This document shows, piece by piece, positions 1-64,000 of a DNA stretch of 64,000 nucleotides (its first letter is position 1; the number at the start of each line of letters is the position of its first letter). Origin of the DNA: Planctomycetota bacterium (GTDB lineage: Bacteria > Planctomycetota > UBA1135); contig JASFYO010000019.1 of the NCBI GenBank assembly GCA_045047305.1, positions 5,405 through 69,404 on the forward strand, in the 5' to 3' direction. A program made the position numbers and the translations under genes. The notes beneath the pieces were generated by a model. The model was not told the DNA's origin. It ran no database searches and saw only the letters and a program-made list of their open reading frames with translations.

Positions 1-654
1 GAGGTTCTCCTCTGGTGCAAGGACTTCCCACGAGCAGGATTGGCGCAAGCTTTCGTTTCTGGATTAGAGTTCGGGGTTTCTTGCGCCCGCTTTGCCGGGG
101 AATCCCGCATGCGCGTGGTTTCGATTGGGGCGAAAATTCCACCAACAGTTCTTGGCGACGGCATAAGCAATTTGGAGCGTTTAGTTTTGTTACACCCACG
201 GCATGTGGCCCAGGCCGACGCCATTTTGGGCGCGAATGCTCAGCGCCTTTACGCTATTCCTGAAGTCGGCGAAGTGGTGGAACTGAGCCCTTTAGGCACA
301 CATTCTCGCGGAGCCCAGTTTTTGGACCGCAACGACTTATATAGCCAAGAGCTTGAAGTCGTCATCCAAGGTCTCTGCAGTCGTATGCCGGATTTTCACT
401 TAGGGCGATTCGACATTCGCGTTCCAAGCATAGAGGACTTTGTTGCCGGCAAAAACCTGAGTGTATTAGAGCTTAATGGGCTTACAGGAGAGCCGGCGCA
501 TATTTATGATTCCAAGTATTCCGTTCATGATGCACGTAGCGCGCTGAGACAGCATTGGCGCGATGCATTTTCGATTGCGGCAGCCAACGTCAAGGCTGGG
601 TCATCCATGAGTAGTTACCGCGAATTGTGGAATCTGTGGCGCCAAAGCCGGTAG
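1..654 (+). CDS. ATP-grasp carboxylate-amine ligase-like protein, C-terminal part (open at left edge)
   Basis: Frame is open from base 1 (EVLLWCKDFPRAGLAQAFVSGLEFGV). It has PTVLGDG, LGTHSRGA, GRFDIR and VLELNG motifs typical of cyanophycin synthetase/GshF-like ATP-grasp domains. Confidence 0.7.
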   Translation, partial: EVLLWCKDFPRAGLAQAFVSGLEFGVSCARFAGESRMRVVSIGAKIPPTVLGDGISNLERLVLLHPRHVAQADAILGANAQRLYAIPEVGEVVELSPLGTHSRGAQFLDRNDLYSQELEVVIQGLCSRMPDFHLGRFDIRVPSIEDFVAGKNLSVLELNGLTGEPAHIYDSKYSVHDARSALRQHWRDAFSIAAANVKAGSSMSSYRELWNLWRQSR

Positions 655-674
655 CCCGACGCTATTCTTTGCGT

Positions 675-1019
675 ATGACCGTTACCGTTTGGTTTAATCC
701 AGCATGCTCAAAATGTCGCGCAGTAAAGGCTCTGTTAGAAGACCGCGGCATCGAAGCTAACTACCGGCTTTATCTAGAGCAGGCGCCAAGCGTGGAGGAA
801 ATAGAAGATCTTCTTTCCAAGCTTGGAGATCCAGAAGCACGACAGCTTTTACGCATGAAAGATGCGGTTTTTGCTGAGCTAAACTTGGCAGAGGCTACAC
901 CGGCATCCCGGATCGAGGCAAGCTGTGCGACCCCTTCGTTGCTGAACCGCCCGATTGTGGTTTGTGGTGAGCGCGCCATTGTTGCGCGTCCGCCAGAGTT
1001 GGCCTTGGAAGTTTTATGA
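675..1019 (+). CDS. ArsC/Spx family arsenate reductase-like protein
   Basis: MTVTVWFNPACSKCR (CxxC), LLNRPIVV and ARPPE motifs. ATG at 675 follows a TATTCT hexamer. Confidence 0.85.
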   Translation: MTVTVWFNPACSKCRAVKALLEDRGIEANYRLYLEQAPSVEEIEDLLSKLGDPEARQLLRMKDAVFAELNLAEATPASRIEASCATPSLLNRPIVVCGERAIVARPPELALEVL

Positions 1020-1774
1020 GTCAATCGCGCTTCATCACCATTCCAACTAGCCATTACTGTGAAAAGGCGCGTTGGGCAATGGACTATGTCGGCTTTGCTT
1101 ATGAAGAGGAAATGCACATGCCAGTTTTTCACATGCGCATTGCCAAAAAAGCAGGTGGCAAACCGACAGTGCCGGTGTTGGTAACTGGAGATGGCGTGTT
1201 TAATGATTCCACCGATATTCTTCAGTTTTTGGACCGGACTACGGAAGACCACAAACTTTACCCCGAAGATCCGAACTTGCGCAAAGAAGTGGAAGACTTC
1301 GAGGAACTTTGCGACGAAGTTGTAGGCAAGCATTCAAGGCGGGTTATTTATTCTTACCTACTGCAGCAAAAGGAATCCTTTTTCCAAATGTTTCCCGAAC
1401 AATGCCCACCCCACGAAGTTCGATGGTTGCGTTTTGGGTTTCCAGTTTTTCGCATTTTGGTACGCCGGGCCTACAACATTAACCCACAATCGGTTGCGCG
1501 TTCGGTGCAAAAAGTGAAGGATGTTTTCGCGCTGGTCGAAGCTCGACTTGCCCAGGGCGGAGACTATCTTTTTGGTGACACCATCAGCGCGGCGGATATT
1601 GCTTTTGCCTGCACAGCAGTTCCTATTGTGGTTCCAGATGACTACTTTGTGAAGCTACCGAGTCTCGAGGATTTCCCTGCAGAAGGCCGAGCGCTCATCG
1701 AAGAATTCCGCGAATCGCCGGCGGGGTTGTATGCACGGAAACTCTTCCGCGAAGACCGCCCGCGTTGCAACTAA
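1016..1774 (+). CDS. Glutathione S-transferase family protein
   Basis: SHYCEKARWA, TVPVL, DSTDI and YLFGDTISAADIAFA motifs. ATGA overlap with the upstream gene. Confidence 0.9.
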   Translation: MSQSRFITIPTSHYCEKARWAMDYVGFAYEEEMHMPVFHMRIAKKAGGKPTVPVLVTGDGVFNDSTDILQFLDRTTEDHKLYPEDPNLRKEVEDFEELCDEVVGKHSRRVIYSYLLQQKESFFQMFPEQCPPHEVRWLRFGFPVFRILVRRAYNINPQSVARSVQKVKDVFALVEARLAQGGDYLFGDTISAADIAFACTAVPIVVPDDYFVKLPSLEDFPAEGRALIEEFRESPAGLYARKLFREDRPRCN

Positions 1775-2048
1775 GATGTTGAATCTAGTCCGTCTTCTGA
1801 ACTAGCCTTCAGAGTTAGACTCAGGGGGCGAAGTATTCAACCCTTGGAGAATACCATTGGTTTACTAGGATTGAGCGCGGCGGTCGAAGGTTATGCTCAA
1901 TATTTAACGCGTCAGCATGCGGCAAAGTTGGGGGCTAAAAAAGGGTGGCCTTGGTTATGTACGACAGTCGCAGTGCAGAGACCTTGCATCCCTTTCTCAA
2001 CAACCTCAATCAACTGGCTGCAAAGCAGTCCGAAAAACAAATCGAGCC

Positions 2049-3206
2049 TTAAAGGCTAACCCGGTCAGGGCCTTTCAAGTCGAACTTTCGGCGTCGTACA
2101 ATAAAGTGGTCGCCATGAATACGGCGCTTGCGAAAGCCGAGCAAGTGGAAGATTTCCACCGTGGCCCAGCGAGCAACTTTAAGGTTGACGCGGATAGCGC
2201 CAGGCTCGTCCTTAACTTTTGTAACGCCCGGCATCCAGTGCACAATACGGTCCAAGCGGAGGCGTCGCATCCAGCGCGATAGTTTGAGCCATGCGGGCGC
2301 TACATCGAGTGCGAGGAAGAAACCGTCGTCGCCCTTGCCTTGGTACAGGGGAAGGAGGATGCGAGACCGGTAGAAGGTTTTGATTTCACCTTGCAAGAGA
2401 TCTTCAGCAACTACTTCACCTTTACTCACGCGGCGAAAGTTGCGATAGCCAGGCCGCATGCGGAAGCCATCTTCCGCGGTAATGGCATGGCGATAACGAA
2501 TTCCGAGCCACTGCGGTAAGCCACCACGGCTTTTTTCAAGCACTTCAGTAGCGTGACGTGTTTCCGCAATGGTTTCATCGCTTAGGCAGCCTGCGCCAAC
2601 TAATGCGCGCCAAACTGCGGCTTCGTGAAAGTCGATAGCGGCTTCGGAATGGTGCTCGCCACCTTCAAATCCAATGGTGATAAATCCAAGGTTGTTGAGG
2701 TACTCGAGGAGGGCTCCTTCTAATTGTTCTTCGAGTCCAAGGATGACCGGCACGGGAAAGCTGTGCGCAAAGCGGCGGTTCCGAATCGTGTCGCCAATGC
2801 AGGCAAAGGGTTCACCCTCGGCCGACGAAGTGTGAAGGTCTAAAAAGTAAACTTCTCCGCGATGCGAGCCGACTACGTTGCGCATCGTGTCGAGCAATTC
2901 TCGTTGTTCAAGAGTTTCTGCGCAGCCATCTTCGAGTGCGTTGATCTGGGCCATACGGTCAGGTGACCATGCACGATTCAAATCACGATCGAGGTAACGA
3001 GTTTTCGCTTCCAGTGCGCGAAGGTTGCCGGCTAAACCCACGATGGTGCCACGCATGTGCGGTTGCTTCTTGCGCAATGTCTCGAATACGCGCTCGAGGG
3101 CATGCACTCCAGCGGGTTCATTGCCGTGAATCCCTCCAAGGCATAACACCAGGGGTCCATCCTCCTGCCCGTCGTAACGGCCAAGAACTCTTGGGTGGCG
3201 GTTCAT
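2049..3206 (-). CDS. Succinylglutamate desuccinylase/aspartoacylase (M14 family) deacylase
   Basis: GGIHGNE, DRDLNR, LDLHT and FEGG zinc-carboxypeptidase motifs. Start could also lie up to 3269. Confidence 0.9.
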   Translation of the reverse strand: MNRHPRVLGRYDGQEDGPLVLCLGGIHGNEPAGVHALERVFETLRKKQPHMRGTIVGLAGNLRALEAKTRYLDRDLNRAWSPDRMAQINALEDGCAETLEQRELLDTMRNVVGSHRGEVYFLDLHTSSAEGEPFACIGDTIRNRRFAHSFPVPVILGLEEQLEGALLEYLNNLGFITIGFEGGEHHSEAAIDFHEAAVWRALVGAGCLSDETIAETRHATEVLEKSRGGLPQWLGIRYRHAITAEDGFRMRPGYRNFRRVSKGEVVAEDLLQGEIKTFYRSRILLPLYQGKGDDGFFLALDVAPAWLKLSRWMRRLRLDRIVHWMPGVTKVKDEPGAIRVNLKVARWATVEIFHLLGFRKRRIHGDHFIVRRRKFDLKGPDRVSL

Positions 3207-3286
3207 CGCCGTAGCAGTCGAGATTCCAGAATCCACATTCCTATCCAAGGACCATGACGACCCTCTCATTCATCGCCCAAATCAAA

Positions 3287-5200
3287 TTATTCCTTGAGCT
3301 TGCTTTCGAGCAAACGGGCGGCGATTCCCATGAGGATGTCTTCCGTGACCATGCCAACCAAGCGGTTGTTGGTGTCCACCACGGGCAGACAGGATATCTT
3401 CTCGCGGCGCATCAATGCGATAGCGCTGAGCGTACGAGTGTCCGGAGTGACCCGGATTGGCTCTTTATCCATAACATCGGCCACGGGAACCTGAGTATCC
3501 ATTTCACTGCGGCTGAAGGCGAAGCGCATGAGCACCCGGTGAGTCAACAAGCCTATAAGATTGTGGTCGTCGTCCTCCACCGGGATGTGGCGCAGATGCC
3601 ACCAATCCATCATGTTCGCAGCAAGGTCCACTAACTCTGTTTCACGCACAGTAAAAAGATCTGTGCTCATCAGCGAAGAGATTCGCTCGTATTGGTCACG
3701 CCACGAAACGGAGGTCTCGCACACCTCGGCAAGCGGCCATTCATGCAGTGGCAATCCAGTCTCTTGGTTTTTGATAGTCGAGTTCACCAAGGCGGTTAGG
3801 GTTTCCTTAACGGTTGCGGTTTTGCGCATTTTAGATGCCGACATCAGCTGCCAGCGCGCACCCGTCCGCTCTGCCACCACCCGTTCGCGCACCACGTTGA
3901 TGTAACGATCGATGTCTTCGTTATCTAAGTTCACGCTTTCTAGGCCGCGCCGTGCGATTGGGATGAGGATTGCGAGAATCAAATCATGGGTAGGGTAGGT
4001 GCGACCGTCGATCCAAGTGAGCTGCGCATCCAATCCCAAGCGCGCGGCGGCAAGGAGATTATTTTTGCAATCGTCAAAGTCCATCAATTCGCGTGGATCA
4101 CCGATTTCATTGGCAACTCCCTTCATCAGGCCGAGCCAGAAAGCGGAATTTGCGATTTCGTCGAGCACGGATGGACCGGCCGGAAGTAACCGGTTTTCAA
4201 TGCGCAGGTGAGGCTTGCCATCGGAGATTCCATAACACGCACGGTTCCACCGATAAACGGTGCCGGTGTGCATGCGCAGGGCATCGAGTTTCGGCGCACG
4301 ACCCGCAGCAAGGGCCTCGAATGGATCCTCGTATTCTTCGGCTCCAATTAAAGTGCGGAAGCGGGCGATGTCCTCCCGGTAAAGTTCAATCACCGATTCC
4401 TTAACCCATGAAGCTCCAAAACTGACTCGGGGTTGCATATCGCGGTGCGCAACCTCAGTGCGCCGAGTGTCGACCGATTGCTGGAATAGAGCCAATCGGG
4501 TTTCACGCCATAAACGCTTACTAAAAAGTAAGGGTGAGTTCACTGCGCAAGACATCACTGGTGCGGCGACGAGCTGTGCAATGTTGTAGTGCATCGGAAA
4601 CTCGTCGGCAGGGATTTGCAAATGCACTTGATAGGAAGTGTTGCAAGCTTCCAACATGATGGTGTCGTGCGTGAGTCGCAGATCATCAATGCCTTTAATC
4701 CGCAGGCGAAAGGGTCCACCGCGCAATTTTGCCAATGCATCGTTGAGCGCAAAGTAACGCGGATTGGCAGTCATGTTATCGAGGGTCATGTCCTCGATTT
4801 CAAGCGTCGGCAAAATACCGGTTAGTACGATGTCTCCTCCAGCGGCGCGCGCAGCTTCTCGCGCTTTCTGCACTAACTCATTGTTCTGCTTTTCTAGTCG
4901 ACGCAAGCAGTCGCCTTGAAAATCTAATGGATCAAGATTGCACTCAAGATTGAACTGCGCAAGCTCCGGCGTGAAGTGAGGGTCGTCGAGGGCTTCCAAT
5001 AAGCGTGCGCCTAGGTTTGCAGGGCGCATGCCTCGGTCGACCAAAAACATTTCTTGTTCGGCGCCAATGCGTTGACGGTCGGTCTCTAGGACTCCGTCCT
5101 TTACCATTTGTTCCAAAGCCTGAAGATCGCGCAACAGGGCTTTGGTGAAGTGGCGCAACTGGTTTTCGTCGCGGTAAGAAGTGACGTTGAATTCACCCAT
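3287..5200 (-). CDS. Glutamate-cysteine ligase family (GCS2) protein with C-terminal tandem CBS domains
   Basis: IGAEQEMFLVD, ELAQFNLE, QVHLQ, HTGTVYRWNR and LRIENR motifs. The C-terminus has CBS repeats (MSTDLFTV...HIPVED; ISCLPVVD...LVGMVT). Confidence 0.88.
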   Translation of the reverse strand: MGEFNVTSYRDENQLRHFTKALLRDLQALEQMVKDGVLETDRQRIGAEQEMFLVDRGMRPANLGARLLEALDDPHFTPELAQFNLECNLDPLDFQGDCLRRLEKQNNELVQKAREAARAAGGDIVLTGILPTLEIEDMTLDNMTANPRYFALNDALAKLRGGPFRLRIKGIDDLRLTHDTIMLEACNTSYQVHLQIPADEFPMHYNIAQLVAAPVMSCAVNSPLLFSKRLWRETRLALFQQSVDTRRTEVAHRDMQPRVSFGASWVKESVIELYREDIARFRTLIGAEEYEDPFEALAAGRAPKLDALRMHTGTVYRWNRACYGISDGKPHLRIENRLLPAGPSVLDEIANSAFWLGLMKGVANEIGDPRELMDFDDCKNNLLAAARLGLDAQLTWIDGRTYPTHDLILAILIPIARRGLESVNLDNEDIDRYINVVRERVVAERTGARWQLMSASKMRKTATVKETLTALVNSTIKNQETGLPLHEWPLAEVCETSVSWRDQYERISSLMSTDLFTVRETELVDLAANMMDWWHLRHIPVEDDDHNLIGLLTHRVLMRFAFSRSEMDTQVPVADVMDKEPIRVTPDTRTLSAIALMRREKISCLPVVDTNNRLVGMVTEDILMGIAARLLESKLKE

Positions 5201-5280
5201 TGCTTTCTATCCTAGCGCGAGGGAGGCGACAGAGGAAAGAATCAGGTGGAACAAGTTGTGGGAATCCATATACTGTGTAT

Positions 5281-5718
5281 GTGGCAAAGAAGATACCTGA
5301 TAGTCCTTCCCGTTCCGCTTATCTCAACATCGTGATCGCATGGGATCAGCTTCACGGTGACTTTGGAAAGTTATTTCGCGAGAACGGCCTCACTCCAACT
5401 GTATTTAACGCCATGCGGATTTTGGTGCAGGGCCCCAAAGAAGGAATGCGGATTGGAGAAGTTGGGGCTGGGTTGATTCAGCGCGTGCCAGACATCACTC
5501 GCTTATTGGACCGCATGGAGCGGGATGGCTTTGTGTCGCGCATTCGTAATAAAGATGATCGTCGCGCAGTGACGGTACGGCTCACCCCCGAAGGGCGTCG
5601 TAAGTGTGAAAGTATGTACGCTTCGGTGACCAAGATGCACGCTTCTCAGTTGCAGCACATGACGGACCGCGAACTTTCTACTTTGGCGAAGTTGCTGGAG
5701 AAAGCGGCAGAGCGCTAG
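5281..5718 (+). CDS. MarR family transcriptional regulator
   Basis: PDITRLLDRMERDGFVSR...DDRRAVTVRLT winged-helix motif. GTG start at 5281 follows TATACT. Confidence 0.9.
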   Translation: MAKKIPDSPSRSAYLNIVIAWDQLHGDFGKLFRENGLTPTVFNAMRILVQGPKEGMRIGEVGAGLIQRVPDITRLLDRMERDGFVSRIRNKDDRRAVTVRLTPEGRRKCESMYASVTKMHASQLQHMTDRELSTLAKLLEKAAER

Positions 5719-6245
5719 GCCGTCGAGTCGTTTTGCTTTTTGCGTTTTCGGCGGCGCATGGAGCCTGGAAGCCACCATAAGTAAACGCCGCTTAGCCAGA
5801 GGAAGAGGACCACGATCCCAGCAGGCAAGAAGAGCCAGAGTTTGGCTTGCGCGTGGAACCACGAACCATCGTGAAGGCTTTCGATGAGGTCGGAGCGGCG
5901 CGAAGCGATTTGGAGGAGGTCGCCGCTGGAGCTGTCCACCTGAATCTCCATGCCGTTTGCGCATTGCACTTTGATCACGCCGCGAGACGGGCGTACATCC
6001 AGGCGCTCGACATCTTCCCAGCCGTCGACCTCGGCTTCAGGAACCGCGCTCAGTACGGCCAGAATCTGCTCAAACTCAATGCTTGGAACCGTGCCTATGC
6101 CACTTTGTGTAGAAGGCTGGATCCAAGACCATTCCTTTTTCATCTGCAGTAACAGGCCGCTCACGATGACGACGAGGAATGGAAGGGCCACCACGATTGC
6201 GCCAATGCGGTGCCAGCGCCGGGCAAGTCGAGGGAGAGCAGCCAT
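5715..6245 (-). CDS. PepSY-associated TM helix domain membrane protein
   Basis: RRWHR...SGLLL first TM, LIESLHDG motif, second TM ending SGVYLWW. Confidence 0.8.
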   Translation of the reverse strand: MAALPRLARRWHRIGAIVVALPFLVVIVSGLLLQMKKEWSWIQPSTQSGIGTVPSIEFEQILAVLSAVPEAEVDGWEDVERLDVRPSRGVIKVQCANGMEIQVDSSSGDLLQIASRRSDLIESLHDGSWFHAQAKLWLFLPAGIVVLFLWLSGVYLWWLPGSMRRRKRKKQNDSTA

Positions 6246-6433
6246 GATGCGGAATGAGGCTAACCGCACCAACTCTGCGTGTCGATTCCAACCAAGGACG
6301 TCATCGGAGCGTCCTACCCTGGCTCAAAAGCAAAATCGAGAGAATCCCTACCCCGAAGGCAAGAAGCGCCGGTAAGGTCGCATAGGAACGTTAATCCCCC
6401 GATTGGCACCCCTAGTTCTCCAACGCTTTCTTT

Positions 6434-7060
6434 ATGAGTAAGCCCCCCGTAATCCCACCCCCCGAAACCCTCGGTTCGCGCCTTCAAGAAGAGTGGAGCG
6501 CGACTTTCAAGGCCTATCAAACTTACCTAAATGTTCCTGCGCGGCAAAGATTTGAGCACTTAGGAGCCCTTTTTGAGCATCTTTGTCCATGGATTGAGCG
6601 CGCGATTGCCGGCGTGACTATGCGCCATTTTATTCTTCTGCCCACGGAGATGGCGGTCGCAAGGTTGTTTGCAAAAACGTGTAGGCGGGAAAATTTGCCT
6701 CAATCCCACGTGATTTACCAAATTTGGGTGGAATCTTCCATCCTGCGCGATGTGGCGGATCCTGGGGATGAATTAGGGGCAACGAATGGCGCTGCCGGTG
6801 AGCCGGGAGCACGTCTTCAGCAGCGTTTTAATCGCCTTCCTTATGCGGACCGCGCTCTGCTTTACCTCTATATGGTTGAGCGCTGTAGCGTCCGTGAGGT
6901 GTCTGGCTACACCGGCATCCCTCAGGCCTATGCAATGGAGAATTTGGGCCGTATCTGGGAGCAAGTTCAAGGCGGATTGTCAGAACAGGACTTCCCCACT
7001 GGATGGAAGGCGCCTCTTTTGGGGGCTGACGGGTTGGTGCGCGAGGAGCGAAGTGACTAG
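6434..7060 (+). CDS. Sigma-70 region-4-like HTH protein (degenerate ECF-like)
   Basis: FNRLPYADRALLYLYMVERCSVREVSGYTGIP resembles sigma region 4. The region-2-like part is poorly conserved. Confidence 0.55.
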   Translation: MSKPPVIPPPETLGSRLQEEWSATFKAYQTYLNVPARQRFEHLGALFEHLCPWIERAIAGVTMRHFILLPTEMAVARLFAKTCRRENLPQSHVIYQIWVESSILRDVADPGDELGATNGAAGEPGARLQQRFNRLPYADRALLYLYMVERCSVREVSGYTGIPQAYAMENLGRIWEQVQGGLSEQDFPTGWKAPLLGADGLVREERSD

Positions 7061-7284
7061 ATTTTTTCAGAATAACACCGTTCTGAGCAGGTTTTTTCGA
7101 GTAAATTTAAGCCTACAGACATGGCAGAGAAATGCCCTCTCCAAGTCCCATAAACAACATGATTCAGTTGTGAGGAGTCGATACCAACAGCTTTTCCACA
7201 GGATTTCCACTAAAGACATCCTTGGCGCAGGAATTATAGTGCGCGAGCAGTCCTTTGTTCCGTTCTCAAGCCTGCGCAAATACT

Positions 7285-7309
7285 TGAAACTTAAGCCGTT
7301 ACCGTCGTT
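7285..7309 (+). promoter_or_regulatory. Candidate ECF-type (autoregulatory) promoter TGAAAC-N15-CGTT
   Basis: AAC (-35) and CGT (-10) cores typical of ECF promoters, about 30 nt before the ECF ATG at 7341. Confidence 0.35.
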
Positions 7310-7340
7310 CCCAGTTAATATAGCCATTAACTGAAGACCC

Positions 7341-8294
7341 ATGACCTTCGCCCCCCTAAAGACCGAACAACTCGAAAGCTTCGCCGAAAGGCTTCAGGCT
7401 TTCGCGGAGGAAATCGGTCATGAACGGCTCCTTGAATTCAGTCAGCGTCTCGGTGCCCTAAACACCCGGGAACGCGATCGCCTCTCTACCGAGTTAATGG
7501 GTTGCTATGCCACCCAGGAATCGAACGAAGCTTTCGCCCTACTTTACGAACTGAATCAGGAAGGTGTGCTGCGTTTGATTTATCATCACTTGCGCCGCAG
7601 CTTCTTTGCCGTTGATGCACACGACATCCTCCAAGAAGTATTCTTCAATATCTATCGATACCCGAAGAACTTCGATTCCACCAAGCCGTCAGCTTTCCGC
7701 AATTGGACTCACTCCATTGTGCGAAACACGACCTTGAAGCACAGTCGAAAGGCGCAACGCAACCATGTGTTGTCTTTGACTGGTCCGGAACGCGATGGCG
7801 ATTCGGACATGCCTAACCTCGAGCCCGAAGACGTAGACGGGCGTACTCCTTTGCAGGAGACCCAAGCGCGGGAAACCAATGAAGAGCTCGTTGGTGCCTG
7901 GATGCTTTACCTTCACTTCTATCAAGAGGCGTATCGCTGCTTAACTCCTCGTGAGAAGCGCGCGCTTTACTTGGTGGAGGTCGACGGCCTTCCTTACAAG
8001 GATGCTGCGGCAAAGTTGGAGGTGCGGGTTGAGAACTTAAAGATGCGCATCTTCCGTGCACGTCGTAAGATTTTCACCATTATGAAACGCAAGTTCGCTG
8101 CTGGCGAATCTGCGCATGATCTTGAATCCGTACGCAATAGTCGTGCGCAACGCGCCGACGCCGGCCGGGCAAATGTGGCAGATGCTCGCATGCATGCCCC
8201 GGTTCCGGCAGTCGAGAACTCGGCGCCAAAGAAAAACACGCGCTTCACTAGTTTGAAGCCGAAAGCAGAAGTTGAGTTGGAGGGCGGGGCATGA
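7341..8294 (+). CDS. ECF RNA polymerase sigma factor with N- and C-terminal extensions
   Basis: Region 2 DAHDILQEVF...FRNWTHSIVRN. Region 4 LTPREKRALYLVEVDGLPYKDAA...LKMRIFRARRKI. Confidence 0.88.
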   Translation: MTFAPLKTEQLESFAERLQAFAEEIGHERLLEFSQRLGALNTRERDRLSTELMGCYATQESNEAFALLYELNQEGVLRLIYHHLRRSFFAVDAHDILQEVFFNIYRYPKNFDSTKPSAFRNWTHSIVRNTTLKHSRKAQRNHVLSLTGPERDGDSDMPNLEPEDVDGRTPLQETQARETNEELVGAWMLYLHFYQEAYRCLTPREKRALYLVEVDGLPYKDAAAKLEVRVENLKMRIFRARRKIFTIMKRKFAAGESAHDLESVRNSRAQRADAGRANVADARMHAPVPAVENSAPKKNTRFTSLKPKAEVELEGGA

Positions 8295-9325
8295 GCTTCC
8301 ATCATCCGGATTCCGATCACGGTGCTTACGCAGGCTTCCACGATGCTATCCGCAACGTGCATGCTTCGCCGCGCTTGATTTGTGCCGGATTCCAGCGTGA
8401 GCTTAGTGCTTTGCTGGATGGACAGGTGCCGGAGCGTCATGCGCGTCGCACCATGGCTCACCTTGAAGCTTGTACTGATTGTGGGGAATTTTTCCATGCG
8501 ATTCGTTTGCAAGCTCTTGCTCACCGAGACCTCGCTGTTCCTGGATCGCTGTCGCGCCGTTTGCGTCGGCTTCCTGGTAAGGATTTATTCCGCGGCCTAA
8601 CTGATTCAGAAATCGTGCGCCGTTTGGCGACCACGCTTTATGAGTTGGGAAAAGCTTATGCGCTGGCTGGCACCGATGGCGAGTACCTCATGCGGATTGC
8701 GGAAGAGCCGGTAGAAATTGATTCCTTTGAAAATGGGGAAGCCGCCGAGGCCGCAAAGATTGCGCAAGAAAGTGGCGCATGCGATTCTCGTTTCGCACAC
8801 CTTGTGGGCGAAACCGAATGTCATCTTGAGAAAGCCAGAGGTTTCCTTGAAGAGGCACTTAGCTTGAAGCCTAGATTCGCGGAAGCGCGCATCTATCTAG
8901 GTTTTGTCTATCAGGCAGAAAAGAAACCAGACCAGGCTGAGGCCGAATTCTTGGAAGTTTTTCTGAATACGGATCGCTTGCTAAATCGTGCACATGCTGC
9001 GATTCAGCTAGGGATGATTCACGATCGCACGAAAAATCATTTGCGCGCGATTCGTTACTACCGATGGGTCGTATCTAGCGGCCTTTTGGAGCATCAGCCG
9101 GAATTCGCTTTCGTGCTGTACAACATTGCTGTCGAGCATCTTTCGCTTGATCAACCTAGAAAAGCCCTGCCGCTTTTGGGCTTAATCCGAAATGAGTATG
9201 GCGATTTATGGCCCATGGTCGTGGAGTGGCTTCTCGGTTCTCCGGAACTACTTGAAGCTCTCCAGGCAGACCAGGCTTGTCGTAATCATTTGGAACAACT
9301 CGAACCGGCGTTTTTCGCCGCTTAA
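8291..9325 (+). CDS. zf-HC2 (ZAS) anti-sigma factor fused to TPR repeats, no TM segment seen
   Basis: C...LSALLDG...HLEACTDC (HxxxCxxC) followed by TPR-like helices (EALSLKPRFAEARIYLG, AHAAIQLG, VLYNIA). ATGA overlap with the sigma gene. Confidence 0.8.
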   Translation: MSFHHPDSDHGAYAGFHDAIRNVHASPRLICAGFQRELSALLDGQVPERHARRTMAHLEACTDCGEFFHAIRLQALAHRDLAVPGSLSRRLRRLPGKDLFRGLTDSEIVRRLATTLYELGKAYALAGTDGEYLMRIAEEPVEIDSFENGEAAEAAKIAQESGACDSRFAHLVGETECHLEKARGFLEEALSLKPRFAEARIYLGFVYQAEKKPDQAEAEFLEVFLNTDRLLNRAHAAIQLGMIHDRTKNHLRAIRYYRWVVSSGLLEHQPEFAFVLYNIAVEHLSLDQPRKALPLLGLIRNEYGDLWPMVVEWLLGSPELLEALQADQACRNHLEQLEPAFFAA

Positions 9326-9987
9326 TGAATACCATGAATTACAGGACTAACATCTTCCAGAATCAAAAGCCAGGTCGTCTGACTATGCTTCTGGGTGCAT
9401 TGTCCATTCTGGCTATTTGCACCATGATGAGTGCACAACAGCCTGGAGATGATGGCACTAACACTGGCGACCATGGAGACAATCCGGTTGTCGGCAGCTT
9501 GCCGATTGAGGTCGACACAGAACTTGACCTGATGTTTGGCGAAGACACGCGAGTCGGAAGCGTTCACGCCACGGCTCCAATGCTTGCTTTGATTGGCGGT
9601 ACTGACCTTGAGGAGTCCATCCTCGATGCATCGGGTTCTCCAAACGGCCGTGTCAATTCCGATTCACGGTTTACTATTCTTGGCCTGCGCAACAGCGGCA
9701 CCATAGTTTTGGACCGGGACGATTTCCGCAACGAGAAGATAATTCTTTCTCAGTGGTTCTCTGGAGAATATTTCGGAGGGCGCTTGACCATGGCCTCGAA
9801 TGTAGGCACTTTTAGTTCATCTATTGAGGGAGAAGCGAAGGTCATGCCGATGAAGTTTTTGGCAACTTCACTCGCTCCGTTTGTGGATGCCTTGATTACT
9901 GCGGAAGGCGCAGGCATCATGAGTCCAACGACTACCATTCATGTTGTCATTGTTGGTGAAGTCGTAACCTTGACCTACCTGCCTTAA
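9325..9987 (+). CDS. Hypothetical exported protein
   Basis: Signal-peptide-like LTMLLGALSILAICTMMSA, then an acidic Gly/Asp-rich segment and a beta-rich remainder. Overlaps the upstream stop (TAATG). Confidence 0.65.
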   Translation: MNTMNYRTNIFQNQKPGRLTMLLGALSILAICTMMSAQQPGDDGTNTGDHGDNPVVGSLPIEVDTELDLMFGEDTRVGSVHATAPMLALIGGTDLEESILDASGSPNGRVNSDSRFTILGLRNSGTIVLDRDDFRNEKIILSQWFSGEYFGGRLTMASNVGTFSSSIEGEAKVMPMKFLATSLAPFVDALITAEGAGIMSPTTTIHVVIVGEVVTLTYLP

Positions 9988-9991
9988 ACTC

Positions 9992-11011
9992 ATGGATCCG
10001 AAAATTGTGGTTCCACAGGGGGACCTCGGGGGCATTGCTCCCGAGGTCCTTCTTAATTCATTGGCCAGCGAAAAGCTGCGCTCCTCCTGCCACCCGGTAA
10101 TCCTCGGGCACATTGGTGCTTTACGTACGATTGCGAAGAATCTTGGCATCGACATCGCGCTTGAGCCCGTCGCCACCGCCAAGGAGGGATTTGCTGTTTC
10201 GACAAGTGACGCGGTTCCGGTTCTGGAGCTGGAGAATGCTGTACCGAACGATCCTCCCGGTCGCCCTGCTGCAAGTTTTGGCATGGCCAGCGTGGAGGCA
10301 GTCTTGCGAGCGGCAAGCTTATGCCTCGAAGGTTCCGCCGACGCCATGGTGACTCCGCCAATCCATAAGGAGAGCGTGCACCTCGCAGGCTTCCCCTTTG
10401 AAGGTCAAACGCAAATGATTGGAGAGGCGTGTCGTTCTCGGCGCTATGGCATGCTTGCTTGCGCAGGCAACCTACAGGTGTTGGTCGCCACTAGGCACAT
10501 GTCCTTGCGTGACGCCCTTGAGCGCCTTGATCCACAGTTCGTTGCGAAGCAAATTCGTATCGCACATGAAGCGGCTAGAGAAACGCTCGGTATTGCATCT
10601 CCTAGGGTTGTTCTTGCTGGCTTGAATCCTCACGCAAGTGAAGGCGGGGCCTTTGGCGATGAAGAGAGTAAAATTTTAGAACCTGCAATTGCGATGGCGC
10701 GACAAGAGTGGGGGTTTGAGACCGCCGGTCCGGCAGTCCCCGATGTCGTTTTTGCAGAAGGCGTACGCGGCGATTGGGATGTTGTGGTCGCGCTTTATCA
10801 CGATCAGGCATTTTTGCCGCTCAAAATGCTACCTAGAGAGTCTTCCTATACGGTTTTTGTTGGGGGCCCGGTTCTGCGCACTAGCCCTATGCATGGCGCG
10901 GCTTATGACATCGCCCGCTCGGGAACGGCCGATTTCCGACCTTTCTCCTTTGCGCTGGAGCAGGCAATTGTGCTTGCAGGGCGTCGAATTGCAGCAGCTC
11001 CTGTAGTTTAG
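9992..11011 (+). CDS. pdxA: 4-hydroxythreonine-4-phosphate dehydrogenase
   Basis: GDLGGIAPE, TPPIHKE, GLNPHASE, LYHDQ and RTSPMHG motifs. Confidence 0.9.
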   Translation: MDPKIVVPQGDLGGIAPEVLLNSLASEKLRSSCHPVILGHIGALRTIAKNLGIDIALEPVATAKEGFAVSTSDAVPVLELENAVPNDPPGRPAASFGMASVEAVLRAASLCLEGSADAMVTPPIHKESVHLAGFPFEGQTQMIGEACRSRRYGMLACAGNLQVLVATRHMSLRDALERLDPQFVAKQIRIAHEAARETLGIASPRVVLAGLNPHASEGGAFGDEESKILEPAIAMARQEWGFETAGPAVPDVVFAEGVRGDWDVVVALYHDQAFLPLKMLPRESSYTVFVGGPVLRTSPMHGAAYDIARSGTADFRPFSFALEQAIVLAGRRIAAAPVV

Positions 11012-11170
11012 GCCTCGCATATTTTTTATTCCGGTTGCTTGGAGTAACCGATAAGAAACCTATGTCTACACAGGTTGTCAGTGGCTTCGTTTGTTATGCG
11101 AGCGGGGTAACTCCCTTGGACTTAGTTTTCAATTCCGTTTTTCTTTACGGAAATCACCCAACGTAATTCA

Positions 11171-12826
11171 ATGAATCCCCACATTCATAGACTATTTATG
11201 GAAGTCGCAATGAGCGCCTTTCTCAGCATTTCCTTTAGCGCAGTTTTAGCTGCACAATCTGGGCCGCTCCAACCCCCGCCTGAGCCAGTTCAGAACATCG
11301 TCACACCAGAAAAGGCTGTTCTGGGAAAAATGCTGTTCTGGGAGGAGCAGCTTTCAACGGACAAGAGTATGGCTTGCGGTACTTGTCATTTGCCGGAAAA
11401 AGGATTTACCGATAACCGTCATGGGCAAACACTCGGCAACGATGGAGCAGACGGTGGTTTTGACGATATTTTTTCCTCACCAGGTGTCGTCCGAATGAAT
11501 GCTAACAGCGAATATGTTCCGCATGAGGAGTTTGGTATGCATCCTCAGTTAACGCCACGTCGCGCGAATGACATCACTGGTTCCCTCTATCAGTCAGAGA
11601 TCTTCTGGGATGGTCGGGCAGGAGAGGAGTTCCTTGATCCGCAGACGGGCGCGGTCCTGATTCCTTTTGGCGGGGCCCTGGAAACGCAAGCATTGGTCCC
11701 GATTCAATCTGAGGTTGAGATGAGTCACCTCGGCCGAGACTGGCCAGAAATTGTTGCGCAGATTGCAGAGGCAACTCCCATGCGGCTTGCTTCGAACTTA
11801 CCTGCCGACATCGTTGCAGCTTTGGCTATCGACCCAACCTACCCCGATCTCTTCGAGGCAGCGTTCGGGGACCCCGCAGTCACTCCAGCACGCATCGCTT
11901 TTGCCCTGGCAACTTATGAGCGCACGTTGGTTCCGAATCAGACACCTTGGGATGATTATGTGAGTGGCAATCTGACTGCACTCACTCCAGAACAAGAAGA
12001 TGGATGGATTCAGTTTCAAGGTATCGCAGGTTGCATTGATTGCCACACGGCTCCAGTGTTTAGTGATGGAGCATTTCATAACAATGGGATCCGTCATTGG
12101 CGTGCCGACAAGGGGCGTTTTGCAATCACTGGAAACCAAAATGAACTCGCTGCATTCAAAACACCGAGTTTACGCAACGCTGGTTTGCGCGATCGTTTTT
12201 TCCATGGCGGAACCGTGGTATCCCTGGACCAAGTAGGCGTGGTCTACTTGAATGGCGGTGGGCTATTCCGTGGAAACCTAGATCCATTATTGCGCAACTT
12301 AAATGGCGTTTCTGGAATCGACATGGACAATATCATGGACTTTGTAGCGAATGGCTTGACGGATCCTCGGGTGGCGAATCAAACTTTTCCCTTTGACCGC
12401 CCAACGCTTTGGAGTGAAGCGCATGTCTTTGGTGACAATCGCTTCGGGGTTGAAACGGCCTCGGCAGGTTCGGTGGCTCCAGTAATTATCGCGCCACAAC
12501 CCATTTGGACCGGCGCGACATCCGTGCGTATTGCCTTGGCTCGTGCCAAGGGCGGGGGACTTGCGCATTTCGGCCTTGCCCGGAACCGTGGTAACGGCTT
12601 CATTCTCGGGTCACCGTCGAACCTTGCACTTCCCTTAGTGATGGAGCTTACAAATAAACTTCCAGGGGTTGGCGACGACGACGGCGAGTGGTGTGTGAAG
12701 TTAGATTTCCCCAACAACCCAAGCTTGATAGGCAAGGTCTTCCATGCTCAGTTTTGGATTGAAGACCCCAGAAATCCAGGAACGCCCCCCGCGGTTACGA
12801 AGGGCGTTAGTGTGGAAATCCAGTAA
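11171..12826 (+). CDS. Exported di-heme cytochrome c peroxidase/MauG-like protein with extra C-terminal domain
   Basis: Signal peptide, LGKMLFWE, CGTCH, FWDGRA, CIDCH and FKTPSLRN. Confidence 0.9.
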   Translation: MNPHIHRLFMEVAMSAFLSISFSAVLAAQSGPLQPPPEPVQNIVTPEKAVLGKMLFWEEQLSTDKSMACGTCHLPEKGFTDNRHGQTLGNDGADGGFDDIFSSPGVVRMNANSEYVPHEEFGMHPQLTPRRANDITGSLYQSEIFWDGRAGEEFLDPQTGAVLIPFGGALETQALVPIQSEVEMSHLGRDWPEIVAQIAEATPMRLASNLPADIVAALAIDPTYPDLFEAAFGDPAVTPARIAFALATYERTLVPNQTPWDDYVSGNLTALTPEQEDGWIQFQGIAGCIDCHTAPVFSDGAFHNNGIRHWRADKGRFAITGNQNELAAFKTPSLRNAGLRDRFFHGGTVVSLDQVGVVYLNGGGLFRGNLDPLLRNLNGVSGIDMDNIMDFVANGLTDPRVANQTFPFDRPTLWSEAHVFGDNRFGVETASAGSVAPVIIAPQPIWTGATSVRIALARAKGGGLAHFGLARNRGNGFILGSPSNLALPLVMELTNKLPGVGDDDGEWCVKLDFPNNPSLIGKVFHAQFWIEDPRNPGTPPAVTKGVSVEIQ

Positions 12827-12838
12827 ACCGCTAAGGCT

Positions 12839-14248
12839 TTACATGCGGTTTAAGTAGCGCTCCACCTCCCAAGGGTGAACCATCGCAATGTATTCTTGCC
12901 ATTCGGTGCGCTTTGCGTGAACGAACTGGGTGAACGCGTGCTCGCCCAGAGCATTCCTTAACACTGGATCTTTCTCAAGCAGGTCGACGGCCTCGCCTAG
13001 GTTTGCAGGCAAGCTCTTAATTTTGAGGCGTGCACGCTCGCGTTGGCTCATGGTGTAAACATTACCGGTAACGGGTTTAGGTGGTTCGGTTTTGTTTTTC
13101 ACGCCATCGAGGCCCGCCGCCAGCATGACAGCAAATGCCAAGTATGGATTGCAGCTTGGATCCGGCATGCGAAGTTCGCAACGCGTTCCAATTCCACGAC
13201 GTGCCGGCACCCGGACCAACGGTGAACGGTTGCGCATCGACCAAGCGAGGTGGGTCGGTGCTTCATAGCCAGGCACTAAACGCTTGTAGCTGTTGACGGT
13301 TGGATTGGTCACAGCGCATAGAGCGCGACCGTGTTCAAGCAAGCCACCAACGTAGTGCCGCATAAGGTCGGAAACACCCTCGTCGTCGGCCCCTTCTTCA
13401 AAGAAGACGTTCTTGCCATTTTCAAACAGAGACATGTGAACATGCATGCCCGAACCGTTCTCGCCGAAAATTGGTTTTGGCATGAAGGTGGCGTGCAATC
13501 CCATGTCGCGTGCAATCTTGCGCACTACGAAGCGAAAAACCGAAAGGCGATCAGCTGTGGCAAGTGCACTGCCGTATTTGAAGTCGATCTCGTGTTGGCC
13601 AGCCGCAACTTCGTGGTGGGCAGCTTCAATTTCAAAGCCAAGTTGCTCGAGTGCAATCGTGATTTCACGACGACACTTTTCACCGAGGTCCGTTGGCGCG
13701 AGGTCAAAGTAACCAGCGGAGTCGTGGGTGATGGTCGTTGCACTGCCATCCGCGGCGCGTTGGAACAAAAAGAACTCAGCCTCAGGGCCGGCGTTCATTT
13801 CATAACCCATTTCTGCAGCTTCAGCGCAAACCTTCTTCAAAATGCCGCGGGGGCAGCCGTCGAATGGAACGCCTTCTGGGAGGAAGATGTCGCAGATGAT
13901 GTGAGCAACAAGGCCGTGCGAGCTATGCGCCATGCTTTCACTCGGCCACGGATCTACGCGGTAAGTTGCGTAGTCTGGGCTCAGCAGCATGTCGGATTCT
14001 TCAATCCGGGTGAAGCCTTCGATGGAGGAACCATCAAACATGATTTCGCCGTCGAGAGCTTTCTCGAACTGGCTGGCTGGGACCTCCACGTTTTTGTTGG
14101 TACCTGCAATATCGGTGAACTGCAGGCGCAAGAAACGCACGTTGTACTTCTTCATGTGCGCGAGGATGTCTGCGCGGCCCATCTTGTCAGAGATAGCGAA
14201 GCAAGCCTCACGAGTGTGGTCGAGGTTTTCCATTGTCTGAGTAGTCAT
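12839..14248 (-). CDS. glnA: Glutamine synthetase type I (GSI-alpha-like)
   Basis: FDGSSIEGF, HHEVAAGQHEIDF, ATFMPKP, NGSGMHVH, KRLVPGYEAP and ELRMPDP. Confidence 0.97.
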   Translation of the reverse strand: MTTQTMENLDHTREACFAISDKMGRADILAHMKKYNVRFLRLQFTDIAGTNKNVEVPASQFEKALDGEIMFDGSSIEGFTRIEESDMLLSPDYATYRVDPWPSESMAHSSHGLVAHIICDIFLPEGVPFDGCPRGILKKVCAEAAEMGYEMNAGPEAEFFLFQRAADGSATTITHDSAGYFDLAPTDLGEKCRREITIALEQLGFEIEAAHHEVAAGQHEIDFKYGSALATADRLSVFRFVVRKIARDMGLHATFMPKPIFGENGSGMHVHMSLFENGKNVFFEEGADDEGVSDLMRHYVGGLLEHGRALCAVTNPTVNSYKRLVPGYEAPTHLAWSMRNRSPLVRVPARRGIGTRCELRMPDPSCNPYLAFAVMLAAGLDGVKNKTEPPKPVTGNVYTMSQRERARLKIKSLPANLGEAVDLLEKDPVLRNALGEHAFTQFVHAKRTEWQEYIAMVHPWEVERYLNRM

Positions 14249-14304
14249 GTCTTGAATCTATTTGGGGAGAGAAGGACGGCGAAAGCGTGGGTAGGATACC
14301 CCCA

Positions 14305-14425
14305 TATCGCAAAATGATGCTTAAAAATTGCATATTTTGCAATTTAACGGAATCATTTTCGGCGTAGAATGCAAGAAATGTGCATTTTTAGCGCATAGTT
14401 CTGCAAAAAATGCGTTATGGCACAA
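14305..14425. promoter_or_regulatory. AT-rich region with phased (T)GCA motifs and palindromes upstream of glnA
   Basis: AAATTGCA-tattt-TGCAATTT (14325-14345) and AATGCA-agaaatg-TGCATT (14368-14386). GC cores recur about every 10 bp. Confidence 0.55.
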
Positions 14426-14473
14426 TTATGGTTTAACCCTTAGCATCTCAAGGTCCCCCTGGGCCATTTCCCC

Positions 14474-17400
14474 TTGCTGAAGCCGCGCACAACCTTCCTT
14501 CTTTCGTTCCTTGCCGCCCCTTTGTCGTTGCTAGCGCAGGAGCCGGAAACCTATCAGGCCCCAGAGGAGCCTCTCCCGGCGACCATACAGCCGGCGAGTG
14601 GGGAAGCGGCGGCGGCGATTTCTGGCTTTCGAGTTCCAGACGGCACCACCATCCAGTTAGTTGCAGCAGAGCCACTGCTGGCGAATCCAGTGGCGATCGA
14701 GGTCGACGCTCAGGGCCGGGTTTACGTTGCAGAAACCTTTCGTCAAGAAACGGAAGGAGTTGCAGATAATCGTACCTTCCCAGAATGGCTACAGGACGAC
14801 CTGCGTTTGCAAACCGTGGAAGAGCGCGCGGAAATGATGCTGCGACATCATCCGGAGTTTGCCACGGAATGGACCGACCATGATGAGCGCATACAGTTGC
14901 TCGAAGACCTTGATCATGATGGCTTGTTTGAGAGTTCGAAACTGTTCGCGCATGGTTTTCACGATCTGCTCGACGGAACCGGCGCGGGGCTACTGGTGCG
15001 TGGTAAGGATGTTTACTACACCTGCATTCCTAAGCTTTGGAAACTAACCGATGCCGATAGTGATGGCGTTGCAGACAGCGGTACCGCATTGCACCATGGT
15101 TTTGGAGTGCGTGTTGCTTTTCGCGGGCACGATATGCACGGTTTGGTTTTGGGCCCCATGCGCAAGCTTTACTTTAGTATCGGAGACCGCGGCTATCACG
15201 TGCAAACTAGTGAGGGGGTTTGGTTGTCGGAGCCCGGTCGTGGCGCTGTGTTCCGCTGTGATTTAGATGGAAGCAACTTGGAAGTTTTTGCCACCGGTTT
15301 ACGAAACCCACAGGAGCTCGCCTTTGATGATTTTGGCAACCTTTTTACCGTCGACAACAACTGCGATGCTGGAGATGGGGCGCGCTTAGTGCATGTTTTA
15401 GAGCAGGGAGATTGCGGTTGGCGTATGAACTTCCAATACCTTCCTGATCGGGGTCCATGGATGAGTGAAGAGTGGTGGAAGCCCGCGACGGAAGTGCCAG
15501 CACATCCGGCATTCCTAAACGCACCGGTTGCTAATATTTCCAGCGGACCTTCGGGGCTAGCGGCCTATCCTGGCGTGGGCCTTGGTCCTGGAATGGAAGG
15601 GAGCTTTTTCCTCTGTGATTTCCTTGGTGGATCCAGCTATAGCGGTATCCGGCGCTTTACCGTGAAGCGAGAAGGTGCAAGCTTTCTGTTGGATGAGGAA
15701 GAGGAGTATTGGTGGGGCGTCTTAGCTACCGACGTCTGCTTTGAGCCGGATGGTTCGATGCTCATCAGCGATTGGGTCCAGGGTTGGATTGGCGAAGGCT
15801 ATGGCCGCCTTTATCGTGCGCGCGATTCCAATGCAGATACAGACCTCATGAAGGCCACAGCAGATTTGTTAGGCGAAGGTTTTACTCAAAGGGAGACAAC
15901 CTTTTTGCTTTCCCTTTTGGGACACCCCGACCGTCGGGTTCGTCTGGAGGCACAGTGGGAGCTTGCCGATCGAAATGCTGTAGAAGGATTTACAGCAATG
16001 CTCGCTAATCAAGATGCGCCCTTGCTTGCGCGCATTCATGCTTTGTGGGGCATAGGGATGTTGGAGGAGCCAAGTCAGGAAGCGATTGCTGCTGTAAACC
16101 TTCTTTTGCAAAATGCGAATATTGAATTGCGTACGCAAGCTCTTAAGACCCTCCGCGCACAAGGTCTCCAAGCTCCGGGCGAAGACCTTCAGCGCTGTTT
16201 GGGCGATGCATCTATGCAGGTGCGTTTGGAAGCAGTTCTTCTTTCGGGTGGGAATCCAGAAGCAATCTTTGCGGCGATTCAGGGAGAGGGCATGCAGGAT
16301 CGCGCCTTGGTTCAGGCGGCTGCGTGGTCACTCGCTCAAGGCGATATGATCTTCGCTACATTCCCGCAAGGATGGAAAGAGCAACCGGCAATGCGCAGGC
16401 TTGTGGTTTTGGCGCTGCGACATCGCAAGGACTTTTCACGCCTGGAGGAGTTTTTGTTGGATGCGGATTCTTCGATCGCGAATGAAGCAGCGTGCGCCAT
16501 TTATGACTTGGGTGGTGTTTCGTCAAAGTTAGCCGCTCGCTTTGTGGACGCTGCCTCGCTCCCTATTCCCATGGCCCGACGCGCGGCCGCAATGTGCAAC
16601 CGCATTGGTGGCGCGAAAGAAGCGCGATTGCTTTACGCATTCATTACTGCGCAACTGGGGGAAGCTTGGCTGCTGCAGGAGGTTGAGCAGTATGTGCGCG
16701 ACTGGGACCGGCCGCATGAATTCGATGTGGTGCTGAATGAGAGCCAAAGTTTTGGACCTCGAGTTGCAGACTGGTTTGTCGGAAAAGATTTACCCTTCTC
16801 TACGGCCAGGGAAATGGATGCGGTAGAACGCGGAAGAAAAGTCTTTAGTGGTAACGCCGTGGCAGGCTGTATTAAGTGCCATTCTTTGCGTGGGGTTACG
16901 CCGCAAGGCTACCGAAGCCTTGCGGGTCCGGATCTTTCGCTGATTGGCTTGATGCAGAATGAAGGGGAATTACGTGAGTCCATTCTGAACCCAACGGCGA
17001 GCATTGCCTCAGGGTTTGAAACCCTAGGTGATAATGGAGAGGTCTTGCCCCTATCCACCATGCCACCAAACTTTTCACAAGTGCTGAGTGAAGAAGAGGT
17101 AGATGATTTGGTCATATTTCTCGCGCAACAAAAGCAAGAGCGAAAGATTTTGGTACACGTTGATTCACAGGGCTATGAGCATGCTGTTGCTAAGGCGAAC
17201 GAATCAGGACTCTCTTTAGTGGAGCGCAGTTGGAAACGATGGGCCGAATCGGACATTCGTTTTTCGGTCATTATCGATCGAGGCTACACAAGGTTTACAG
17301 ATTCCGGCTTATCGGATTTCGACGCTGTGTTTTTCTATACATCAGGAGAGCTGCCGATGGATGAATCGCAGAAGGAAGCCTTGCTGAAGTTCGTGCGCGG

Positions 17401-18610
17401 CGGGGGTGCATTTGTTGGTGCGCATTGTGCAAGCGACACCTTTTATGAGTGGCCGGAGTACGGGTCGATGCTCGGTGGCGTTTTCGACGGCCATCCGTGG
17501 CACCAGAGAGTAAAAGTCACGGTAGAGGATCCAACCCACCCTGCCATGCGTTCACTTAAATCAGGTTTTGCCCTGACCGACGAGATTTATCAATTCCGTG
17601 CTCCTTACGACCGGTCGAAATGTCATGTGCTGCTTTCGCTAAACAACGCCTCGGTGGAACTAGATGCGGAGTTCGTACACCGTGAAGACATGGACTTTGC
17701 ACTGGCTTGGCAGCGTACTGAAGGGGAAGGTGGTGTGTTCTACACTGCACTCGGCCATCGCTTAGAAGTGTGGCAGTCGGAATGGTTCCGGGATTTACTG
17801 GTGGAAGGAACGTTAGTTGTTTGCGATGGTCCCATGACGCCCACCGAGGTTGGGGCCGGGGCTATACCTACACCAAACCCAGCGGCCCCGGTTGAAGCTG
17901 AACCAGAGGCTGAAGAAAACGCTTCCGCCTTCCTGCACGAGTTCGCCCCAGGTATCGGGCTTAACTTTATGCCCATTCGCGCCGAAGACGGAAGCACTTT
18001 CTGGATGTCAACCACCGAAGTTCCGTGGGAGCTTTACGACCTTTTCTTTCTGCGCGAAGACGAGCAAGTGGAAATCGACGGCATCACCGGGCCGAGCCGC
18101 TCGGTATTCCCGGTCACGCGTGGCTACGGTCACGATGGGATTCCTGCTTTGGGAATGACGCTGCATGCGGCACAAGAATTTGGACGCTGGGCTTCACAGT
18201 CGTCGACGCGTCGTTTTCGCTTACCGACAGAGGCGGAGTGGCGAACCGCGGCAGGCCGCACCCCAGGAAAATTGGAGTACCCGTCATTGGCTTGGTTTTC
18301 CGGCAATGCCGATGACACTCCACACCAGGTTGCGCAAAAAGAACCCAATGAGTTTGGCCTTTTTGATATGTTCGGAAACGTCGCTGAGTGGGTGCAAGGC
18401 GGCGAGAAGAATGGCGTTGCGTTGGGAGGAAGTTTCCTTTCCGAGTTGGACGTGCTTGGCCCCGCCGCGCGAGAGGTTTACACACTTTCTTGGCAACAGC
18501 GCGACCCGCAATTCCCGAAAAGCAGTTGGTGGATGTCGGACGGAGGCTTCGTTGGCTTTCGCCTTGTTACCCTGGATGGACCGCTTCCCCTAACCACAAC
18601 TAAAGAATGA
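14474..18610 (+). CDS. PVC-type heme-binding membrane-bound dehydrogenase (beta-propeller, HEAT, cytochrome c) fused to ThuA-like and FGE/SUMF1-like domains
   Basis: LVAAEPLLANPVA, GLRNPQELAFD, HEAT-like repeats, CIKCH...GPDLS, ThuA (GAHCASDT, HPWHQ, DEIY, YTALGH), FGE-like (RLPTEAEW, NEFGLFDMFGNVAEW, VGFRLV). Confidence 0.88.
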   Translation: MLKPRTTFLLSFLAAPLSLLAQEPETYQAPEEPLPATIQPASGEAAAAISGFRVPDGTTIQLVAAEPLLANPVAIEVDAQGRVYVAETFRQETEGVADNRTFPEWLQDDLRLQTVEERAEMMLRHHPEFATEWTDHDERIQLLEDLDHDGLFESSKLFAHGFHDLLDGTGAGLLVRGKDVYYTCIPKLWKLTDADSDGVADSGTALHHGFGVRVAFRGHDMHGLVLGPMRKLYFSIGDRGYHVQTSEGVWLSEPGRGAVFRCDLDGSNLEVFATGLRNPQELAFDDFGNLFTVDNNCDAGDGARLVHVLEQGDCGWRMNFQYLPDRGPWMSEEWWKPATEVPAHPAFLNAPVANISSGPSGLAAYPGVGLGPGMEGSFFLCDFLGGSSYSGIRRFTVKREGASFLLDEEEEYWWGVLATDVCFEPDGSMLISDWVQGWIGEGYGRLYRARDSNADTDLMKATADLLGEGFTQRETTFLLSLLGHPDRRVRLEAQWELADRNAVEGFTAMLANQDAPLLARIHALWGIGMLEEPSQEAIAAVNLLLQNANIELRTQALKTLRAQGLQAPGEDLQRCLGDASMQVRLEAVLLSGGNPEAIFAAIQGEGMQDRALVQAAAWSLAQGDMIFATFPQGWKEQPAMRRLVVLALRHRKDFSRLEEFLLDADSSIANEAACAIYDLGGVSSKLAARFVDAASLPIPMARRAAAMCNRIGGAKEARLLYAFITAQLGEAWLLQEVEQYVRDWDRPHEFDVVLNESQSFGPRVADWFVGKDLPFSTAREMDAVERGRKVFSGNAVAGCIKCHSLRGVTPQGYRSLAGPDLSLIGLMQNEGELRESILNPTASIASGFETLGDNGEVLPLSTMPPNFSQVLSEEEVDDLVIFLAQQKQERKILVHVDSQGYEHAVAKANESGLSLVERSWKRWAESDIRFSVIIDRGYTRFTDSGLSDFDAVFFYTSGELPMDESQKEALLKFVRGGGAFVGAHCASDTFYEWPEYGSMLGGVFDGHPWHQRVKVTVEDPTHPAMRSLKSGFALTDEIYQFRAPYDRSKCHVLLSLNNASVELDAEFVHREDMDFALAWQRTEGEGGVFYTALGHRLEVWQSEWFRDLLVEGTLVVCDGPMTPTEVGAGAIPTPNPAAPVEAEPEAEENASAFLHEFAPGIGLNFMPIRAEDGSTFWMSTTEVPWELYDLFFLREDEQVEIDGITGPSRSVFPVTRGYGHDGIPALGMTLHAAQEFGRWASQSSTRRFRLPTEAEWRTAAGRTPGKLEYPSLAWFSGNADDTPHQVAQKEPNEFGLFDMFGNVAEWVQGGEKNGVALGGSFLSELDVLGPAAREVYTLSWQQRDPQFPKSSWWMSDGGFVGFRLVTLDGPLPLTTTKE

Positions 18611-19878
18611 CCCGCAAACTTCCTCGACGTGAATTTCTAAAAACAACAGGCGCCGGCGTCATTGCGCTGCCCTTACTTGGAGCGAATGCCTATGCCGGTG
18701 GATCTGCAACCCTACGTGTAGGACTCGTCGGCTGTGGTGGCCGCGGGACTGGAGCCGCCATTCAAGCCATAAACGCAGACCCAGGAGTGGTGCTGTGGTC
18801 CATGGGAGATTTGTTTGCTGACCGTCTAAAGTCGAGTCACGTCGGCCTCACCGAGAATTTTAAAGACCGCATAGACGTCCCCAATGTGCGCCAACACGTT
18901 GGATTTGAAGCCTACAAGCGTGTGATCGAAGAAGTCGATGTCGTGTTGTTTGCTACGCCGCCAGTTTTCCGCCCCATGCATTTGGCGGCAGCGGTGGAAG
19001 CAGGGCGTCATGTCTTTTGCGAGAAGCCAGTTGCGGTAGATGCACCTGGCGTACGTTCAGTTTTAAAGACGGCGAAACTTGCAGCGGAGAAGGGAATCTC
19101 CCTGGCATCGGGTTTTTGCTGGCGTGCAGCATTTGGACACCGCAGTTTGTATAACCGTGTCTTGAAGGAGAATGCGATTGGGGATGTGCGGCATGTTTAC
19201 GCGACTTATCTTGCCGGCGGTGTTTGGTACAAGGAGCGCCAAGAGAAATGGACAGATCTCGAATATCAGCTACGCAATTGGTATTACTACAGCAACTTTT
19301 CGGGTGACCATATCGTCGAGCAGGCAATCCATTCGGTGGATAAGTTGTTGTGGGCCAAAGGCGATGAAATACCAGTGAGTGCTCTTGCAATGGGCGGACG
19401 TCAGGTGCGGACTGCCGAGAAGTATGGCAACATTTATGATCACTTTGGCGTGGTCTATGAATGGGCCGACGGCACCCAAGGCCATCTTGTGACTCGCCAG
19501 CAAAACGGTTGCCACTCTGAAAACTTAGATCGCATCGTTGGCTCCGACGGCATTGCCAGCATCGATGGTTGGGCCAACCGCTTTGTGGTGGAGGGTGCAC
19601 GTCCTTGGAAATATGAAGGCCCCAACAACGACATGTACCAAACCGAACACGATGAGTTGTTTGCGAGCATTCGTTCCGGGGCTCCGATAAACCAAGGCGT
19701 GTCCATGGCGCAAAGTACCATGGCTGCAATCCTCGGGCGGATGTCGGCCTACACCGGTCAACGCATTACTTGGCAACAAGCGATGGAGTCCAAGCAAGAC
19801 CTCACGCCGAAATCGTGGGAGTTTGGAAGTGGAATCGATGTGGTGCAGGCGACTCCCGGCAAGACGAAGTTTATCTAG
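18607..19878 (+). CDS. Tat-exported Gfo/Idh/MocA family oxidoreductase
   Basis: RREFLK Tat motif, GLVGCGGRG, EKPVA and GDHIVEQAIH. Confidence 0.92.
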   Translation: MTRKLPRREFLKTTGAGVIALPLLGANAYAGGSATLRVGLVGCGGRGTGAAIQAINADPGVVLWSMGDLFADRLKSSHVGLTENFKDRIDVPNVRQHVGFEAYKRVIEEVDVVLFATPPVFRPMHLAAAVEAGRHVFCEKPVAVDAPGVRSVLKTAKLAAEKGISLASGFCWRAAFGHRSLYNRVLKENAIGDVRHVYATYLAGGVWYKERQEKWTDLEYQLRNWYYYSNFSGDHIVEQAIHSVDKLLWAKGDEIPVSALAMGGRQVRTAEKYGNIYDHFGVVYEWADGTQGHLVTRQQNGCHSENLDRIVGSDGIASIDGWANRFVVEGARPWKYEGPNNDMYQTEHDELFASIRSGAPINQGVSMAQSTMAAILGRMSAYTGQRITWQQAMESKQDLTPKSWEFGSGIDVVQATPGKTKFI

Positions 19879-19894
19879 CGGGGAGGGGACTTGC

Positions 19895-21622
19895 TCAGTC
19901 CTTAATCTCTACCCACTTAGTGGAACGTGGGTCGAAGTAAGGGTCTTCCTCGAAACTGATAGCGCTGTCATTGCTGGCATAGCCGAGCGCCTCAAGGTCG
20001 GCATTGCGCTCAGCGCTTAGTTTTACTTGAACATCTGGAATATGGGACCGCTCTACCATCAAGCCAAGAGCCATGAGTTGGTCCCACATCTGGTTGCGCA
20101 GTTCCACCTTGTCGGCAGCAAGGTTTTTCTGCTCTGCGGGGTCGGCAATTAAATCGTAAAGCCAATAGCGGTTGGCGGTGGCCTCGAACCAAGGGTCGGT
20201 GACAACCAGTTTGCTTGCTGGCAAACGCAAAGAGCGTAAAGGTCCGGTGGGGCCAGAAAGCGCACTGCCCATAGAATCCGTTTCAGAGAATGCTGGGCGC
20301 GAACCAAGATCGTCTTCATTGCGGAAGAAGGATAGAAGATTCTCTCCTTGCAACGCTTGTGCTTGCTTTGGCCACTCCAAACCAGCAACCGAAAGCAAGG
20401 TCGGGAGCACATCTAGGTGACGGACTTGCTCATCGTGAATCCCAGCTTGGAATCCGAGGCGTTCTCCAAGTGCAGGGCTCCACGCAAATTGGAGAGGTAC
20501 TCGCAGCAATTCCTCATTCAAAGTATGTGCATGGCCCAAATCACCATGCTCCAAGAATTCTTCGCCATGGTCGGAACAGATGACTACTAAGAGGTTGTCG
20601 TTTGACGCAAGCTGCTTTGCAACAAAGTCGCCTACTTGATCATCGAGATACCGAATCTCCTCTGCATAGGAAAGGCGCAAACTTTCGACGTCTTGTTCAG
20701 AAAACCCGGTACCTTCGGTTGAGCGGAACATGCGTTCCGCATCTCCATCTAAGAGGGTTGTGATGCCAGTGTGATTAAACAAGCCGGCATAGGCGGACGG
20801 CGGCTCGTATGGATAGTGTGCATCATTGAGGTGCAAGTAAAGAAAAGAAGCTTGGTCGCCCCCTTTTTGCAGCCAAGCGTCGCCCGCTTCCAAGAAAGGT
20901 GCTGCGGAACTGGAAGTGTCCACGGTAAAGGATTGAAAGCCTTGCGCGAAACCAAAAACTGGGGTGATGTTTGGGTTCGAGCTAAACGCTGCGGTGCGAT
21001 AACCTGCGGCTAAAAAAGCCTCGGCCAGGGTGCGTTTTTCGGCGGGAAGAACGGAACGACGCGCACTGGCACCATGAAAGCCCGGAACCTGCCCCGTAAT
21101 CAGAGTTCCAATCGATGGTTTGGTCCAAGGCGCCTGCGTAATGGCTTGAGTGAAAGCGGCGCCTTTACGCGCTATAGCATCGAGTTTCGGAGTGGTGTTG
21201 AGCTCCGATCCTCCCCAACCGACATAATCAAGGCGCACTGTGTCGAGCAAGATGAAAAGCACATCTGGTTTTTCGTTGGTGTTTGGACGTTGCGTTGCCA
21301 CAATGATTTTTGGTAGCAGGGCAAAAGCAACCAAAACCACCACAACTAGCGGTTTTGCAAAGAAGTCGACTAAGGGTGCGGTGGGGTTCGGCGACGAGTC
21401 GATAGAATTGGAACGCATAGCGACCAGCACCAGCCCGAGCGCCAACCCGGCGGCGAGCAAAAGGCGTCGGCCGCCCAAATCGGAAGCCCACGTGAGCCAA
21501 AACAACAATCCATCGCCTGCTTCGGACCAGCCCCCGGCTGAGGACATGGAGAATGCGCGCCAGCAGGCCGGCAAGGCCGAGGCTAGTGCAACCGCGGAAA
21601 CCAGGAAGAGCAGTCGTCTCAT
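19895..21622 (-). CDS. Membrane-anchored sulfatase-like (alkaline phosphatase superfamily) protein
   Basis: Three N-terminal hydrophobic segments, LDTVRLD, WTKPS, DAHYPY and SDHGEEFLEHG. Confidence 0.85.
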   Translation of the reverse strand: MRRLLFLVSAVALASALPACWRAFSMSSAGGWSEAGDGLLFWLTWASDLGGRRLLLAAGLALGLVLVAMRSNSIDSSPNPTAPLVDFFAKPLVVVVLVAFALLPKIIVATQRPNTNEKPDVLFILLDTVRLDYVGWGGSELNTTPKLDAIARKGAAFTQAITQAPWTKPSIGTLITGQVPGFHGASARRSVLPAEKRTLAEAFLAAGYRTAAFSSNPNITPVFGFAQGFQSFTVDTSSSAAPFLEAGDAWLQKGGDQASFLYLHLNDAHYPYEPPSAYAGLFNHTGITTLLDGDAERMFRSTEGTGFSEQDVESLRLSYAEEIRYLDDQVGDFVAKQLASNDNLLVVICSDHGEEFLEHGDLGHAHTLNEELLRVPLQFAWSPALGERLGFQAGIHDEQVRHLDVLPTLLSVAGLEWPKQAQALQGENLLSFFRNEDDLGSRPAFSETDSMGSALSGPTGPLRSLRLPASKLVVTDPWFEATANRYWLYDLIADPAEQKNLAADKVELRNQMWDQLMALGLMVERSHIPDVQVKLSAERNADLEALGYASNDSAISFEEDPYFDPRSTKWVEIKD

Positions 21623-21674
21623 GGATGTGCGTGAGTATATCCCCGACTTCAAGTATCCGAAGGAAACTGCCACG

Positions 21675-22766
21675 GTGGAATATGTGCAGGCTACCCGCGA
21701 AGACGGTGCTGCGATTAATGATTTGTACAATCGAGCCTTTGACCAAAAGCGTAGTTTTGAGAACTACCTTTGGAAGTACTGGAAAAACCCGGCGGGCCCC
21801 CCGTTTGGGATATTGGCCCGCGAAAAGGAGACTGGCAAGTATCTCTCCACTTCGACTGGCGTGCGTAAACAGGTTTGGGTGGAGGGAAGAGAGGTTCCTG
21901 GAATCCTGACTTGCGAAACGAGCTCCGATCCGGATGCGCGCGGCGGAGGACGTTTATTCAAAAGCGTGATGCAAGGTTTTGGCGTTGCGGTGAACGATGA
22001 GCAGGGAATCGTTTGGAGCTATGGCGGACAGTCCAGCGATGATGCCATCAAGATTGGAAAGCGTTGGTTTGGTTTCCAGATTGTGGTGGAGTTGGTTTGC
22101 TGGGAAATCGTGTTGGGTCAGAAGTTGGCTTATCAAAGTCGTTTTGGCGACACGATTGGCGGCATCATTGGTGCTGTCGCAGACCCTCTTTTCCGCGCTC
22201 GATGGAAGACTCCTGCAACTGGCTTGAACTTTAAGCAGATCACTCGGTTCGATTCTGATTACGACGCCCTGTGGGAGCGCTTTCGCGATCGGTACTCCGT
22301 AGTTTTTTGGCGCGATGCAGCGACCTTAAATTGGCGCTACATGGATAATCCGTTTTGGAGTCATCGTGTGGTGGAAGCCCGTCGCAACGGGGAGCTGGTC
22401 GGTTACGTCGTTTGGCGTGAATGGAGCGATCAAGGCAATCGCATTGCCACCATCCTCGACATGTGGCACGGCGGTGATCAAACCACCGTAATGGGATTAC
22501 TCGATGAAGCCCGACGTTTAGCCGCCCAATCCGGATGCGCTTTCTTGCGCTTCTCGATTAAGGAAAACGGAGTTGAGGAAAAGGCGTTTGAGGAGTTCCG
22601 CAACGGCCGACGTAGTCCTTACGAACGCGTCGACAAAATCATCTGCACCCCGATGCCAGGGTCCACTCCCTATGAACAAAGCGAGGATGCTTATGCAACC
22701 TTGGCTGCAGTGATGGATGGCAGCAACTGGTTTTACTGCCAAGGCGATTGCGATTACCGCGACTGA
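21675..22766 (+). CDS. GNAT family N-acetyltransferase-like protein
   Basis: DPDARGGGRLF (acetyl-CoA motif A-like), YLWKYWKNP and LNWRYMDNP. GTG 21675 follows GAAGGAA. Alternative ATG at 21621. Confidence 0.7.
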   Translation: MEYVQATREDGAAINDLYNRAFDQKRSFENYLWKYWKNPAGPPFGILAREKETGKYLSTSTGVRKQVWVEGREVPGILTCETSSDPDARGGGRLFKSVMQGFGVAVNDEQGIVWSYGGQSSDDAIKIGKRWFGFQIVVELVCWEIVLGQKLAYQSRFGDTIGGIIGAVADPLFRARWKTPATGLNFKQITRFDSDYDALWERFRDRYSVVFWRDAATLNWRYMDNPFWSHRVVEARRNGELVGYVVWREWSDQGNRIATILDMWHGGDQTTVMGLLDEARRLAAQSGCAFLRFSIKENGVEEKAFEEFRNGRRSPYERVDKIICTPMPGSTPYEQSEDAYATLAAVMDGSNWFYCQGDCDYRD

Positions 22767-24568
22767 GTTCGGTCAGGGAGTTGGTAAACACGAACCCAAC
22801 TTCCGTCGGTGAGCGCTAGACGTTTGCCATCGGGAGAGAGCGCTGTTGCAGTGGAGTTGGGGAGGCCCAAGGGTGCGCCGATAGGTTCGAGTGTTGCCGC
22901 ATCGAGAAGTTGAAAAGATGACTTGCTCCAGGAATGCGCGAGGAGAGTGGATTCGTCTAGGTGTCGGATAAAGGAGTAGTCACCTTCCCATCGGCAAACT
23001 TCTTTTCCAGTGGAGAGGTCTACCGCATGGATGGATGCAGGCTCTTCATCAAAATAACTACCACTGGTCTGGCAATAGACCAAGCGACTTCCCGAGGGGT
23101 TGATGCTTAAAGTGCGGATAGGGTCTCGAAGCTTGGGCACGAAAGATCGAACACTAGAACCCCCGTTAGGTGAGAACATATTTAGGGCCCCGCTTCCTCC
23201 GTGCTGGCCAAAGATGCTTGCCATGGCCAAGCTTTGGCTATCAGCGGTCCAGGCGAAATCCATCGCACGCCCTAAGAGGGGGATCTGATGAGAGGATCCG
23301 TCGGAAAGGTTTACTAGGCTTAGGCCTTGCGACCAATCATCACCCCCAATCGCCAAGTACTGTTGGTTTGGGGAAAGCGAAATCTCGGGATTGCTGGATA
23401 TGTCGTCCACCTTGAATGGAATGGTTCGCAGTGCTTCGCCGCTGACGCCATCGCGAAAAACAACCGCGCCTTTCTCTAAGCAAACGATCTCTCTGCCCTT
23501 GGCGCCACTAGTGCAGGAGCGAAAACCCTGCAAGGTTGTTCCCTTCAGGGTGTTTAAATCAAAAAATAAACTGTCCTTGCCTGAAGCAAGCAGGCTGTTC
23601 CCATCGGCACTAAACGCAAGATGCTTGGGCTCCGAAGGATGCAAGGAGAGCTCTCGGATTTTCTTATCGCCCTTCCACAATTGAATGTGGCCGGAAGAAG
23701 CTCCCACCGCAAGAAGGTCTGTATCGGTGGCAAAAGAAATCGATGGAGCCGAGGATCCGGTGTTGAGAGTTTGTAATAAAGTTCCCTCAAAGTTGTAGAA
23801 GTAGACTTCGTGGAATCCACCACTGATGGCAAAGCCGGTGCCATCGGGCATGAGCTCACAGGCATAGACCGATTTATGAGTGGGGAATGATTTCTCACCA
23901 ACTTGCACGAGCCCTGTGCCTTGAATGCTGAAAATGTTTCCATTGACTTCGCCCACACGGTAAACGGATTTCACCCCAGGCAAAGTATTGGGGTGCTTAT
24001 ATTGCAGGTCCAACTCCCCCGTATCTAGGCTGAATTGGCTCACGCCACTGGCATTGTCACCAACGATAAGCTTCTTCCTGTCGGTCGAAAAGCAAACGCT
24101 CTTTGCGGGATAGGGTACTGGCGGAAACGTTTGTACTTCGGTCCAGCTCCGCGTTTCTACTACGCGCATGACCTTATTCGCATACTGATAAGCGAATAAG
24201 GTACCAGCGTTATTCCAGGCAGCGCACGACCGAAAAGAAGCTAGCGTAGAAAAAACTAAATTTCCTTGGAGGTCATAAATGACAAGATTTTCTCCGACGG
24301 TGACTACTTGAGTACCATCCGGCGAAAAACGGGTAGCTCCAAGCCAATAATCATCGACTTGGCGCGTCCAAAGAATCTGATCATTTGCTAAATCATAAAG
24401 AATGAGGTCCCCCTCATTGCCAGTGGAGGCCAGCAAGGTTCCAGCGCCATTGAGGGCCAGAGATTGGCCGGAACCGCCACCGACCTGGAACTCAGCGATT
24501 AATTCCGGTGACTCTTGTTGGCCGGAAATGAGTTGGGTAGAAAAAAGAATGGCAGCGCATACCAGCAT
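22754..24568 (-). CDS. Exported WD40/beta-propeller repeat protein
   Basis: Repeated FSPDG/FSADG/LSPDG blade motifs and a short signal-like N-terminus. Confidence 0.85.
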   Translation of the reverse strand: MLVCAAILFSTQLISGQQESPELIAEFQVGGGSGQSLALNGAGTLLASTGNEGDLILYDLANDQILWTRQVDDYWLGATRFSPDGTQVVTVGENLVIYDLQGNLVFSTLASFRSCAAWNNAGTLFAYQYANKVMRVVETRSWTEVQTFPPVPYPAKSVCFSTDRKKLIVGDNASGVSQFSLDTGELDLQYKHPNTLPGVKSVYRVGEVNGNIFSIQGTGLVQVGEKSFPTHKSVYACELMPDGTGFAISGGFHEVYFYNFEGTLLQTLNTGSSAPSISFATDTDLLAVGASSGHIQLWKGDKKIRELSLHPSEPKHLAFSADGNSLLASGKDSLFFDLNTLKGTTLQGFRSCTSGAKGREIVCLEKGAVVFRDGVSGEALRTIPFKVDDISSNPEISLSPNQQYLAIGGDDWSQGLSLVNLSDGSSHQIPLLGRAMDFAWTADSQSLAMASIFGQHGGSGALNMFSPNGGSSVRSFVPKLRDPIRTLSINPSGSRLVYCQTSGSYFDEEPASIHAVDLSTGKEVCRWEGDYSFIRHLDESTLLAHSWSKSSFQLLDAATLEPIGAPLGLPNSTATALSPDGKRLALTDGSWVRVYQLPDRTQSR

Positions 24569-24584
24569 GCTCTCATGATAGAGG

Positions 24585-24616
24585 AAAACGTCGCGCAGGA
24601 GTTCCTGCGCGACGTT
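24585..24616 (-). terminator. Intrinsic terminator after clpB
   Basis: AACGTCGCGCAGGA-gt-TCCTGCGCGACGTT inverted repeat, followed by a T run on the minus strand. Confidence 0.75.
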
Positions 24617-24642
24617 GCTCTATGCAATTCCATGGGCGCGGA

Positions 24643-27201
24643 TCACTGAGTGGAGCTGTGTACCTCAGCGCCGACAGTCGTCGACTCCAAAGTGAGCTTT
24701 CCATCAGAGACTCCCACACGCAACCCATGGCATTCTTCGAGCTCACCCCTTAAGAGTTTTTCTGAAAGCGGATTCAGAATTTTCTTTTGGATAAGCCTAC
24801 GCAGCGGACGTGCGCCAAAGTCAGGGTCATACCCGCGCTCGGCAAGCCAAGTCCGCGCATCTTCACTAACCACTAGCTCCATTTGAGTGTTTTGCATCAA
24901 ACGTGCTGCAAGTTCCGTTACTTGTAAATCAACAATCTTGGCTAGCGCTTCTTTGGACAAGCTGTCAAAGACCAACACTTCATCAATGCGGTTTACAAAC
25001 TCCGGGCGGAAGTGAGCTCTCAAATCTTGCATGTTGCGCAAGTTTGAAGTCATTACGAGCAAGGTGTTGCGGAAATCCACGGTGCGCCCTTTGCTGTCGG
25101 TGAGACGACCATCGTCAAGCACCTGGAGCAAAGTGTTGAACACATCGGGGTGCGCCTTCTCCACCTCGTCCAGCAGCACTACGGCATAAGGATGACGCCT
25201 TACTAACTCGGTTAGTTGACCGCCTTCATCATGGCCGATGTATCCCGGAGGTGCACCAATCAAACGTGCGACGGTGTGCTTCTCCTGATACTCGGACATG
25301 TCCAAGCGAACCATTGCTTGTGCATCGCCGAACAACTCCGTTGCAATCGCTTTGCACAATTCCGTTTTGCCGACACCAGTTGGTCCAAGGAAAATGAAAC
25401 TGCCCAAAGGACGACTTTCATCCTGCAGTCCAGCACGAGCGCGCCGCACCGTTTCCGCAACTGCAGTGACAGCCTGATCCTGTCCAATGACGTGCTCTTG
25501 CAGCAAGGACTCAAGCTTTAACAAGCGTTGCCTTTCCGTTTCAATCATGCGGTCGACCGGAATTCCAGTCCAAGCTGCCACAACTTCTGCGACTTCACTT
25601 GGGCCGACCTCTTCGCGCAAAATCGGTTGATCACCCTGCAGTTCGCGTAACTTCACGGCGGCCTTGTCAGCAGCGGCTTCCAGGTCAGGGATTTCGCCAA
25701 ACTGAATGCGTCCGACTTGCTCTAAGTTGCCTTCGCGTTCTAACTGTTCTGCACGAATGCGCAGCTCTTCGATTTCGGCCATGGCATCTTTCATCAAGTC
25801 CACTTGTTGCTTCTCGTTTTGCCAACGAGCCCGCAATGCTTGTGCACTCTCTTCCACCTCAGCCTTGTCTTCCTCCAAGACCTTGATCTTTATTTTTGCA
25901 TCGGCGCCTCCTTCAGCCTCAAGTCCCGCTTGTTCAATCTGAATCCTGCGTAGACGGCGTTCTAAAACATCCAATTCTGCCGGCATGGAATCCAGTTCTA
26001 AACGCAAACGACTCATGGCTTCATCCATCGCATCAATTGCTTTATCGGGTAACTGACGATCTGCGATATAGCGATACGAAAGGTTCGCTGCGGCTACCAA
26101 GGCAGCATCGGTAATTTTTACGCCGTGGTGCACTTCATAGCGTTCTTGCAAGCCACGCAAAATCGCAATGGTGTCGGCGACATCAGGCTCTTTCACCTTT
26201 ACCGGCTGAAAGCGGCGTTCTAGTGCAGCATCCTTTTCAATGTGTTTGCGGTATTCCTCGTAAGTCGTGGCGCCAATACACCTCAATTCTCCGCGGGCCA
26301 GCGCCGGCTTCAACAAGTTAGCAGCATCAACTGCGCCTTCCGCAGCGCCGGCACCAACCATGGTGTGTAGCTCATCGATGAACAAGATGATTCCGCCGTC
26401 GGCATCCTGCACTTCTTTTAGTACGGCCTTCAACCGCTCTTCAAACTCACCGCGATACTTGGCGCCGGCTAATAAGGAACCCAAATCGAGTGACATTAAG
26501 CGCTTGTTTTCGAGCCCAGTAGGCACATCGCCAGAAATAATACGTTGTGCTAATCCTTCCACTACGGCAGTTTTGCCCACACCGGGTTCACCCACGAGAA
26601 CCGGGTTGTTTTTCGTTCGGCGAGAGAGAATCTGCATCACTCGACGCACCTCTTCATCTCGCCCAATGACTGGATCGAGCTTGCCATCTCGTGCTAGTTG
26701 GGTGAGATCCTGCGCATACTTGCCAAGCGCATCGTCGGAAGCCTCCGGGTGGTCATCGGTGACTTTGCGATCGCCACGAATGCCTTCAAGGGCTGAACGT
26801 ATTGCAGCTGGATTGGCTCCACAATCTTGCAGTTCCTTTGCGAGAGGGGAGTCGGCGGAGACTAAAGCAAGCAGCAGGTGTTCGGTGGATAAGAAATCGT
26901 CGCCCTGGGCTTGGCGGCATGCGTCCGCGGCCTGGAGCAAAAAGCCAAACTCCTTGGAGGCCATAAGCTCTCCAGGTTGGACCTTGGGCAGCTTTGCCAG
27001 CGCTTGGTTGGCTAAGGCTTCAGCTAAAAGTGGGCTTAGCTCCGTCTTGGACAATAGGGCAGGAACAAGCCCTTTCTCTTGTTTAAGCAGGGCCAGCAAG
27101 AGGTGGGCCGGCATCATCTCTCGGTGGGAGAGATCACGGGTGAAGCGCTCTGCAGCCTGCAGGGCTTCCTGAGTTTTTTGGGTGAGTGCTTGTGGATTCA
27201 T
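24643..27201 (-). CDS. clpB: ATP-dependent disaggregase ClpB
   Basis: Two AAA+ modules ([16 protein letters not shown]), coiled-coil middle domain and FGARPLRR. Confidence 0.96.
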
Positions 27202-27243
27202 GTCATTTTGGCTGGGAGGGCTACTCCGCAACGTCCGATAACG

Positions 27244-27259
27244 TGCAACGTCCGTGCCA
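27244..27259 (-). promoter_or_regulatory. Sigma54 -24/-12 promoter of clpB
   Basis: Minus strand TGGCACGGACGTTGCA is an exact TGGCAC-N5-TTGCA match, 42 nt before the ATG. Confidence 0.85.
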
Positions 27260-27305
27260 CGGCAAAACCGCCAATATGGCAGTCCCGGTTGCGTAAACTT
27301 CTCTG

Positions 27306-27830
27306 ATGCCCGAAATCAGCCTCCTCCTCCTTGGATTTCTCAGCTTTATTGTCGCTGGGGCGGGCCTCCTGCTGATTCCATTCAGCCTTCCAGGTAACTG
27401 GATCATTGCCTGCGCTGGGCTCTTCGGCCCCACGCTTGGTTTGGGCTGGACTCCCCTGTGGATTCTCCTTGCCGCTGCGGGAGTTGCGGAGCTTTTGGAG
27501 CTGCTCCTCGCCACCAAGACCGCAAAGAAAGCCGGTGCCGGCAAATCTGGTCAATGGGGGGCTTTCTTTGGGGGCATCACGGGGGCTATCTTTGCCACTC
27601 CCTTCATCCCCATTCCGATTTTGGGCACCTTAATCGGCGCAGCGGCAGGGGCATTTCTTGGCGCCATTCTGTTTGAGATCATGTTTGCCAACCGAGAAAG
27701 CCAAGAGCTTATGAGCATTGGCTTTGGGGCGTTTTTGGGAGTCCTTTTAGGGAAAGGGGCCAAAATGGCCTTAGGAGCTTTTCAAATGGGCTATTGGGGC
27801 TTTGCCGTTTATCAAGGAATTTGGGCATAG
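27306..27830 (+). CDS. DUF456 family membrane protein
   Basis: Gly-rich TM helices, [18 protein letters not shown] and [13 protein letters not shown]. Confidence 0.8.
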
Positions 27831-27936
27831 TCCAATCACCGGCAAACTGTTTGCGGATTCGGGCGTAGGTTGAGGGCCACGCTAACCCTGTGGAGCGGTA
27901 CAATCCGCACTCATTTCCCTCCCCGGAAACAGACAC

Positions 27937-28758
27937 ATGTTCAAGAAAACCATTCTTTTCGCTTCGGTCACGGCTGCCTTGATGGGGCCAATCTCCGCCC
28001 AAGAAGGCGAGGCCCAAGCCACCGAAACCGTACCAGTCTCCAATCCTGCACTTGATGCAATTTTGGAGCATGTCCCAGCCATCTTCGACAACGCCTGGAA
28101 GTCTACCTTCCATATTTCCGTTACCGAAGGTGAGAAGCAAAATGCCGACGTCACCGTTGGTTTGAAGTTCCAAGACAAGACTCACTTCGCTGTCAATCTC
28201 GACCTCACGGTGGAAGATGACTTTGAAGGCGAGAAGCAGATGAACTTCACCATTCTTGCTGACGGTACTTTCCTTTACGTCGACTCGCCAAGCATGGCTG
28301 AGGTCTCTGGCGGCATGGCCAACGGCCCGGTCAAAGTCGAGATCGCTGTCTTGGAGAAAATGATCGGCTCTCAAATGGGCGGCATGACTGGCGGTGGCGA
28401 AATGGACAAGGACGCGATCAAGAAATTGGTCGGTGGCGCGCTTGAAAAATTCACCTTTAAGGAAGAGGGATCTGGCGAAGGCTTGCGTCGCTTTACCCTT
28501 GCCGGCGACGGCCTCAATGGCTTCGTTGCATTCGAAAAAGAGCACTGGTTTCTTTCCTCCCTGGAAATGAACTTTGCGGAAGGCGAAGAGTCTGGCAAAG
28601 CGGTTGTCAACGCAAGCGATATCGCTCTTGTTGAGGCTTTCCCAGAAGGTACTTTCACTTTCGCAGTCGCAGAAGGTCAGACCGTCATGGACTTGACCCC
28701 AATGATGCAGATGTCGATGCCTCAGGAAGAGGTTGCCGACGACGACCTCGAGTTCTAA
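27937..28758 (+). CDS. Exported LolA-like fold protein (paralogue 1)
   Basis: Signal peptide. ILADGTFLYV and FPEGTFTFAVAEGQTVMD resemble LolA motifs. Ends DDDLEF. Confidence 0.6.
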   Translation: MFKKTILFASVTAALMGPISAQEGEAQATETVPVSNPALDAILEHVPAIFDNAWKSTFHISVTEGEKQNADVTVGLKFQDKTHFAVNLDLTVEDDFEGEKQMNFTILADGTFLYVDSPSMAEVSGGMANGPVKVEIAVLEKMIGSQMGGMTGGGEMDKDAIKKLVGGALEKFTFKEEGSGEGLRRFTLAGDGLNGFVAFEKEHWFLSSLEMNFAEGEESGKAVVNASDIALVEAFPEGTFTFAVAEGQTVMDLTPMMQMSMPQEEVADDDLEF

Positions 28759-28780
28759 GGAACCCCTGGACTTCACTTCC

Positions 28781-28815
28781 GGCGGGTACCTCGATTGGGG
28801 GTGCCCGCCCTTTTT
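28781..28815 (+). terminator. Intrinsic terminator
   Basis: GGCGGGTACC...GGTGCCCGCC hairpin followed by CTTTTT. Confidence 0.7.
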
Positions 28816-28839
28816 AATGTACCGAAGATTTTCCTCGGA

Positions 28840-29856
28840 ATGAAATACCTCATCATCTGCCTTCTTTCATTGGGTGCTTGCACAGCACCACAAGCGAATA
28901 CCAAGCAAGCCTCGACCGGGTTTTTTGGTGGAAGCGTTAAGGCTCCGGTAATCCCGGATAACTATCAGCAGTGGCTTGACGGTTTACCCTCGCAAGAAAA
29001 CGAGGCAAGCAAACCGTTCCAGGCGGACTTCGCCGGCAAAATGGTGTTGGATATACCGCAAGAAGGCGTGCAGGTGGAAGTTCAAATCAGTGGCTCGGTT
29101 GAATACGCAGATCTGCGCCATTTCCGCGAAATCGTTGAGTTCCATGTAGATCTCGGTGATCTACCTGGCAAAATGCCGATGGGCCCCTTCCGGGTGAGTT
29201 TGCATATGAATGCAGATGGCGAGTCTTTACACGTCAGTCCTAATTTTCATCAAGACTGGCTCTATGCCATGATTCAGGGCGCCAACATGGGCTTTGAGAA
29301 AATGGTATTCACCTTAGACCTCGATACCCTGGAGGAAATGCTCGCAGTCTATTGGGAGTATTTCGACAATGCCGACATTGATTTGGCGGGTTTACTCCCT
29401 GAAGGAATGAGCACGGAAGAGTTCTTTTCTCGAGGCATTAACCCCGCCGCTTGGGCAAGACTGTATTTACTGACGGCCGATATTTCTAACTTCCGCGTGG
29501 ACTCCGGTGAGGTCCATGTCACTGCAAAGCTAAAAGATGAATGGATGAATGGGATGATGATGGCGGATCCCAACGCGCGGGCGATGATGGAAGACATGTC
29601 CTATGAGATATGCTTTGATCGGTATTCAGGAATTCCAACCAGCATGGGGTTGTCGTTGAAAGCGGACGGCTTTTCGATGAACGGGTCCATCGAGTTCCTT
29701 GATTTCATGGTAGGCGATGGTCTTTTCCCATCGGATCACTTTCAGCATGAAAGCACCCAAGGTCGTACTTTGTTTCCAGTTGACACGTTCATGCAGATGG
29801 GGCTTGGCGCCATGCAAGGGCAAATGGAAGAAGACGACGAAGACATTCCGTTTTAA
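28840..29856 (+). CDS. Lipoprotein, LolA-like paralogue 2
   Basis: Lipobox LSLGAC, MNADGESLHV and FPSDHFQH. Ends EEDDEDIPF. Confidence 0.6.
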   Translation: MKYLIICLLSLGACTAPQANTKQASTGFFGGSVKAPVIPDNYQQWLDGLPSQENEASKPFQADFAGKMVLDIPQEGVQVEVQISGSVEYADLRHFREIVEFHVDLGDLPGKMPMGPFRVSLHMNADGESLHVSPNFHQDWLYAMIQGANMGFEKMVFTLDLDTLEEMLAVYWEYFDNADIDLAGLLPEGMSTEEFFSRGINPAAWARLYLLTADISNFRVDSGEVHVTAKLKDEWMNGMMMADPNARAMMEDMSYEICFDRYSGIPTSMGLSLKADGFSMNGSIEFLDFMVGDGLFPSDHFQHESTQGRTLFPVDTFMQMGLGAMQGQMEEDDEDIPF

Positions 29857-29868
29857 CCCCGCAATAAC

Positions 29869-30888
29869 ATGATCATTTTTTCTACGATTGTCCTGGCATC
29901 CCCATTTCTGATTCAGGAGCCAGGTCTTGATATTCCTTTTACCCTAAGTGGAGAAGAAGCCAAAGCGGCTTTTCTGGAATGGACTAGCGGGCTTCCTTCC
30001 GATATGGAGTACCCCGCGCAAATGTCTATTGAGATGAGCATGGGGATGGAGGTGCCAGATGGTTTAGACCACAGCGTTCAAATCGACCTGCGCATGAACT
30101 CTTTGTCCGATAGCCCAGAGTCCTTACGCACATGGGGAGAATTTTCTTTGCAGGGAGATATCGGTGGCAGCTTGGATTGGACATTTGATTTTCAAGTGGG
30201 TACCGATGAAAATGGATTACGTATTTTGATAGATGACCGTGGCTCCCTTATGGATGCTTTCGGTATTCATACGCCCAAGGCGATGCAGTTGTCTGCCGAC
30301 CGCTTAGGAAAGGTATCAGAGTTGTATTTGCAGCTTTTTGAATCCATGCCGACTGTTTACGGAGAGGAAATGCTTCAGATGTTTCGCTCCATTGAAGGCC
30401 CGGGAGCCCTCATGCATCCTTCTCTGTGGTCGCGTTATTTGATCCAAACGGAGGGATGGAAGATTGATGGCTGGGGAACGGAAGATGGGCTCGCACACAT
30501 TCGCCTTGCTTTAGATCCAGCGGCAATGACGAAAGCGATGCAAGCGCAAGGCCTGGAGATGGACTCCTCCATTTTTGAAGGCACCTTCACTGATATTGTG
30601 GTTTCCTTGGAAGGAGGGGAAATTCTGCTCTGGGAGATGGAAATGGAAATGCCCATAAACCTTGGAGCAGGAGAAAACAGTGGAGAAATGGCTTTACGCA
30701 TGGAGATGAAATCGGTTCCAGTTTCAGTCAACGCTCCGCTCATCCTTTTGCCGTTCGAGGGCACCATGGACCTGAATCCCCATTTCGATACTTACTTTCC
30801 GATGATGGAAAGCATCATGCTGATGGCCGTCGAACAAGCCAAATCGGCGCAAGGCGAAATTGAATCAGAAGACGACTTCGACTTCTAA
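29869..30888 (+). CDS. Exported protein, LolA-like paralogue 3
   Basis: Short hydrophobic N-terminus. Shares W(T/L)xGLPS and PxxWxR motifs with paralogue 2. Ends EDDFDF. Confidence 0.55.
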   Translation: MIIFSTIVLASPFLIQEPGLDIPFTLSGEEAKAAFLEWTSGLPSDMEYPAQMSIEMSMGMEVPDGLDHSVQIDLRMNSLSDSPESLRTWGEFSLQGDIGGSLDWTFDFQVGTDENGLRILIDDRGSLMDAFGIHTPKAMQLSADRLGKVSELYLQLFESMPTVYGEEMLQMFRSIEGPGALMHPSLWSRYLIQTEGWKIDGWGTEDGLAHIRLALDPAAMTKAMQAQGLEMDSSIFEGTFTDIVVSLEGGEILLWEMEMEMPINLGAGENSGEMALRMEMKSVPVSVNAPLILLPFEGTMDLNPHFDTYFPMMESIMLMAVEQAKSAQGEIESEDDFDF

Positions 30889-31997
30889 GCTTTAGCGTTT
30901 GCGCAAATAGCGGGCTCCACGGCAGCCCACACTTTTTCTGCGACCGCGCGCCAAGTGAATCGGCTGGAGCGTGCACGTCCGAGAGCAGAGAGCTCTTGGC
31001 GTAGCGGCCCATCTTCTACGAGGCGGAAGAGCTGTTTGGCAATCGATTTGTCGTCGGCGGGGTCGCAGTACAAAACAGCATCTCCACAAACCTCTGGGAG
31101 CGAGGTCGTGTTACTGCTGATGACAGGGCACCCAAGCAACATGGCCTCTCCAGGAGGCAGGCCCCAGCCTTCGTAAAAGGATGGATAAATGAAGCCCAAA
31201 GCGTTTTCATAAAGCGCACGTAACTCCTCGTCGGTGACGCGCCCGACATGAAGGGCATTTTCTGGGAGCGAGTCAATGCCGTCTTCCCCCTCGAAAACTC
31301 GTGGGTTGGTGCCGCCTGCAATGACAAGTGGCACGCGTACGTCGGCAAGCTTCATCGCGCGTAGGATGGCGGCGAAGTTTTTGTTCGGGTTCAAACTGCT
31401 AACGGCAAGCAAGAAACCGTCGTGCGACAGGTCATGACGTTGCAAAATTCCTTCATCTGGGGCGATGCGTAATACGTGCTCATGACCAGCGCCCGTGACC
31501 GTGATTTGGTCGAGCGGGATTCCAAAATACTTGTGGATCTCTTGCGCTGTACTCTCTGAGAGCGCGAACAAAACTTTGGCATTGTGAGAGGCTCGTGGAA
31601 GGATCCACTGATACACGCGATTGAACATCGCGGTATGTGTTTCTGGACGCGCAATCGGTTGCAAATCTTGAATCTGCACCGACATATTGCGATGCTTCGC
31701 CGGCGCCGTGTTCTTCAGGTTCATCAAGAACCCTTTGGCCGCGAAAGGCAGTACGAACTGTTCCCACAGATGAGAGTTCAGCGGACCTTTCACTTTCAAA
31801 GATAGATGCCGATACTCTGGCAAGTCTTGTGGCTGCTTCGGCGACAGCAACTGAAAGCGAAACTTGCTGCCATCGATGCTGCCATCTTCCACCATGGCAT
31901 CGAATTCGCGCAGAACTTCCCGACCCCAGCGCTGCAGACCAGTGAGCGGTTCGGTCAGGAACCGCGCATTGATAAAGACTGGGATTGGATGCGCCAC
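30885..31997 (-). CDS. Glycosyltransferase family 4
   Basis: INARFL...TGLQR, PNKNF and YPSFYEGWGLPPGEAM (EX7E) motifs. GTG start at 31997. Confidence 0.92.
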   Translation of the reverse strand: MAHPIPVFINARFLTEPLTGLQRWGREVLREFDAMVEDGSIDGSKFRFQLLSPKQPQDLPEYRHLSLKVKGPLNSHLWEQFVLPFAAKGFLMNLKNTAPAKHRNMSVQIQDLQPIARPETHTAMFNRVYQWILPRASHNAKVLFALSESTAQEIHKYFGIPLDQITVTGAGHEHVLRIAPDEGILQRHDLSHDGFLLAVSSLNPNKNFAAILRAMKLADVRVPLVIAGGTNPRVFEGEDGIDSLPENALHVGRVTDEELRALYENALGFIYPSFYEGWGLPPGEAMLLGCPVISSNTTSLPEVCGDAVLYCDPADDKSIAKQLFRLVEDGPLRQELSALGRARSSRFTWRAVAEKVWAAVEPAICANAKA

Positions 31998-32005
31998 GAA
32001 AGAGT

Positions 32006-32740
32006 TTATGCCACGTCTGGCGGCGCTGCAGCAAGAATACGGTCCTGCATTTCGCGTACAGCCTGATCGAGGCCTGAATAAATCGAACGGCAAATGATGG
32101 AGTAGCCAATGTTCAGCTCCTCGATCCAAGGTAGCTGTGCAATCGGCAACACATTGTCGTAATCCAGCCCATGTCCCGCATTGACGCGCAGTCCAAGTTC
32201 ATGCGCATAGTTCGCTGCAGTTTCTAATCGCTTCAACTCGTTTTCTCGGTTCTGACCGCGAGCGTTGGCGTAAGTCCCCGTGTGCAGCTCGACATAATCG
32301 GCACCGGCACGGGCTGCGCTTTCCAGGGCGTCGGGGTTGGGGTCGATAAACAAGCTGACCTCAATTCCGGCATCGTGCAGCTGCGCCATCTCTTCGCCGA
32401 GGCTTTGTTCATACTGCGCAACATCAAGCCCACCTTCTGTCGTGAGCTCTTCGCGCTGCTCGGGAACCACGCAAATCTGCTGCGGCTTCAGCTCCAGCGC
32501 AAAGTGGAGCATGTCCTCGGTCCAAGCCATTTCCAAATTAAGGAGGGTCTTCACCGTCTCTTTCAGAATACGCACGTCGCGTTCTTGGATATGGCGGCGG
32601 TCCTCGCGCAGATGCACGGTGATACCGTTGGCGCCAGCAAGTTCACAGATGCCGGCGGCAATGACGGGATCCGGTTCTTGAGAGAGACGGGCTTGTCGCA
32701 GAGTGGCGACATGATCGATGTTCACGTGGAGTCGTGGCAT
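32006..32740 (-). CDS. pdxJ: Pyridoxine 5'-phosphate synthase
   Basis: [32 protein letters not shown] and NAGHGL. Confidence 0.97.
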
Positions 32741-32748
32741 GGCGCGCG

Positions 32749-32755
32749 TATTCTA
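32749..32755. promoter_or_regulatory. Overlapping divergent -10 hexamers between pdxJ and rsmD
   Basis: TATTCTA reads TATTCT on + and TAGAAT on -. Each hexamer is 9 nt from its ATG. Confidence 0.65.
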
Positions 32756-32763
32756 GCCCTTCC

Positions 32764-33339
32764 ATGCTGCGTATCACTGCCGGAGAGTTTCGCGGCCGTC
32801 GGCTTAAGGTGCCGAAGGTCGAAGCGACCCGCCCCCTCGTCGAGCGGGCGCGGGAGGGACTGTTCAATCACTTGCAGGAGCTGGTGGACGATGCCGTGGT
32901 CTGGGACATCTACGCGGGAAGCGGGATTTTGGGCTTAGAGGCACTTTCGCGTGGAGCCGGAACCGTCTTAGCGGTGGAGTACAGCCGTGATGCCATCCTC
33001 CAAATCGAAGAAAACGCAGCCTTGCTTGGAGTTAAGGATCGTCATCGTTGCCTGCGGGGGGATGTCTATCGCCTTCCCGGCATGAAAGGCCTGGGCCCAG
33101 CCCCAGATTTGGTGTTTTTTGACCCTCCTTATGACGATTTCCGCAAAGGGGGCACGCGGCGCACCAAAGTGTGGCAGTTATTTCTCGACTTAGCTGCGAT
33201 GACCGCGCCTGGTGGTTGCGTCGTCGCGCACACACCACGCGGTATCCTGGTAGAACGTGAGTTGGGGTCGCTTCCAGGTTTGGAGCGCCGCGACTACAGC
33301 AACACTTCTCTCTACTGGTGGCATAAGCCCCAAGCATGA
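32764..33339 (+). CDS. rsmD: 16S rRNA m2G966 methyltransferase family
   Basis: MLRITAGEFRGRRL, TRP...REGLFN, DIYAGSGILGLEALSRGA and FDPPY. Confidence 0.9.
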   Translation: MLRITAGEFRGRRLKVPKVEATRPLVERAREGLFNHLQELVDDAVVWDIYAGSGILGLEALSRGAGTVLAVEYSRDAILQIEENAALLGVKDRHRCLRGDVYRLPGMKGLGPAPDLVFFDPPYDDFRKGGTRRTKVWQLFLDLAAMTAPGGCVVAHTPRGILVERELGSLPGLERRDYSNTSLYWWHKPQA

Positions 33340-34484
33340 AGCGCGGCATACAGGCACAACTTTGGAACGGACGCAGCTTTGCGCCGGGTTGGCTGACGTG
33401 GAAGTCTGGCTGCTTTGAGGAAGTTTCCTTTCAAGCGCCGTCATCGAAGCAGAAAGCGCTTCTTCACGACCTTGGCCAAAGCTGCGTCCTACCCGGATTT
33501 GTTGACACTCTCTTGCACGGTTATGCCGGAGTGGATTGTGGCGACGGATCCGTCAAAGACTTACAACGTATGTCCCGCGCTTTGGCCGCTACCGGCGTGA
33601 CTTCAGCGTTGGCTGGGTTCTATCCCATCGACTCCTCAAAGCTTCGTAGCGCCGCAAAACGCTGGGGCAAGTGGAGGCAAGATCGCGGTACCGCGCGTAC
33701 TCGCTTCACTGGCTGGCATCTCGAGGGTCCTTTTCTCTCGCCAAAATTGCGTGGCGCCTTGCCGCGCAAGGACTTGCTGAAGCCAAGCGTTGCTCATGCA
33801 CAAAAGTTAATTCAGGCTTGCGGCGGATGGCTGCGCGTTTGCACCTTGGCCCCCGAGATGAAGAGCATTCACGAGGCGGTGGGGGTGTTTCACGCAGCCA
33901 GGGTGCTGCCTTCGATTGGGCACACGGCGGCAACTTATGCCGATTGCGAGGCCCTCGCTTCCACGGGTGATTGCGCCATCACCCACATGGGGAACCGACT
34001 TCCGCCCTTGTCGGCGCGCGAGCCAGGGCCGATCGGTTTTGCCATGGCGGGCAAGGCTTCTTGGGTTGGCGTGATACCAGATTTGGAGCACGTCGCGGGA
34101 GAGACTTTGCGTTTGTGGGCAAAAACTGCGGCCATGAAAAACACGCTGATGGCAACCTCGGACAATCTGTCCTTTGCAGGATTACCCGCCGAAAGTTTTA
34201 GTGCGGGCGGAAAAAAACTTCATCGGCGCGGGGCTGTAGCTGTCGATGCAAAGGATCATCTCGCAGGCACCTTGGATGCTTTGCCCGAACAACTATTGCA
34301 TGCGCACCGTTGTGGTTTTCTCAGTTTGCCCGACGTCGTCCGTATCGGATGCCGGAATCCGGGCAGCCTCATCGGCGATTGTGGCAATCTTGCGGTTGGG
34401 GAGAGGGCTGATTTTGTCATCTTGGAAGATGACCAAACGATTGGCCCTGTGTGGATTGGTGGGCGCCGAGTGGTGGGGGCTTGA
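33336..34484 (+). CDS. nagA: N-acetylglucosamine-6-phosphate deacetylase
   Basis: PGFVDxxxHG, HLEGPF, TLAPE, SIGHT, THMGN and LAG motifs. Confidence 0.85.
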   Translation: MKRGIQAQLWNGRSFAPGWLTWKSGCFEEVSFQAPSSKQKALLHDLGQSCVLPGFVDTLLHGYAGVDCGDGSVKDLQRMSRALAATGVTSALAGFYPIDSSKLRSAAKRWGKWRQDRGTARTRFTGWHLEGPFLSPKLRGALPRKDLLKPSVAHAQKLIQACGGWLRVCTLAPEMKSIHEAVGVFHAARVLPSIGHTAATYADCEALASTGDCAITHMGNRLPPLSAREPGPIGFAMAGKASWVGVIPDLEHVAGETLRLWAKTAAMKNTLMATSDNLSFAGLPAESFSAGGKKLHRRGAVAVDAKDHLAGTLDALPEQLLHAHRCGFLSLPDVVRIGCRNPGSLIGDCGNLAVGERADFVILEDDQTIGPVWIGGRRVVGA

Positions 34485-34960
34485 TGGCCAAGGAGCATCC
34501 ACTTGACCGCGAGCGAGGCAACATTGCAGCGCTGTTGCGTGATTGGCCCCCGGGCCAGATCGAGAGTGTGATTACACAGCAGCTCTATCTTTGGGGTGCT
34601 GAAAATCTTTCCGACAAGCTTCAATGGTGTTGGAATCCAAGGCTGCGCACCACCATTGGACGCGCCTTTTTAGAGGAAGGGAAGCTGGAGTTGAATCCAC
34701 TGCTCTTAGGTCGCCACCCCGAAGAAATGCGCGGAGTGGTGATCCATGAGTTAGCTCATTTAGTGGTGACGGCGCGTTATGGATTGCGCGTAGCCCCACA
34801 TGGAGCGGAGTGGAAAAACCTCATGCGCTTGGCAGGAGAATCGACTAGTGCGACACATAGTTTGAATGTGGAAGGCTTACGCGCCCCTCGCCGGCGTAGA
34901 GCTAGAAGGCGGACCGTTCGGATTGCCGGGATTTCTTGGCTTCGGCCGCGAAAAAAATGA
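34484..34960 (+). CDS. SprT-like zinc metalloprotease
   Basis: WNPRLRTTIGRA, HELAH and PHGAEWK. Confidence 0.85.
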   Translation: MAKEHPLDRERGNIAALLRDWPPGQIESVITQQLYLWGAENLSDKLQWCWNPRLRTTIGRAFLEEGKLELNPLLLGRHPEEMRGVVIHELAHLVVTARYGLRVAPHGAEWKNLMRLAGESTSATHSLNVEGLRAPRRRRARRRTVRIAGISWLRPRKK

Positions 34961-35007
34961 AGGGGAGCCGGAGAGCGCGGCAACAGATGGGCATGGGAGA
35001 GAAGTCC

Positions 35008-37899
35008 ATGTCTATCGAACTTGAGGAAGTGTCTGGCCAGCTGGATTGGCTACAAGCTTTGGCAGTCTCGATAGTGGCGGATCAGCAGGCCGCGGAAGAC
35101 TTGGTTCAGCATGCTTTACAGGCGGCGACTTCCAAAATGGATTGGCAGCCAGGACGGCTGAAGCCATGGTTGGTGGGAACGGTTCGCAATATGGCGCGTC
35201 AATATTTCCGCACCGAATCGCGCCGCCGGCAGCGGGAGCAGCGAGTGGTTGCGGCGGCCGAAGATCGGGCAAGGGTTGTGCGCGGCGGGTCGTCGACAGC
35301 GCTCCCGGAAGAGTTGGCCGAGCAGGTGGAGAGCCAGAAGTTACTTTCTTCTGCGGTTTTAGATTTGCAGGAGCCTTATCGAGAAACCATTTTACTCTTT
35401 TACTATGGCAACCAAACGCAACAGCAAATTGCTGATGCACAAAATGTCAGTGTGCGTACGGTAGAAACTCGTTTGCGGCGTGCGCGGAAAAGCATACGCG
35501 GTCGTTTGGTGAGCCAATATGGAAAGGAGAGTTGGGCTTTCGCACTACTCCCGCTGCTGAAGCGCCTTCCGCCTCCGCAAATGCTACCTCCAATTTCTGT
35601 GGCAGGACCAGGAAGCTTGGGTGGAGGGTGGTGGGCTATAGCGGGCCTCACTTTGGCGGTTGGGGGATGGAGTTGGCTTGCCCAAGGTGCAGAGCCGTTG
35701 TCGCATCAACCACTTGTGAATCTCACCGAGTCCGCCCCGGCCCACGAGATAGGGGCCAAATCGGACGTTTCGCGTAGCCTGCTTGTGGCGGAGAACGATG
35801 AAGGCGAAACCGCTGGCAAGGCGGACCTTTTGGATTCCCAAGAGTTTGTTTTCGAAGAAAGGGGAACGGGCGTTGGTCTAGGCGGGCTTCGCTTACGTTT
35901 ACTGTTCCTGCGCCCGGCGAATAGCGAACAGAGACTGCATGTGGAAGATCCGCAATTCTTTCAGCCGAAGGACCGGATTTGGTGGAAGCTTGGCGAGGCG
36001 GTGCAAGTGAGCGATGCCGATGGCCGAGTGCGCTTTGAACTACCCGCCGCAGCAACCCACCTGATGCTAGATCTGAATGTCCATAGTCCAACTCACAGCC
36101 TTGCTGGCTACAGTCAGCAATTCAAAGCTTTCCCCCACGTCAAGATTGCTGGCTATCCACTGCCATTGGAAATGGTGCGCCGCACGGGTGTGGCTAGTGG
36201 GTATGTTTTGGATCAAGGAGACAACCCCCTGGCCGATGTCCTGGTCGATGTTTTTTTTGATGCGCCACAGAAGTTGAGTGCGAACCCCGTAATAACTATC
36301 CCTACCGAGGCGGACGGAAGTTTTCGTATTCCCAATATCGCATGTGATCAGGGTGGCTTTCGATTACGGCCACGCGGGATCGGTTATGCATCTTTGCGCT
36401 CCTTGCGCATGCAAAGATACGCTGGATTTGGGGTGGATTACCCTGGAATCAGTTTGCTGTTAGTTGATGGCAGCCAAAGCACACAAGTGGAAGTGAAGAA
36501 TGAAGAAGGTCTTCCTTTACCTGGAGTGAGGGTGGAGGCCACGATGCCAAAACTTAGGGAGGCGGATTTAAGTTTTGAATTTGGCACCTATTTGAATGGT
36601 TGGTCGGCCTCGGGTGTTACCAACGAAAATGGTATAGCGTTGCTTCAGGGAATCCCCACGGGTGAGATTCTGTGGTCCGCGCATCACCCGAACTACCTCC
36701 CCACATCCCAGTTGGAATCGATGGCACATGCGAGCCTTGGCTTAACTCTGCATCCAGGGCACACGGAACATTTTGAGGTGCGCAATGCTTTGGGCCCGGT
36801 GCAAGGCGCGGTGATTGGTATGTACTCCAAATCAACGCGTCGTACTGCAGTGACCGATGCGGAAGGTAAGGCCACATTGCTTGGGCTTCCGACCGATGAG
36901 CTCATGCATTCGACGGTATCCCACCCAGACTTTGCGCTGTGGCAACAATCCAGCACCGCATTTCTGGCTGGGGAGCACGTCACCACCGTATCGATGCAAG
37001 CCGGGCACTCCATTTCTGGAAAAGTGGAATGGAATGCGCAGGCTCCGGGACTTCAAGGAGAACGCCCGCGCGTGTTCATTCGCCCGCTATCCGCAAGCCC
37101 ACTCATCGCTTTTCCCGTGTCTGCAAACCAACGACCCGATAGCGGATGGTGGCAAGTGGTGGGGCTCGATGAAACGACGGTGGATGAAGACGGAAGCTTC
37201 TCTTTTGTCGGCCTCCCTGACACGGAAGTGGAATTGTGGTTCGGCCTACGTCGGCGCCCTCTGGGATTCGCTCAAGCGCACAGTGGCGATTCCGATGTCC
37301 TGCTTTCTTTTGCAAGCGGCATGGCGGATAAGGCCAGCATCGATGTACATGTCTTCGATGAACTGAGCGGGCGACCAGTTACCACTCACTACCTGTTCTG
37401 GACTAACCTCGATGGTGATCAGCCCATCACTTTGCCCGCTGTAATCGTGAATGATGCCGACGGCCGCTACCGTCATTTCGGGCTGGAACCGGGTCTTTGG
37501 ACCCTCACCGCCTGGGCGCCGCAAGGGTTTACCACTCGGCGCTTGAACCCACGACGCATTGGCCCCGGCCCTCAAGCCATAGAGATCCCACTTGCCGCAG
37601 CTCGGAGTTTGCGTTTGCGCTTCGTCGATTCCTTCGGCTGGCCACTTGAAGGTGTGGAAGTCTCAGCGCTTGCGCAGGATGGAGGGGTGCTATTACAAGG
37701 CGGATTGCTTGGCGGCGGCTTTCGAACCTGGTCCAGCACCAATGCCCAAGGCCAAGTGGCGATGAGTCATATTCCCAAGACGCAGCCCTATGACTTGAGT
37801 TGCAAGTATCAAGGCCGGAATTACCGTTTCGCTATGCCCGGAGCCCAGGTGGAGGGGGCTTTGCACGAGTTGATTTTGCCCATTTCCAAAGACGACTGA
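35008..37899 (+). CDS. ECF sigma factor fused via a TM helix to repeated carboxypeptidase-regulatory-like beta domains
   Basis: AEDLVQ...WLVGTVRN and IADAQNVSVRTVETRLRRAR, TM WWAIAGLTLAVGGWSWL, then repeats of G.PL.GV.V and (T/S)DADGRF. Confidence 0.85.
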   Translation: MSIELEEVSGQLDWLQALAVSIVADQQAAEDLVQHALQAATSKMDWQPGRLKPWLVGTVRNMARQYFRTESRRRQREQRVVAAAEDRARVVRGGSSTALPEELAEQVESQKLLSSAVLDLQEPYRETILLFYYGNQTQQQIADAQNVSVRTVETRLRRARKSIRGRLVSQYGKESWAFALLPLLKRLPPPQMLPPISVAGPGSLGGGWWAIAGLTLAVGGWSWLAQGAEPLSHQPLVNLTESAPAHEIGAKSDVSRSLLVAENDEGETAGKADLLDSQEFVFEERGTGVGLGGLRLRLLFLRPANSEQRLHVEDPQFFQPKDRIWWKLGEAVQVSDADGRVRFELPAAATHLMLDLNVHSPTHSLAGYSQQFKAFPHVKIAGYPLPLEMVRRTGVASGYVLDQGDNPLADVLVDVFFDAPQKLSANPVITIPTEADGSFRIPNIACDQGGFRLRPRGIGYASLRSLRMQRYAGFGVDYPGISLLLVDGSQSTQVEVKNEEGLPLPGVRVEATMPKLREADLSFEFGTYLNGWSASGVTNENGIALLQGIPTGEILWSAHHPNYLPTSQLESMAHASLGLTLHPGHTEHFEVRNALGPVQGAVIGMYSKSTRRTAVTDAEGKATLLGLPTDELMHSTVSHPDFALWQQSSTAFLAGEHVTTVSMQAGHSISGKVEWNAQAPGLQGERPRVFIRPLSASPLIAFPVSANQRPDSGWWQVVGLDETTVDEDGSFSFVGLPDTEVELWFGLRRRPLGFAQAHSGDSDVLLSFASGMADKASIDVHVFDELSGRPVTTHYLFWTNLDGDQPITLPAVIVNDADGRYRHFGLEPGLWTLTAWAPQGFTTRRLNPRRIGPGPQAIEIPLAAARSLRLRFVDSFGWPLEGVEVSALAQDGGVLLQGGLLGGGFRTWSSTNAQGQVAMSHIPKTQPYDLSCKYQGRNYRFAMPGAQVEGALHELILPISKDD

Positions 37900-37952
37900 A
37901 TCGCAACCATCTAAGAGCGCAGGATTTCCATTGGGTGGTAAGATACGGGGCT

Positions 37953-38936
37953 ATGGTAGTCAACCATTCGCCCTTGGAACCGCTCTTTTTCCACCGCATC
38001 TTGAAAGAAAAGGTGTGGGGAGGGAATAGCTTGTCCAAAACCCTCGGCTTAGACCTTCCCTTTGAAGGTCCACTGGGCGAGACCTGGGAGTTAAGCGACT
38101 ATCCTGGTGAAGAAACGACGGTGCGCGGCGGAGCTCAAGATGGCATTAGTCTGCGCGCCCTGATGGAGCAAGATGCAGCGGCCTTGCTCGGTCGGTCTCG
38201 CCCTTCGGCAGATGGCCGCTTTCCTTTGTTGGTGAAATTTATCGACGCCGGCGACGACCTCAGCGTACAAATCCACCCTGCCGACGGGCCGCAGTCTCCA
38301 ACTGGAGTCGGCAAGACCGAAGCTTGGTACATCTTGGATCAGGAGCCGGGATCGGGAGTGATTTGTGGGCTAAAGCCTGGCACCCCAAGGGAAATTTTTG
38401 AGGCTGAAGCCGGCGATAAACGGGTACGTGATCACCTGGCCGAAATCGAGGTCAAGCGTGGCGATTGCGTTTTCGTGCCTTCTGGTCAAACCCATGCGAT
38501 TCGCGCTGGCGTGGTTTTATGCGAAGTCCAGCAAACCTCAGATGTTACCTATCGCATGTACGATTGGGATCGGCTTGGCTTGGATGGTCAACCGCGTGAC
38601 ATTCATTTGCAGCAAGCTTTAGAAGTCGTGGATTACGATTTAGGTCCTGCAATACCAACGCACGCCGAGTTTGAAGACCAATCCGGTTTGCAAAAGCAGG
38701 ATTTGGCAAGCTGCGATTATTTTAAGTTGAGCGCCTTGCAGGTAGGCGCTGAAGGTGGAGTGTTGGAAACCAACGGTTTCGCACATACCTTGGCCGTGGT
38801 TGGTGGAAGCGGGAGCTTGGATTCCCGCACTCTGAATTACGGGGATACCGTTTTGGTACCCGGTAGTTTGGGGCAAGTTCGTTTAGTTGGGAGCGGTGCC
38901 GCTCCTCTTGAGATTTTGATGGGAGTAGCGCTGTAA
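37953..38936 (+). CDS. manA: Type I mannose-6-phosphate isomerase
   Basis: KVWGG, GETWE, FPLLVKFIDA..DLSVQIHP, GKTEAWY and EVQQTSDVTYRMYD. Confidence 0.9.
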   Translation: MVVNHSPLEPLFFHRILKEKVWGGNSLSKTLGLDLPFEGPLGETWELSDYPGEETTVRGGAQDGISLRALMEQDAAALLGRSRPSADGRFPLLVKFIDAGDDLSVQIHPADGPQSPTGVGKTEAWYILDQEPGSGVICGLKPGTPREIFEAEAGDKRVRDHLAEIEVKRGDCVFVPSGQTHAIRAGVVLCEVQQTSDVTYRMYDWDRLGLDGQPRDIHLQQALEVVDYDLGPAIPTHAEFEDQSGLQKQDLASCDYFKLSALQVGAEGGVLETNGFAHTLAVVGGSGSLDSRTLNYGDTVLVPGSLGQVRLVGSGAAPLEILMGVAL

Positions 38937-40009
38937 TGGCACGTCGGAAAGCTAGAAAGAAAAAGAACATCGCAGGTAGCGGCCGGGGAAAACCAAAAAT
39001 TTCCAAGCGCGCAAAACGTGTCGCGCATGGATTTGTTGCAGCAAGCAAATCGGCGGACACTTCGGTGGCGTCGGAACGCGGCGGCATTGATGAGGTCTCG
39101 GAAAAGGGCGTGCGCCTCAATCGATGGCTGGCGGAGCAAGGCGTGGATTCTCGTCGCAAATGCGATGAAAAGATTTTCGCCGGCGAAGTGATGGTGAATG
39201 GGAGTATCGTCGATGCCCCTGGTTACCGTGTGCAGCCAGAAGATGAGGTCTCGGTGAATGGCGCGCGAATTAAAATCAGCCGTCGCCTTTACTACCTCTT
39301 TTACAAGCCGCGTGGTGTCTTGTGCACCAATGATCCGCGTGAGACTCGTACCCGTTTGTGCGACTTAGTCGATTCCATGGTTCCAAGCCGTGTGTATCCA
39401 ATTGGGCGATTAGACGAAGATTCCGAAGGTTTAATCCTGTTGACCAACGATGGCGATTTTTCCAACCTGATTGCGCACCCGAGTTTTGGTGTGCAAAAAA
39501 CATATGTCTGTCAAGTTAACTCAGCAGTTGCAGGCGAGGATTTGGAGCGGCTCAAGGGTGGCGCTTGGGTGGATGGCGTCAAGGTGATTCCTAAAAGCGT
39601 GAAGATTATCCGCAAGCTGCCGAAGAGCACCATGATGGAGATTAGTATTCGCGAAGGTCGCAACCGCGAGATTCGCCGCTTGTTGGCGCGATTTGGGTTT
39701 GGTGTTCAGCGTTTGAAACGAGTGCGTATCGGATCGTTGAGTGTCAAAGGAGTGAAGAAAGGAATGTTGCGCCCACTGTCACGCATCGAGCGCGATGCTT
39801 TGGTGGAGGACGCTCGTCGTGAAAATGAAGACGACACCTTGCTTCCAGATCCTAAGTACGCACCAAAGCGTCCGAACAAAGCACCGAAGATGGCGCAACA
39901 TGGCGGGCCAGAGCGTTTCAGCAAAAATGTGAAAGGTAGCTTTAAGCGGATGCCAAAGAGGTCATCGAAGAAAGATGGACCAAAGAAGGGAGGGGCTCCT
40001 TTTGCTTAA
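38936..40009 (+). CDS. rRNA pseudouridine synthase (RsuA/RluB family)
   Basis: S4 domain RLNRWLAEQGVDSRR, IGRLDEDSEGLILLTNDG and EGRNREIRR. Basic terminal extensions. Confidence 0.92.
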   Translation: MARRKARKKKNIAGSGRGKPKISKRAKRVAHGFVAASKSADTSVASERGGIDEVSEKGVRLNRWLAEQGVDSRRKCDEKIFAGEVMVNGSIVDAPGYRVQPEDEVSVNGARIKISRRLYYLFYKPRGVLCTNDPRETRTRLCDLVDSMVPSRVYPIGRLDEDSEGLILLTNDGDFSNLIAHPSFGVQKTYVCQVNSAVAGEDLERLKGGAWVDGVKVIPKSVKIIRKLPKSTMMEISIREGRNREIRRLLARFGFGVQRLKRVRIGSLSVKGVKKGMLRPLSRIERDALVEDARRENEDDTLLPDPKYAPKRPNKAPKMAQHGGPERFSKNVKGSFKRMPKRSSKKDGPKKGGAPFA

Positions 40010-41399
40010 GTTCGAATGCACTCTGCGGGACCCAGTGCATGGCGACATCCCATTGACTCGGGAAGAGATGGGAATCCTAGACACCAAAGAGATGCAGCGT
40101 TTGCGCAACGTGCGTCAATTGGGTGCCGCTTATTTGATTTACCCTGGTGCGCAGCATGCGCGCTTTGAGCATTCCGTTGGCACCGCACATCTTGCAACTA
40201 AGATGGCGGCTTCGATTAACCAGGTGCGCGACCAACAAAACGATGGTCGTCTCGATGGTTTTGACGACCACGGCTTACGCATTATTCGTCTCGCTGCACT
40301 CGTTCACGATGCAACCCATCTACCTTTTGGTCATAACATTGAAGATCAAACTGGATTGTTGCCACGCCACGATACGCCGAGTCGTTTCGAGAACATGTTC
40401 TCCGACTCCACCGAGCTTGGCCGTGCCTTACGTGACACCGGCGCACGCGACGATGTGTTGTCCATTCTCGCGCCGGAGCTGATTGCAGAAAATCGTCGCG
40501 TTCCAGAATTCTGGGGTGGCTTAGTGAGTGGCACCATCGATGCCGACATGCTGGATTACCTTGCTCGCGACGCCATGTTTACTGGCTTGAAGATCGAGTA
40601 CGACCCGCGCATCTTCAATGTCTTCCGCGTCGATCGCCGTAGCCAACAACTTTTCGTTGATCTTGGTCGTCAGGGATATCTAAAGGAGGCGGTGCTGAGC
40701 GAGATTATTCGCTGTCTCGAAGCGCGCTATTACTTCTCGGAACGGGTTTACTACCATCACGCCAAAATCGCAGCCGGATCCTTGGTTGCCAAGGCGGTAG
40801 AGATTGTGTTGCTGGAGAAGGCCGTCACCTTCGAGCAGCTGCAAGAATCTACAGATGCCGGTCTTTTTGGCCTGCTGGAACGCGCAGAAATTGCAGATCC
40901 CGCCCGTCGGGCTCAACTCGATATGTATTTATCAGCCCTTTCACGTCGGGTTTTGCCCAAGCGAGCTGCGGTCTACCCGGTTTATGCCAATCAGGAGATT
41001 CAACAGAGTCTCATCGACCGCTTTTTTGGCTCTGGTTCTGCTGAGCATCGCCGCGCCACCGAGCGCAAAATGTCAGAGGCTTTGGAGAAGAAGGCCGGGC
41101 GCAAGATCCCTGTGATGCTGTACTGTCCGGCTGGTCACATGCAGCTGAAACAAGCAAAAATGCTTGTGCATTGGCCGGGAGCTCAAGGTTTGGCTCCGCT
41201 TGCCGATTATGCGGATGAGGTTCCACGTTTGCGCGACCTGGAACAGAGCTATACGCGGGGGTGGAAATTCTATGTTCATGTACTTAGTAACGACCCCGAA
41301 GAATTGTTGGCAGCGCAACAAGTGTGTGCCGATTTCTTCCCCGAGGCGACTAATGTTTTGGCCCCTCCGAAGGGCGCGACCAGCCGTCATTTTCTGTAA
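40002..41399 (+). CDS. HD-domain phosphohydrolase (SAMHD1/dNTPase-like)
   Basis: RDPVHG, QRLR.VRQLG, RFEHSVG, HDATHLPFGH and DADMLDYLARD. TTG start after GGAGG. Confidence 0.88.
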   Translation: MLKFECTLRDPVHGDIPLTREEMGILDTKEMQRLRNVRQLGAAYLIYPGAQHARFEHSVGTAHLATKMAASINQVRDQQNDGRLDGFDDHGLRIIRLAALVHDATHLPFGHNIEDQTGLLPRHDTPSRFENMFSDSTELGRALRDTGARDDVLSILAPELIAENRRVPEFWGGLVSGTIDADMLDYLARDAMFTGLKIEYDPRIFNVFRVDRRSQQLFVDLGRQGYLKEAVLSEIIRCLEARYYFSERVYYHHAKIAAGSLVAKAVEIVLLEKAVTFEQLQESTDAGLFGLLERAEIADPARRAQLDMYLSALSRRVLPKRAAVYPVYANQEIQQSLIDRFFGSGSAEHRRATERKMSEALEKKAGRKIPVMLYCPAGHMQLKQAKMLVHWPGAQGLAPLADYADEVPRLRDLEQSYTRGWKFYVHVLSNDPEELLAAQQVCADFFPEATNVLAPPKGATSRHFL

Positions 41400-41473
41400 C
41401 GGTTCCTTGAATCCCACCTACAATGAAGGACACCTCATTGGTCCTGTCCTGGCCAATCCCGTCCCCTGAGGAA

Positions 41474-42295
41474 ATGATTCGAACCCTAATCCTTGCCCTC
41501 GGCTCCATACTTATGTTTGGTGCCGTCCAAGCCTCTCCGGATTTCCTCCGAGACCGTGGCACACTGTCCTTGTCTGCCGCCGAAAGCGTTGTTTTCCTTG
41601 GCATCGCAGGGGATTATTCGGAAGTAAACGCCGACGACCTCGCCATCCGCCTCTCAGGCGAATTGGATTTGGTATTCGTTGGTGATTCCATTCGCGCGAT
41701 GGCCGATCGTTCACGCCGCGTTTGGGCCGTGCGCACGGGTGAGCCGAAAAAGGTTGTAAAGAAGTTGAAGAAGCCGCTGAAAAAGCTCGGTTTCAAAGTG
41801 ACAAAGTTGCAAGTCACTGTGGTGCAACCACTAAGGAACGATGCCAGGGCCATGCGCAGCGCCTCCCGGGTTATTGAAGGCGACAAAAAGGTATGGACCG
41901 TATGGGCCGACCGCCGTTCTCCAGGGGTTTGGATCTTTCACGAGTCAAAGCTGAGCGGCAAGAAGATTGAAGGTATGTTTCGCAAAACGGATGCCAAGGT
42001 GGCTTTCTACCACCAGGAATTTGAGTTTTCGACCAACCAAGGTGCCGACCTCCCGGCACTCACTGCGGCAGCCGAGGAAAATCTCGATTCGCTGAAGGTG
42101 TGCGTACGTGAGGACCACCTAGTCCTGGACCTATTCCTGCGCGATATCGATTCCATGCTTTTGCTGGAAAACGAAAAGCACACCAAGCAGTTTCTGTGCC
42201 CCGATATTGTGAATCCATTTTTGGGAACCAGTGCTGTGGCTAGCCTCGATTGGGCGGTCACGCTTGAGAACACCGGCTTTCCCTTCGTGAACTAA
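41474..42295 (+). CDS. Hypothetical exported protein
   Basis: Signal peptide MIRTLILALGSILMFGAVQA, with upstream TACAAT. No family recognised. Confidence 0.6.
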   Translation: MIRTLILALGSILMFGAVQASPDFLRDRGTLSLSAAESVVFLGIAGDYSEVNADDLAIRLSGELDLVFVGDSIRAMADRSRRVWAVRTGEPKKVVKKLKKPLKKLGFKVTKLQVTVVQPLRNDARAMRSASRVIEGDKKVWTVWADRRSPGVWIFHESKLSGKKIEGMFRKTDAKVAFYHQEFEFSTNQGADLPALTAAAEENLDSLKVCVREDHLVLDLFLRDIDSMLLLENEKHTKQFLCPDIVNPFLGTSAVASLDWAVTLENTGFPFVN

Positions 42296-42512
42296 TTGCG
42301 GCGTCTCTGTGTTCCGAAAATTAGGGGCAACTTTCAATTTGGTTTTTGAAAAAGTGCACTAACCCGGAGAGGTTAGGTGGGTAAATAGAGGCGTGGAAAC
42401 TATCGCGACACCATCCTTCGCCTCCGCAACACCAGGGCCTTTGCCTGGATCGTTGCCAGTCTTTCGATTTGAGCCTTCACCCTGTAGATTAAAACAGATT
42501 TCCCTTTTATAT

Positions 42513-43721
42513 TTAGGCTAATCCAGCCAATCGCGCAGCAATGCGGCTTAAGGATTCACGCAGGATATCTTCCGAGGTAGCAAAGGATATGCGGAAACTA
42601 TTCGGTGCTCCAAATGCACTTCCGCCAATGCAGGCAACGCGATCCGCTTCGAGCAGAAGTTCTGCGAAGTCATCTCCAGATTGGATGGTCCTTCCACTTT
42701 CCGCATCGGTTTTGCCAAGGATTTTTTGGATCCCGATAAAGGCGTAGAAAGCCCCTTCTGGCCGTGGGCAGTCCACTTGCGGCATATCTTGGATGGCGGT
42801 GAACACTAAGTCGCAGCGCCGCTCGAATTCTTTTCGCATGGTTTCGCGGTCAGTATCAGCGTTTTCAATTGCCGCAAGTGAGGCAAGTTGTGCGATGGCA
42901 TTGGGGGAACCCGCAAGTTGGCTTTGTACTGTTGCGATGCGATCTACCAAATCTGTGGGGCCGGCAAGAAAACCCATACGCCAGCCAGTCATGGCATAGG
43001 CTTTACTCATGCCGCCAATCCACACGCTGGTCTCGCGCAAGGATGGAACTAAAGCAAGTGGTGATCGGTGCTTGGCGTCGCCATAGGTGAGGCCGCAGTA
43101 AATTTCATCGGAAATGACTCGCACTCCGTGTTCAGCGGCCCATTCTCCTATCGCGCTTAGGGTGGCCTCGGGATAAACCACACCGGTAGGATTGCTCGGC
43201 GAGTTCAACAGGATGGCCGCAGTCTTTTGGGTGCGAGCCTTTTCCAAATCCGCCACCTCGGGTAAATGGCCAGGACCGCAAGGGACCATGATGGGCACTC
43301 CCTGCACCAGCTTCACCATCTCTGGATAGGAGGTCCAGCACGGCGTGGGTAGCAAAACCTCGTTGCCAGCTTCTACCATCACCATCAAGGCTTGCGCGAT
43401 GGCAATCTTGGCCCCATTGGTCACCACGATTTGTTGCGCAGAGTATTCCAGGCCGTGTTCGCGTTTTAGTTGGCTCGCGACAGCCTCGCGCAGGCTCAGA
43501 AGCCCAGCCGCAGGGGTGTAGCGACCTTGGCCGTCGCGAATGGCTCGGATGCCAGCCTCTTCAGCGCAAGCGGGAGGCGTGAAGTCCGGCTCTCCTGCAG
43601 TGAGGTCGAGGATTTCAATGCCTTTGCCGACCAATTGCTTGACTCGGGCAAACATAACCAAGGTGGCAGAAGGCTCAAGAGAGGCTGCGCGTTGGGCAAA
43701 TGGATGGGGTAAGGAGGACAT
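42513..43721 (-). CDS. Class I PLP-dependent aminotransferase (aspartate aminotransferase-like)
   Basis: GEPDF, NSPSNPTG, SDEIY and SKAYAMTGWRMG. Confidence 0.93.
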   Translation of the reverse strand: MSSLPHPFAQRAASLEPSATLVMFARVKQLVGKGIEILDLTAGEPDFTPPACAEEAGIRAIRDGQGRYTPAAGLLSLREAVASQLKREHGLEYSAQQIVVTNGAKIAIAQALMVMVEAGNEVLLPTPCWTSYPEMVKLVQGVPIMVPCGPGHLPEVADLEKARTQKTAAILLNSPSNPTGVVYPEATLSAIGEWAAEHGVRVISDEIYCGLTYGDAKHRSPLALVPSLRETSVWIGGMSKAYAMTGWRMGFLAGPTDLVDRIATVQSQLAGSPNAIAQLASLAAIENADTDRETMRKEFERRCDLVFTAIQDMPQVDCPRPEGAFYAFIGIQKILGKTDAESGRTIQSGDDFAELLLEADRVACIGGSAFGAPNSFRISFATSEDILRESLSRIAARLAGLA

Positions 43722-43793
43722 CGGGCAAGGTTCAAGGTTGACGCCGGGGCGTGGGGACGGAATTCTACTCTCCGAGCGTCTCAAAGAACTGCC

Positions 43794-45848
43794 ATGCCTG
43801 AAATCGGAATCTTAGATCGGCTGCGCGAATTCGTCCGCAGCCGACGTTTCATGTGGATCATCACCATCGTTTTTGCGGTGGTGCTATTCCTCTATATGCT
43901 TTTTGTCACCCTGATCTTCAATCCATTTGAAGCCAAGCTTGGCGACACAGCGACCATTGTGCCGGCGCAGGTGGATTATTTCATTCGCTGGGGCAAAGCT
44001 GGCGAGCAGTTTGCTGAATTCCCAGAACCGAAGGCTTGGTCCTATGTAGAAGACAGCCCGAGTTACAAGGAGGCGATGTCTTCTGGCGCCATGCGCGAAC
44101 TTGGAGCGAGTACCGGTGTGACTGGAATGTTGGCGGAGCTCGGCAACATCTCTCAGTATCTTCCGATTGGCCTTTCGCTTAAGGAGGATTTTCTAGGCGA
44201 GGTGGTGATTGCAGGCAAAGGCGAAATGCACTTTGATAGTCGCTTCGAAGGCATGGTGATGCTGCGCGGTTCAAGCAAAGTCAAAATGGGCGTGGCCATG
44301 CTTGGTTTTGGTTTTGTACGCGAGAAACTTCCTGAGGGCGTGCAAGTTGAGGAATTGGACGACGGCATCTATAAGATTCCACAGTTCGAACCATTCGGCT
44401 TTCAAGATGCGTACCTCGGTCGGGTGCAGGACATCATTATTCTCTCGAGCCGCTTGGAAATGATTGGGGAGGCGCGTGACTTAAACTTGCGTTCTGGTCA
44501 AGATTCTTTGGCGCAAGCGTCGAATTTTCGTGATAATGTGACCGCCTTCCTGGGTCCCGACGAACACCCCATCGAAACTTTTTTCCGTTGGGATAAAATT
44601 GGCCCGCAGGTTGGGCGCTGGCCTGATCCAAATAGCCAGAGCCTGGGCTCGCGTTTTATTGGCCGATTGTTCCATACTGGTCTTCTGCGTTACCTCTCGG
44701 GCTACATGGAGTTGGGGCAGAAAATGGAACTGCGCATGTCCGGCGACTTGGACTTGAGTGCTGCCGATTCTTTCACTTCGTCTTGGCTTGAAGGTGCAGG
44801 AGTTGGTGCGCAGCGGATGAAAGACTTTGCCTCGATGACTCCAGCAAACAGTTTTTCATTTACCGCGATTGGCGGAGATCCAGGCAAGGTTTTGTTGGAA
44901 GCCTATGACCTAACAGCGAGTGACTTGCGCCGTTCCATCGATGAGGCGGTGGCGCAGAGTGGGCAGTACCAAGGTATGACCCATTTGCTGCGCGAGATTG
45001 GTGGAATTTATAAGCCGGGTATCGCGGTGATCATGAGCGAATACATTCCTCCGAAGAAATCGCAAGCGGGTGAAGAAGATAATGCGCCAGCGCACGATAA
45101 CACCCCAGTCCCATTTTTTGCTGTCATGGGAAAAGTGCGCGACATGGATGCATACCATCGGGTATTCGATTACCTAAAGCAGAACTGGACCGAATTTACC
45201 GGGCGTCGAGAGGATCCAATTCAGACAGTGCGTTTTAACAGTGGAGCAACCGCCACTAGTTTTGTTTCACGCGTGGTGCCGGGTACTGGAGAAATCGTTT
45301 TACTCTACATTCCAACTCTGGAAACGCTGATTCTCACCAACTCCGCAGACTTTGCTCAAACCATGAATGACACGGCATTCGTGGAGAGACGTAGTGCAGA
45401 AGCTAAGCGTCGGCAATTGTTACACCAAAAGGGTTTCGTTACAGCATTGGCAGGCAGCAGCAATGGTGCACATTTGTTTATGTGGGTCGACCCAGGGCAA
45501 GCGCGCAAATGGTTGGAGTTGAATGCGATTGCGTCTGCGGAAGAATCCTTCCGTCAAGAGAAGGAGGCAGCCTGGAGGACCCTGCGTCCGCAAGAGGAAA
45601 AACGCCTGCGCGAGAAAATGTTCGATGGTCGCACCGACCTGAACGGAGTGGAGGAAGGCCAGTTGCTTGATGCGGTCGATGAAGCGTTGCTAAGCGCTGA
45701 CACTGGATCGGGCCAGCGGGTGCCGGTCATCGCTGAGGCAAACCGTCACGCATGGCAGCCGTTTCAAGTGATGGACTGGTTCTCCTTTGGCCTCCGCGTA
45801 AGCCGACGCCATGTCGAGGTCGTCGTTCAGGCGGAACTCGGCGGTTAG
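43794..45848 (+). CDS. Hypothetical membrane-anchored extracytoplasmic protein
   Basis: Single N-terminal TM in a 684-aa ORF with mixed alpha/beta pattern. No family assigned. Confidence 0.65.
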   Translation: MPEIGILDRLREFVRSRRFMWIITIVFAVVLFLYMLFVTLIFNPFEAKLGDTATIVPAQVDYFIRWGKAGEQFAEFPEPKAWSYVEDSPSYKEAMSSGAMRELGASTGVTGMLAELGNISQYLPIGLSLKEDFLGEVVIAGKGEMHFDSRFEGMVMLRGSSKVKMGVAMLGFGFVREKLPEGVQVEELDDGIYKIPQFEPFGFQDAYLGRVQDIIILSSRLEMIGEARDLNLRSGQDSLAQASNFRDNVTAFLGPDEHPIETFFRWDKIGPQVGRWPDPNSQSLGSRFIGRLFHTGLLRYLSGYMELGQKMELRMSGDLDLSAADSFTSSWLEGAGVGAQRMKDFASMTPANSFSFTAIGGDPGKVLLEAYDLTASDLRRSIDEAVAQSGQYQGMTHLLREIGGIYKPGIAVIMSEYIPPKKSQAGEEDNAPAHDNTPVPFFAVMGKVRDMDAYHRVFDYLKQNWTEFTGRREDPIQTVRFNSGATATSFVSRVVPGTGEIVLLYIPTLETLILTNSADFAQTMNDTAFVERRSAEAKRRQLLHQKGFVTALAGSSNGAHLFMWVDPGQARKWLELNAIASAEESFRQEKEAAWRTLRPQEEKRLREKMFDGRTDLNGVEEGQLLDAVDEALLSADTGSGQRVPVIAEANRHAWQPFQVMDWFSFGLRVSRRHVEVVVQAELGG

Positions 45849-45927
45849 ATTTCTGCTTGTGTGCATTTTTGTCGAGCTAGGGCTGTACAGGAACGAGGGG
45901 AGGGCTAGAATTTCCCCTCGCAACCCA

Positions 45928-46016
45928 GCCGGGGTGGCGGAATTGGCAGACGCGCATGGTTGAGGGCCATGTTGGGTTAATACCCAGTGCAGGTTCGACT
46001 CCTGTTCCCGGCACCA
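45928..46016 (+). tRNA. tRNA-Leu(GAG)
   Basis: Acceptor GCCGGGG/TCCCGGC, anticodon arm CATGG-TTGAGGG-CCATG, long variable arm, GGTTCGACTCC T-arm, encoded CCA, upstream TAGAAT. Confidence 0.95.
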
Positions 46017-46020
46017 AATC

Positions 46021-46051
46021 ACGAGTCACCTTCGGGTGGCTCGTTTTTTTT
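46021..46051 (+). terminator. Intrinsic terminator after tRNA-Leu
   Basis: ACGAGTCACC-TTCG-GGTGGCTCGT followed by a T run. Confidence 0.85.
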
Positions 46052-46111
46052 GGCACCCGGCTGCCCCCTCGGCCCGGGAGTAATTTTCAAGCCCTGCTAA
46101 AATCCAGAACC

Positions 46112-46987
46112 ATGCCTAGCCCAAAACTTAGCGTCCAAACCACCACCCTTTGGGAATACCCTTCGCAGCATTATGGCGATGGGGAGCAAGGGAGTCAGGA
46201 TTATCGTGGCGCAACGCCGTCCTACATCATCTGGAATCTGCTGCAGCGCTACACCAAAAAGAATGATTTGGTGGTCGATCCTTTCTGCGGCAGTGGCACC
46301 ACACTTGATGTTGCCGCCGACATGAAGCGCAAAGGGTTGGGCTACGATTTGCAGCCGCATCATGAACGCGTGATTCGAGCCGATGCGCGCGACTTGCCGC
46401 TGGAAAACAACAAAGCGGACTTCGTGTTTATGGACCCGCCTTATGGCGACAACTTGACTTACTCTGGATTGCCTGAGTGTATCGGTGAAATTCCGGCAAC
46501 CGATCCACGTTACTTTGAAGCCTTTGAGCAAGTGTTCTCAGAGGTGGACCGCATTTTGCGTCCCGGGCGTTATATGGCAGTTTACGTTTCGGATATTTGG
46601 AAGAGCAGCGCCTTTGTTCCACTTGGGAGCATTCTTTCTGAAATGCTTGCGCAGCGATTTTTGCCGGTGGATCACATTGCGGTGGTTCGCGGAAATAAGG
46701 ATTTAGAGAAAGGGAATTACCACAAGTCAGCCGAGGAGGAAAAGTTCTTCCTGCGCGGCTTCAATCACTTGTTGATTTTCAAGAAACCGGAAGCCGGGGA
46801 AGTGCGCCGCGCCAGAGTGGAAGGCAAAGTCCGTCAGCGCAAAGAGTCCCGCGAAATGGGTGACCCGAAGCGTGAAGATGGACGCGGCGGCGGATCACGC
46901 CAAGGTGGCGGAGGAAATCGAGGACGTCGTTCAGGCGGTGGCGGAAGTCGTGGCAGTGGCGGTGGTCCTTGGAAGGGCGGCCGCTAA
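46112..46987 (+). CDS. SAM-dependent amino-methyltransferase (N6/N4 DNA MTase or Trm11-like) with Gly/Arg-rich tail
   Basis: DPFCGSGTT (motif I) precedes DPPY (motif IV). C-terminal GGGSRQGGGGNRGRRSGGGG. Confidence 0.85.
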   Translation: MPSPKLSVQTTTLWEYPSQHYGDGEQGSQDYRGATPSYIIWNLLQRYTKKNDLVVDPFCGSGTTLDVAADMKRKGLGYDLQPHHERVIRADARDLPLENNKADFVFMDPPYGDNLTYSGLPECIGEIPATDPRYFEAFEQVFSEVDRILRPGRYMAVYVSDIWKSSAFVPLGSILSEMLAQRFLPVDHIAVVRGNKDLEKGNYHKSAEEEKFFLRGFNHLLIFKKPEAGEVRRARVEGKVRQRKESREMGDPKREDGRGGGSRQGGGGNRGRRSGGGGSRGSGGGPWKGGR

Positions 46988-47002
46988 ATGTAGACCGTTC
47001 GA

Positions 47003-47974
47003 CTAATGCTTTACACGTAATCGTGTGAGCAGAGGCAAGTGATCGGAGCCGATTCCAGATTGCGGCTTGCAAAAAACGATGCCGACTTCTTGCGTAACCA
47101 AAACATGGTCAATAGGGACTCCCAATGGTGGGAAGAAGGTTGGCCAAGTTGGTTTCCATCCGTGCAGCGCGGATCGTAGCGATGCCGTTTTACAAGTTTG
47201 CTTGAAGATATGCGACCAGGGTGTCGTGTTAAGGTCGCCGAGCAAAACAGCAGGGCCGGTCTTCGCTGTGAGATAATCTGCAATCGCATGGAGTTGGGCA
47301 TCTCGTTTGGCGACAAAATGTTTGCGCATCGGGGGCATCGGATGGGTCGCGATTAGGAGTAACGGCTTCTCCGTTCTCGTGGTAGCCAAAATTGAAGGGT
47401 GACCGGTCTCGGCAAAATCGCGCTCCTCAAAATCCATAGGGACCCGACTCCAAATCAGGATGCCAAAATATCCCTGATCCGCGAAGGTCATTTGATAGGG
47501 GTACTCCGCCTTGAGGTGGCTCAACGCTTGGACCCATTTTGCATTGATCTCGATGAGTGAGAATACATCGGGCTTTTGCTCTTCAATCATCGCAACCAGG
47601 CTTTCCATATCTTGGTTGGTGAGATGGACGTTCGCGCTGAGAATCGTGAGATCACATTCTTCAGGGGCTACCGTTAAAGTGTCTGCAAAGAGGAAGCTCA
47701 GGCTGAGAGCTTGGGCGGTGACGGTAGATGCGAGTGCAATTGCAAGCACGCGCTCTCGTTGCCACAGGAGAAGCAGTACTCCGGCGAGGCTAACAATAAA
47801 TATCTGCGGTCGGAAGTGAGTCGTAAGCTCTAACCACCAAGGCAACCCTGGGAAAAAGGTGAGACTCGAAAGTGCAATCAGTGCAACTGCTGAGACTCGT
47901 TTGAGCCGCCGACGGTTTAGAAGAGATTGTTTGATGCCAAAGAATAGCTTAAGCCAAGGCGTCGTCCGCAACAT
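47003..47974 (-). CDS. Membrane-anchored endonuclease/exonuclease/phosphatase (EEP) family protein
   Basis: N-terminal TMs, [17 protein letters not shown] and GSDH. Start uncertain. Confidence 0.85.
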
Positions 47975-49505
47975 GATAGTGCGGATCTTCCAACACATTA
48001 ATCTCGATCAAGCTACCGGCTTTGCCCAGTAGGTCTTTGCAGTCAGGGCTTAGGTGGCGCAGGTGCAGCTTTTTGCCAGCCTTGATGTAGCGTTCGGCAA
48101 GAGAATCAATCGCTTCTATTGCAGAGTGATCGGAAACGCGAGCGTGCTCGAATTCAACAATGATGTCCTCCGGATCGCCTTTTGGATCAAAGAGTTCGCT
48201 GAAACTTTTGGTCGACCCAAAGAATAGCGGGCCACGAATGGAGTACACCTTAGAGCCACCTTTTTCGATGTGGGTGACTGCGTGAATTATTTTGGCATGC
48301 TTCCAGGCAAACACCAAAGCTGACACCATCACTCCGACGAAAACTGCCATGGCTAGGTCGGTCACCACGGTTACCCCGGAAACTAAAATGATAACGAAGG
48401 CGTCGGACATGGGGATTTTGGTCATCACGCGCAGGCTCGACCAGGCAAAGGTTCCAATCACCACCATGAACATGACGCCGACTAATGCAGCGACCGGGAC
48501 CACTTCAATCAAGGGTGACGCAATCAACACGAAGGCAAGCAACACCACTGCGGCGGTGATTCCGGAAACGCGCCCACGTCCGCCGGAGTTAATGTTGATC
48601 ATGCTTTGACCAATCATCGCGCAGCCACCCATGCCGCCGAACAAACCACACGTTACGTTCGCTACTCCTTGTGCCACACATTCTTTGTTGCCGCGGCCAC
48701 GAGTCTCGGTGAGTTCATCGACCAGGGTTAAGGTAAGCAAAGACTCAATCAGGCCGACGGCCGCCAGAATGATGGAGTAGGGCAAGATGATCCACAGCGT
48801 TTCCATGTTGAATGGAACCGCAGGGATGGAGAAGGATGGCAAGGTGCCGGCAAGGGTCGCCCCTTCATCGCCAGTCATGGAACGCAGATAATCCACAATC
48901 GATGGCGAGTCTAAGCCGAGGCCCATGACCACTAAAGTAATCCCGACAATCGCAACTAGAGAAGATGGCACTGCTTTGGTGAACTTCGGCAAGAAGTGAA
49001 TGATGGCCATGGTGGCGGCGACCAAGCCGAGCATGGTGAACATTTGCGAACCCGCCATCCATTGCATTTCACCACTTGCACCAAGCGTTTTGAACTGACC
49101 TAATTGCGCAAGGAAAATCACGATCGCCAATCCGTTGACGAAACCCAACATAACTGGGTGCGGAACCATGCGAATGAATTTTCCTAAGCGGAAAACACCA
49201 GCCGCTCCTTGAATGAGTCCCATGAGGAGTACGGCAGCAAACATGTACTCCACTCCATGTTCGGCAACCAAGGCCACAAGCACCACGGCGATGGCGCCAG
49301 TTGCTCCAGAGATCATGCCTGGGCGGCCACCCAAGACTGCGGTGATCAAGCCAACCATGAAGGCGGCATGTAGGCCCACAATCGGGTCGACGCCAGCCAC
49401 AAACGCAAATGCCACTGCTTCTGGGACCAATGCCAAAGCCACGGTGAGGCCTGACAGTATGTCGTTTTTAAGGTTGAAGCGTGGGCTTGGATTGAGTTCA
49501 AACAT
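47949..49505 (-). CDS. SulP family anion permease with STAS domain
   Basis: [36 protein letters not shown] and GPLFFGS. Confidence 0.93.
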
Positions 49506-49624
49506 GGTGTCGGAGTGCCCCAATCAAGGATTTGGGCGCAACACCTTAGCTGTTAAATCGATAGGGTCAATCACAATCCGAATTCCTTCACCGGGTGGCG
49601 CAATGGGCCATGCTTAGGGCTAGT

Positions 49625-50239
49625 ATGGGCATCACTCCAAGTGGAGCCCCCAAAGCGATTAAGATGATTCCAGCCGAAGAAGCCTTGCAGAAATTGATCG
49701 ACGGCAACCGTCGGTTTGTTGCCGGAAAAACGTATTGCGAGCCCTGGGAAGTTCAGGCTCATCGCGCGGCCTTGGTCGAAGGGCAAAAGCCCTTTGCCGT
49801 TATTTTGGGTTGTTCAGATTCCCGCGCCCCAACCGAGGTTATCTTTGACCAAGGATTAGGTGCGCTTTTTGTCGTGCGCATTGCTGGAAATATCGCGGCG
49901 CCATCTCAAATAGGAAGCATTGAGTATGCCGTTGATTTTTTGGGTGCGCGGCTGGTGGTGGTCATGGGCCACACCTCTTGCGGTGCGGTCGCGGCCGCGA
50001 TTGCCCAAATGAAAGAGGGCCTGGAGATTGAATCTCCGAATCTGCGCAGCGTGGTGGATGAAATCCGGCCGGTTGTGGATGCAGATTCTCCAGCCGATGC
50101 AGTGCGCGCAAATGTGCGCCATAGCGTGAAGGTATTGAAAACCGAATCGACCATCCTTCATACAAGGATGAAAGATGGCCAGTTAAAAATCGTTGGCGCG
50201 GAATACTGCTTGGAAAGTGGCGCGGTGAGTTTTCTGTAG
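49625..50239 (+). CDS. Beta-class carbonic anhydrase
   Basis: GQKPFA, GCSDSR and GHTSCGAV zinc ligands. Start may be 49664. Confidence 0.93.
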   Translation: MGITPSGAPKAIKMIPAEEALQKLIDGNRRFVAGKTYCEPWEVQAHRAALVEGQKPFAVILGCSDSRAPTEVIFDQGLGALFVVRIAGNIAAPSQIGSIEYAVDFLGARLVVVMGHTSCGAVAAAIAQMKEGLEIESPNLRSVVDEIRPVVDADSPADAVRANVRHSVKVLKTESTILHTRMKDGQLKIVGAEYCLESGAVSFL

Positions 50240-50248
50240 GGGGGGGGC

Positions 50249-50872
50249 TTACTCTGCAGCCTTTAGCTGACGGATTTCGTCTGCAGCCGCAGAAAATCCA
50301 GCGGCTTGAGCTTTTTCGTACCACTCGAGGGCAAGAGCGGAGTTTTGTTCGACATCGATTCCGTAGCGGTAGGCAACGCCAATATCGAAGGGCGCCTGGG
50401 CATGGCCATCGGCGGCGGCTTTTGCCAGCAGGGCAAGGCCTGCTGGAACGTCGATTGCGAAGCCTCTACTGCCGTGAAACTTGCATTTACCAACAAAGTA
50501 AACGGCCTCGGTGTAGTTTGCATCCACCGCTTTTTGCATCCACTCTTTGCCAGAGTCATCTTTTTCCGACATGAGCCGCTGGCCTAATAAAAAGCTTGCT
50601 TGCGCATTACCGCTTTCGGCTACGTCCACGAGGTCCTGCGAATTGGGGGAATACAAGGCGGTCATGGCAGCATCGCTTTCATTCACAGTCTCCTTGGCCT
50701 TTCCAGCTTTTTCGCGCACAAGGTTTTCCAAATCCGCCATTGCGTCTTCATCGCCCAGGCTGGCAGCATGAACTAATTCCTGAGTGGTAGGCATTTCTTC
50801 CTTTTCGCCGCAAGCGGTAAGGGCAAGTGCTGCGGGGAATAATATTAGGAAGGGAATGCGCGGGAAAGACAT
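50249..50872 (-). CDS. Sel1-repeat lipoprotein
   Basis: Lipobox LALTAC and Sel1 repeats (AQAPFDIGVAYRYGIDVEQN..LALEWYEKA). Confidence 0.85.
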   Translation of the reverse strand: MSFPRIPFLILFPAALALTACGEKEEMPTTQELVHAASLGDEDAMADLENLVREKAGKAKETVNESDAAMTALYSPNSQDLVDVAESGNAQASFLLGQRLMSEKDDSGKEWMQKAVDANYTEAVYFVGKCKFHGSRGFAIDVPAGLALLAKAAADGHAQAPFDIGVAYRYGIDVEQNSALALEWYEKAQAAGFSAAADEIRQLKAAE

Positions 50873-50908
50873 GGAAGAAGGATAGGGGCGTGAACCTGTT
50901 GATAAAAG

Positions 50909-50944
50909 GAAAGAGCCCGCATGAACGAACATGCGGGCTCTTTC
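50909..50944 (-). terminator. Terminator after groEL
   Basis: GAAAGAGCCCGCATG-aacgaa-CATGCGGGCTCTTTC perfect inverted repeat. Confidence 0.8.
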
Positions 50945-50964
50945 GAGTGAAGATGGTGCAGGCT

Positions 50965-52617
50965 CTAGAAGCCGCCCATGCCACCCATTCCGCCCATACC
51001 ACCCATTGGGTCGCCGCCACCGGCAGGCATAGCAGGAGCAGCTTCTTTCACTTCGGAGACGATGGCCTCGGTGGTGAGTAGCAAGGTGCTGACGGAAGAA
51101 GCATTCTGCAAAGTAGTGCGCACGACCTTCGTTGGGTCAATGATGCCCATCTTGATCATGTCGACGTACTCGCCAGTCGCTGCGTTGTAACCCTGTGCAA
51201 AGCCCTTTGCGTTACGCACTTTGTCGACCACGATGCTGGCATCGACGCCAGCGTTAGAGGCGATTTGGCGAATAGGAGCTTCCAGTGCACGGCTGATGAT
51301 TTCCGCACCAGATTTTTGGTCTCCGGACAAGTCCAGCTTGGCAATGATGGCTTGCGCACGAAGCAGGGAAGTTCCACCGCCTGGCAGCACGCCTTCTTCA
51401 GCGGCTGCGCGGACGGAAGCGAGTGCGTCATCAACGCGGTCCTTCTTCTCCTTCATTTCCGCTTCGGTTGCAGCGCCAACGTTGAGTACAGCAACGCCAC
51501 CGGCCAACTTGGCCAAGCGTTCCATGAGCTTCTCCTTATCGTAATCGCTGGAAGTGCGATCAATTTCTGCACGGATGAAATCCATGCGCTCTTTGATTGC
51601 AGACTTCTTGCCAGCACCTTCGACGATGGTGGTTGCGTCTTTCGTGATGACCACGCGCTTGGCTTGGCCAAGTTGCTCGATGGTTGCGGTGTCCAATTTC
51701 AGACCAAGGTCTTCCATCAGTGCAACGCCGCCAGTCAACACAGCGATGTCTTCCATCATGGCCTTGCGGCGATCGCCGAAGCCAGGTGCTTTTACGGCAG
51801 CACACTTAAAGATGCCACGTAGTTTGTTGACCACCAAAGTTGCGAGCGCTTCGCCCTCGACATCTTCTGCAAGAATCAACAAAGGCTTGCCGGACTTAGC
51901 TACGGCCTCCAGTACAGGAAGCATGTCGCGTACGCTGGAAATCTTCTTCTCGAAGATGAGGATATAAGGGTCCTCCAGCTCGACTTCCATCTTCTCCATG
52001 TTGGTGGAGAAGTGCGGGGACAGGTAGCCCTTATCGAACTGCATGCCTTCAACCCACTCAATCTCGGTTTCGAGTGAGCGACCTTCTTCGACGGTGATGA
52101 CGCCATCTTTGCCAACCTTCTCAAAAGCTTCGGCGAGCTTAGCGCCAATCTCTTTGTCGTTGTTGGAAGCGATGGTCGCAACCTGCATGATTTCCTCAGT
52201 GGTCTTGACCTTGGTTGACTTCTTCTTCAAGAAATCCACGACGGCTTCCACTGCAGCTTCCATGCCGCGCTTTAGCTCAATTGGGTTCGCGCCTGCAGCA
52301 ACGTTGCGTAGGCCTTCTTCGTAGATGGCTTCGGCGAGCACGGTTGCAGAAGTGGTGCCGTCACCAGCGATGTCGCTGGTCTTGGCGGAAACCTGACGCA
52401 CCAGTTGTGCACCAATGTTTTCATATGCGTCTTCGAGTTCAATCTCGCGTGCAACCGTGACACCATCCTTGGTGACAATCGGTGTGCCGAAAGATTTCTC
52501 AATGATCACGTTGCGGCCGCGTGGGCCGAGAGTGACTTTGACTGCTGCAGCGAGCTTCTGCACGCCAGCGCGGATGCCCTCGCGAGCTTCCTGATCGAAT
52601 GCGATTTTCTTAGCCAT
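50965..52617 (-). CDS. groEL: Chaperonin GroEL
   Basis: [27 protein letters not shown] and a GGM tail. Confidence 0.98.
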
Positions 52618-52627
52618 GATTTAAGCC

Positions 52628-52936
52628 CTAACCAATGATGCCGAGGATGTCGTTTTCCGACATGATGAGGTATTCCACACCTTCCCACTCGACTTCGGTG
52701 CCGGCATAGGAGGTGAATAGCACCCGGCTGCCGTTTTTCACGGCAAAGTCGGTGCGGGTGCCGTCGTCCAGCAAGCGACCTTCACCTAAAGCGATGACGG
52801 TGCCTTCAGCTGGCTTCTCCTTTGCGGAGTCAGGTAGCACAATGCCACCGGCGGAGATGTCAGCAGCGGCGAGGCGCTGGACGAGAACTTTGTCGCCCAA
52901 AGGGCGGATTGCGACTTTCTTGGCGGTCTTGGCCAT
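52628..52936 (-). CDS. groES: Co-chaperonin GroES
   Basis: IRPLGDKVLV, AGGIVLPDSAKEKP and YAGTEV. Confidence 0.97.
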   Translation of the reverse strand: MAKTAKKVAIRPLGDKVLVQRLAAADISAGGIVLPDSAKEKPAEGTVIALGEGRLLDDGTRTDFAVKNGSRVLFTSYAGTEVEWEGVEYLIMSENDILGIIG

Positions 52937-52965
52937 GGTTGATTCAGGTTTCTCGTAGCGCCGGA

Positions 52966-53397
52966 TTACCAAGGCTCACCGCTGTTTGGCGGTTGACTCT
53001 CGGGCTCGTCCTGGGCAGGACGGTGATGCACTGGCGACTGGGAAAAGATGCGTTGGACGGTGATGCGCAGCAACTCCGCCGGGATGGGTTTCTTTAGCAT
53101 GGTGATGACGCCCAACTCCATCGCAGCGAGTTCAATCTCACGTGAGGGGTTGCCGGTCATCAAAATGCTGGGAACAAGCTGCCCAGCTTGTCGAACCTGC
53201 CCAATGACCTCCAAGCCGGTGAGGCCTGGCATGTGCATATCGAGCAGGGAGAGGTCATAACGAGTCTTCAGCAGTTGGCGCAGAGCATCTGCACCGGTGG
53301 AAGCCATCTCAATGCGAACGTCCAGGCCCTGCAATAGGGCCACGACAGCGCGAAGCTGGTCGTCTTGGTCGTCGGCTACGAGAATTCTGTAAGTCAT
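52966..53397 (-). CDS. Single-domain response regulator (REC)
   Basis: ILVADD, LLDMHMPG (phospho-acceptor Asp), LMTG and KKP. Confidence 0.9.
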   Translation of the reverse strand: MTYRILVADDQDDQLRAVVALLQGLDVRIEMASTGADALRQLLKTRYDLSLLDMHMPGLTGLEVIGQVRQAGQLVPSILMTGNPSREIELAAMELGVITMLKKPIPAELLRITVQRIFSQSPVHHRPAQDEPESQPPNSGEPW

Positions 53398-53418
53398 GAG
53401 GTTCCCTCGCCTATGAAG

Positions 53419-53434
53419 AGCAATCCTCGTGCCA
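53419..53434 (-). promoter_or_regulatory. Sigma54 -24/-12 promoter of REC-groES-groEL
   Basis: Minus strand TGGCACGAGGATTGCT matches TGGCAC-N5-TTGC, 21 nt before the REC ATG. Confidence 0.85.
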
Positions 53435-53477
53435 TCCGCGGCCTGCCGTATCGGCAGTCCCTCTCGGCCGCCCCGCG

Positions 53478-53780
53478 CTAGCTGCCGGAAATGCCGAGGT
53501 CTTCCTCTTCGTCCTCGCCCTCATCGCCGAAATCCATACCGCCTTCGACCCACTCGTTTTCCTCGAGCCATTCACTTTTGTCGAGCGCTTGAGTACGACC
53601 TTCCTCAAGGATGGCTTCATCCTCCCAGTGGTCGACGGCGTGCTTCAGAACTTCTTGATCGAGATTGCCAGCGCAGAGCAAACATTTGGCTCCACCTTCC
53701 AAGGCCTCAACGGCGTCACTGTAAGTAATGACTTCGTAGGAACAAAGCGGGCAACGGACGACGTTTTTGGCAGTACTCAT
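53478..53780 (-). CDS. Small CxxC...CxxC zinc-binding protein with acidic tail
   Basis: CPLC and CLLC, with C-terminal DEGEDEEED. Confidence 0.65.
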   Translation of the reverse strand: MSTAKNVVRCPLCSYEVITYSDAVEALEGGAKCLLCAGNLDQEVLKHAVDHWEDEAILEEGRTQALDKSEWLEENEWVEGGMDFGDEGEDEEEDLGISGS

Positions 53781-53789
53781 GAAGCATTC

Positions 53790-54389
53790 CTATCTAGGCG
53801 CCGACTCTCGTCCAGTCTCGCGCCAGCGCAAATAATGTAACAGCGGCAGCTGCAATAATGCGTGGGGGACTTCTCCATCTTCGAGCAGCGCAGCTAAATC
53901 GTGGAAGGCAATGAGCTCGACATCGATGACTTCATCCTGGTCCAAATCTCGTGCGACGTCGAGCTTGGCATTGCGGATGAGATAGGAAAAGCAATGGTTG
54001 TTGTGGGTGGCAGGATTCGGCTCTACCGTGCAAATCAATTGCGGAGCGTCGCCGCGATAACCGGTTTCTTCGGCAAGCTCTCGCACTACCGCAGCCACGG
54101 GTTTTTCATCCGGCTCGATGATGCCGCCAGGAATTTCTAAGCGCACTGCGCCAACGCCCGGCCGATGTTGTCGGATGAAAACGATTTGATCGTCTTCGGT
54201 GACTGCAATCACATTGACCCAATCCGAAGCTTCAATCACAAAGAAGGAACGCTCTCCATCCTTATCCGGGTGGGTGTAAAAATCTTCGCGTACGGAAAAA
54301 AGGCGATAGTTCCCGCGCGCTTTCGATTGATGCTTGTGCCAGCGTTTAACCATGACCGGGAGGGATTCTTCCGCAATGGCCGCCACCAA
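53790..54389 (-). CDS. NUDIX hydrolase (ADP-ribose pyrophosphatase-like)
   Basis: Nudix box GGIIEPDEKPVAAVVRELAEETGY. Confidence 0.9.
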   Translation of the reverse strand: MVAAIAEESLPVMVKRWHKHQSKARGNYRLFSVREDFYTHPDKDGERSFFVIEASDWVNVIAVTEDDQIVFIRQHRPGVGAVRLEIPGGIIEPDEKPVAAVVRELAEETGYRGDAPQLICTVEPNPATHNNHCFSYLIRNAKLDVARDLDQDEVIDVELIAFHDLAALLEDGEVPHALLQLPLLHYLRWRETGRESAPR

Positions 54390-54993
54390 CGGCTTCCTTT
54401 GCCACTTCTAAGATTGCGGGAACTGCTCCCGATGCAAACAAAGAGTAAAGCGCACCTGCAAGATAATCAGCGGCCATGCGCTCAGGTTCCTCTTCCTCGA
54501 AGAAACGAGTGGCGGCAGCCGATGCACCGAATAGCAATACGGAAGTGGGTTCATCTTCTTGCCAAAAACGATCCCATTCACAGAAGCGTGAGTCAGCGCG
54601 TCGGGCGGCAAGGCGGTGCCAGTTACCGGCGCGTAAATGGTTGGCAAGATCTACCGAGTTCGCTTCGACCCGCACTTCCCAAATTGGGTCGTGTCCGAGT
54701 TCGCCCCAACTCATGCCGAGGAAGATTTGCATAAGGCCTTGGCGGTCGGACCAGCGGAATCCAAAGTCAAGCATGCCCTCTCCAGGAGTGTTGGAGATTA
54801 AGCTCAGGGGGGCGTCGTCGGGGAGGCGGTAAACCGCAAAGGCGCGGTCCAATACGCGTCGGACACGGCGCAAAAAATCAGGAACGCGCATGATCGCCGC
54901 AAGATCTTCGAGCACGATGGCGTCTGCACCCAGCGGATTTGCTGAAGTGGAACGCTGTGGCGCGGAAGCTTTCTGTGGGGACGGTTCAATCAT
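54346..54993 (-). CDS. Hypothetical protein
   Basis: 215-aa ORF in the same-strand run, with upstream TACACT. No family recognised. Confidence 0.55.
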   Translation of the reverse strand: MIEPSPQKASAPQRSTSANPLGADAIVLEDLAAIMRVPDFLRRVRRVLDRAFAVYRLPDDAPLSLISNTPGEGMLDFGFRWSDRQGLMQIFLGMSWGELGHDPIWEVRVEANSVDLANHLRAGNWHRLAARRADSRFCEWDRFWQEDEPTSVLLFGASAAATRFFEEEEPERMAADYLAGALYSLFASGAVPAILEVAKEAVGGGHCGRIPPGHG

Positions 54994-55024
54994 GTCCCGG
55001 CCAGTGTAGGCGATAATTGCGAAC

Positions 55025-55372
55025 CTAGTTGTTCATCAAGTGCAGCGCGAAACTGGTTTCCTCTAAACCAGCTTCGAGGCTTCCAAGCATGACTTGCACC
55101 GCTTCCTGTCCGCGACCAAGTTCATGCAGGGCAAGAACGAGTTCGGCCACGGTGACCGGATCGGATGGTTCATGCTGCCAAGAACGCTTGAGGTAAGCTA
55201 TGGAACCCTCTAAATCGCCTACAGAACGCAAGACTTTGCCCAATTCACGTGATACTTCTGGGGCTTCCGGGTCTGCGCGGAAGGCCTCTAGGAGGAAATC
55301 GGCAGCAGCGACAAAGCGCCCTTCTTCGTGACATTGATGGGCGTGCCGGAGCAATTCTGTGGAGGTGGGCAT
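55025..55372 (-). CDS. Small TPR protein
   Basis: TPR-like helices (AFRADPEAPEVSRELGKVLRSVGDLEGSIAYLKRS). Confidence 0.7.
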   Translation of the reverse strand: MPTSTELLRHAHQCHEEGRFVAAADFLLEAFRADPEAPEVSRELGKVLRSVGDLEGSIAYLKRSWQHEPSDPVTVAELVLALHELGRGQEAVQVMLGSLEAGLEETSFALHLMNN

Positions 55373-55452
55373 TGGACTGTGAAGGCGTCTTGGATGACGG
55401 AACAGGCCTTTATCGACTGCATGGGAGTGCCCTCTTTAGCAGGAAAAAAGCA

Positions 55453-57561
55453 TTATTCCGTCGGTTTTTCTGCCGGAAGCCACCGTTTTACCGCTGCGGT
55501 GAGTTTTTCCACCGTAATTGGCTTGGCAAGATAGTCATCCATGCCGGCGGCGAAGCACTTGTCAGAATCTCCTTCCATGGCATTTGCGGTCATCGCCATG
55601 ATGGGGACATGTCTTTCACCATCACTCTCTGCTTTACGGATGGTTGCGGTTGCCTCGTAGCCGTCCATGACGGGCATTTGGCAGTCCATGAGCACCAAGT
55701 CATAGTGACCACGGGCGACGGCCTTCACCGCTTCTGCACCGTTTGAGGCGATGTCAATCTCGCAGCCGAAACGTTGTAGCATTTTGACGGCAACCTTTTG
55801 GTTGACCAGATTATCTTCTGCAAGCAAAATGCGGGAACGCGAGAAGTTGAGTTTCTCTGCCAGAGAATGCTGAGTGACAAGCTCATTCAGCTCTCCGTAA
55901 TTGGAGAGTCCCATTACCGTACCAATGCATTGTTCCAGCAAGGTGGCGCGCAGTGGCTTGGCAAGGTAGCCGGAAACTTTAATGTTTCTAGCCTCGGAAG
56001 CTTCTGCTCGATCGCCGAGTGAAGTTAGCAAAATGGTTGGTAAGTCGGAGATGCGATCATCTTCGCGGATTTTACGTGCAAGCTCCAAACCGTTCATTGA
56101 GTTTGGCATATAGGCATCAAGCAGAGCAAGTTGAAATGGATCGTCGCCAGCCTTGGCGGCGAGCATGGCATCAAATGCGGTTTGTGCGTCTTCGAACAAT
56201 ACGGGCTGAAGCCCCCAGTTCTGAAGCAAGGATTTGAGTAGCGTTCGGTTGGTGAGGTTGTCATCTACACAAGCAACGCGCATGCCTTTGAGTTCGACAA
56301 GTGGAATTTCTTTCATCGGTTCAGAAACATTGCCAACTCCAAGTCGTACCGTGAACCAAAAAGTACTTCCTTTACCTTTCTCAGAATTCACGCCGATTTC
56401 TCCACCCATCATTTCGGTGAGTTGCTTGGAAATGGCCAAGCCTAATCCAGTGCCACCAAATTCACGGGTGGTGGATTCATTGGCTTGCGTAAATGCTTGA
56501 AATAGACGCGATGCTTCTTCTGGAGTTAAGCCTACACCAGTATCGGTAATCTCAAAACGCAGCACGGTTTCGTCATCCGTGCGCGCCAAAGATTTAATCT
56601 GCACCACAACTTCACCTTCCCGCGTAAACTTAATTGCATTGCCCACTAAGTTGGTAAGGATTTGACGCAATCTTCCCGGGTCACCTGCGACCTCATTGGT
56701 GACGTCGTGATCCATGAGCAAGGTAAGTTCCAGATTGCCCAGGTGCGCTTTTTCCGCAAGGATGGCCAAAACGGATTCTGCCATGGAACGCAAATCGAAA
56801 TCAATCGTTTCCAAATGCAGTTTCCCACTCTCGATTTTTGAGAAGTCGAGGATATCGTTAATGACAACTAACAAGGCTTCTGCAGAGTCTTGAATCGTAT
56901 CTAAGAAACTGTGCTGTTCTCGATCGAGACTTGTTTCGTTGAGTAATCCTGCCATACCGATAACGCCATTCATTGGAGTTCGAATCTCATGACTCATGGC
57001 GGCGAGGAAAGCGCTTTTGGCGGCAGTGGCCTTGACCAGTGCCTCATTCGCAAAATGAAGCTCATCGTTCTTTAAAGCGATTTGACCTTGGCTTTCGCGC
57101 AAGGCGTCATACGCCGCATCTCGCTGTAGGCGCATGCGGTAGGCACTAGCATGGTGGCGAATTCGCGCGACGAGCTCGTGAGCATCAGGCAGCTTTACTA
57201 AGTAGTCGTCTGCTCCGGCAGTAAAGGCATCGGCCTTGTCTGCGCCATCGTCTTTGGAAGACAATACGATGATCGGAATGTTTTCAGTCGCAGAGTTTCC
57301 AGAGAAGAAACGAATCATGGCCATTCCATCTACGTCCGGCATGACGAGGTCTTGCAGGATGACGGTGGGCTGGATTTTTTCCACTTCACGCATCGCTTCG
57401 ACTGGGTCGGAGCAGTGATGAAGAATAATGTCGGATTCCTGTGCCAGCATGCTGCGGATTGCCGCGCCGACTAAAATCTGGTCGTCGATGAGCAAAACAA
57501 GAATCTCTTGATTCTCTCGCTGCTTGACCTGAGGAAAGACCTTTGTTTTAGGTTTGTCCAT
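55453..57561 (-). CDS. Hybrid histidine kinase REC-HisKA-HATPase-REC-REC with WspR-like N-terminal receiver
   Basis: [11 protein letters not shown]...[15 protein letters not shown] (WspR-like), [27 protein letters not shown] and two further REC domains. Confidence 0.93.
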
Positions 57562-58593
57562 TTAATTTGACTCCATTGATGCATGTGATTTCTTAGCTTT
57601 TGTGGAAAAAGCTGAGCAAATTTCTTCACGGGATAACACTTGAGCGGCAGCTTGAATAGCGACGGCCGCCTTCGGCATACCGTAAACAGCTGAAGACGCT
57701 TGGTCTTGAGCGATGGTGTTGTGTCCGGCTTCTCTTAGCGCAAGCAGTCCTTTCGCTCCGTCCCTTCCCATGCCGGTAAGCAAGACTCCTGTCGCCGCGC
57801 CCGTCCAGTGTCGTGCAACGCTATTGAAAAACTCATCTACCGACGGCCGATAGGGGAGGTTGACGGGTTCAGCGCAGTACTGAAAACTTCCATGGCGGGA
57901 AATCACAAGGTGGTCGGAGGTCATGGCAAGGTAAACCACGCCGTGCTTGGGGCGCTCTCCAGCAACGGCAGCACGCACTGGAAGTGGTGAGTCTTGCCCG
58001 AGCCATTCGACGAGACCCGGTAGGAAGAGTGAATCTAAGTGTTGGGTAATCACTACAGCAAAGTCGGGATCAGGATCGATGGATTTCAAGATGCTTTGTA
58101 GTACGCCAGGCCCCCCGGTTGAGGCCCCTATGCAGACTAAGCTTTGCGCAAAGTTACTTCTTTTGAGATTCCGACTTGAATCATCTGGAATCATGCTGCC
58201 GTGAAGCATTTGCTCGATGGAATCAATTTTATTAAGCAAAATGGAGCCCAACCTGCATGATCCCAGTGCACTTTGACTTGGTGTTTGCACGGCATCAATC
58301 GCGCCAGCCGCAAGTGCTTCGTAAACTAATTTAGCGTTTCCTACTAGAGTACTAGTTACCAATAAAATAGGAAGCGAAGAGTTTTGCATGATTTCCTTGG
58401 TGGTCTCCACCCCGTTTTTCCCGGGCATCACTAAGTCCATCAAGATCAAATCGGCGGTAGGGCGAGTGGCCATTACACACGCTTGCTCGCCATCTTCCGC
58501 GACCCAAGCGATGCTGTGTCGGTTGGAATTCTGGATGATGCGGCGCAACGCTTCGCGCGCAATAGGGGAGTCATTTACGATGGCGATTCTCAT
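57562..58593 (-). CDS. cheB: Chemotaxis methylesterase CheB (WspF-like)
   Basis: REC domain plus GASTGG, QH and LTGMGRDGA catalytic motifs. Confidence 0.93.
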   Translation of the reverse strand: MRIAIVNDSPIAREALRRIIQNSNRHSIAWVAEDGEQACVMATRPTADLILMDLVMPGKNGVETTKEIMQNSSLPILLVTSTLVGNAKLVYEALAAGAIDAVQTPSQSALGSCRLGSILLNKIDSIEQMLHGSMIPDDSSRNLKRSNFAQSLVCIGASTGGPGVLQSILKSIDPDPDFAVVITQHLDSLFLPGLVEWLGQDSPLPVRAAVAGERPKHGVVYLAMTSDHLVISRHGSFQYCAEPVNLPYRPSVDEFFNSVARHWTGAATGVLLTGMGRDGAKGLLALREAGHNTIAQDQASSAVYGMPKAAVAIQAAAQVLSREEICSAFSTKAKKSHASMESN

Positions 58594-58597
58594 GTAC

Positions 58598-60871
58598 TCA
58601 GTCTCGTTTTAGTAAGTCGTTTATGGTGTTGATGAATTTGTCATCTTGGAAGCATCCCTTGGTGAGGTAGCAATTTGCGCCGACCTCTAATCCGCGCGCG
58701 CAATCTTCGGCATGGTCCTTATAGGAAATGATGACGACAGGTAGACCCTGCAACTTTTGGTCGGCTCGAATTCGCTTTACGAACTCAATGCCGTCCATGC
58801 GTGGCATATCAACATCGCTAATGACCAAATCGAAGTCGCCTCCGCGCAATGCATTCCAGCCATCGATTCCATCGACAGCTAGCACGACATCGTGCCCCTG
58901 CGTTTCGAGAATCTGACGTTGCACTTCGCGCACGGTGAGCGAGTCGTCAACCACAAGTATCCGGCTACGCAAGTGTTGCTGTTTCTCTTTCGCCGAAGAG
59001 TTCGTTTTGGTAAGACGTCCAGAGCGAAGCAGCCTTTCCGCCGACTGAAGCAGGTCTTCCAAGTCCAGGATAAGGGCAAGGGAACCATCTTCGAGGATTG
59101 TGCCTGCGTTGACGTCGTTGACTCGGCCGAGGACCTCGGGGAGAGGAAGAACGCGTAGTTGTTTCTCTTCTACCAAGGCATCGACAATCAATCCATATCG
59201 TTTATCCCGGTCACGAATCACGATGACTTGAAAGGAGGTTTCGTCCTGATTACTGGGATCTAACTCCAACACTTGACTTGCTCGAATCAGGCAGACCAAA
59301 TCACCATGATGGCGGAAGCATGGTTTTCCTTCGAGGTCTACAACGTCGGACAAGGAGACTTCGACCGCAGCTTCGATGCGGTTCAGTGGCAAGCCGAACT
59401 TCTGGCCGCTTATTTCCACCAACAAAGCTCTAACCAGGGAGAGCGTGACTGGCAACTGAAGTTCCAGGCGGGCGCCTTTCCCAAGAGTTGAAATCATTCT
59501 GGCAGTACCACCAACTTCGTTGACGGCATCTCGTACTGCGTCGAGGCCAACTCCACGACCTGAAATCGCAGTGACTTCTTCTTTCATCGAGAAGCCTGGC
59601 AGGAAGAGAAACTCCATGAGCTCTTCATCGCTAAAGTTCCGTGCCATGCCGTCTGGGGCCAAGCCTTTCACTTCTACAGCTTTCCGAATTTGCTCGACGC
59701 AGATGCCGCGTCCATCATCTTCAACTGAAATGAACAGCATGCCATTGCTGTGGCGGGCCTCTAATACAAGATGCGCTTCGGCTGGTTTGCCAGCGGCCTC
59801 CCGTTCTTGCGGGGATTCAATGCCGTGATCTAGCGCATTGCGTAACATATGACCTACAGGGGCATCGATTTTGGCAAGGATTTCGCGGTCGACTCTTGCG
59901 GCCTCACCGCGTACTTCAAAATTCACTTGTTTGCCGAGTTCGCGCGCGACATCTCGGACCATCCGACGTTGCCCCGAGAGCGTACTTGAAAATGGACGCA
60001 TGCGACAATCGAGTACCTGTTGATATAATTCTTGAGACGTTTCTGTAGAGCGGCTGGTGCGCGATTCCATTTCCTCGAGAAGATGATCAATCAAGTCATG
60101 GCACTGGCTCAGTCCAGAACGCATGTTCATTACGGCTTTTCTTGCGGCAGCGCCTTCATCCTTGTCACTGCTTGCTTGGGAAGTGTGACTCAGTAAGTCT
60201 AAGTGCTTGCACTTTAGTTGGCGCAGACGGCTTGCTGCGGGTGAAATCCAACGCGACTCGACTAAGACCTCACTGGCAAGTCCCAGTAAGTGATCCAGGT
60301 TGTCGGCGGAAATCTGTACAGAGAGTTCGTTGTGCTGTAAATCTTCAGGCTTAGCGCCATTCGCCTTGGATTCATTCTCTGGCGAAGAAGTCGCCAGCGG
60401 TTTTGAGACCTGTTGCGGAGGGGTAACCTTGCCCGCAACAGGGAGCGATACTTCCAGCTTCAACTCAACGGAGCCAATCTGTTCCAATGCTAGGGCTAAG
60501 GCTTGAAGTTCTTGCACTCCTTCGGCGCCGAGGTTTTGCAAATTTTCATCACTCGCTATAGCCATCTCACTAAAAAGATCGGCGCACTTTAGAATGAGGT
60601 CGAAGTCGTTAGCGGCGAGCGTGACCTTCCCTTCTTGCGCTGCGACGAAGCTAGTTTCCAAACTATGCGCTACCTCTACAACCGGTTCAATCCCGATGAT
60701 GCGTGCCGCACCCTTGATGGAATGCGCGGCACGCATGAGCTTTTCCAATTTAGCGGGTGATTCGCCAGCAGACTCAATGGCAAGGGTTTGTTCACTAATC
60801 ACGGCCGAGTTCGCTTCCATCTCCTGACGAAACAAACTCAACATGGTTGGGTCTTGTCGGTAGTCGTTCAT
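58598..60871 (-). CDS. cheA: CheA-REC hybrid kinase (WspE-like)
   Basis: Hpt RAAHSIKGAAR, HMLRNALDHGIE, SGRGVGLD, CheW domain and C-terminal REC. Confidence 0.93.
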   Translation of the reverse strand: MNDYRQDPTMLSLFRQEMEANSAVISEQTLAIESAGESPAKLEKLMRAAHSIKGAARIIGIEPVVEVAHSLETSFVAAQEGKVTLAANDFDLILKCADLFSEMAIASDENLQNLGAEGVQELQALALALEQIGSVELKLEVSLPVAGKVTPPQQVSKPLATSSPENESKANGAKPEDLQHNELSVQISADNLDHLLGLASEVLVESRWISPAASRLRQLKCKHLDLLSHTSQASSDKDEGAAARKAVMNMRSGLSQCHDLIDHLLEEMESRTSRSTETSQELYQQVLDCRMRPFSSTLSGQRRMVRDVARELGKQVNFEVRGEAARVDREILAKIDAPVGHMLRNALDHGIESPQEREAAGKPAEAHLVLEARHSNGMLFISVEDDGRGICVEQIRKAVEVKGLAPDGMARNFSDEELMEFLFLPGFSMKEEVTAISGRGVGLDAVRDAVNEVGGTARMISTLGKGARLELQLPVTLSLVRALLVEISGQKFGLPLNRIEAAVEVSLSDVVDLEGKPCFRHHGDLVCLIRASQVLELDPSNQDETSFQVIVIRDRDKRYGLIVDALVEEKQLRVLPLPEVLGRVNDVNAGTILEDGSLALILDLEDLLQSAERLLRSGRLTKTNSSAKEKQQHLRSRILVVDDSLTVREVQRQILETQGHDVVLAVDGIDGWNALRGGDFDLVISDVDMPRMDGIEFVKRIRADQKLQGLPVVIISYKDHAEDCARGLEVGANCYLTKGCFQDDKFINTINDLLKRD

Positions 60872-61518
60872 CCCAGCCTCCTTTCAATTGCTTGGCTCAG
60901 TTTGGTTGAATCCAAACAGGACACCTGGTGGCCTTCACATGGAATAATTCGCGAGGACAAGGTGGGCGAATCGGAAACGGAACATCCAGGCGGATCCATC
61001 GAACCCCCTTGCGAGGTGAAGGATGGTTGCTTGATTTCTTCCACCGGAAAAACCACTTCTTGTCCCATCAGTTTGGTGACAATCATAGGCCTGGTTGCCT
61101 TGTCCCGTTCCTTGCTGGCCGAGATTCCTAAAAGCCCAGCCAAAGAAACGCAAGGCAGTAGGCGCCCGCCAACATTGACCAACCCTTCAAGAGCCCACGG
61201 GTCGCGATGTGGAACCGAGCAAATCGGTGCGGGTGGTATAACTTTCATGCATAAAGCAAGTGGCAGGCCGAACCATTCCCCGCCAAGAGTGAATACCATG
61301 ACTGGATCTCCATTCTGGATTTTCGCAAGCCTCGGCTGAGCCAGCAAATCGGTCGCTTCTGCGACCTCCTCATCGGACTGAGCACGATCCAAAAGGCCTC
61401 TTCCCGCATCTTGATAATATTTGCAGTTGTAGCAATGTGTGAGCTCGTCAAGGAGCTCGCAGCGTGGAGATTGGTTGCCCCAAACTCCGATGGTATTCCA
61501 GCAGCGGTCAGTTTTCAT
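60868..61518 (-). CDS. cheW: CheW-like adaptor (WspD-like)
   Basis: N-terminal CWNTIGVWG...C...HCYNC motif characteristic of WspD, followed by a CheW domain. Confidence 0.88.
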   Translation of the reverse strand: MKTDRCWNTIGVWGNQSPRCELLDELTHCYNCKYYQDAGRGLLDRAQSDEEVAEATDLLAQPRLAKIQNGDPVMVFTLGGEWFGLPLALCMKVIPPAPICSVPHRDPWALEGLVNVGGRLLPCVSLAGLLGISASKERDKATRPMIVTKLMGQEVVFPVEEIKQPSFTSQGGSMDPPGCSVSDSPTLSSRIIPCEGHQVSCLDSTKLSQAIERRLG

Positions 61519-62756
61519 GATGTCAGATTCTCCGCGTCTGAGAAGTCAGCTGGCGCTTGCAATGCTGCACGCGCGGCCAAGAGAGAAGCGAGCTTGGCAT
61601 CTCCTTCACGTTGCGTAAGAAAGGAAAGGGCGATTAAAGCGTCGTAGTGATTGGAATCCAATTCCAGTGCGAGCTCAAAGTTGTGCTTTGCTAAATTTGA
61701 GGCTCCGAGTGATTGGGCACTTAAGCCAAGCAAGAAGAGGGTATTTGCACTTTGTCCGTTTTCGATTAAATCTCGCTCACAAAGTTCAACCGCCTCCACC
61801 AATTTTCCACAATCGGCGGCCTGCTTTGCTTGCCGCCATAAAGAAATCATGGACGTGTCCGCGGATGCTTGCGTTGGAGCGTTGGATCTTTTGGGCGCCG
61901 CCATCACCTTTTTGGGGGAGGCCTTTTTTGCTCTTAGCTTGGGTGCAGGCTTTGTTTCTTGGGTATTTTTTTTGCGAAAGGCAAAGGCGCCCGGATGCCT
62001 GATTGGCGTCAAGGTGTCTGATGGGGCCGCAGGGGCCTCACCGTGTCCCAACATTAAAACACCGTCTTCTTTCACCATGGCGGCTAGTTTTTTGAGAGCA
62101 AGCGTTTGATTCTCACGAGAAAAGTAAATTAGGAGATTGCGGCACAGCACAAGATCGTATTCCCCTTGAGGAGGAATGTAGTTCTCATCTAATAGATTGC
62201 CAAAGTGAAAGCGAACACTTGCACGAGGCTTTGCCTTGAGTTGAAAACTCCCTTCGGATTGGTCGAAGTAAGAAAGCTGCTTTCGGGCATCAAGGTTGCG
62301 AAATGCCCTGGTCTGATAGGTGGCTTTACGAGCAATGTTGAGTGCGCGGTGGCTTACATCGACGGCATCAATCGAAAAGTCTTGTGGGCTGTATCCTGCG
62401 TTTAACATGGCGATAGCGATGGAGTAAGGCTCTTCGCCTGTGGAACAGGGTAAGCTCAGTATTTTCAAAACCGGACGATTTAGCCAGTAGGGGTTTTCCT
62501 TGAGTAGATGCTCGGTAATGAAATGGTAAGAGTCTGGATAACGGAAGAAGTATGTCTCCGGGATGACCACTTCTTGAATCAGGTTCTGCCCTTCTTCTGC
62601 GTTATTAAGAATCATTTGGGCATAAACATCCAATTGGCCGCAACTTATTGCACGCATGCGTCTTTGAACTGAAGCACGGACAACCCGGGTACCGAGAGCC
62701 TCCGGGTCAAGGCCGATGGCTTCTTCCAGAAACTTTTGCAGAGAATCGAGGCTCAC
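61515..62756 (-). CDS. cheR: CheR methyltransferase with TPR tail (WspC-like)
   Basis: ETYFFR, CSTGEEPYS, CRNLLIYF and C-terminal TPRs. Confidence 0.92.
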   Translation of the reverse strand: MSLDSLQKFLEEAIGLDPEALGTRVVRASVQRRMRAISCGQLDVYAQMILNNAEEGQNLIQEVVIPETYFFRYPDSYHFITEHLLKENPYWLNRPVLKILSLPCSTGEEPYSIAIAMLNAGYSPQDFSIDAVDVSHRALNIARKATYQTRAFRNLDARKQLSYFDQSEGSFQLKAKPRASVRFHFGNLLDENYIPPQGEYDLVLCRNLLIYFSRENQTLALKKLAAMVKEDGVLMLGHGEAPAAPSDTLTPIRHPGAFAFRKKNTQETKPAPKLRAKKASPKKVMAAPKRSNAPTQASADTSMISLWRQAKQAADCGKLVEAVELCERDLIENGQSANTLFLLGLSAQSLGASNLAKHNFELALELDSNHYDALIALSFLTQREGDAKLASLLAARAALQAPADFSDAENLTS

Positions 62757-63244
62757 CCTTCTTGCTCCCTATAAAGGGAAGCGGAGATGTCCAAAATCTC
62801 TTGCGGGATGATGGTTGAAAGTTCGAGAATCTGCAGCACTCCATTCTCGTCCTTGCCGAAGGCATGGGTTGAGGGAGAAGTATTTCCGCACCGCGAAACT
62901 TGATTCTTCAATCTTGTCGTTGTCTGAATCCCCTCTGCCAACACACCAAGCCGAGTCGTGTCGTCGAGGCTCGCGAGAACGATGCGCGTGCTTTGACGGC
63001 GTTCACTCACCTTCCCCGAGATCAGTAATCCTAGATCCACAACCGGGATGAGGGTTCCGTGGAAATCGAGCAATCCTGCGAGACTGTTGGGGCCATGCGG
63101 GATTTGGCGAAGATCCGCACAGGGAACGACTTCAAGGATGTTCTTCACCGGTAGGCAAAAGCGGCCGCCAGCTGGACCGATTTGGAGGAATAGCCCCCCC
63201 TGGTCTGCGAGGTTCGCTGGGTTTGCATCCGAATCAGCAATCAT
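62753..63244 (-). CDS. cheW: CheW-like adaptor (WspB-like)
   Basis: ILEVVP...LAGLLDFHGTLIPVVDL and STRIVL. Start uncertain (up to 63283). Confidence 0.85.
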   Translation of the reverse strand: MIADSDANPANLADQGGLFLQIGPAGGRFCLPVKNILEVVPCADLRQIPHGPNSLAGLLDFHGTLIPVVDLGLLISGKVSERRQSTRIVLASLDDTTRLGVLAEGIQTTTRLKNQVSRCGNTSPSTHAFGKDENGVLQILELSTIIPQEILDISASLYREQEG

Positions 63245-63510
63245 TTGGTGCTCCCGACTGAGTTTTAAGCCACTTTTTAACACAAGGTACTATCGGAAAT
63301 GAGGCTTGCATACCTTAAGCGGCAAAATCAGAGCTGCTTTGTTTGCAACGCTCCGGCGCTCTGGCCATGCTGAAGAGCAAGGCGCTGGATGAATGGATCG
63401 CTTTCTCAGAAAAGATGGTGCTCGGTCTAAACCGGGGGGGCAAAGAAGGCCGATAGATGCACGCCACTGAGTTTTTTGCTCTGGGGCCGCTTAACCTTGA
63501 CTTTGAAAAG

Positions 63511-64000
63511 ATGAAACTGTTCTCAAATCTAACCATCGCCCCCAAGCTTGCCATCATGCTGGCTTTGCCCATTTTGGGTTTGGGGTTCTTTTCTTCCCAA
63601 TCAATTCGTCAGGATTGGCAGGAAGTTCAAGCAATGGAAACGGTGGAAGAATCCGCTGGGTTGGTCGCCGAGATGAGCGAGTTGGTTTTTCGACTTCAGG
63701 CAGAAAGAGGACTGACAAGGTCACACCTGATAGCGAAGCATGAGCTCTTTGAACAGGAGTTGGCTGCAGCTCAAAAAGATACGGATGAAGCTCTTTCTGC
63801 ATGGAAGACATATTCAGCTGCGACAAGTTTTGAGCATATTTCCGATGAAGCCCAGACGGCCTTAATTGTGTCGAAAGCGAAATTGGAATCACTGGCGTCC
63901 TCTCGGAGCGCAGCACTTCAGCCTGGCGCTCATCAAGCAGGCGCGGTTTATGCGAACTACGTGCAAATCATCGACGCGCAAATGGACGTGATTCATCATC
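63511..64000 (+). CDS. Membrane sensor with NIT-like (nitrate/nitrite-sensing) domain, probably an MCP or kinase; truncated at window end
   Basis: Translated by hand: MKLFSNLTIAPKLAIMLALPILGLGFFS (TM1)...SELVFRLQAERG...ELAAAQKDTD. Open to base 64000 and absent from the ORF track. Confidence 0.75.
   Translation, partial: MKLFSNLTIAPKLAIMLALPILGLGFFSSQSIRQDWQEVQAMETVEESAGLVAEMSELVFRLQAERGLTRSHLIAKHELFEQELAAAQKDTDEALSAWKTYSAATSFEHISDEAQTALIVSKAKLESLASSRSAALQPGAHQAGAVYANYVQIIDAQMDVIHH

Follow-up and report, generated by a model that had tools for sequence, protein, structure and literature searches.

Two chaperone promoters that carry the same palindromic element at the same distance from a sigma-54 box raise the question of which protein binds that element and how it could act from a position so close to the promoter. 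Both lie in the stretch of Planctomycetota DNA analyzed here (the window, 64,000 nucleotides), one before clpB and the other before an operon encoding a lone receiver domain (REC), GroES and GroEL. To judge from the available portions of the literature, sigma-54 promoters at chaperone genes are already known as such, having been predicted in Planctomycetota and mapped in Flavobacterium. A matrix-based survey from 2025 found them enriched in Planctomycetia and Bacteroidota at the GroEL, GroES, GrpE, DnaJ, DnaK, small HSP, ClpB and Lon groups, and its accessible text describes activator specificity as unknown for most organisms (PMC12316311). Mapped 5′ ends in Flavobacterium psychrophilum, as given in the accessible part of that report, place sigma-54-type (SM4) promoters at groES-groEL, lon, dnaK, grpE-dnaJ, htpG and clpB (PMC9723704), and heat induces the orthologous gene set of Rhodopirellula baltica, with no regulator named in the excerpts available (PMC2754498).

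The two minus-strand 42-mers described in an earlier note on this DNA are present at 27285..27244 and 53460..53419, align without gaps and each combine a perfect TGGCAC-N5-TTGC with a palindromic upstream element at identical spacing; as that note also held, nothing CIRCE-like is found at the clpB or the REC-groES-groEL promoter. Domain matches bear out the genes named downstream, i.e., clpB at one locus and, at the other, a lone receiver domain with Cpn10 and Cpn60 after it. The sigma-54 promoter of clpB, with -24/-12 boxes of perfect consensus, occupies 27245..27259 on the minus strand, and the palindrome CTGCC-N5-GGCGG, the proposed activator (enhancer) site with its center at about -42, occupies 27268..27282 on the same strand. 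The coding region (24643..27201, minus strand; Clp_N, two AAA modules and ClpB_D2-small) likely starts at the ATG at 27201, the listed reading frame beginning at a TTG at 27231. A divergent DUF456 gene (27306..27830, plus strand) has its start codon 23 nt beyond the palindrome, which leaves no intergenic space for a distal enhancer. A divergent sigma-54 promoter serving DUF456 through the left half-site was considered and discarded, its GG-to-GC spacing being one nucleotide too long. Directly after the clpB -12 box lies a TTATCGGAC box (27228-27240, minus strand), which is identical in 7 of 26 clpB loci of the family, from several genera, and present as variants in 2 more.

The second unit is organized in the same way. 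Upstream of the REC-groES-groEL operon, a perfect palindrome, CTGCC-N5-GGCAG (53443..53457, minus strand), precedes a sigma-54 promoter of perfect consensus (53420..53434, minus strand) with an 8-nt gap that is kept in relatives. The first gene of the operon encodes a stand-alone receiver-domain protein of 143 aa (52966..53397, minus strand), which holds the same place before groES-groEL in relatives; groES (52628..52972) and groEL (50965..52617), both on the minus strand, were identified by their Cpn10 and Cpn60 domain matches. Upstream lies a conserved 100-aa gene with an acidic tail and no Pfam family (53478..53780, minus strand), a homologue of which is found upstream of receiver-groESL in 10 of the 12 such loci fetched. 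Its stop codon falls 20 nt upstream of the palindrome, so that this promoter too is squeezed between genes. The earlier note had placed the upstream element one helical turn from the -24 box, a figure that measurement corrects: palindrome and box are 8 nt apart edge to edge, and the palindrome center, at about -42, is 18 nt from the -24 GG. When the REC-groES-groEL unit is compared with a 93%-similar contig of a related strain (run X2), indels cluster at 53459-53475 on the upstream side and at 53409-53412 on the downstream side; there are none within 53413-53458, a pattern that fits constraint on the internal spacing of the unit.

How unusual these two units are depends on which part of them is counted. 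Chance would give 0.20 matches to TGGCAC-N5-TTGC in the window; three are present, a number that none of 100 shuffles reached, and two of the three occurrences are the clpB and REC-groES-groEL sites. The third (23829-23843, minus strand) lies inside a WD40-repeat reading frame, has no palindrome and is probably due to chance. For the upstream element on its own, GGACTGCC-N5-GGC with at most one mismatch gave four matches in the window against 1.68 expected, and 9 of 100 shuffles reached four; one of these matches (10724-10739, minus strand), antisense within a 339-aa coding region and devoid of a sigma-54 box, was set aside as chance. Taken by itself, the upstream element is nothing rare in this window, and the signal lies in its combination with the sigma-54 box.

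The genome as a whole (2.83 Mb in 91 contigs, 54% G+C, estimated 87.7% complete) contains exactly three copies of the composite CTGYC-N5-GGCRG-N8-TGGCAC-N5-TTGC: the genome scan that the earlier note had proposed adds to the clpB and REC-groES-groEL units a third copy directly before dnaK. When a weight matrix was trained on relatives alone (28 sites, none from this genome), only those three sites scored above 12 bits genome-wide (48.2, 47.5 and 36.0), and the reversed-sequence control gave none. A fourth operon with both elements is groEL-groES-groEL-dnaJ, in which palindrome and sigma-54 box are each perfect and the palindrome lies 39 nt ahead of the box (that is, 8 + 31 nt), and grpE, found at the start of another contig, probably continues this operon across the contig break. 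Perfect matches to TGGCAC-N5-TTGC number 22 in the genome; all four that precede chaperone operons have a palindrome within 160 nt, while among the remaining 18 a single one has a one-mismatch palindrome, at a gap of 139, and 17 have none. The dyad-symmetric site is thus specific to one regulon, accompanying 4/4 chaperone sigma-54 promoters, and the GG and GC doublets lie 10 nt apart within TGGCAC-N5-TTGC at clpB, REC-groES-groEL, dnaK and the second chaperonin operon alike. What this genome does not display is the remote enhancer arrangement, roughly 80-150 nt upstream in two or more copies, as the palindrome is present in a single copy at gaps of 8, 8, 8 and 39 nt. In three of the four operons a neighboring gene starts or ends within about 20 nt of the palindrome, so that a distal enhancer does not fit into the intergenic DNA, and the palindrome centered at about -42 is the sole upstream element common to these three squeezed operons.

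The dnaK leader (L002:905-935, equivalent to contig C21 of this genome, G000, at about 47137-47167 on the minus strand) is predicted to form a 5′ hairpin with a 7-bp stem and -14 kcal/mol, followed by an unpaired A-rich stretch ahead of the ATG. A 5′-proximal hairpin appears in 17 of 17 folded dnaK leaders of relatives despite their differing sequences, and such a structure, if it forms as modeled, could act as a transcript stabilizer or a thermosensor. The single public RNA run (share 0.07) yielded short conserved groEL pieces from other organisms.

A sigma-54 regulon requires the sigma factor and its activators, and the check for both that the earlier note had called for found them: rpoN (Sigma54_DBD match of 198 bits) and six true bEBP genes (Sigma54_activat matches of 195-244 bits). 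The best-scoring of the six is an NtrC-type bEBP whose gene ends 12 nt ahead of the dnaK palindrome. Its domains are Response_reg, Sigma54_activat, AAA_lid_14 and HTH_8, and directly upstream of it lies a histidine kinase consisting of HisKA and HATPase_c only, with no sensor and no membrane segment. Receiver, AAA+ module with a GAFTGA loop, Fis-type helix-turn-helix and adjacent kinase together make up a group I bEBP with its kinase; the loop, GAFTGA in most orthologues, is GSFTGA in this protein. The order kinase-bEBP-dnaK was found in 11 of the 12 loci fetched, those 11 coming from seven genera of the window's family and three other families, the kinase being 240-270 aa long; the exception is one genome of a fourth other family (G039), where dnaK palindromes are present without an adjacent bEBP. 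The segment between ATPase and helix-turn-helix measures 80-161 residues in 11 orthologues of the family versus 72-77 in five distinct orthologues from five other families, and the longer linker is possibly an adaptation to the abutting site, the comparison amounting to one evolutionary contrast only. Used as a query in the genome collection, the bEBP retrieved mostly paralogues from many phyla. Another bEBP gene lies about 2.3 kb from rpoN (contig C14 of G000, rpoN at 701-1174 and bEBP at 3505-4002).

The classical heat-shock regulators were looked for as well. The check for hrcA returned no PF01628 match in this 87.7%-complete genome, and neither groES nor dnaK is preceded by a CIRCE element; a genome-wide scan for CIRCE-like sites found one weak site with four mismatches, elsewhere in the genome. 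For RpoH, the best TIGR02392 match in the same 87.7%-complete assembly (156 bits) falls below the cut-off of 323, and no hsp20 gene was found in it. As the genome is only 87.7% complete, the lack of hrcA, rpoH and hsp20 is not proven.

The earlier note had made its case depend on the motif recurring in orthologous promoters, and it does so before dnaK, REC-groESL and clpB of relatives, the named relatives being metagenome-assembled Planctomycetota genomes. With at most one mismatch, the composite was found in 19 of 24 genomes of the same family; 16 genomes sampled across nine further families of the order had none, nor did the reversed control. Allowing any gap from 4 to 14 nt brought matches in 29 of 48 family genomes and in 1 of 152 others, and the gap was 8 nt without exception in the 42 family matches; the one match outside the family, with a gap of 5, is probably due to chance. 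Among 30 loci fetched, 16 lie before dnaK, 12 before REC-groES(-groEL), one is the clpB unit of this genome and one falls at a contig end, and a bEBP gene is immediately upstream in 14 of the 16 dnaK loci. At clpB, a sigma-54-like box with at least one palindrome is present in all 26 loci examined in the window's family, with gaps of 8-9, 17-19, 30, 38-42, 61, 71-72 or 81-82 nt; the 8-nt gap is found in 6 of the 26, and most others have helically phased longer gaps.

Beyond the family, the exact composite was matched 45 times across 185,579 species genomes. Planctomycetota-type genomes account for 22 matches of the dnaK type and 16 of the receiver-groES type, four in Gemmatimonadota-type genomes precede Clp_N (ClpB-like) genes, and two in Longimicrobiales precede GrpE genes, one of them just under the Pfam cut-off; a match in Ancylobacter precedes an oxidoreductase gene and is probably due to chance. 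The four ClpB-like and two GrpE loci of Gemmatimonadota-type genomes (L165, L194, L199, L203, L171 and L176) have the same 8-nt gap. The motif-bearing Gemmatimonadota genomes contain 7-10 similar NtrC-type genes each, at 40-47% identity, among which none stands out as a clear orthologue of the activator. A wider survey of 80 dnaK loci of mixed phyla, gathered by DnaK search and to be taken as a rough lead only, found a sigma-54-like box with a perfect palindrome at most 170 nt upstream in seven of them, in Isosphaeraceae, Phycisphaerae, Marinisomatota, Latescibacterota and KSB1 genomes, while four control scans gave none.

Enhancers of group I bEBPs depend, at short range, on the face of the helix on which they lie. 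The gaps between palindrome and promoter in the window's family display such a stereospecific relation. Searching all 49 family genomes for TGCC-N5-GGCA, a free gap and GGCAC-N5-TTGC gave 68 short-gap and 37 longer-gap matches, 105 together, against 2 + 2 in the reversed controls. These gaps fall into clusters at 7-9 nt (49 matches), 17-20 (9), 28-31 (9), 38-41 (25), 48-52 (6) and 59-61 (4), with three outliers at 22, 35 and 36 nt that may be due to chance, and the clpB loci extend the series to 61, 71-72 and 81-82 nt. The best-fitting period is 10.45-10.5 nt with a phase of 8.0, which puts the gap centers at 8, 18, 29, 39, 50 and 60 nt. Over all 105 matches R is 0.85, and over 58 genus-by-gap pairs it is 0.78, values that none of 5000 uniform draws attained in either case. 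Relatives share gaps by descent, and the raw periodicity is therefore overstated; the conservative figure, and the one to trust, is the R of 0.60 obtained when each of the 25 distinct gap values is counted once, which 4 of 5000 uniform draws equaled or exceeded. Twenty loci with gaps other than 8 nt were fetched, and behind these gaps lie the groEL2 operon, receiver-groESL, clpB and four HSP20 genes, as well as two Host_attach/baeRF12 genes, one bEBP paralogue and one glycosyltransferase gene. The two genes of Host_attach/baeRF family 12 lie behind a 7-nt gap in one genus of the family (L248:1116-1613 and L249:320-820), where the regulon may include them as additional members.

In sister families the same element does have the features of an enhancer. 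Among ten dnaK loci inspected, which represent nine further families of the order, eight combine a sigma-54-like box with a pair of palindromes; these are separated by 30-44 nt and lie 21-135 nt upstream of the box. The -12 element is often TTTGA in these loci, and a bEBP gene lies upstream in 6 of the 10. The remote, two-copy arrangement is thus found in sister families, unlike in this genome.

The earlier note had proposed a co-regulated sigma-54 chaperone regulon governed by an uncharacterised regulator. The regulon is supported by comparative evidence, namely the four operons, the presence of rpoN and bEBPs, and conservation. As to the regulator, the shared second site stands, and what it recruits is likelier the sigma-54 activator itself, the kinase-linked NtrC-type bEBP by dnaK, than an extra, unrelated factor, since the bEBP-kinase pair lies next to dnaK and sister families have this palindrome twice, at the distances usual for enhancers. 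It is probable, from the comparison of genomes, that the four operons belong to a two-component sigma-54 chaperone regulon of at least that size, in which the enhancer has moved next to the -24 box. Judged by gene neighborhood, the palindrome is most likely the site of the dnaK-linked bEBP, one of six that the genome encodes. It is generally described that bEBP activators bind remotely and reach the promoter by looping, and in the parts of that literature at hand the model conflicts with an activator site centered at about -42 (PMC7057263, PMC5505868).

The most plausible way to accommodate these observations would be that a dimer of the NtrC-type activator (receiver, AAA+ ATPase and Fis-type helix-turn-helix) binds the palindrome, and that its phosphorylation by the kinase leads to ring assembly and to remodeling of the sigma-54 holoenzyme waiting at the promoter. 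The site would be needed on one face of the helix, at gaps of 8 + 10.5n nt, so that the bound activator would contact the promoter complex directly. At a gap of 8 nt the activator would make this contact from its position at about -42, hardly looping the DNA if at all, and the long flexible linker before the DNA-binding domain might assist. Two further steps are speculative: the lone receiver from the groESL operon might drain phosphate from the kinase and so provide negative feedback, and free chaperones might hold the kinase or the activator inactive until titrated off by unfolded proteins. Both the receiver as a phosphate sink and the chaperone titration are speculation by analogy with sigma-32/DnaK, HrcA/GroEL and HspR/DnaK. 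The picture in its entirety, in which an activator on a long tether works without a loop from a site abutting the -24 box, as the output of a sensor-less two-component heat-shock circuit checked by chaperones and damped by a decoy receiver, is put forward tentatively, as a possibility rather than as an expectation.

An element that abuts the -24 box in three of the four operons would equally suit steric interference, and the sigma-54 promoters might be real while a separate repressor or anti-activator uses the palindrome as its operator and blocks the holoenzyme or the activator until released by stress, in the manner of HrcA or HspR. Promoter-proximal NtrC sites at glnAp2 act negatively, limiting transcription. 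Moreover, activators normally bind remotely, according to the available text of two studies (PMC7057263, PMC5505868). We nevertheless consider a repressor unlikely, given that the two palindrome copies of sister families lie 21-135 nt upstream and that gaps reach 82 nt within the family, distances at which a steric block is impossible. In addition, the genes that accompany the regulon are those of the kinase-bEBP pair, and no candidate repressor is among them; no hrcA was found in the 87.7%-complete genome; and the palindrome accompanies chaperone sigma-54 promoters only, apart from the one-mismatch exception at a gap of 139. It could also be imagined that the palindrome is an enhancer for a different bEBP, and that the dnaK-linked pair controls something else or only dnaK. 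The six bEBPs of the genome, the G039 dnaK locus that has palindromes without a neighboring bEBP, and the motif-bearing Gemmatimonadota, which lack a single clear orthologue among their 7-10 similar bEBPs per genome, would be in keeping with this. The kinase-bEBP-dnaK order, with the palindrome in between, is however present in 11 of 12 loci from four families, and a bEBP gene is directly upstream in 14 of 16 dnaK loci, which makes another activator rather improbable.

Two explanations would dispense with a dedicated regulator. Each half-site, read on either strand, ends in TGGCAG, one letter off the -24 consensus, and this resemblance to the -24 box (TGGCA) could mean that the palindrome is a secondary docking site for the sigma-54 holoenzyme. 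At the clpB and groES units, however, neither half-site is followed by a -12 element at the required spacing, which makes holoenzyme docking hard to sustain; a dimeric DNA-binding protein is a better match for the dyad symmetry, the tandem copies about 40 nt apart in sister families and the linked helix-turn-helix activator, and we regard docking as very improbable. Chance resemblance of two promoters might be suspected, as enrichment of the upstream element in the window is not significant when it is counted without the box. It is excluded as an explanation of the shared element, in view of the genome-wide uniqueness of the composite, its conservation before orthologues in dozens of genomes with controls at about zero, and the 10.5-nt phasing.

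An NtrC-type activator acting at the palindrome, the reading we favor, has clear relatives among known systems. The pair resembles NtrB/NtrC at glnAp2 in comprising a kinase and a receiver-AAA+-HTH activator with dyad sites, which are in tandem in the sister families; it differs in that a single site abuts the -24 box here, the kinase is sensor-less and the targets are chaperones rather than nitrogen genes. The targets dnaK, groESL, clpB, grpE and dnaJ are those of the HrcA-CIRCE and sigma-32 systems, but control here would be positive, ATP-dependent and sigma-54-based. In Flavobacterium, whose phylum lacks a classical heat-shock sigma factor, chaperone and protease genes likewise form a regulon with -24/-12 promoters; the phylum is a different one, and the accessible portion of that report leaves the activator among three candidates and describes no upstream palindrome (PMC9723704). 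The 2025 survey covers the same gene set, and its available text contains no mention of a palindrome or of upstream-activating sites, no cognate regulator and no spacing analysis (PMC12316311). Within the literature searched, a scope outside which the study of Pirellula enhancer-binding proteins by Studholme and Dixon (2004) falls, no description was found of the palindrome, the kinase-activator pair or the phasing. Neither the candidate regulator nor an enhancer abutting the promoter nor a spacing series with a 10.5-nt step appeared in any of that literature.

For the biology of sigma-54, the family supplies a natural spacing series that runs from 8 to about 82 nt in helical-turn steps, with one arrangement that is unexpected under the looping model; the series makes the minimal enhancer distance directly testable with existing promoters. 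For the Planctomycetota, the heat-shock switch would take the form of a concrete circuit, made up of a kinase-activator pair, a 15-bp site, four target operons and possibly a feedback receiver. If real, it would constitute a third major system of bacterial heat-shock control beside sigma-32 and HrcA, a status suggested by the presence of the palindrome and sigma-54 module before chaperone genes in other classes of Planctomycetota, in Gemmatimonadota and in several related candidate phyla.
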